Origin: Chiloscyllium plagiosum
Lineage: Eukaryota
DNA length: 37,142 bases
NCBI RefSeq assembly: GCF_004010195.1
Contig: NC_057755.1
Span: 12,528,954-12,566,095 of the forward strand
Reading direction: 5' to 3'
A program made the translations under genes and the position numbers. Within the stretch, counting starts at the first letter, position 1; every line of letters begins with the position of its first letter. A model generated the notes under the pieces. It did not search any database. It had not been told where the DNA came from and saw nothing but the letters and a program-made list of their open reading frames with translations. Of the stretch, positions 1-37,142 are shown piece after piece.

Positions 1-691
1 AGAATAACAGAAAGATGGGGTACTGGGCTAATGGTCGGATACTTGGTAGTGTGGATGAGCAGAGAGATCTTGGTGTCCACGTACACAGATCTGTGAAAGT
101 TGCCACCCAGGTAAATAGTGCGGTGAAGAAGGCATATGGCGTACTGGCTTTTATTGGTACAGGAATTGAGTTCCGGAGTCCTGAGATTATGTTGCAGTTG
201 TATAAGACTCTGGTGCGGCCGCATCTGGAGTATTGTGTGCAGTTTTGGTCGTACCAGGATGTTGCCTGGTATGGTAGGAAGATCGTATGAGGAAAGGCTG
301 AGGTACTTGGGGTTGTTTTCATTGGAGAAAAGAAGGTTTAGGGGTGACTTGATAGAGATGTACATGATGATTAAGGGTTTAGATAGGGTTGACCGTGAGA
401 ACCTTTTTCCACGTGTGGAGTCAGCTATTGTGAGGGGGCATAGCTTTAAATTAAGGGGTGGTAGGTATAGGACAGATGTTAGGGGTAGGTTCTTTACTCA
501 GCGAGTCGTGAGTTCATGGAATGCCCTGCCAGTAGCAGTAGTGGACTCTCCCTCTTTATGGGCATTTAAACGGGCATTGGATAGGTATATGGAGGATAGT
601 GGGCTAGTGTAGGTTAGGTGGGCTTGGATCGGCGCAACATCGAGGGCCAAAGGGCCTGTACTGTGCTGTATTCTTCTATGTTCTATGTTCT
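1..691 (+). mobile_element. CR1 LINE 3' fragment (ORF2 C-terminus, 3' UTR and (TTCTATG)n tail)
   Basis: LYKTLVRPHLEYCVQFW, SYEERLRYLGLFSLEKRRFRGDLIE and RGRFFTQRVVSSWNALP are CR1 ORF2 motifs; ends in ttctatgttctatgttcta. Confidence 0.95.
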
Positions 692-1487
692 AACCCTTGT
701 TTCCCTTACAGATTAAAAATCTAACTCTCTTAGCCTTGAATATACTTAATCACCCAGTCTCAACCACCCTCAAAATAAAAACAAATTCACAACCGCAGCA
801 GAGAAATTCCTCTTCATTTCTGCCTTAAATGTGCATTCCCTTATTCTTGAGATTACACCCTCCAGTCTGTGGCTCTCCCACAAGGGGAAAGAACCTTTGA
901 GCATCAACCCTATCAAGTCCTTGATGAATCTTGGATGTTTCTTAAAGTATAGGGCTTTTTCTGTATTCTAATGAGTACTGGCCCAAACTACTCAACCTCC
1001 CCTCATAAGACAGTTCAGTCTAGTAAGCTTTCTCTGAACTGTCTCCAAGTATCTTTCCCTAGATAGGGGGGAGCAAAATTGCTCACAGCACCTCAAGTTG
1101 GTCTGATAAATGTCTTGAATAGTTTCAGCAAAACCTCCCTACATTTTATACTCCATGCTATTTAAAATAAAGGCCAACAGTCCATTTGTTTTCCCTGATG
1201 AACATGGATACTACCTTTTTGTGATCCATGAACAAGTGATCTAAAATCCTTCTGTTCAGTAGCTTTTTGAGTCTTTCTCTATTTAAATAATATTCAGCTC
1301 CTCTATTCTTCCCGCCAAAGTGCAAAACCTTACATTTTCCCATGTTATAGTCTAGCTGTCAAGTTTTTGCCCACAGACTTCACCTGTCCATAACCTTCTG
1401 CAGACTCATAGCCTTCCCACCTAATTTTGTGTTACCTGCAAAACTTGGGTGTAGTGCATTCACTTTCCTTATCCAAGTCATTAATGT
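692..1487 (-). mobile_element. Degraded CR1 LINE fragment
   Basis: Minus ORF GKCKVLHFGGKNRGAEYYLN; reverse-complement relics of FAxxTKL and LYLN/FI motifs. Confidence 0.8.
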
Positions 1488-1799
1488 TCTCAGATGCACA
1501 CAGTTCTCCCTCACCCAGCCTGCTGATTTTCCAGTCAGTGTTGAGTTTCAGTACAGCATACAAACAGAAGAATTACTTATAAAAAAAGGCTAAGGTACAT
1601 ACTTGATCTCTCTGGTAGACCCATGATCAGCCATTAGCAGAATCATTGACTAATTACAGCAATCAACTATCGATTATTTTATCGAATACTCAAGCAAAAT
1701 AGGTGCAGTACTTTGGGGGCCATTGGTCTCAAGTTAGTGGCTCCTCCAAAGCATTTTATCAGGTTATTCATGTTATCAGGTGTCAAATTATCAGAGAGT

Positions 1800-2762
1800 A
1801 TCCTCAAGCGTGGTGGTGGAGGTTGTTTTTCAGACTGGAGACTGTGACCAGTTGTGTGCCACAAGGTTCGGTAGTGGATAAATTGCTTTTCGACATTTAT
1901 ATAAATAATGTGTATGTTATCATAGGAGGTATAGTTAGTAAATTTGCAGATGACACCAAAATTGAAGGTGCAGTGGACAGCAAAGAATATTACCTCAGAG
2001 TACAATAGGATCTTGATCAGAAAAGCCGAGGAGTGGCAAATGGAATTTAATTTAGGTAAATGTTTGGTATATTTTGGAAGGACAAATCAAAGCAGGACTT
2101 ATACACTTAATGATAACATCCTCGGGAATGTTGCTGAACAAAGAGACCTTGGAATGCAGGTTTATAGTTCCTTGAAAATGGTACACAGGATATTAAAGAA
2201 GGCATTTGGTATGCTTGTCTTTTTTGGTCAATGCATTAAGTAAAGGGGTTGGGGGGGGGGGTCATGTTACAATTGTTCAGGACATTGGTTAGGCCACCTT
2301 TGGAATATTGTGTGCAATTCTGGTCTCCGTCCTATATGAAGGATGTTGTGAAACATGGAAGAGTTCAGAAAAGATTTACAAGGATGCTGCCAGGGTTGGA
2401 GGATTTGAGCTACAGGGACATGCTGAACAGGGCTGTTCTCCCTGGAGCTTCGGAGGTTGAGGGGTGACCTTATAGAAGTTTATAAAATCATGAGGGGCAT
2501 GGATAGGGTGAATAGATGAGGTATTTTCCATGGGGTGGGGCAGTCAAAAACTAGAGGGCAAAAGTTTAAGGTGAGAGGGGAAAGATTAAAAAGGGACCTA
2601 AGGGGCAACTTTTTCCCACAGAGAGTGGTGCATGTACATGGAATGAGCTTCCAGAGTAAGTGGTGGAGGCTGGTTCAATTACAGCATTGAAAAGGCATCT
2701 GGATGAGTATATGAACAAGAAGGATTTAGAGGGATGTCGGCCAAATGCTGGCAATTGGCACT
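1800..2762 (+). mobile_element. CR1 LINE 3' fragment (RT domains to C-terminus)
   Basis: VTSCVPQGSV, SKFADDTKI, WQMEFN and LVRPPLEYCVQFWSP, with frameshifts. Confidence 0.92.
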
Positions 2763-3219
2763 AAAAAATACCCCAACATAACCTCCCTCTACTATTTCTT
2801 CGCACAGATTTTCTCCAGCATAGCATCCTTCCCTCCCCTCCTGGCCATCTGCTCCTTAGCCTTTCCCCCCCAATCTTTACCTCAACTTCAGGACTCTCTT
2901 CTTCTAATGCTACTTTAACAACCCTTGGAGACCTTCCCAGCCATCCAGCTACCCTGCCACCTGCCTTTCAGCTCACCTCTTCAGCCCGTCCCCACAGGGC
3001 AAACCATCATCTCAACTCTGTCCAACATCAAGTAGGAGACACTCGCAGCTTGGTATCCTGGTTGGTGAGAGTTTGGAGAGCAGCTTCCAATTACACAGAG
3101 CATCTTGAGGGGCAAACGAATTGCCCTGAGTGCTAACTCTCTAACAGAATTGATATCCAGCCTGTAGTTCAGAACCTTTGCCTCAGGCCCAAGGCTTCAA
3201 GCATCATCATTGAGTTTTA

Positions 3220-3415
3220 CAGCAGACAAAGAGTCCATTTGGCCTATCGCCTCTATGTCAGTATTAAACTATCTACCTACTTTCATCCCAGTTTCCATAT
3301 TTTTGGAGGCCATGCTGCTTTAAAGGATGACCTGAATGTTTACTAAATATTGTGAAGGCTCCCATCTCTACTACCTTTTCAGCAGAGAGACCCATATACC
3401 CACTTCCTTCAATCC
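3220..3415 (-). mobile_element. Old CR1 3'-end relic
   Basis: Minus ORF 3273-3548 ends EKVVEMGAFTIFSKHSGHPLK, resembling the CR1 C-terminus, followed by a CR1-like 3' UTR. Confidence 0.55.
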
Positions 3416-3964
3416 CATGGAAACCTCCTATTCCCAGTTCTGGAAGACAGTCCTCCCATGGTTCACACTTGAGGTAGTTCGAGTAATGTGGCAGTGGGCG
3501 GGTCCAGCTCTGGGTCACGTGTAGTGGACCTGGCCTATTCTGGATCATATGGCAATAGTCAGGTCCAGACCGAGGTTATATGCAATGGGTGTGGCCAGTT
3601 CTGGATCACGTGACTGTGGGTGGGAAGAACCGGGTCTCTGTGTTGTCAATGCAGGAGAAGAGCAAGGTGGGGCCAAAGGTGTGAATGGAGTCCGGGGCTC
3701 CAGAGGAACTCGCAGGCCCTTTGCCAATTTCAGGGGGATCTCAGAAGAAGCTACCATCTCCAGGAGGTGTGAAACAGCTGTGGGATTGGGAATCAGGCAA
3801 TGACTGGGATTGGGAATCAGTTAAAAACAACCACACATCATGTCACGATAGGTTTACAGAATTTCACATTGATAGGACAGTCGTCAATTAGTGTTTTGTG
3901 TCCATGAGTCTGTTTATAAACCTGTGAAATTGCATTGTGGTGTATACATGTCTGGTATTTAGCC

Positions 3965-4068
3965 ACAAACAAAAACAGAAGTTGGTCAGAAAACTCAGCA
4001 GGACTGGCAGCACCTATGGAGAGAAAACAAAGTTTTCTTTCAGGTCCAGTGCCCCTTCTCCAGAACTG
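3965..4068 (-). mobile_element. Penelope-like element terminal repeat relic (family C) with a degenerate hammerhead
   Basis: Reverse complement cagttCTGGAGAaggggcactggacctGAAA...tgctgccagtcctgctgagttttctgacc...ttctgtttttgtttg; homologous to 4712-4812 and 11683-11789. Confidence 0.7.
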
Positions 4069-4711
4069 ATCAGCCACTCAGCTTGTATCTCTTGATGATC
4101 ATGTATGTTGTGTTAAGTTTCAAACCTCATACCAACCACCCCACATAATATTCAGTAATGATGGATTTCCTTATTCTATTTCCTATGGCTTTGAAATTGT
4201 TGGATGTTGGGTGTTTACAAGTGTTGTATAGAATCATTTGTTATTGGCATCAGTCTTAAGAAAACCAAACTTGTCCTCTCCCTCTAAGCTGTGTGAAGCC
4301 ACTACAACATGACATGAATTGCAGCATTAAATTCCAGTTCCAGAAGTCATGGTTGCACATGACCTTGGAGAAGGAATGAAATTGCAAGGAATGCTGCCTC
4401 AAAGTGTGTTTAAACATGAATATATATGATGAGCAACATGTTGTGAACAATGGGGTCATTTGTAATAAAACAAAATTATCTAGCTTGTATCAAAGAAAAA
4501 TGTCAAAATTACTGCCTAGATTGTCACCAAGCAATTACCTAAGCAAAGACATCTTCAAATCTGTATATTTCTTTCTGCAGTACAATTTGATGTTGTCCAT
4601 TTGTTCAGAAATACTATATGTCTAGCTCTTCAAGTAAATGGTGGAACATTATTTAACAGCAACACTTCTGTTCACCCAAATATTACAAACCAGCTTCTCA
4701 ACTTCTTGTAT

Positions 4712-4835
4712 TTTGAGGAAGGGTCACCGCATCAGAAATGTTAACTTTGATTTCTCTTCACAGGTGCTACCAGATGTGCTGATCTTTTCCAGCAACTTCT
4801 GTTTTTGTTTCTTAATCTTCAATTGTTTTTATTCC
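4712..4835 (+). mobile_element. PLE terminal repeat relic (family C)
   Basis: ttgaggaagggtcaccgcatcagaaatgttaac...ttttccagcaacttctgtttttgttt. Confidence 0.65.
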
Positions 4836-4842
4836 TAAACAT

Positions 4843-4926
4843 ATGTGCTGAAAGAAACCAACAAGTCAGGCACAGAGAAAAATGGAGTTAATGTTTCCAA
4901 TCCAATATGACTTTTCTTTGGAACTG
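4843..4926 (-). mobile_element. PLE terminal repeat relic (family C-like), tail-to-tail with the previous copy
   Basis: Reverse complement cagttccaaagaaaagtcatattggattggaaacattaactcc is a decayed version of the same hammerhead-bearing repeat. Confidence 0.5.
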
Positions 4927-5234
4927 AGTAGATGTGACATTTGTGGTTATCAGCATAGAATTAACATTTATTCACTTGTTATAGATATTGACTAAAATAT
5001 TCTATCCGTTCTACGACTAAGATGTTGATCTGTGTTCATTTAATTCCTTTCTTAAATGTGACCTCAGTTTGATAATTTCACATTCTGAGACACAGTTAAT
5101 AACTTCCTCATAACTCTTTGGAAACCAAAATATTTTTCTCTTGCAGCCTTCATACAGTCACTTGATGAAATATTGGCCCTTAAACATCCAGGAGACAATC
5201 TTAAACCATAAGATATCAGAGTAAAAATTAGACT

Positions 5235-7642
5235 ATGTGACCCACCCTTCCACTTCCAAGAGCAGAGGTCCCAGAACAGATCCCCATGGAACACAACAGG
5301 TCACCGAGCTCCAGGCTGAATACTGTCCATCTACTACCACCCTCTGTCTCTATGGGGCAGCCAACTCTGTATCCAGACACCAAATTTCCCTGTATCCCAT
5401 GCCTCCTTACTTTCTGAATAAGCCTACTATCGGGAACCTTACCAAATGCCTTTCTAAAATCCACGTGCACTATATCCGCTGATGTGTTTTGTCACATCCT
5501 TAAAGAATTCAAACAGGCTTGTGAGGCATGACCTGCCCCTCACAAAGCCATGCTGACTATCTCTAATCAAAATATGCTTTTCCAAATAATCATAAAATCT
5601 GTCTCTCAGAATTCTCTCCAATAATTTGCCCACCACTGATGTAAGACTGATCGGTCTGTAATTCCCAGGGTTAGCCCAATTCCCTTTCTTGAACAAGGAA
5701 ATAACATTTGCTACCCTCCAGTCATCTGGTACTACACCAATGAGGAAGCAAAGACCATCACCAAAGGCATAGCAATCTCTTTCCTTACTTCCCGTAGTAA
5801 CCTCCTGTCTGGTTCAGGGAACTTATCTATCCACATGTTTTTCAAAACTTCCAGCACATCCTCCTTCTTAGCATCAACCTGATTGAGCGTATCAGCCTGT
5901 TTCATGTACTCCTCACAAACTACAAGGTCCCTCTCAGTAGTGATTACTGAAGCAATGTAATCATAAAGGACCGCCCTTACCTCTTCCGACCCCAAGCACA
6001 AGTTCCCTCCACTGTCCCCGATCAGCACTACCCTTACTACGGCCATACTCTTGTTCCTCACATAAATGTAGAATGCCTTGGGATTTTCCTTAATCCTACC
6101 CACCAAGACTTTTTCATCCCCCCCCCCCCCGCTCTCCAAAGTCCATTCTTCAGTTTCTTCCTGGCTACCTTGTAACCCTCTAGAGCCCTGTCTGATTCTT
6201 GCCTCCTCAACCTTAAGTAAACTTCCTTCTTCCTCTTGACTAGGTGTTCCACATCTCTTCTCATCCAAGATTCCTTCACAGTACCATCCCTTTCTTGCCT
6301 CAGTGGGACAAACCTATCCAGCACTCGCAGCAAGTGCTCCCGTAAACAGTCTCCACAATTCTGTTGTACATTTTCCTGAGAACATCTGTCCCCAATTTAT
6401 GCTCCACAGTTCCTGCTTAATAGCATTGTAATCTCCCCTCCTCCTATTAAATATTTTACCATACCGGCTGCTCCTATTCCTCTCCATGACCATAGTAAAG
6501 GTCAGGGAGTTGTGATCACTATCACGGAAATGCTCTCCCACTGAGAGATCTGACACCTGACCTGGTTCACTGTGAAGCACCAAATTCAATATGTCTTCCC
6601 CTCTAGTCGACCTATCTACATATTGAGTCAGGAATCCTTCCTGAAAACACCTGACCAAATCTGCGCAAACAAACTATTTGCACTAAAGAGGTTCCAATCA
6701 ATATTAGGGAAGTTGAAGTCACCCATGACAACAGCTCTGGGCGGGACGGTGGCTCAGTGGTTAGCACTGCTGCCTCACTGCGCCAGGGACCTGTGTTCGA
6801 TTGCAGCCTCGGGCGACTGTCTATGTGGAGTTTGCACATTCTCCCCGTGTCTGCGTGGGTTTCCTCTGGGTGCTCCGGTTTCCTCCTACAGTCCAACAAT
6901 GTGCAGGTCAGGTGAATTGACCATGCTAAATTACCCATCGTGTTCAGGGATGTGTAGCCTAGGTGCTAGGTGAAATATAGAGTAATAGGGATTGGGAATG
7001 GGTCTGGATGGAATACTCTTCGGAGAGTCAGTGTGAGCTTGTTGGGTGGAATGGCCCGTTTCCACACTTTAGGGATTCTATGAACTCTGTTACTTCTGCA
7101 CCTTTCCAAAATCTGCCTTCCAATCTGTTCCTCCATTTCTCTGTTGCTATTGGGGGGTCTGCTTCTTTCCTGTTTCTGACTTCCACCCTCCTCGATGGCA
7201 TCCCTTCCTGCAGCTGTTACACTATCCCTGATTAGCAATGCCACTTCCTCACCTCTTTTACCTCCCTGCGCCTTTTTCTCGAAAAGTCTAATTCCCAGAA
7301 CATCCAACAACCATTCCTGCTCCTGTGATATCCAAGTCTCTACAATGGCGATAACATTGTAGCTCCAAGTACTCATCCATGCTCTAAGTTCATCAACCTT
7401 ATTCCTGACACTTCATGCATTAAAATAGACACACTTCAACTCATCGCACTGACTGCAACTTTGCCTATCAACTGTCTATCCTTCCTCACAGACTGTCTGC
7501 ATGCTGTATCTGCCTATTCACCAGCCACCCCATCCTCGGATCCATAGTTCCAGTTCCCATCCACCTGCCAAACTAGTTTAAATCCTCCTGAAGAGCTCTA
7601 GCAAATCTCCTGCCCAGGATACTGGTATCCCTCCAGTTCAGG
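5235..7642 (-). mobile_element. CR1 LINE fragment (end of ORF1, APE endonuclease and N-terminal RT), interrupted by an HE1 SINE
   Basis: YNVIAIVETW, DSDHNSLTF, KENPKAFYIYV, GNYRPISLTSVVGKLLERIL, SQHGFVRGRSCLT and VDFRKAFGKVP; ORF1 end LNWRDTSILGRRFARAL near 7570-7640. Confidence 0.95.
6739..7083 (+). mobile_element. HE1-type tRNA-derived V-SINE
   Basis: A box tggctcagtgg, B box gttcgattgc, V-domain gtgtggagtttgcacattctccccgtgtctgcgtgggtttcc and a CR1-like 3' tail. Confidence 0.92.
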
Positions 7643-7649
7643 CCAACCC

Positions 7650-8215
7650 AGATTTGTCCAATTAAACTCCATCTGCCATTTTTCTGCCCAACTGATTTAT
7701 ATCCTGCTGAATCCTCTGACAATTCTTCTCACTATCCACAACTCTACCAGTTCTTTGTATCATCAGCAAACTTATTGATTAGACCAGATACATTTTCCTT
7801 CAAATCATTTATGTAGACCACGAACAGCAGAGAGCCCACCACTGATCCCTGTGGAACAGCACTAGTCACAATGCTCCATTCCAAACAGCACCACCCACTG
7901 CTATCCTCTGTCTCCTATAACTGTATCCATCTTGTCAGCTCACGCCAATACTATGTGACTACAAAGTCTCCTTCCATTTCTGCTAAACCCCAATGAGTTG
8001 AAACTCAACCTAGTCATCCTCTCCTCATAAGAATATCCCATATCCGAATCAACCTATTGAATCTTCCCTTCGCTGCCTCCAATGCCAGTATAACCTTCCC
8101 TAGTTAAGGGAACCATACTGTTCACAAAATTCCAGGTACAATCTGACTAGTGCCTTGTATAGTTTCAAGATCTCCTTACTCTTATACTCCATTTCCTTAG
8201 AAATAAAGGCCAATA
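7650..8215 (-). mobile_element. CR1 LINE fragments
   Basis: Reverse complement encodes VPQGSVVGSLLFVVYIND, KFADDT and WQMEFN relics. Confidence 0.8.
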
Positions 8216-8246
8216 GTCAATTTTTAAATGTTTTATGCTTATGGGA
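7948..8246 (+). repeat. Local ~300 bp duplication, copy 1 (copy 2 at 9347-9645)
   Basis: Long identical runs, e.g. gctgcctccaatgccagtataaccttccctagttaagggaaccatactgttcacaaaattccagg, and the duplication spans a junction between two different TEs. Confidence 0.95.
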
Positions 8247-9047
8247 CATAGGCATTGATGGCTGGCCAGTCATTTATTTATTGCCAATCATTAGTTGCCC
8301 TTGAGAAGGTAATGGTGAGCTGCCTTCTTGAATTGCTGCAGTTCATATGCTATAGATCCACTATGCCCTTAAGGAAGCAATTCCAGTGTTTTGATCTAGT
8401 GACACTGAAGAAATTGTGATATATTTTCAAGTCAGGATGGTGAATTGCTCGGAGGGGAACTTGCAGGTGATAGCATTCCTATGCATCTGCTGCTCTTGTC
8501 TTTCTAGATGGAAATGGTCCTGGGTTTGGAAGGAACTGTCTCAGGATGGTTGGTGAATTTCTGCAGTGCATCTTGTTGACAGAATATACTCCTGCTGCTG
8601 AATATCAATGGTGGAGGAAGTGGATGCTTGTGGATGTGGTGCCAATCAAGTGGCCTGCTTTGTCCTATATGGTGTCAAGTTTCTTGAGTGTTGCTGGAGC
8701 TGCACTCATCCAGGGAAGTTAGAAGTATTCTATCACATTCCTGACATTTATCTTGTAGATGGTAGACAGGCTTGGGGAGTTAGGAGGTGATTTGCTTGCT
8801 GCAGTATTCCTAACCTCTGACCTACTTTTGTAGCCACTGTATTTACAGGCCATGATAACCCACGGGACGTTGTAATTGAGGGATGATGGTAATGCCATTG
8901 AATGCTAAGAAGCAGAGATCAGAGTTTCTCATATTAGCAATGCGCACTGTCTGACATTTGTGTAGCGTGAATGCTACTTGCCACTTGTCAACACAAGCCT
9001 GAATATTGTCCAGATCTTGTTGCATTTAAACATGGACTGCTTCAGTC
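8220..9047 (-). mobile_element. Second CR1/L2-group LINE family, 3' fragment
   Basis: MQQDLDNIQACVDKWQVAFTLHKCQ...FNGITI; 3' tail (reverse complement ...ggccagccatcaatgcctatgtcccataagc) is shared with the SINE at 22465-22798. Confidence 0.85.
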
Positions 9048-9346
9048 TGCCTTTCCTGTTACCTGCTGAACACATATGCCAGCTTTTCAAAGTTTCATGC
9101 ACAAGGACTAGTTATGAGTTACAGTTCTGAAACTATCTCTTTATCTCAACTATTTGCTTTCTATTAGCTGGCTAATCCTCTATCCATGCTACTGTACTAG
9201 CCCCAACACCATGGCTTGTTATGTGCTCTTAAGTAGTCTTGTGTAGTATCTTTTCAGACACTTTTAGAAATCCAAACATATTACATCGACAACTTATTTA
9301 TCTATCTTGCTTGTTACCTCCTCAAAACTGTAATACACTTGTCAGC

Positions 9347-9645
9347 ATACTATGTGTCTTCAAAGTCTCCTTCCATTTCGGCTAAACCTTAACGAGTATA
9401 AGCTCAACCTAGTCAATCTCTCCTCATAAGAATATCCCATATCCGAATCAACTGACTGAATCTTCCCTCCGCTGCCTCCAATGCCAGTATAACCTTCCCT
9501 AGTTAAGGGAACCATACTGTTCACAAAATTCCAGGTGCAATCTGACTAGTACCTTGTATAGTTTCAAGATCTCCTTACTCTTATACTCCATTTCCTTAGA
9601 AATAAAGGCCAATAGTCAATTTTTAAAATTTATATGCTTATGGGA
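9347..9645 (+). repeat. Local ~300 bp duplication, copy 2
   Basis: Near-identical to 7948-8246; interrupts a CR1 between ttgtcagc and ggcataaagatttcc. Confidence 0.95.
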
Positions 9646-9719
9646 AACTGGCATAAAGATTTCCTTTTCTTGAAGCTATGCTGAATCTATTTGATTTTGT
9701 GTATTAATCCTGCTATTAT

Positions 9720-9925
9720 CTGCTAGCTTGGTTGGACAGTTGGTTTACAATCTAGAGTGAGGCCAACAGTGTGGGTTCAGTTTCTGCACTGGTTGAGGTT
9801 ACCATGAAAGACTTTCCTTCTTGACCTTGCTTGAGGCATGGTGACCCTCATGTTAAACTATCACCAGTTTCTCTCTAATGAGAGAGCAGACCTGAGGTTC
9901 AGTGGGACTATAGCACCTTTACATT
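9720..9925 (+). mobile_element. tRNA-derived SINE (family distinct from HE1)
   Basis: tRNA-like head tagcttggttggacag...gggttcagtttc (B box-like); tail gggactatagcacctttacatt; interrupts a CR1. Confidence 0.6.
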
Positions 9926-11439
9926 ATTTAATTTTATGATAAACTAGCATTTTCCCAATGACAGAAATCAAGCCAATTGGACTATTGTTGCCTGTTTTAT
10001 TTGTCTCTCTCCCTTTTTGAAAGGAAGTGTTACATTGACAGTTTTCCAATCCCCTGAGGTCTTTTATAAATCTAAGGATTCTTGGAAGATTCCAACACTC
10101 CCCCCCAAACCTGACTGACTTTTAAAAAAAGTTATGCAAAGTATTTAAACTCCTCTTCCATTTCCTGATTCCCCATTATTTATTTCCCCAGCCTTGTTCA
10201 CTTTGGCCTCTCTTTTCCTTTTTATATATTTAATTAAGCCTCTTCTGTCTGGTTGATTATAACTTGCTAGTTTGCCTCATCTTTTACACTCATTTGTTTT
10301 GTGGTCATTTTACCTTAGCTTTTAAAACTTTCCCAGTCCTCTGGTTTACTACTTTTTGCTACATTGTATATATTTTCTTTCAATTGTATACTATCCTTAA
10401 TTTCCTTGGCTAGCTATGGTCGGTAAATCACTTTTCTAGAATCTTCCTTCCTTATTGAAATATGGTTTTGCAGTGAGTCACAAACTCAAATGTCTGTTAT
10501 TGTTCCTCAACTGACTTTTCTGTTAAGTCCCTTTCCCAATCCACTCCAGCCAATCCAGCCTTGTCTGTATGTAATTACCCTTGCTTAACTTCTTTGCCAC
10601 CTAAGCTTTTCCTGTTGCAAGATGAGTCCTAAATTCTGTAACGTCATGGTCACTGTTACCCAGAGGATCTCTTACTCTGCGATCATTTATGAAACTTGCC
10701 TCATTGCTTGTTACCAGATCCAAAGTGGCTTGATCACTAGTTAGATAAACAGCATGTTTTTCAAATAAATTATCTCGAATGTAGTCTTTGAATTTTTACT
10801 TGTAACTACTTTTGCCAATTGAGGGCTATTAGATTACTACCACTAGTGTCTGCTTTCCTTTGCAATCATGTGGATTCTACATCGTCCCATCTAAGATCAT
10901 GTTATCATATTTATTCCATCATGTAGTCACAATTCTACCCCACCACCAGCATTCTCTCTAATTGCTTTTCCTCCTGGTCCAAGTGACAGCGACTTCTGAA
11001 AGTCAATGCGAATCACATTGGCATTTCTGGTCACCATGTGTGGAGCTGTGCAGCTGAGAAGGAATGTTGTTTCGCATCATTTCCTTCCCATCTGTTCTTT
11101 CAAAAAGGTATATACCCATCAATATTTAGTTCCGAACTTTTATCTCCTTGTAACCATATCTCTACTCTGTTTTTCAACCTTATCCTACTTGTGATTTGAT
11201 GTTATGAAAGACTGATAGGGTTTCACCACAATACAATCGGATGGCTTTGGCTGATGACGAGGATTATGGAAGTTCAATCTGGAGAGATAGCAATGATTCC
11301 ATGAAGGTGAATTTGCTGCTTTCTCTTTAGATGATCATCATTGGTCCTTCTAGACTGCCTTTCTTACACAACCTTTGCTTCCAGCCACTGGCCAGCAGTA
11401 GCCTATACTAAGACAGTGTAGTCTAAGTGACTGAATATT

Positions 11440-11610
11440 GAAGTTAGTGGCTCAGTTGGCAATCAAGTAGGCTACTTTGTCCCAGTTAGCGTCAAGCTTT
11501 TTGAATGTTGTTGGTACTGTACACATCCAGCAACAGGAGAGTAGTCCATCACATACTCTAGACTTGTAACTTATAAATAGTGGATAAACTTTGAGGAGTT
11601 AGGAAGTTCA
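11440..11610 (-). mobile_element. CR1/L2-group LINE fragment
   Basis: Homologous to 8635-8790 (gttggcaatcaagtaggctactttgtcc...ttgaggagttagg). Confidence 0.75.
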
Positions 11611-11682
11611 ATAACAATGGGATCTACCCACCAATGTGGAGAAGTGTTCTACAAACAAAAAGCAGAACAAATCCAACGCAGC

Positions 11683-11789
11683 CAGTTACTGAGGAAGGGT
11701 CACTTGACCCAAAACATTAACTCAGATTTCTCTCCAAAAATGCAGCTAAACCTGCTGAGTTTTTCCAACAATTTCTGTTTTTGTTTCAG
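11683..11789 (+). mobile_element. PLE terminal repeat relic (family C) with a CpG-decayed hammerhead
   Basis: CTGAGGA A GGGTC actt GACCC aAAA caTT aac; stem II intact, GAAA changed to AAAA and CG changed to CA. Confidence 0.72.
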
Positions 11790-12096
11790 CCAGTTACCAC
11801 TCCATCAATCTACTCTTGATCATCAGTAAAGTGATGGAAGAAGTTATCAACGTTGCTATCAAGCAAGACTGCTTACTGATGCTCAGTTTGGATTCCACCA
11901 GGCCTCTCAGCTCCTGACCTTATTAAAGCCTCTGTTTAAACATGAACAGAAGAGCTGAATTCCAGAGGGGACAGTGATTTCCCGTAACATTGTTTGGCTG
12001 CATTTGACTGTGTGACATCAGGAGCCCCAGAAAATTAGACTCAATGGGAATTGGGGAAAATTATCCATTGATTGGAGTCATACCCAGCAGAAAAGG

Positions 12097-12414
12097 GGGG
12101 CACAGTTGGTCAGTGGCTAGCACTGCTGCCTCACAGTGCCAGAGACCCAGTTTCGATTCCCACTTCGGGTGACTGTCTGTGTGGAGTTTGCATATTCTCC
12201 TGGTGCCTGTGTGGGTTTCCTCCGGGTGCTCCGGTTTCCTCCCACAATCCAAAGATGTGCAGGTCAGGTGAATTGGCTATGCGAAATTGCCCCTAGTGTT
12301 AGGTGCATTAGTCATGTAAATATAGGGTAGGGGAGTGGGTTACTCTTCAGAGGGTCGGTGTGGACTTGCTAGGCCAAATGGCTAGTTTCCATACTGTAGG
12401 GACTCTAATCGAAT
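12097..12414 (+). mobile_element. HE1-type SINE with a 7-bp TSD (GAAAAGG)
   Basis: tRNA head, V-domain and CR1-like tail; gaaaagg at 12090-12096 and 12415-12421. Confidence 0.92.
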
Positions 12415-12820
12415 GAAAAGGAAATTGTTGAACTACCAAGGCATGACTACAGGATTCCCTCAGTAGCCCTAGCCCTATCTTCACCTGCTTCATCAATGAC
12501 CTTCCTTCCATCATCAGATTTGAAGTCATAGAGTCATAGAATCTGACAGCATGTTCTCGGTTTATTTCTCAAAGCTTAATACCATTTGAAACTCCTGTGA
12601 TATTGGAGCAATCCATGTCCAAATGCAAACAATCCTGGACAACATCAGGCCTTGGGCTGATAAGTGACAAGTGACATTTGTAATACACAAGTACCATTTT
12701 AAACTAGACAAAATCTAACCGTTGCCCGTTGACATTCATTCAAATACCATAGCTGAATCGCCCACTTCTGGCTTTTGAGGGTTGGCATTGACCAGAAACT
12801 GAACAGAACTAGCCATGTAA

Positions 12821-13016
12821 CAGCACAGTCGAGAGTGTAGTGCTGGAAAAACACAGTAGGTCAGGCAGCATCCGAGGAGCAGGAGAGTCGACGTTTCGGG
12901 CAAATGCCCTCCTGAAACATCGACTCTCCTGCTCCTCGGATACTGCCTGACCTGCTGCGCTTTTCCAGCACTACACTCTTGACTCTAATCTACAGCATCT
13001 GCAGTGCTCACTTTCA
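12821..13016. mobile_element. Palindromic PLE-terminus element (family A)
   Basis: Inverted arms 12827-12900 and 12911-12984, followed by the tail cagcatctgcagtgctcactttc. Confidence 0.85.
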
Positions 13017-13024
13017 CCCACATA

Positions 13025-13972
13025 AGGAGAAAGTGAGGACTGCAGATGCTGAAGACCATAGTGGAAGTGGCTGCAGCGACAGCAGCTCCGGGGGTGGAAC
13101 TGGCGCGCCGGGCAGAAGCGGCGCTGGTCCTGGCGGCCGTGTATCTGTCGCGATGATCTTCCTGGCGATCGTGGTGGCTGTTGTCCGTGCGGCGGTGGGG
13201 GCGGAAGTGACGTCACTGTTCGCCATGGCGGTGGTGGCTGCAGCGGCCGCGTGGGCAATGGCGGTTCTGGAGGTCGCGAGAAGGTTCAGGAACGGTCGAG
13301 GAATCCGGAGTGTGGGGGTGAGTGCATGAAAGTTTTTTGTACTTACTTTCTTTGATGTTCAATATGGCTAGGAAAAACGTTTGTTCAGTGTATGAATTCT
13401 TCTGAGGATGAAGAACAGCAAAAGTCCTTTGCAGGTCTTGGAGAGTGTTGTCCTGAGCTGGGGCAGGGCTGACTGCAGGGAGTGTAGGTAGCGGTGCAAG
13501 GCCGCGAGCGTGGAATAGAGGATCCGGAGGGAGGTCTGTTCCTGGAGGCTTCGGATTTGTTGCAGGTACCGGTTGTCCTGGTTGGGTCCAAATTGTGTTG
13601 GTCTGAACGTAGTCCGGAGTCCATGCGGGGTCAGTCAGTTCCGTAGGCAGGTGCTGAGGAAGGAGATGTGGCTGTGGTAGCGAGTCTGTTTCAGGACGTG
13701 GCTGAAGAGCTTCAGGGCAGAGGAGATGAACTGGGGGGGGTGCAGTGAGAGAGAGAGGAACTCACTGAGATCCTTGTAGAGGGAGGAGGAGAGCTTCTTC
13801 AAGGTAGGCATCCTTGCAAGAGGATTCACAGTAGGTTAAGATCAACTAGGAGAAAGTGAGGACTACAGATGCTGGAGATAGTTTCCTGAAGAAGGGCTTA
13901 TGCCCGAAACGTCGATTCTCCTGCTCCTCAGATGCTGCCTGGCCTGCTGTGTTTTTCCAGCACCACATTTTT
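13025..13972 (-). mobile_element. Penelope-like element 5' portion (ORF N-terminus) with an inverted terminal repeat
   Basis: Minus frame MPTLKKL...KQTRYHSHISFLSTCLRN*LTPHGLRTTF matches the PLE N-terminal H..FL..C...P.GL motif; ~32 bp tail present twice (13025-13056, 13848-13879); plus-strand hammerhead repeat at 13881-13972. Confidence 0.85.
13886..13913 (+). ncRNA. Minimal type I hammerhead ribozyme motif (core intact)
   Basis: CTGAAGA-A-GGGC ttat GCCC-GAAA-C-GTC; stem I is weak in this copy. Confidence 0.75.
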
Positions 13973-14014
13973 CACCCACATAAGAGCACATCAGAGATTA
14001 GGAATCTCTGAATT

Positions 14015-14945
14015 ATTTAGGGATTTTGCTGGGTAGCCCAGCAGACAGGACATATCTTGGAAATGTTCCATTTTGTTGGATAGAGGCCAGTACTGGAACA
14101 GCTTGGCTGGGGCATTGCTGTTTTCAGGAGGATATGTCTTTAGTGCTGTTGCCGAATATTGTTCAGACCCACAGCCTTTGCAGAATCCTGTGTCTTCAGC
14201 TCTTTCTTGACATCATCAGGGAGTGAATTTGATTTTCCAGAAGACTAATATCTATGATGCTCTAGACCTTGAGAAATGACCATACACAGAGAACTTCTGG
14301 CTGAAGGTAAATAACAAGTGCTTTAGTCTTGTCTTTTGAAATCATATTCTAAGTTACACCACTATTATGGATGAGTGTATTTGTGTTGTCTCCTCTTGGA
14401 TGCATATCAATCATCATTTACGACTGAATGTGGAAAGACTGCAGAGCTTTGATGTGATTTAGCATGCTCATTGTCCTATGTTATAGTCTACAAGGGGCAC
14501 CAAATTTCTAGTTATGCCTTATGCTGCACTTGACAGATTCCTCATTGAACCCTGGTCCCTAGCTTAATATGGAATGGAGGATCTGCCTATCCTGAGGTTA
14601 CAAGTTGTGGTAGAATGCAATTCTTCTGCAAGAATAGTGTGACACTGATTTGAGTTCACAATCCATTGTAGAAGTTTGAGAATATGATTTAATATCTAAA
14701 AGTAAGAAACCACAAAGCTGTTGAGTAAAATTCCAACTGGTACTATTGGAAATCCACTGGTCTTGCCTCATATATGTGGTTAATGGCCCTGTGAAATTTA
14801 ACAAGTCAACTGCTTAGTTATATCAAAGCATTGTAAGTCTTTAAGTGCACAGATACAGCAGTTCAAAAAGGCAACCCACCACTACTTGCTACAAAGCAAG
14901 TAAACTGAACAGTAAATCTAGCTTTATTATATCCTGAGAACTGAA
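14015..14945. mobile_element. Degraded CR1/L2-group LINE fragments (minus strand, then a plus-strand 3' tail at ~14850-14945)
   Basis: Tail cagcagttcaaaaaggcaacccaccactacttg matches the reverse complement of 8300-8345. Confidence 0.55.
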
Positions 14946-14956
14946 AAAGTTCCTGT

Positions 14957-15350
14957 CAGATGGCAGCCAAATAGGACACTCCAGCCAGAGCTCGTCTGCT
15001 CCACAGTTTCTTTGTTCCTTCCTCTTTTACTCTCTTCTCTCTTTCCTCTCAGCCTCAGACATCGGGCCCCAGCTTCCAGAGTGGGGATGCCAGCAAACAG
15101 CAGCCCAGTGGAGATTGTCACGGCAGACCACAGTCAGACCACATGGAGGCCCCCTGCGCTGGTCTGCGGACAGCCCTTGGAGAGACACTGTGATCTTTGT
15201 GTTTTACGTATGTTTCTTGTTTTCTGACCTGGTGGTACTGTATATAGCTGTAATGTAACTTCAATTCTATATTCTGTAACTAAGGAATTTACCAAGATAC
15301 TCTGTACCTAAGGAGGCATCATGTGTTGGTGGCATTGTTACACTGTGACT
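14957..15350 (+). mobile_element. Non-autonomous element with an AGATGGC head and a Rex1/Babar-like 3' region (truncated)
   Basis: Head cagatggcagcc..tagg..gagctcgt plus a pyrimidine tract is shared with 27682; tgtacctaagg..g motif is shared with 18920-19018. Confidence 0.5.
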
Positions 15351-15386
15351 AATTGTTTTTTGCTTCAAAAATGTACTTTATTCATA

Positions 15387-15604
15387 CAGTCGGTTCTGAT
15401 ATATTGTGATAGTTCCATTCTCGTGTGATTTCGCTTTAATAAGAAAATCATGTGATAGCCGTGTCATTTAAACTAATGAGGACAGAATTGTTTTATAGTC
15501 AATACAGGTAAGGAAAGTTTGTATTATACAAATAACAATCTAAATTGCTCAATCATGTTAAAGCCAATTCATGTTGAAGGAACACGTTATAACAGAACCA
15601 ATTG
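15387..15604. mobile_element. Tc1/mariner-superfamily (Tigger/pogo-like) MITE
   Basis: TA flanks at 15385-15386 and 15605-15606; TIRs CAGTCGGTTCTGATATA vs reverse-complement CAATTGGTTCTGTTATA (14/17 match). Confidence 0.75.
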
Positions 15605-15642
15605 TAGTCCCAAATGCAGTTCAGTTCTGTACAGTACCTAGT

Positions 15643-16254
15643 GGGTGGCATGGTGGTTAGCACTGCTGCCTCACAGCGCCAGAGACCCGGGTTCAATTCC
15701 CGCCTCAGGTGACTCTCTGTGTGGAGTTTGCTCATTTTCCCTGTGTCTGCGTGGGTTTCCTCCCACAATCCAAACATTTTTTTTAGAATTACTTACAGTG
15801 TACCTAAGGTCCTTCGGCCCAACAAGACCACACCGACCCACCGAAGCACAACCCACCCATTCCCCTACATTTACCCCTTACCTAACACTACGGGCAATTT
15901 AGCATGGCCAATTCACCTAACCTGCACATTTTGTTTGGACTGTGGGAGGAAACTGGAGCACCCGGAGGAAACCCACGCAGACACGGGGAGAACGTGCAAA
16001 CTCTACACAGTCAGTCGCCTAAGGCGGGAATTGAACCCGAGTCTCTGGCACTGTGAGGCAGCAGTGCTAACCACAGTGCCACGTGCCGCCCAAAAATGCG
16101 CAGGTTAGGTGGATTGGCCACATTAAATTGCCCATAGTGTTAGGTGAAGGGGGAAATGTGGGGAATGGGTCTGGGTGGGTTGCGCTTCGGAGGGTCAGTG
16201 TGGACTTGTTGGGCCGAAGGGCCTGTTTCCACACTGTAAGTAATCTAATCTAAT
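15643..16254 (+). mobile_element. HE1-type SINE split by an antisense HE1 copy
   Basis: Head 15643-15777, resumes at 16092, ends in taatctaatctaat. Confidence 0.9.
15783..16091 (-). mobile_element. HE1-type SINE (full length, nested)
   Basis: Reverse complement begins gggcggcacgtggcactgtggttagc; B box gggttcaattcc; tail cactgtaagtaattct. Confidence 0.92.
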
Positions 16255-18917
16255 ATCGAGGAAACAAACATTGGAGTTTGACTCTATCCAAATAACCAAA
16301 GAGCTCTGTTACACATACAAGATTATGTTTATGTGCATTTGAGGTACTAAGAGGGTCCGATAATCGAACAGACCCCCAATTAACTCCAGTGGGAGTGGTC
16401 TTTCCCCACTGCACCTTGGTGGCAGCTGCCCCAAGCCTTAGTCCTGGATCTTGGAATGCGCCAGTCTGCAACACTCAGGGTCAACTCCTTATTCTGGAAG
16501 ACCAACACGTTTTTGGGCAGACCAAAGAGTGTCTTTCACTGAGTTGATGGTCCTCCAAGCACAGTTGATGTTTGTCATGGTGCGTGTCCAGGGGAACAAA
16601 CTATAGAGCACAGATTCCTGCGTCACAGAGCTGCTCAGGACAAATCTCGTCACAAACCAATGCATCTTCTTCCAAACTTTCTTTGCAAAGGCATATTCCA
16701 GAAGGAGATGTGTAACAGTCTCAACCCCCTCCCTCAGCTTCTTCGAGGTGGCATACATAAAGGATGTTATAATGTCTTAGGTGGTGTCCTTTTCACCATG
16801 AGCTGAGTGATGTGCTTGTTAGAAAGTTCTGGCAATGGGGCATTCTGCCAAATGACTTTGACAGTCTGCTCAGAGATGCTGCGTGCTGACCACTTCCTGA
16901 TGGACTTGTTTTTCTTTGCAAATTTCTTGACGAAGAAAGTCTGATATGGAGCAGTGTTACATGCTTGTAGTGTTCCGTGGCAGTGAGGTCAGTCCCATCC
17001 TTCACACCAACAGGAACAGGTAGAACTTCAGTGCATTGTGACACTTGGAGTTTGCGTACCCAGGTCTAAGCACAGCTTGATGTAGCTGCACAGAAAGGTG
17101 GCCATCAGGATGAGGCAAACATTAGGTACGTTCTCCTTCCTGCTTTCCCCCCAACTCCCCTACTTATCCAGAGTTTTGTACATGGAGATCTTGCAGACCC
17201 AGTCTATCTTTGGTTTCCAGATGAAATGGAAGATGGTTCGGGTGACAAAAACAGCACAGGTTTAGGGAATAGGCCAGACCTGTGCCATGTACAACAACAG
17301 AAAGTGCCTCACACCTAATGATCAGTTTTTTACCCACAATGGAGAGGGAGCAGTGCTCCCAAATGACCAGTGTCTGCTTCACAGTGAAGGGAATGAAGGA
17401 TCGGACGGCCCAATTCCCGAAGAACGTGGTCTATCTCTTGCCTCGATTTACCTTGGCTCCCAAGGCCAGTTCAAACTGGTCACAGATGTTCATGAGTGTT
17501 TGGGCTGACAGTGGATCTGAACAAAAAACAGTAACATCATCCATGGACATGCCTGGAATAGTCACTGCTCTCAGGCTCAGATCCTTCCTGATGGTCTCAA
17601 CAAAGGGCTCTCTACAACATACAATGAAGGGAGGAGATAGTGAGCAGCCATGCCTGACTCCATATCTGATTGGGAAGCTTTCTGATTCCCACCCATTGAT
17701 TGAGACAGCTCTAACAATGTTGATGTAGAGCAGTCAGATCCAATTGTATGTTCCCTCCACAAAGCCCATTTTGAAGAGCACATACCACAATGTTCATGTG
17801 CGATATCCTGGCAAAAGCCTCTCTGGTCCAGGCTGATGAGTCAGGTGTCCACTCCCCTCTCATGCACAAAGACAACTGTATCCCTGAGAAGCGTAAGGCT
17901 GTCAGACATTGTCCTGCTGGGTACAGCACAGGTTTGGTCAGGGCTAGATTACCAATCCCAGAGAGACCTGACCCGGTTGGTGGTGACCTTAGACAGGGTT
18001 TTGTAGTCTGCATTCAGCAATGAATTTGGCTACTAATGTCTAATTCCCTCCCCCTCCTCCTTCTGCTTGTAAATGAGAGAGATGAATCATCATAGATTCG
18101 CACATGGCATACTGTCATGCACTTCCAGCAAGTCCTGGGCAATCAGGTCCTACATAATTGAATACAACTTGGTCGGTAGCCATCGCATCCAGTAGTTTTA
18201 CTCTTTTTGAAGGACTCGAGGGCCTTGGTCAGCTCATCCAGAGATAATGAATGGTTCAGCCTCTCCCGTCAACTAAGACCTCTGTGACAGATGACAGGAA
18301 CAACTGGGAGGCCATTCAGTCTGCAGGCTTTGTGTCATGCAGTCTCGCATAAAAGGATTTGCTGATCTTCAGTATTCAGACTGAGATGATGTTACCGAGC
18401 CATCTCCTTTTCGGCTGCTGAGCAAAGTGTTTTCTCCTTGTGCACCTTCTGGAAAAAATACGCGAGCACGCCTCGTCTTGCTCCACAGTGTGGACACTGG
18501 GCTGGAAGATTATCTTGGAGGCCTCGGGGGCAAAGACTAAGGCTTGCTGGCTTTTCATCATCTGGAGATCCTCCATGACATCATTTGCAGCAAGAATATG
18601 TTCTGCGTGCTTTTCTGGAGTTTAGATAGTTTTGTTGTCTCTCTCTGGCCTTCTGAACATCTTTGATGCTGAAGAACCTCTTGATCATCCCCTTGACTGT
18701 TTCCCACGAAAGTGGTGGAGACTCAAAGAGGGGTTTCATGGTTTTCCAACCTGTTTAATCACTTTTGAGCTCCTCGATATTTTCTGAGGTTAAACAATTT
18801 CTCATTCACCTTCCACATTCACTTGCCAGCATGCTGGATATTCTGTATGTGGCAGTCAGCCAACAGTTTCCTTTAGGTCAGAGAAGAACACCAACTCTTC
18901 GAGGGCAGCATGCAGTG

Positions 18918-19018
18918 AAGCTGTACCTAGGTACCTTTGTGCTTAAGATGGTGTTATACTTTTCATTGTATTAATTTGAGTATATGACAATAAACCTAAT
19001 TCAATTCAATTCATTCAA
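18918..19018 (+). mobile_element. 3' tail fragment of a Rex1/Babar-tailed element
   Basis: ttttcattgta...tatgacaataaacct(aattc)n matches the Rex1 tail at 33672-33730 (reverse complement). Confidence 0.6.
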
Positions 19019-19394
19019 ATATAAAGGAAATAAATTGCTGAACTGCAGATATGAAAGCAGTGCTCTGATTCAGACTGTGCAAGAACCAATTGATATACAG
19101 CCAAATTTGGAATTAAGGCAATGCAGTTATCAGGCACCCTCTAGATTTGACAAGTAAGCTTCATCTGGAGAAACAAGTTTGTGCTCCAGCCAGTCACTTC
19201 AGGACCATGGCCAAAACAGTTGCTGAAGTGCGAGTGTAAACTGGGTGATAATTAACCTAACACTGTCCTCAGAATCAACCCAAATATCCCCCAACCTTTA
19301 AGTCACTTAGTGAGAAACCATGAGCATGCAGGCTTTGTTCTGCATTGGCACCAGCTGGGTGAGGTAGCTCTAACTTTTTGAGGGGGTTAGGTGA

Positions 19395-19793
19395 ATGCAA
19401 TGGGGAAAGACCACCATCCAAGGTCTTTCTACCAAAGTTAAATGGGAGTCAGTTCAGTTATCAGACCCTCCCAGTGCCTAAAATATATACAATATATTCA
19501 GTTAGCAGACCCTCCCAGTGCCTAAAATATATGCAATGTATTCAGTTAGCAGACCCTCCCAGTGCCTAAAATGAATGCAATGTATTCAGTTAGCAGACCC
19601 TCCCAGTGCCTATATTCTTGTACAAGTAACAAATGCTTTGGGTTTGTTTGCCAGAAAGTCAGACTTCAGTGTTTGTTTATTGTTTATTGTTTATTGTTTC
19701 TTATGCCATAGCACAAAACCAAACTGCTTTTGTGACTATATATGTTTGTATATAAAGATATTTTTATAAATAAAGTATATTTTTGAAATAAAA
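19395..19793 (+). mobile_element. Tx1-like LINE 3' end
   Basis: QWGKTT C-terminus at 19398; 3' UTR homologous to the reverse complement of 16290-16380; ends ataaataaagtatatttttgaaataaaa. Confidence 0.8.
19453..19612 (+). repeat. 44-bp minisatellite, ~3.6 copies
   Basis: Unit ttcagttagcagaccctcccagtgcctaaaatatatgcaatgta starts at 19453, 19497, 19541 and 19585. Confidence 0.97.
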
Positions 19794-19945
19794 GGAAGTG
19801 TGACATTCGAGGTACATTTGCTAGTTAACAACTAAAGAGTAGTCAGAACAGCTTTACATTTTGCTTCAGTGAAGCTGAGTAGAGTGTGAACTCTTATTGT
19901 TACTCATGGTACATTCCTATAGTAAAAATAGGTCATGTTTGTAAT

Positions 19946-19959
19946 GTTGCCTTGGCAAC
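19946..19959. promoter_or_regulatory. RFX X-box motif
   Basis: GTTGCCTTGGCAAC has perfect 6-bp inverted half-sites and is one base from the GTTGCCATGGCAAC consensus; lies in apparently unique DNA. Confidence 0.5.
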
Positions 19960-19985
19960 CTATCTGAATTCAAAAGCTTTCTTAC

Positions 19986-20085
19986 CTAATGCTATGAAGT
20001 GCAAATGTGGGAAATTTATTTGTTCACCTCCATTCATGCATTTCTGACAGAGCTGCGAGAAAGACAACCCTTTATTGCAGTAGTC
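19986..20085 (-). CDS. Candidate internal exon of an unidentified host gene (100 nt, DYCNKGLSFSQLCQKCMNGGEQINFPHLHFIAL)
   Basis: tgtccttttacAG acceptor, TAG|GTaaga donor, only one of three frames open, non-repetitive context. Confidence 0.4.
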
Positions 20086-20804
20086 CTGTAAAAGGACATA
20101 CCTACTTTCTTATTGTTATAATCTTCAATTGTTGACTGCAAGGACGTACATTTTTGCCTGTGCGTTGTGTCTTTAACTCTGGGCAGGGCCCTGAAACCAC
20201 ACTCTTAATTTGCTGAGGTCAGCCTTGCATTCTTTGGACATTTGTGATATCATGTGTTTTTCTACCATTGGCATCACGACATAATCAGCTTATGCAGGCT
20301 GATATTTATATTGCACTTTCAATGTAGTTAAATGTCCCAGTGTTCTTCACAGGAGTGTTGTAGAGACAGATAACTTTTAAAATGAAATTCAAATATCTAA
20401 CTTTTAGCTGAGCGGATGACATAATAAGATTTTTAACTGTAACAAACTAGAAACATCAATGATTAAGCAATATTTTATAAAGCAATATATGCTCTAAACT
20501 GATGTATAGAACTTATACTTTTTTCACAACTGGAAATTTCACTCCTTGCATGTATTTAACACTGCCCCATTGTTAGACATTAATTTTCCCCAAACCAATC
20601 CAAAATGATCCTTAATTTGTAAAGGTTCACTTTCATTCGTTTCTTTCCTAGCCTTCTAACTTTGTTTATTTGTAGGGAGCACCATGTGACTTGGTGACTG
20701 GAGAAGAGCGAAGTTTTGTGGATTCAGTCAACTCACGTTGCTTATACTACTGCAATGTGCATTTTAATAATGCCACACATGTGCACACCTCTTCCTGCTC
20801 TTGC

Positions 20805-21035
20805 TGTTATTTGCATTTGTATAATGCCTTTTGTAACATTAATGTCCCAGATCATATTACAGCCAATGAAGCACTTTTGAAATCTTGTACAGCCGCCACT
20901 TTGCATACAGCAAGATCGCACTAATAGCAATGTGATGGTAACCAGAAAATCTGTTTTAGAACTGGATATAGAGAGTCAATGTAGACAGGATATCTGAGAG
21001 TATTCATATATTCTGCTTCAACATTTCCTCAGTAC
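20805..21035 (-). mobile_element. DeuSINE (SacSINE1-like) relic
   Basis: acagccaatgaagcacttttgaa...tttgcatacagcaagatcgcac...agcaatgtgat..accaga.aatctgtttt resembles the reverse complement of the Deu-domain/3' region as I recall it. Confidence 0.6.
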
Positions 21036-21165
21036 ATTTAAAAGACATTTGGACAGGTACATAACGAGGAAAAGTTTAGTTTGGGACTAGTTTAGTTTGG
21101 GAAACTGGGTTGGCATGGACGAGTTGCACTGCAGGATCTATTTCCGTGGCACATGACCTTATGTT
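21034..21165 (+). mobile_element. CR1 3'-end fragment
   Basis: acatttaaaagacatttggacaggtacat (TFKRHLDRY) followed by a 3' UTR. Confidence 0.8.
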
Positions 21166-21354
21166 TTATATGTTTTAACTTCAGATGTTTTACGCACAAT
21201 AAAGATTTTTGTGGACATTCTCAATAGTTCGCAATATGGTAAGGCCTTGCACGTTTTTTTCCCTTTTGAACTATAAACTGAAAAATGGAAGTTGAATATT
21301 TTTAATTAGCTAAAATGTACCAGGAGAGTCTTTTTCTGCAATTTCAAAAACAAG

Positions 21355-22060
21355 TGTGATTGTGTGGTGTACACTGGCTATACAAATAAGTGTTAATGAG
21401 CTGGATATTTTTTGAGACAGTGTGGTGCCAGGAATATTTGAGTTAAGGAAATAAAACTGCCTAATAACAGCCTTCAGTTAGTCCAGCTTTAATTGCAGAC
21501 TTGTGAGTGAACAACATTGAGATACATCGAAAAGCCTTCAAGCAAGAAGCATCTCATTATTTCTTTCTGTGAGTAGGAAAAAAAATAGAGATACTAAAGA
21601 AAGAATTTTAATATAACAAAAGATCATGCCGATTGGATTGATTATTCATCATTGTTCTGCAGCCAACATTCTCTTTGAAAAAAACAAAAAGAACTGTGAG
21701 AATCAACTGAACCCAACTTTGTGGTCTGGAGCTCAATCTACAAAAGTTGTTTCCCAGTCTGTTTTATTCCACTCATAACTTTTGTGTCAAACACTCTACT
21801 TGGTCTATATGTTTAGGTTTTAAGAGTCCAGATTAAGTCACTTAGTAGTAAATTATAATCCATTTTGTTTGCCATATGTTAAAGAGTAAGTTTGTTTACA
21901 ATAGAGTTATTTTCTTGTTAATGACTAACCTAGAGTTAAATGCTTTTGACCTGAATAGCAGTCAGTAAGGTAAATTGTTAGTTTAATTGGGTGTTTGCAC
22001 ATTTTTGATAGCCTGTGGAATAATGGGCTTGATTACACACTTCCCAAACGAATTGTGACA
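21355..22060 (+). mobile_element. Possible solo LTR
   Basis: TG...CA termini (tgtgat...gtgaca) around ~700 bp of non-coding DNA; no clean TSD and orientation uncertain. Confidence 0.3.
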
Positions 22061-22464
22061 CTGGGTGGATCTTCCTGGCCCATTAAAATCCACATGAATT
22101 TGGTCTTTTCAGTCCAAGCTTCCACCTTCATTCTTTCTAAACTATGAAGAGTTGTGGCCTCTAATTGCTCTCTCTCTCTTTTAAACAGCTTTTGGCAGAC
22201 TGTCCTGTCTGTAAACTTCAGAGATATCTTTTAGGAGAATCTTGTAACTGGTCCTACAATGACTTCCAATATACCTGCGCTCAAATGCTATCTTCATTGA
22301 ATCCAGATACACATGCTGTTTAGCTATTCTTTAGACTCTCAACTCTCTTGAAATTAAACAGAGAGGTGAAATATAATCATTTACAAACCTTGCTTTTGAG
22401 GCAAGCTGGCTCCACCTCATTGGAAGGGACCCCAAATTGAGCAATGTTGCTGCGTATTTGTTAA

Positions 22465-22798
22465 ATTCATTCATGGGCTATGGGCATCATTGGTCAGATC
22501 AGCATTTATTACCCATTCCTAATTGCCCAGAGGACAGTTAAGTGTCAACTATATTGCTGTTGGTCTGGATTCATGTGTAGGGCAGACCAGGTAAGGGTGG
22601 CAGTTTCCTTCCCTGAAGGATATTCGTGAACCAAATGGTTTTTTTCTGACAATTGACAATGACTTTTCATAGTCACCATTAGACTCCTATTTCCAAATTA
22701 TTTTACTGAATTAAAATTCCGCCATCTGCCATGGCAGGATTCAAACTCAGGTGCCCAGCACATGACCAGGTTCTCTGTGATACTATCATTTGACCATC
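22465..22798 (-). mobile_element. tRNA-derived SINE sharing the 3' tail of the CR1/L2-group LINE
   Basis: Reverse-complement B box gagtttgaatcc near 22735-22750; tail ttcattcatggg..tgggcatc...agcatttattacccattcctaattgccc aligns with 8235-8300. Confidence 0.8.
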
Positions 22799-22923
22799 CG
22801 ATCCATTGACTGTGGGATTGCTTGCCTCTATCTGTTACATGCTGCCACCACCCTGACCTGCATATAGTCCTCTGTTGTAGCTTAACCAGGTTGACACCAC
22901 CTCATTGGGTATGCAGGTACTGG

Positions 22924-23460
22924 GCTGAAAAATGTGTTGCTGGAAAAGCGCAGCAGGTCAGGCAGCATCCAAGGAGCAGGAGAATCGACGTTTCGGGCAT
23001 AAGCCCTTCTTCAGGAATGAGGAAGGTGTGCCCAGCAGGCTAAGATAAAAGGTAGGGAGGAGGGACTTGGGGGAGGGGCGTTGGGAATGCAATAGGTGGA
23101 AGGAGGTTAAGGTGAGGGTGATAGGTGGAGAGGGGGTGGGGGCGGAGAGGTCGGGAAGAAGATTGCAGGTCAAGAAGGCGGTACTGAGTCCGAGGGTTGG
23201 GACTGAGATAAGGTGGGGGGAGGGGAAATGAGGAAGCTGGAGAAATCTGCATGGATGCAGTAAATGATGTGTGTGGAGGTGCAGGTGAATTTGTGACGGA
23301 TATGGAAGGATCTCTTGGGGCCTTGGAGGGAAGTGAGGGGGGGGAGGTGTGGGCGCAAGTTTTGCTTTCTTGCGGTTGCAGGGGAAGGTGCCGGGAGTGG
23401 AGGTTGGGTTGGTGGGGGGTGTGGACCTGATGAGGGAGTCACGGAGGGAGTGGTCTTTAC
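22924..23460 (-). mobile_element. Penelope-like element 3' fragment with an internal deletion of the GIY-YIG domain
   Basis: SLRDSLIRS..PGTFPCNRK and GPKRSFHIRHKFTCTSTHIIYCIH, then a jump to the ORF end, a C-rich 3' UTR and the terminal repeat. Confidence 0.9.
22987..23014 (-). ncRNA. Minimal type I hammerhead ribozyme motif (core intact)
   Basis: Reverse complement attc-CTGAAGA-A-GGGC ttat GCCC-GAAA-C-GTC-gatt. Confidence 0.75.
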
Positions 23461-25204
23461 CATCACCAGACCATGGCAACTACTTTCCCACCTCAACCAC
23501 TTCCACTGGCAGCTCATTCCATATGCGTACCACCCTCTGTGTAAAAAAGGTTGCCCCTCAGGTTCCCTTTTATTCTTTCCTCTCTAACCTTAAACTGATG
23601 CTGTCTCGTCTGCGATTCCCCAACCCTGGGAAAAAGACTGGGAGTGCATTCATCCTATCCATGCCTCTTATCATCTTATAAACTTCTATAAGATCCCCCC
23701 TCAGCCTCCTATGCTCTAAAGAAAAGTGTCCCAGCTTGTCCAACCACTCCCTATAACTCAGAAGATTGAATCCTGGCAACACCTTTGCAAACTTTCTTCT
23801 GCACTCTTTCCAGTTTAATAACATCCTTCCTATAGCAAGGTGACCAAAACTGAGCACAAAAGGCCTCACCAACGCCCTTTACAGCTATAATATAACTTCC
23901 CAACTTCGATACTCAATGACCTGACTGATGAAAGCCAGTGTGCCAAAAGCCTTCTTCACTGCCTGTCTACTTGTGACTCCACTTTCAGAGAACCTTGCAC
24001 TTGAACACCAAGGTCCCTATGTTCCACTACACTCCTTAAGGCCCTACAAAACCCCTACCTTGATTTGACTTTCCAAAATGCAAGGCCTCACATTTGTCTA
24101 TATTAAACTTCATTTGACATTGCTTGGCCCACTTCCCTGATCAGGTCCTGCTCCAATTTCTGATAACCTTCCTCACTGTCCATGAAAATGCCTATTTCTG
24201 TGTCACCTGCAAACTTACTAATCATGCCTTGTACATTCTCATCCAAATCATTGATAAAGGTAACAAACAGCAATGAGCCCTGCAACACTCCTGAGGCACA
24301 TCACCAGTCACAGACCTCCAATCTGACCAGTATCCTTCCATTATTATGCTCTGCTTCCTACCATCGGGCCAATTTGCCAGCTCCCTTGGATTCCATGTGA
24401 TCTAAACCTTCCAGAGCAGCCTACCATTTGGAACCTTATCAAAGACCTTACTGAAATCCATACAGGCTATGTCCTGCCTTTATCAACCTTCCTGGTCACT
24501 TCATCAAAAAAACGCTAACAAATTTGTGAGACATGATCTTCCACACACAAAGCTATGCTGATTACCCTTAATCAAACCATGCCTTTCCAAATGCATGTAT
24601 ATCTTATCCCTCAGAATCTTCTCAATTAACCTACCCACCACAGATGTTAGGCTTACTGGTCTATAGTTTCCAGGTTTTTCTTTATAGCCTTCTTGAATAA
24701 GGGCACAACATTTGCTACCCTCCAGTCTTCCGGGACCTCATCCGTGGCTACTGATAATGCAATTTCTTCTCTAGCCTCTTGCAGGGTTCTTGGATATAGA
24801 ACAATACACAATATTTTCAGCCCACGATGTTGTGCCGAGCATTTATCTTAATCTAAGATCAACCTAACCTACACACCCCTCAATTTACTGCTGTCCATGT
24901 GCTTGTCCAGCAGTCGCTTAAATGTCCCTAATGTCTCCAACTCTGCTACCACCACTGACAGTGCATTCCACGTACCCACCACTCTCTGTGTAAAGAAACT
25001 ACCTCTGACATCTCCCTTATATCTTCCTCCAATCACCTTAAAATTATGACCCCCATGACAGCTTTTTCTGCCCTGGGAATATGCCTCTCATTACCTTGTA
25101 CACCTCTATCAAGTCACCTCTCTTCCTTCTTCTCTCCTGTGTGAAAGGAGAACATCTCCAGCACATCCGCACCAATCAACCCCACCGCCCCGTCACCAAA
25201 TAGT

Positions 25205-25504
25205 GGGCAACACAGTGGCACAGTGGTTAGCACTGCTGCCTCACAGTGCCAGAGACCTGGGTTCATTTCCCGACTCAGGCGACTGACTGTGTGGAGTTTG
25301 CACATTCTCCGTGGGTTTCCTCCGTGTGCTCCGGTTTCCTCCCACAGTCCAAAGATGTGCAGGCCAGGTGAATTGGCCATGCTAAATTGCCCGTAGTGTT
25401 AGGTAAAAAGGGGTATGGGTGGGTTGCGCTTCGGCGGGTCGGTGTGGACTTGTTGGGCAGAAGGGCCTGTTTCCACACTGTAAGTAATCTAATCTAATCT
25501 AATC
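25205..25504 (+). mobile_element. HE1-type SINE nested in the PLE
   Basis: tRNA head, V-domain and (taatc)n tail. Confidence 0.92.
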
Positions 25505-25889
25505 AAACACTTCAACTCCCTCACCGACTCCTCTGAGGACATGCAGGTCCTGGGCCTCCTCCATCACCCCTCTCTTATCACCTAACGCCTGGCAGAAGAA
25601 CACTTCACCTTCAGCCTCGGGACCCTCCAACCCCATGGCATCAAATGGATTTCACCAGTTTCCTCATTTTCCATCCCCCCACCTTACCCCAGTTCCAACC
25701 TCCCAGCTCAACACCATCCTCATGACCTGTCCCATCTGTCTATCTTCCTTCCCCTCTATCCACTCCACCCTCCCCTCTGACCTATCGCCTTTACACCCAC
25801 CTCCATCCATTTATCGCACTCTCAACTACCTTCCCCCAAAGCCCCACACCCCTCCCATTTATCTTTCCACCCCTGAGGCTCCCAGCATC

Positions 25890-25925
25890 ATTCCTGATGA
25901 AGGGCTTTTGTCTGAAATGTCGAAT
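25890..25925 (+). ncRNA. Hammerhead ribozyme motif (slightly decayed)
   Basis: attc-CTGATGA-A-GGGC tttt GTCT-GAAA-T-GTC-gaat; 4-bp stem I, G-U pairs in stem II. Confidence 0.65.
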
Positions 25926-26162
25926 TTCCTGCTTCTCGGATGCTGCCTGACCTGCTGTGCTTTTCCAGCAACACAATCTTGATTCCAGTGTGAAAAGCCC
26001 TAGCTCACTCAAGCTCTCTTCATAAGACAAGCCCTCCAACCCAGGCAGCATCCTGGTAAATCTCTTCTGCATCCTCTCTAACATATCCAGGACCAGGAGA
26101 TTTTTTTTTCACCTTCATACATTCTAATACATCCAACATCTCGTTTCCTGAGATATAGACAG

Positions 26163-26262
26163 TCCCCAAGCTATCACCACTAACTTCCTCAAGCTATCAC
26201 CACTAACTTCCCCAAGCTATCACCACTAACTTCCCCAAGCTATCACCACTAACTTCCCCAAG
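26163..26262 (+). repeat. 23-bp minisatellite, ~4.3 copies, inside a CR1
   Basis: tccccaagctatcaccactaact at 26163, 26186, 26209 and 26232, plus a partial unit. Confidence 0.97.
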
Positions 26263-26777
26263 TTCCTAAGTCTTCATGTTTTTTTCCTCCATGATAAACA
26301 CAGAAGAAAAACTTCCATTAAGGACCTTGCCCATCTCCTGCAGTTCTACACAAACATGCCTAGTTTGGTCTTAGAAGGGTCCTACTCTCTCTCTAGTAAT
26401 TCATTTTCCTTCAACATACTTCAGGAATCTCTTTGGATTCACCCTAACCTCCTACCCCCTCTTCACCCTCCTGATTTCCTTCTTCAGTAAATTTCTGCTT
26501 CCCCTATATACCTCCAGGAATCCCCATGATCCCCATGTACCTTAGCCATACCCTTTTTCTGGTCAAAGCCTCAATATCTCCTTGATGCTTACACATACAA
26601 TTTTGATGTCAAGGACAGTGACTACCACCTCGCATCTCTGGAATTGAGCTCTTTGTCCCTGTTTAAACGAAAGCTTTAATTAAGTCACAAGTTGAGTGGC
26701 CCTAGTGCAACTCAAACTAAGGGTTATTGTTAAGCAAGTGTTCGCAATGATAGCATTGTTGATGATCCTTTATTCAG

Positions 26778-26966
26778 TGCAGCAGGTCAGGCAGCATCCA
26801 AGGAACAGGAGAATCAACGTTTCCGGCCTGAGCCCTTCTTCAGGAATCCTGAAGAAGGGCTCAGGCCCGAAATGTCGATTCTCCTGCTCCTTGGATGCTG
26901 CCTGACCTGCTGTGCTTTTCCAGCAACACATTTTCAGCTCTGATCTGCAGTCCTCACTTTCTCCTA
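26778..26966. mobile_element. Palindromic double-hammerhead PLE-terminus element (family A) with a 14-bp TSD
   Basis: Palindrome centred at 26846; TSD gatcctttattcag (26764-26777) / gatcctttatccag (26967-26980). Confidence 0.88.
26844..26881 (+). ncRNA. Hammerhead ribozyme motif (plus arm of the palindrome)
   Basis: gaatc-CTGAAGA-A-GGGC tcag GCCC-GAAA-T-GTC-gattc; perfect 5-bp stem I. Confidence 0.7.
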
Positions 26967-27502
26967 GATCCTTTATCCAGGCCAATCAGAGGCCACTAGC
27001 TCTTCATTCCTCAACAGGGAGAATGTGACTGTTGCTGTTAATGCTGAGGGCCACACCACAAACAAACTCCCCCCGGGACTAGTTTTTCTTAAATTAGTTT
27101 GCTGAAAGAATAGGAAAGCCAAATTTAGCAATGTGAACACTTGGAGTCCAGTGGACTCTTGGATCTATGTCAATTTAAAATAATGGCAACATAAAATTTC
27201 AAGGTAAACTATCTTAAGCTGTTGCAAAGTTATAAGAGCTGTTAACTGCTCTATTAGAAACGAACTTAAACAATTTGCAATATGAAACTTAAGGGGAGGG
27301 CTTTGTCAATAATCATTAAATTCTTCCTTGAAGCATTTTGTGGTAGTTGTGAGGCAACAATATTGACTTAAAACAAAACCACATCTCATTCCAGGTCTCC
27401 TTTTACTTTTACTTTGAACCTTTATCAAAAGTTGGAACTAGACTGGTTGTGGTTTGTTTACTGTGTGTGAGTTTACTCAAGGTTTGGCAAATCAAATAAT
27501 TA

Positions 27503-28395
27503 GTCATAGAAGTTACAGAATACCTACAGTGTGGAAGTATGTTATTCAGCCCACTGATTCTCCGAAGAGCATCCCAACCAGACCTAATTCCTTCTCCTAT
27601 CCCTGCATTTCCCATGGCTAATTTATCAAGCCTGCACATCCTTGGACACGATGAGTAATTCAGCATGGCCAATCCAATCATCAAGATGGCAGCAGTGGAG
27701 TAGGCAGCATTTGGGCTCGTACTCTTTAACTGCATTTTTCTTTTTTCCTTCCATGCCTTTTCCCCTCAAACTGTTAAAGAGAGCTATTTGACAAGAGACG
27801 GCTTCGATGGATTACAGAGCAGCGGCGGCATTTTCAGAGGCAGTGTGGCTACAGAGATGTTGGTCAGTCGGCCTATGAAGCCTGGAGCGGGACACTCACC
27901 TCCGCATGGAGTAAGCCCCTGACGGCGGTATGGCATGGCCTGGGAAACCCAGTACGGGACACTCTCGGGGTGACATAGCATAGGGTGGAAAGCCAGGAGC
28001 AGGACATTTCTTGGCATGGCGTGAGCTGGGCCGGGAAGCCCGAAGTGGATCACTCTCTCAGTGGCACGGTGTGGACTGGGAAACCCAGGGCGGGACTCCA
28101 GCAGTAGTGGTGGAGAAGGAAAAAATTGGTCTCTCCATAAGTTATCATCTTTTATTTTGTTCTGTGATTGGTGTTTATGTATGAGTGGTGGTACACACTT
28201 TTCACTGCATTTTATATTGAATCCATGTGACAATAAAGGATATTCACCTAACCTTCACACCTTTGTGCTGTGGCAGGAGACCCACAAAGACACCAAGAGA
28301 ATGCACAAACTCCATACAGATAGTCACCCAAGGATGCAAATTGAACCCTTGGTGCTGTGAGGCAGCAGGGCTGCCCACTGAATCACCGTGCCATC
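27503..28395 (-). mobile_element. HE1-type SINE split by a ~565 bp insertion
   Basis: 3' part 27503-27680 (ends agcatggccaat) and 5' part 28243-28395 (begins ttcacctaacc). Confidence 0.8.
27682..28246 (+). mobile_element. Non-autonomous element with a CAAGATGGC head and a Rex1/Babar-type tail
   Basis: Boundaries set by the interrupted SINE; ends cacttttcactgca...catgtgacaataaaggatattca; no RT relic and no tRNA boxes seen. Confidence 0.65.
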
Positions 28396-28661
28396 TTTTA
28401 ACTTTTGATAATTTAAAACAAAATTTAAGTAAAAGTATGGGTGAACATGTGAACATACGAAAGAACAGAAACAGGACATTATGCCCCATGAGCCTGATCT
28501 GCCATTCACTCATGGCTGAAATGATTGTGGCCTCTTAGAAACTTGGTACTTTTTAAATCTAGTTCTTATCTGGGACCAAGATCATAACAAATGCATTGAT
28601 GTAGCACAGTTAACAGTAAAACAAAACAATCCAGGGAGCAGTATGAAACAAAATTTGACTG

Positions 28662-30945
28662 CCAGAAGACTGGACGTGGTGCCACTATTTAAGAAAAGCA
28701 GTAAGCGAGGGATCTACAGACCAGTCAGCTTGACATCAGTCATGGGTAAGCTATTGGAGGAAATCCTGACAGGAATTACATGTATTTAGAAAGGCAAGGA
28801 CTAATTAGGCATAGTCAATGTGGCTTTGTGCATAGGAAATCATGTCTCACTAACTTCATTGAGTTTTTTCTGGAAGAAGTGACAAAGAGGATTGATGAGG
28901 GCAGAGCAATGGACGTGATCTATATGGACTTCAAAAAGGCTATTTGGATACAGGATTGACTCTAAGGAAGAATACAAAGTGGGGTGGTGGAAGGTTGCTT
29001 TTCAGATTGGAGGCCTATGACCAGCGGTGTGCTAAGTACACTGCTCTTCGTCATTTATATAAATGATTTGGATGTGAGCATATGAAGTATCATGAGTAAA
29101 TTTTCAGATGACACCAAAATTGGAGGTGTAGTGGGCAGCAAAGAAGGTTACTCAGAGTACAAGAGAATCTTGATCAGATGGGCCAATGGGCCGAGGAGTG
29201 GTAGATGGAATTTAATGAAATAAATGTGAGGTGCTGTATTTTGGGAGGGTAAATCTCAGCAGGACTTACGCACTTAATGGTAAGATCCTGGGGAATGTTG
29301 CTAAACAAAGAAACCTTGGAGTGCAGGTTCATATTTCTTTGAAAGTGGAGCCGCAGGTAGATAGGATAGTGAAGAAGGCATTTGATATGCTTGCCATTAT
29401 TGGTCAGTGCATTGAATATAGGAGTAGGGCAGTCATGTGGCCATACAGGCTACTTTTCGAATACTGTTTACAATTCTGGTCTCCCTCCTATAGGAAGGAT
29501 GTTGTGAAACTTGAAAAGGGTTTACAAGGATGTTGCCAGGGCTGGAGGGTTTGAGCTATAGGGAGAAGCTGGGGCAATTTTCCCTAGCATGAGAGGCTGA
29601 GTAGTGACCTTAGAGCTTTACAAAATCGTGAGGGACATGGATAGGGTAAATAGACAAGGTCTTTCCCTGGGGTGGGGGAGTTCAAAATCAGAGAGCATAG
29701 ATTTAAGGTGAAACAGGAAACATTTAAAAGGGACCTAAGGCAAAACTTTTTCATGCAGAGGGTGGTCCGTGAATGTAATGAACTGCTGGAGGAAGTGGTG
29801 GAGGTTGGTACAATTACAACATTTAAAAGGCACCTGGATGGGTAGTTGATGGAACATGTTCATCTTGGTGTCCGGTTACTAGCAGCATACCGCAAAGGTC
29901 AGTGTTGGGTCCACTGCTGTTCGTCATTTTTATAAATGACCTGGATGAGGGCTTAGGAGGGTGGGTGAGTAAATTTGCGGATGACACTAAGGTCGGTGGA
30001 GTTGTGGATAGTGACGAAGGATGTAGTAGGTTGCAGAGAGACATAGATAGGTTGCAGAGCTGGGCTGAGAGGTGGCAAATGGAGTTTAACGTGGACAAGT
30101 GTGAGGTGATACACTTTGGACGGAGTAATTGGAATGCAAAGTACTAGTCTAATGGTAAGATTCTTGAGAGTGCAGATGAGCAGAGAGATCTCGGTGTCCA
30201 TGTACACAGATCCCTGAAAGTTGCCACCCAGATTGACAGGGTTGTTAAGAAGGCATACAGTGTTTTGGCCTTTATTAATAGAGGGATTGAGTTGCGGAAC
30301 CAGGAGGTTATGCTGCAGCTGTACAATGCTCTGGTACGCCCATACTTGGAGTATCGTGTACAGTTCCGCATTATAAGAAGGATGTGGAAGCTTTGGAAAA
30401 GGTGCAGAGGAGATTTACTAGGATGTTGCCTGGTATGGAAGGAATGTCTTACGAGGAAAGGCTGAGGGCCTTGAGGCTGTTCTCGTTAGAGAGAAGAAGG
30501 TTGAGAGGTGACTTAATAGAGACATACAAGATAATCAGAAGGTTAGATAGGGTGGACAGGGAGAGCCTTTTTTCAAGTATGGGAACGGCAAACACGAGAG
30601 GACACAACTTTATAGGTATAGGGTATAAGACAGATGTCAGAGGTAGTTTCTTTACTCAGAGAGTAGTAAGGGAATGGAATGTTTTGCCTGTAACAGTAGT
30701 AGATTCGCCAAGTTTAAGTGCATTTAAGTCGACATTGGACAGGATGACAGGGCGGCGCAACATCGAGGGCCGAAGGGCCTGTACTGCGCTGTAATGCTCT
30801 ATGTTCTATGTATATGAATAGGAAGGGTTTAGGGGGATATGGGCCAAATGCTGGAAAATGGGACTAGATTTATTTAGGATATCTGATTGGCATAGACAAG
30901 TTGGATCAAAGGGTCTGTTTTGTACTGTATATCTCTGTAACTCTA
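28662..30945 (+). mobile_element. CR1 LINE ORF2 pseudogene and 3' UTR, interrupted by a younger CR1
   Basis: VVPLFKK, YRPVSLTS, SQCGFVHRKSCLTN, KFSDDTKIGG and FEYCLQFWSP; resumes at tatgaataggaagggttt (30793). Confidence 0.92.
29845..30790 (+). mobile_element. CR1 3' fragment, same subfamily as 1-691
   Basis: LGPLLFVIFINDLD..SKFADDTKVGG; tail ggcgcaacatcgagggccgaagggcctgtactgcgctgtaatgctctatgttctatg. Confidence 0.95.
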
Positions 30946-31567
30946 CGACTGAGCTTTATAAGGAGATATTAGAGTAAGTTGCTAAAGGTTTGGGTTGAAC
31001 AGATAGATTTTTAAAAATGACTGTAACTGTGAAAAGAGCCGAAGAAGATGTTTTACAGGATTTTCAGACTAATGCAACTGAAGGCACAGCTGCCAATGGT
31101 GCAGTGAGGAAAATCAGGGACGCGTAACAGTCCAGAGTTAGAGAAATATCACTGAGATTAAAGTGTAAAGGATTGATTCACTTACCCTTCTTAAACAAAT
31201 ACCCAGCTGAGCAAAGAACAAGGGTCTTTATGTGTTACTTATATGAACACCACTAGTGACAGGACCAGAGTTGTTTCTTGATATTGCCTGAAACGGAAAG
31301 ATTTCATCAACTTTGATTCCAAATTCCACCCTTCCATCAACATTACATGGTGCATTTCAGACTTTTCTGTGATTTTTGTATCTCCTCTTCTGGGAATATG
31401 CTGTCAATCAACATCTACTCTAATTCTCCTGCCTCACACAACAACCTCAACTACATTTCTTCCTGCAGATGCTGCTGGGTCTACTGAGTTTTTGTTTTTG
31501 TTTCAGATTTCCAGCATCCTCAGTTTTTTGTTTTATTTTGGTGTTAACTCACTGCCACATCTCTCCC

Positions 31568-31772
31568 ATGATTTGGAGGTGCCGATGTTTGACTGGGGTG
31601 TACAAAGTTAAAAATCACACAACACCAAATTATAGTCCAACAGGTTTGTTTAGAAGCACTCGCTTTCAGAGTGCTGCTCCTTCATCAGGTGGAGGAGCGA
31701 CACTCCAAAAGCTAGTGCTTCCAAATAAACCTGTTGGATTATAACCTGGTGTTGTGTGATTTTTAACTTTGT
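31568..31772. mobile_element. Palindromic hammerhead-bearing element (family B) with a TSD
   Basis: Arms 31600-31680 and 31694-31774; flanked by acatctctccc (31557-31567) / acatctcttcc (31773-31783). Confidence 0.85.
31657..31691 (-). ncRNA. Hammerhead ribozyme motif, family B (cleavage triplet mutated)
   Basis: Reverse complement cac-CTGATGA-A-GGAG cagca CTCT-GAAA-GC-GA-gtg; the other arm retains GCTAgtg. Confidence 0.6.
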
Positions 31773-33474
31773 ACATCTCTTCCAGGTATGCCTTCCATGA
31801 AAAAGCTCTGCTTCGCTCCAGGATTTCTATTCTAATCTTGTTTTTTGCTCTCTGTCCCTACTTTCATTTTCTTCCCTAGTATCTGACACAGACTTTGCCA
31901 AAACCTGTTACTATATCTGCATCTTAATCCCCAGGAACTGCCTCCAACTTCGACTCACCCCATGTGGATTCTGACTGAAGTTTCATATTTCGAATCCACC
32001 CAGGATCAAAGGTATCTTGGTGATGTACAACACTCCTCAGAAAGCTGTTCTTGCCACATCCTGGGAGCCACACTATGTGTTAGTGCATAGCACCCTTGAC
32101 ATCAGCGCTGCCTCACATTGCCTCAGAGCTGTTCCGCCCCCATCCCAGCTCCATTTCATTCTCCAGCTTGTTCAATGTTCTAACAAGAAAGCTTTCCTCT
32201 TCCTTTCAGGCATTAAGGAAGGCAAGGCACAACAACTCTGAGATACCCACACCCCATTTGGAACCTCCCTCCCTCCCACTTCCCTTTGACACCATTCTTT
32301 CTCCTGACCTCCAACTCTTGTTAAGTGTTTACTATCCCTTTTGACCTTCTGCTTTCAGCTGAATGTTTTATAATCAGCAAAAATCCCTCTGTACCTCCAC
32401 CTCGATATGTTTCAGGTGGACATGATGTGAAATCTTCTTTTGTCACCCCTATCTCCATTCCAATGGATTTCAGTACCCACAGATGCCTTCACTTGCCTCC
32501 AATGCTCTCCTTCAACCTGGACCCCTCTCTTTTACTCGTAGTCAACTTGTTCATTGAGAACTGTTGATATGACAACAGTCACCTTAATTTCTTTATCCCC
32601 CTCACCCATTCAAACCTATCTCCCTCTGAACTGACTGCACTCGATGCTCTCAGATCCAAACCTGACTTTGTCACCAAGCCTGCCAACAAGGGTGGTGCTG
32701 TTATTGTCTGGCATACTGACCACTACATTGTGCAGACTGAGCACTAGTTCTGAGATACCTGCGGCTACCTCCCTTGACCATGACCCTACCATGGAATACC
32801 AGGCTTTTGTGTCCATGACTGTCATCACCCTCACCTCATCTGGGATCTCCCCATGACAGCCTCCCAGCTCATAGTCCCCCAAACCCACTCTACCTTCTCC
32901 CTAAAATCCACAACCAGACCTACCTGGGCAGACTGACTGTTTCTGCCCCACGGAACGTATTTCTTCCTACCTCGACTTGATTTTTTTTCTCACTGACCAG
33001 TCCTTGCCCACATACATTGATGATTTTTCTGACAGTTTACATTGGTTTCAAAATTTCCAGTTTGTGGCTCTAGCCACCTCCTCTTCACCATAGACGTGCA
33101 ATACCTTTACACAGCCATCCCCCATCAGGATGGTCTCAGGGCTTTCTGTTACCTCCTGGAAAGATGACCTGAACTGACCCCATCCATCATCACCCTCTTC
33201 CCACCTGGCTGAGTTGTCCTCACTTTGGATAACTTCTCCTTTAATTCCTCTCACTTTCTTCAGGTCAGAGATGTGGTCATGGATATCCTCATGAGGCTGT
33301 CTTTTGTTTTGTGCGTGGAATATTCCTTGTTCCAATCTTATCGAGCCCTACCCCATAACTCTTTCTCTAGTGCATTGATGACATCATTGATGTTGCAACC
33401 CTTGCTTGTTCTGAACTGGAAAAAATTATCTATTACGCCTTTCATTTTCACCATTCCCTTGCCATTTCTTCATT

Positions 33475-35104
33475 GACTCCAGCTATACTTCTTGCTGTGT
33501 CAGGAATGCAGCCAACATAATCAAAGACCCCTTCCACCCCAGTCATAATGTCTTCCACCTTCTTCCATTGGGCAAAAGATACAAAAGCTTATATATGTAC
33601 CAATAGACTCAAAAACAGCCTCTTCCCGCATTGTTGTTAAACCTTTGAATTGATCTCTCAAAATTCAAATTAATTGAATGGAATTGAATTGAATTTATTG
33701 TCATGTATACCGAGGCATGTTGAAAAGCTTTGTTTTGCGAGCAATATGGGCAGATCACATAGTTAAGTGGCATAGATAAGTAAATAATAAGTAAACAGTG
33801 GCAAAAACAAAAATACAGGTACAGGCAAATGTTAAGAGTTTGTGAGTCCATTCAGTATTCTAACAGTAGGGTAGAAACTGTTTCAAAACCGGCTGGTGCG
33901 TGTGTTCAGGCTTCTGTACCTTCTCCACAGTGGTAGAGGTTGTAGAAAAACATTGCCAGGGTGGGATGGATCTTTGAGAATGCTGGCAGCCTTTCCTTGA
34001 CAGTGGGCCTGGTAGATGGATTCTATAGATGGGAGGTTGGCCTTTGTGATTGTCTGGGCTGAGTTCACCACTCTCTGTAGCCATCTCCAATCTTGAATGG
34101 TACAGTTGCCATGCCAGGTAGTGATACATCCAGACAGAATGACCTCGATGGTGCACCTATAAAAGTTGCAAGGGTATTAGCCATCATGCCAACTTTCCTC
34201 AGCTGCCTGAGGAAGGAAGAAGAGACATTGTTGGGCCTTGGTAACCAGTGCGTCTACATGAAGAGTCTGACATGACACTCCCAGGAGCTTGACACTGTCC
34301 ACTTGCTCCCCCCCCATGCTATTAATATGTAAGGGGGGCATGAGTAACATCCTGCCGAAAGTCAATAATGGGTTCCTTGGTTTTGCCAATATTGAGAGCT
34401 AGGTTGTTCTCAGTGCACCATTTTTCTAGCTCTTCCACCTCCCATCTGTAGTCTGTTTCATCATCATCTCAGATTCGACCGATTATGGTGGTGTCATCAG
34501 CAAAATTGTAAATGGCATTAGTCTGGTATTTGGCAACGCAATCATGGGTATACAGTGAGTACAGTAGGGGGCTGAGTACACACCTCTGAGTGTTAGTTAA
34601 GGATGAAATATTGTCCCCAATCTTCAATGATTGTGGCATGTAGGTCAGGAAACTGAGGATCCAGTTGCAGAGAGTGGGGCTTAGTCTGAGATCACTAAGT
34701 TTAGCAATCAGTCTCAAGGAGATAATAGTGTTGACTACAGTTCAGCCTTCAATGAGTAGGATTCTTATGTAGCTGTTCTTGGTGTCAAGACGTTCTTGGG
34801 AGGAGTGACGGGTAAGTGATATGGTATCTGACGTGGACCTGTTGATCCGATAGGCAAATTGAATGATGTTGGCCCTCTTGAAACAGGCAGGGACAGTGGC
34901 CTGCTGCAGGAAGAGATTGAAGATGTCCAAGGAGACCTCTGCCAGTTAAATGTTGATCTTGCTCTTTGCACACCTTCTCTGCAGCCATAACATTATATTC
35001 TTTGCTTTGTTCTATTATCCTAATTCACTTTGGTATGATCTGCCTGTACAGCACTCAAACAAAACTTTTCACTGTACCTAAGTATATTTGACAATAATAA
35101 ATCA
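33475..35104 (+). mobile_element. Rex1/Babar LINE 3' fragment split by an antisense Rex1
   Basis: AANIIKDPFHPSHNVFHLLPLGKRYKSL at 33510-33590; 3' UTR resumes at ~34945 and ends cttttcactgtacc...tgacaataataaatca. Confidence 0.8.
33670..34945 (-). mobile_element. Rex1/Babar LINE (RT to 3' tail)
   Basis: [51 protein letters not shown] and KAASILKDPSHPG; (AATTC)n tail. Confidence 0.93.
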
Positions 35105-36427
35105 GAGCAGAATTCTGGGTAATCCAAGGTGGAGAATGGGAAAAAAACTGTAGTTTTAAGAGCTGCTCCTTTTTTGAGGTATTTTATGTGTTGGAAGAGA
35201 TTTTCTCAAATTCCAGGAGCAGTAAATAATGTTTTATAAGCTGTTGCATTGTTTTCGAACTTTGGGGGGAGAATAAGATCAAAACATTGGCACTTTAAAA
35301 AGGAGGAAGACAGACAAAGGCAGAGATCACGTGGTCAGAGAAAGGAACCTAGACTGCTGTCTGACACAGCAGTGAATCTGAACAGCTATTGCCTTAGCTG
35401 TTTGAGTTCAAGTATGTCTGGACATCAGAGTGCATCTAGGAAAAGTTAACAAACAGCTGACCTTGAACGAACCTGTATGGGAGAGTTCACAATGGGAGAA
35501 ACTAAGTGCATAGTTTTTAAAGTGTAACCTTGCTGTAAATCTACGATAGTGAGTAGAGCGGGTTTTTTTCTCATTATATGTTTTATTGAGATCTCTCCCT
35601 TGATTAAGTTTTAAAAATATAAAACATAGGTACTAAGTTAGCCTGGAGCAATGTTTTGTTTTCCCTGATGAAGGGCTTATACCCGAACCGTCAATTCTCC
35701 TACTCCTCAGATACTGCCTGACCTGCTGTGCTTTTCTAGCACCACACTCTCGGCAGTGTACTTTTAGAACAATAAGGAGGTGCTATTTTCTGGGTCTGTA
35801 GATTGTTAAGGTGCAAAGATGGCCTTTAGCAGAGTGATGTGCTCTTCCTGTCGGATATGGGAGATTAGGGAGAGTTTCAATGTAACTGATGATTATGTCT
35901 GCAGGAAGTGTCTTTGATTGTGAATCCTATTATATTGCATGGATCAGTTGGAGTGTCAGTTAAAGGCAATAAGGAATTTACAGAAGCTAGTGGTGTGGAT
36001 GGATGGTAGGTATAGGGAGGGACAAAAACTGCAGTACAGTTAAGTAGATAGGTTACCTCCAGAAAAAATAGGAGAGGGAGGCAGGTAATGAAGGAGTCTC
36101 CTGTGCTATCCCCATCTCAAACAGGTATGCTGTTTTGGAAAATGTAGGGGGTGATGGACTCTCAGGGGAATGTAACATGAACAGCCAAGTTTCTGGTACC
36201 AAGAATGGCTCTAATTTAACAAAGGATATGTCAGGTTCCAAGCGATTGATTGTGATAGGGGACTCTCTAGTCAGATACACAGACAGACATTTCTGTGCCT
36301 GGCAGTGAGAAACCAGGATAGTGTGTTGCCTCCCTGGTGCCAAGATCAAGGATATCTCAGAGAGGGTGCAGTATGTTCTCAAAGTGGAGAAGGGCCACCA
36401 GGAGGTTATTGTACACATTGGAACTAA
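35105..36427 (+). mobile_element. CR1 5' UTR and ORF1 pseudogene (zinc finger/leucine zipper plus SGNH esterase)
   Basis: From 35819: MAFSRVMCSSCRIWE...YVCRKC, IPISNRYAVL, IVIGDSLVR, VCCLPGAKIKDI and VIVHIGTN; 5' boundary approximate. Confidence 0.88.
35662..35752 (+). mobile_element. Solo PLE terminal repeat (family A) with a decayed hammerhead
   Basis: CTGATGA-A-GGGC ttat ACCC-GAAc-C-GTC...gcaccacactctcg inserted in the CR1 5' UTR. Confidence 0.82.
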
Positions 36428-37142
36428 TAGAGTCATAGAGTCATAAAGGTGTACAGCATGGAAACAGACCCTTCGGTCCAGCCCATCCATGCCGACCAGA
36501 TATCCCAATCCAATCTAGTCCCCCCTGCCAGCACCCGGCCCATATCCCTCCGAACCCTTCCTATTCATATACCCAGCCAAATGCCTCTTAAATGTTGCAA
36601 TTGTACCAGTCTCCACCACATCCTCTGGCAGCTCATTCCATACATGTACCACCCTCTGTGTGAAAACGTTGCCCCTTAGGTCTCTTTTATGTCTTTCCCC
36701 TCTCACCCTAAACCTATGCCTTCGAGTTCTGGACTCCCCGACCCCAGGGAAAAGACTTTGTCTATTTATCCTATCTATGTCCAATAGGAAGGAGAACAGA
36801 ACTGCACGCAATATTCCAACAGTGGCCTAACCAATGTCCTGTACAGCCGCAACATGACCTCCCAACTCCTGTACTCAATACTTTGACCAATAAAGGAAAG
36901 CATACCAAATGCCTTCTTCACTATCCTATCTGCCTGCGACTCCACTTTTAAGGAGCTATGAACGTGCACTCCAAGGTCTCTTTGTTCAGCAACACTCCCT
37001 AGGACCTTACCATTAAGTGCATGAGTCCTGCTCAGATTTGCTTTCCCAAAATGTAGCACCTTGCATTTATCTGAATTAAACTCCATCTGCCACTTCTCAG
37101 CCCATTGGCCCATCTGGTCCAGATCCTGTTGTAATCTGAGGT
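36428..37142 (-). mobile_element. CR1 (HER1-like) 3' fragment, runs off the window
   Basis: WAEKWQMEFNSDKCKVLHFG, LVRPLLEYCVQF and FTQRVVHVWNELP; tail tatgactctatgactcta. Confidence 0.95.

What the first reader, a model, noticed from the sequence alone, without database searches (positions are those of the whole stretch)
26764..26980. 189-bp palindromic element carrying two back-to-back hammerhead motifs, flanked by a 14-bp TSD
Seen: ~68-bp inverted arms meet at a single base (CAGGA-A-TCCTG, centre 26846). Each strand reads outward through CTGAAGA-A-GGGC-tcag-GCC(C/G)-GAAA-(C/T)GT(C/T). The right arm continues into the PLE tail, and the unit sits between gatcctttattcag and gatcctttatccag. There is no coding sequence. 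Both arms share the private loop TCAG (TTAT or TTTT in other copies), so one arm was copied from the other. The inversion also gives the plus ribozyme a perfect GAATC/GATTC stem I. Established: PLEs carry hammerheads and often have inverted 5'-truncated termini; retrozymes are non-autonomous hammerhead retroelements built from direct repeats. Inference: a MITE-looking but retro-mobilised, both-strand ribozyme hairpin element. It is either a self-propagating non-autonomous family or a recurrent minimal product of PLE fold-back integration. I do not know of a description of this form in sharks but cannot check the literature.
Basis: partly seen in the sequence, partly recalled or inferred. Interest (0 to 1): 0.75.

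Follow-up and report, generated by a model that had tools for sequence, protein, structure and literature searches.

The report
Head-to-head Penelope stub in shark genome
This 189-base mirror-image insert is two copies of the ribozyme-bearing end of a Penelope-type jumping gene joined head to head between a duplicated target site, a layout already described for that class; it was likely built on landing from two short DNA copies of one RNA, and its ribozyme motifs are predicted to be locked in a hairpin, so it is probably not a new self-copying element.

Summary
In detail: arms match at 64 of 70 positions around 26846 and the TSD matches 13 of 14. The arms are the pLTR of an endonuclease-bearing Penelope-like element (PLE); sister copies adjoin pieces of an RT + GIY-YIG ORF. 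Inverted pLTR, one-sided tail and TSD is the published PLE layout. It has no terminal inverted repeats and no same-strand tandem ribozymes, so it is neither MITE nor retrozyme. Both hammerhead motifs are decayed and predicted to be buried in a -135 kcal/mol hairpin. The window holds two more such palindromes, one from a second PLE family. In public contigs, junctions cluster in a few registers just 5' of the hammerhead core, while this copy's loop letter is rare (0.4-0.5% of depth). This points to a junction hot spot rather than descent from one palindromic master. Likeliest mechanism (inferred): both nicked target strands prime cDNA on the same RNA species, both copies run to its 5' end, and they are end-joined. 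No empty site was seen, and there was no genome to count in. The scan has reported this structure many times before, in this genome and others.

The parts
26764..26777 (.). Left copy of the 14-bp target-site duplication; its last 2 nt (AG) also fit the element
26776..26845 (-). Left arm: inverted, 5'-truncated pLTR copy without tail; native sequence runs on to 26847, 4 nt upstream of the hammerhead C3
26816..26843 (-). Minus-strand minimal hammerhead motif; G10.1-C11.1 pair lost (G-G), cleavage triplet GUU
26846..26847 (.). Head-to-head junction: one unpaired A; T26847 fits both arms (1-nt overlap)
26847..26916 (+). Right arm, part that pairs with the left arm; begins 2 nt upstream of C3
26849..26876 (+). 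Plus-strand minimal hammerhead motif; position 15.2 is U, so the ACGU dimer palindrome is broken; predicted cut 26876|26877
   Evidence: motif rules from PMC4209133
26917..26966 (+). Unpaired 3' part of the pLTR with the one-sided tail; 9-nt deletion near 26943-26946
   Evidence: (table 7)
26967..26980 (.). Right copy of the TSD; first G also fits the element
13012..13984 (.). Comparator: same-family insertion with 15/15 TSD; minus-strand body (tail + ORF start, internally deleted) joined head to head to a hammerhead arm that has no partner in the body
31557..31784 (.). Comparator: head-to-head palindrome of a second PLE hammerhead family, 11/12 TSD, extension on one side only, junction at the 5' edge of the core
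12826..13011 (.). Comparator: same-family palindrome whose centre lacks most of both cores; tail on the right arm only; possible decayed TSD
25493..25982 (+). Comparator: 3' end of the parent PLE (GIY-YIG C-terminal piece, 3' UTR, hammerhead with native upstream sequence)
22919..23480 (-). Comparator: 3' end of the parent PLE with native sequence upstream of the hammerhead

Best explanation
The element is a gene-less insertion of two 5'-truncated pLTR copies of a Penelope-like retrotransposon, joined head to head between a 14-bp target duplication, and it was likely made in one event in which both nicked target strands primed short cDNAs on the same RNA species, each likely running to the RNA's 5' end just before the hammerhead core, and the two cDNA ends were then likely end-joined. 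Shown: the anatomy, the PLE parentage, the TSD, the clustering of junctions 1-4 nt upstream of C3, short target/element overlaps at the outer ends. Inferred: staggered nicks 14 nt apart; priming from each 3' end at a different internal site (tail end on the right, about 60 nt further upstream on the left); run-off at a transcription start (an initiator-like TCATTC with its A at -4); joining through a 1-nt overlap. The ribozyme motifs are predicted to be passengers: any RNA through both arms would form a 70-bp duplex.
For: [quoted passage not shown] Layout: published for PLEs (PMC3846280; PMC8557442). Two-strand priming: purified Anolis PLE protein nicks and extends both target strands and starts RT at two internal sites that define the tail; hammerhead cleavage is not needed (PMC11167929). 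Independent arm: in the 13012-13984 insertion the inverted hammerhead arm has no counterpart in the body (best match 24 nt at E 0.10), and it ends at -3. Hot spot: 4 of 4 truncated family arms in the window with an intact core stop at -1 to -4; centre variants +T and +TCAT stand in contigs of about 430-470 (species A) and about 150 (species B) times single-copy depth; 8 of the 16 listed centre-crossing pieces have no gap, the other 8 have 1-3 gap letters. Outer-end overlaps of target and element: 2 and 1 nt here, 2 and 5 or more nt at 13012-13984, 3 nt at 31773. Rare loop G in both arms indicates one template. No hairpin primer is predicted at the junction end of either putative cDNA.
Against: No genome was available, so junctions, outer ends and arm variants could not be read together copy by copy; contig depth is not a copy number. 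The loop G sits at the level of background mutation, so it could equally be an RT error copied by fold-back or a later arm-to-arm conversion. The same junction register occurs at other loci (110 nt across the centre, 16 differences, no gap), as a family model also predicts. The RNA start is not shown: the initiator motif is recalled and short, and the second family's upstream sequence has no such match; in D. virilis Penelope the start lies well upstream of the hammerhead (PMC2377424 with PMC4209133). A species-B contig leaves the window's sequence after 26779 for 35 nt, so the left end, and its 2-nt overlap, may have been changed after insertion. No empty site was found.
Confidence: 0.62

Rival explanations
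1. Fold-back or template switch: one cDNA was made from the tail to the hammerhead edge, then primed on itself (or on an antisense template) to write the inverted arm, which was joined to the other target end.
For: Both arms share a variant at background frequency, as an RT error copied once would give. Self-priming is the published proposal for palindromic PLE junctions (PMC3846280 Discussion).
Against: A 1-nt centre leaves no room for a priming loop, and neither putative cDNA end is predicted to pair. The inverted arm at 13881-13969 has no partner in its insertion. The left end abuts the TSD with a 2-nt overlap, like a primed end. Trimming of a hairpin loop after nicking is not excluded.
Confidence: 0.16
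2. Collapse of a longer insertion: the usual inverted pLTR + pLTR-ORF-pLTR unit was inserted, and recombination between the two direct pLTRs later removed the ORF.
For: Gives exactly this end product from the published unit; solo pLTRs are attributed to recombination or deletion in PMC3846280. Internal deletions are seen in neighbouring copies.
Against: The direct repeat is only about 130 bp; three short palindromes of two families lie in 37 kb; internal RT starts near the RNA 5' end give stubs directly. This rival still needs the head-to-head junction to be made at insertion.
Confidence: 0.12
3. Self-propagating non-autonomous hairpin family: a palindromic master is transcribed through both arms and copied whole by PLE RT.
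For: A few junction classes recur at high depth (+T, +TCAT), and the window's own register occurs at other loci in both species.
Against: No-gap pieces from other loci differ by 5-9 letters in 52-62 nt and the loop G is rare, so descent from such a master would need the same change in both arms. In-window palindromes differ in junction, outer ends and family. RT would have to copy through a 70-bp duplex.
Confidence: 0.08
4. A functional both-strand ribozyme, selected to cut host or element RNA from either direction.
For: The plus motif alone folds stem I and stem II with probability above 0.95.
Against: In the whole element these pairs have probability below 1e-16; each motif has lost a conserved feature; minimal PLE hammerheads need a same-strand partner and cut poorly (PMC4209133); the arms show free CpG decay.
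Confidence: 0.02

Closest known systems
Insertion unit of endonuclease-bearing Penelope-like elements: inverted 5'-truncated pLTR, one-sided 30-40-bp tail, TSD (Adineta Pen2a/Pen3a, PMC3846280; general scheme PMC8557442; D. virilis Penelope PMC2377424)
   Same: Head-to-head pLTRs, palindromic junction, tail on one end, TSD, pLTR from an RT + GIY-YIG element.
   Different: No ORF between the pLTRs; TSD 14 bp against 8-10 bp in the rotifer cases; junction pinned 1-4 nt upstream of the hammerhead core, which the passages read do not describe.
Minimal type I hammerheads of metazoan PLEs (PMC4209133)
   Same: CUGANGA and GAAA boxes, bulged base between 9 and 10.1, no helix III loop. That paper also notes pairs of minimal hammerheads about 100-700 bp apart on opposite strands in Schistosoma.
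   Different: Here the two cores are 5 nt apart and inside one duplex; helix II is 4 bp; each motif has lost a conserved feature.
Poseidon element of Anolis (PAc) in vitro (PMC11167929)
   Same: Two internal RT start sites giving short and tailed ends; activity on both target strands; hammerhead dispensable.
   Different: The paper does not show joining of two cDNAs or inverted products in the text read; the clade of the shark element was not determined.
Non-LTR retrozymes (PMC7229834; bioRxiv 10.64898/2026.07.22.740005)
   Same: Short, non-coding, PLE-related, type I hammerhead, long TSD.
   Different: Retrozymes are same-strand tandem repeats that release monomeric and circular RNA; this is an inverted pair with opposite-strand motifs.
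L1 twin priming (recalled, not checked in a paper here)
   Same: Second target strand primes internally; two cDNA ends are joined with short overlaps.
   Different: L1 inversions hold non-overlapping RNA segments and a poly(A) tail; here both arms cover the same segment. The 13012-13984 neighbour has the non-overlapping form.

Membership tests
EN+ Penelope-like element insertion | Repeat is the pLTR of an element with RT and C-terminal GIY-YIG ORF | tested here: met
   Through sister copies. GIY-YIG score 20.8 is just under the Pfam cut-off of 22.6.
EN+ Penelope-like element insertion | Inverted 5'-truncated copy adjacent at the 5' end (head to head) | tested here: met
EN+ Penelope-like element insertion | Tail on one end only | tested here: met
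   Right arm runs to the tail end; loose ends pile at 26925-26934 and after the tail motif, about 40-45 nt apart (table 7).
EN+ Penelope-like element insertion | Target-site duplication | tested here: met
   13/14, score above all 400 random pairs
EN+ Penelope-like element insertion | Empty orthologous or allelic site | tested here: inconclusive
   Both species laid carry the tail joined to the right flank; the insertion predates their split.
EN+ Penelope-like element insertion | ORF within this copy (autonomous element) | tested here: not met
   189 bp, no part of the ORF; it is a stub of the family, not an autonomous copy.
Poseidon versus Neptune clade | RT phylogeny | not tested
   No tree was built.
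Minimal type I hammerhead | Core boxes and bulged base 9/10.1 | tested here: met
   Both strands; Rfam models give no match.
Minimal type I hammerhead | G10.1-C11.1 pair and palindromic 15.2-16.2 | tested here: not met
   Minus motif has G-G at 10.1/11.1; plus motif has U at 15.2.
Minimal type I hammerhead | Can adopt the fold in its own transcript, with a same-strand partner | tested here: not met
   Predicted pair probabilities below 1e-16 in the element; nearest same-strand family motif is about 950 bp away.
Minimal type I hammerhead | Self-cleavage | not testable with these tools
   Needs an in vitro assay.
Non-LTR retrozyme | Same-strand tandem units each with a hammerhead | tested here: not met
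   Inverted pair; definition.
Non-LTR retrozyme | Abundant monomeric or circular RNA | not testable with these tools
   Only a polyA single-cell run was on hand.
MITE | Terminal inverted repeats at both ends (definition recalled) | tested here: not met
   Best 9 of 15 and 13 of 30 over 25 offsets; the inverted arms are internal and asymmetric.
Self-propagating palindromic family | Copies share junction, both outer ends and derived variants | tested here: inconclusive
   Junction register shared; loop variant rare; ends and variants could not be read per copy.

The most novel reading that the evidence does not exclude
The recurring junction classes are amplified families: a hairpin RNA made of two back-to-back pLTRs is copied whole by the Penelope enzyme, with its ribozymes locked by their own antisense arm. 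That would be a non-autonomous, inverted-repeat retroelement class distinct from retrozymes and MITEs.
Probability: 0.08. Interest if true: 0.68.

Novelty: new member of a known kind. Interest (0 to 1): 0.3.

Why it matters
As an object it is an ordinary, decayed PLE stub. Its value is as a footprint: how PLEs make their inverted ends is described as undefined in the papers read (PMC8557442, PMC11167929). Short palindromes with fixed inner ends, two classes of outer ends and target overlaps make two-strand priming against fold-back testable from a genome alone, and predict where the element's RNA begins. If transcribed within host genes, such 70-bp hairpins would be double-stranded RNA substrates (not tested). 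The scan has already noted the same structure many times, so this copy adds one more case and little new information.

Tried and rejected
Whole genome: none held. Rfam at E up to 1: 7 weak miRNA-hairpin matches, all far below gathering scores, no hammerhead. Metagenome scans for the junction and for the arm: 0 matches each. Pfam on 7 window frames or pieces: nothing significant. Homolog search with the 59-aa C-terminal piece: 0 of 5 candidates passed. No RNA holder was listed for the locus. RNA lay: run X21 (about 2% read) gave 295 reads, 269 of them only partly on the stretch; 194 have loose ends at 26847 with the native upstream sequence; 22 cover 26846 away from their ends; none of 228 carries this copy's loop G; no pile of read starts or ends; X22 gave 0 reads. 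A polyA single-cell library cannot map 5' ends or small RNAs, so this says nothing on the RNA start, cleavage or silence. Empty site: not seen, both species carry the insertion's right junction. No tRNA genes in the window. Assembly artefact rejected: the arms differ by independent CpG-type changes, are asymmetric, and are bounded by a TSD. Chance rejected. MITE and retrozyme rejected (membership tests). Notes near this place: none; by sequence: none.

Full report
Observation. The palindrome is centred on A26846. The arms 26776-26845 and 26847-26916 agree at 64 of 70 positions; four differences are CpG-type (two per arm) and two are other single changes. The flanking 14-mers match at 13 positions, scoring 11 against a maximum of 8 in 400 random boundary pairs. 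The insert is 189 bp and folds into one hairpin of -135.2 kcal/mol, z -16.4. Public contigs join the left flank to the left arm and the tail to the right flank, but none of the listed pieces spans the locus. Asymmetry, independent decay and the TSD argue against an assembly artefact.

Parentage. The arm sequence has five other long copies in the window. At 13846-13879 the same tail runs into a frame whose best named relatives are carpet-shark proteins (83% to a Hemiscyllium protein), so the host is likely a carpet shark. [quoted passage not shown] The same protein matches DNA upstream of the sister hammerheads at 23458-23351 (E 0.004) and 25493-25669 (E 3e-4 for the single comparison). The repeat is therefore the pLTR of an endonuclease-bearing PLE. 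Its clade was not determined.

Ribozyme motifs. Rfam finds no hammerhead. By motif, both strands fit the minimal type I pattern of PMC4209133, including the bulged base before helix II. The plus motif has U at 15.2, breaking the dimer palindrome; the minus motif has lost G10.1-C11.1 and has a GUU triplet. Minimal PLE hammerheads need a same-strand partner and cut weakly, and cleavage is dispensable for insertion in vitro. I read the motifs as passengers.

Is it one family or a repeated product? In the window, a scan for short-spacer inverted repeats found four: this one; a same-family palindrome at about 12826-13011 with a different centre; a palindrome of a second PLE hammerhead family at 31557-31784 with an 11/12 TSD and a one-sided extension; and a tail-to-tail contact at 13021 made by two adjacent insertions. 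In public contigs of two related species, centre variants +T and +TCAT stand at about 430-470 and about 150 times single-copy depth per contig (rough, since contig depth is not a copy number). Of the 16 longest listed pieces crossing the centre (of 2032 + 3279 laid), 8 have no gap and 8 have 1-3 gap letters, with 4-9 other differences each; gap positions are not shown, and only 1 of the 16 meets the tool's 31-letter bridging rule. In one search one other locus, seen in two individuals, spans 26801-26910 without a gap and with 16 differences. So the window's junction register is shared. Its loop G is not: 0.5% and 0.4% of depth, about the level of the other random changes at that site. A rare change in both arms on a common junction is most simply read as one monomeric template plus a junction hot spot; descent from a palindromic master would need the same change twice. 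This is an inference: letters of individual copies were not visible.

Mechanism. Four of four truncated family arms with an intact core stop 1-4 nt upstream of C3; the two remaining intact copies carry the native upstream sequence, which has an initiator-like TCATTC with its A at -4 (consensus recalled; absent in the second family). The predicted cut site is 28 nt further downstream, so cleavage does not explain the inner ends. Outer ends fall in two groups about 40-45 nt apart (table 7), matching the two internal RT starts and the tail of PMC11167929, whose protein nicks and extends both target strands. Target and element overlap by 1-5 nt at the outer ends of three insertions. The 13012-13984 insertion (15/15 TSD) is the most telling neighbour: its inverted arm covers -3 to about +88, its body starts at about +97, and the arm has no partner in the body; simple fold-back cannot give that, though a later deletion in the body weakens the point. 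At the target junction the two native runs overlap by one base, with no room for a priming loop. I therefore favour two target-primed cDNAs on the same RNA species, both running to its 5' end and end-joined (0.62), over fold-back (0.16), collapse of a longer copy (0.12) and a self-propagating family (0.08).

Against my reading. The shared loop G is equally what an RT error plus fold-back, or later conversion between arms, would leave. The RNA start is unshown, and in D. virilis Penelope the start lies 46 bp before an intron whose end maps to the hammerhead, a different arrangement. A species-B contig departs from the window after 26779 for 35 nt, so the left end may have been shortened later. 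No empty site was found: both species carry the right junction, with about 4% flank divergence (17 differences in 457 nt).

Literature. PMC3846280 (passages and Discussion read) describes inverted pLTRs with tail and 8-10-bp TSDs, palindromes at inverted junctions, and proposes self-priming. PMC8557442 (passages) gives the general scheme and calls the cycle undefined. PMC4209133 (parts 1-2 of 4) notes opposite-strand hammerhead pairs 100-700 bp apart. PMC11167929 (parts 1-2 of 4), PMC7229834 (passages), PMC2377424 (passages) and bioRxiv 10.64898/2026.07.22.740005 (part 1 of 5 and passages) were also used. Eight searches listed no paper on ORF-less pLTR palindromes in sharks or on twin priming in PLEs; most hits were seen only as listings. 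Subscription journals, Repbase and Dfam were not searchable, and no supplements were read (those of PMC11167929 and PMC4209133 may show such structures). L1 twin priming, the MITE definition and the initiator consensus are recalled.

Earlier scan notes. My reading before looking was a head-to-head pLTR pair from two-strand priming. Notes report the same structure at many loci in this genome and in at least 10 genomes, with the same reading; they are unchecked AI notes and not independent support. Their idea of a capped RNA start led me to look for the initiator motif and to state run-off as the stop; I could test that only in part.

Verdict. Real, well-formed, and a member of a known kind: the shortest case of the PLE inverted-pLTR insertion. 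Interest 0.3, for the mechanistic footprint rather than for a new element.

Noticed in passing
window 13012-13984: PLE insertion with a perfect 15-bp TSD that landed at the right end of the 12826-13011 palindrome, apparently inside that element's decayed TSD; its inverted hammerhead arm and its body cover adjacent, non-overlapping pLTR segments, as in twin priming.
   Followed up: partly
window 31557-31784: Palindrome of a second PLE hammerhead family inserted just before the start codon (31788) of a third, decayed PLE whose RT pieces lie at about 31894-33350.
   Followed up: partly
table 5c, window 26967/26936 to 26877: Contig joints that go back from the pLTR tail to exactly the predicted hammerhead cut site (depth 316, 266, 466): possible tandem units starting at the cut site, retrozyme-like.
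   Followed up: no
table 8, X14 record 9, window 26474-26779: Species-B contig leaves the window's sequence after 26779 for 35 nt; the left arm may be longer in that species.
   Followed up: no
window 26848-26865: The rare loop G makes a 5-bp inverted repeat (CCTGA/TCAGG) that would pair the CUGA box with the loop; it could be a locally templated change.
   Followed up: no
window 35664-35758: Solo family copy truncated 1 nt upstream of C3, with no convincing TSD (score 2).
   Followed up: partly
window 15645-16254, 6739-7087, 12095-12414, 25214-25498: Dispersed SINE-like repeat with an inverted pair 200 nt apart at 15645-16082; resembles shark HE1-type SINEs (recalled).
   Followed up: no
window 26163-26277 and 19453-19612: Young minisatellites with 23-bp and 44-bp units.
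   Followed up: no
window 4700-4800, 11690-11790, 31466-31530: Older, diverged copies of related pLTR sequences with decayed hammerhead-like cores.
   Followed up: no
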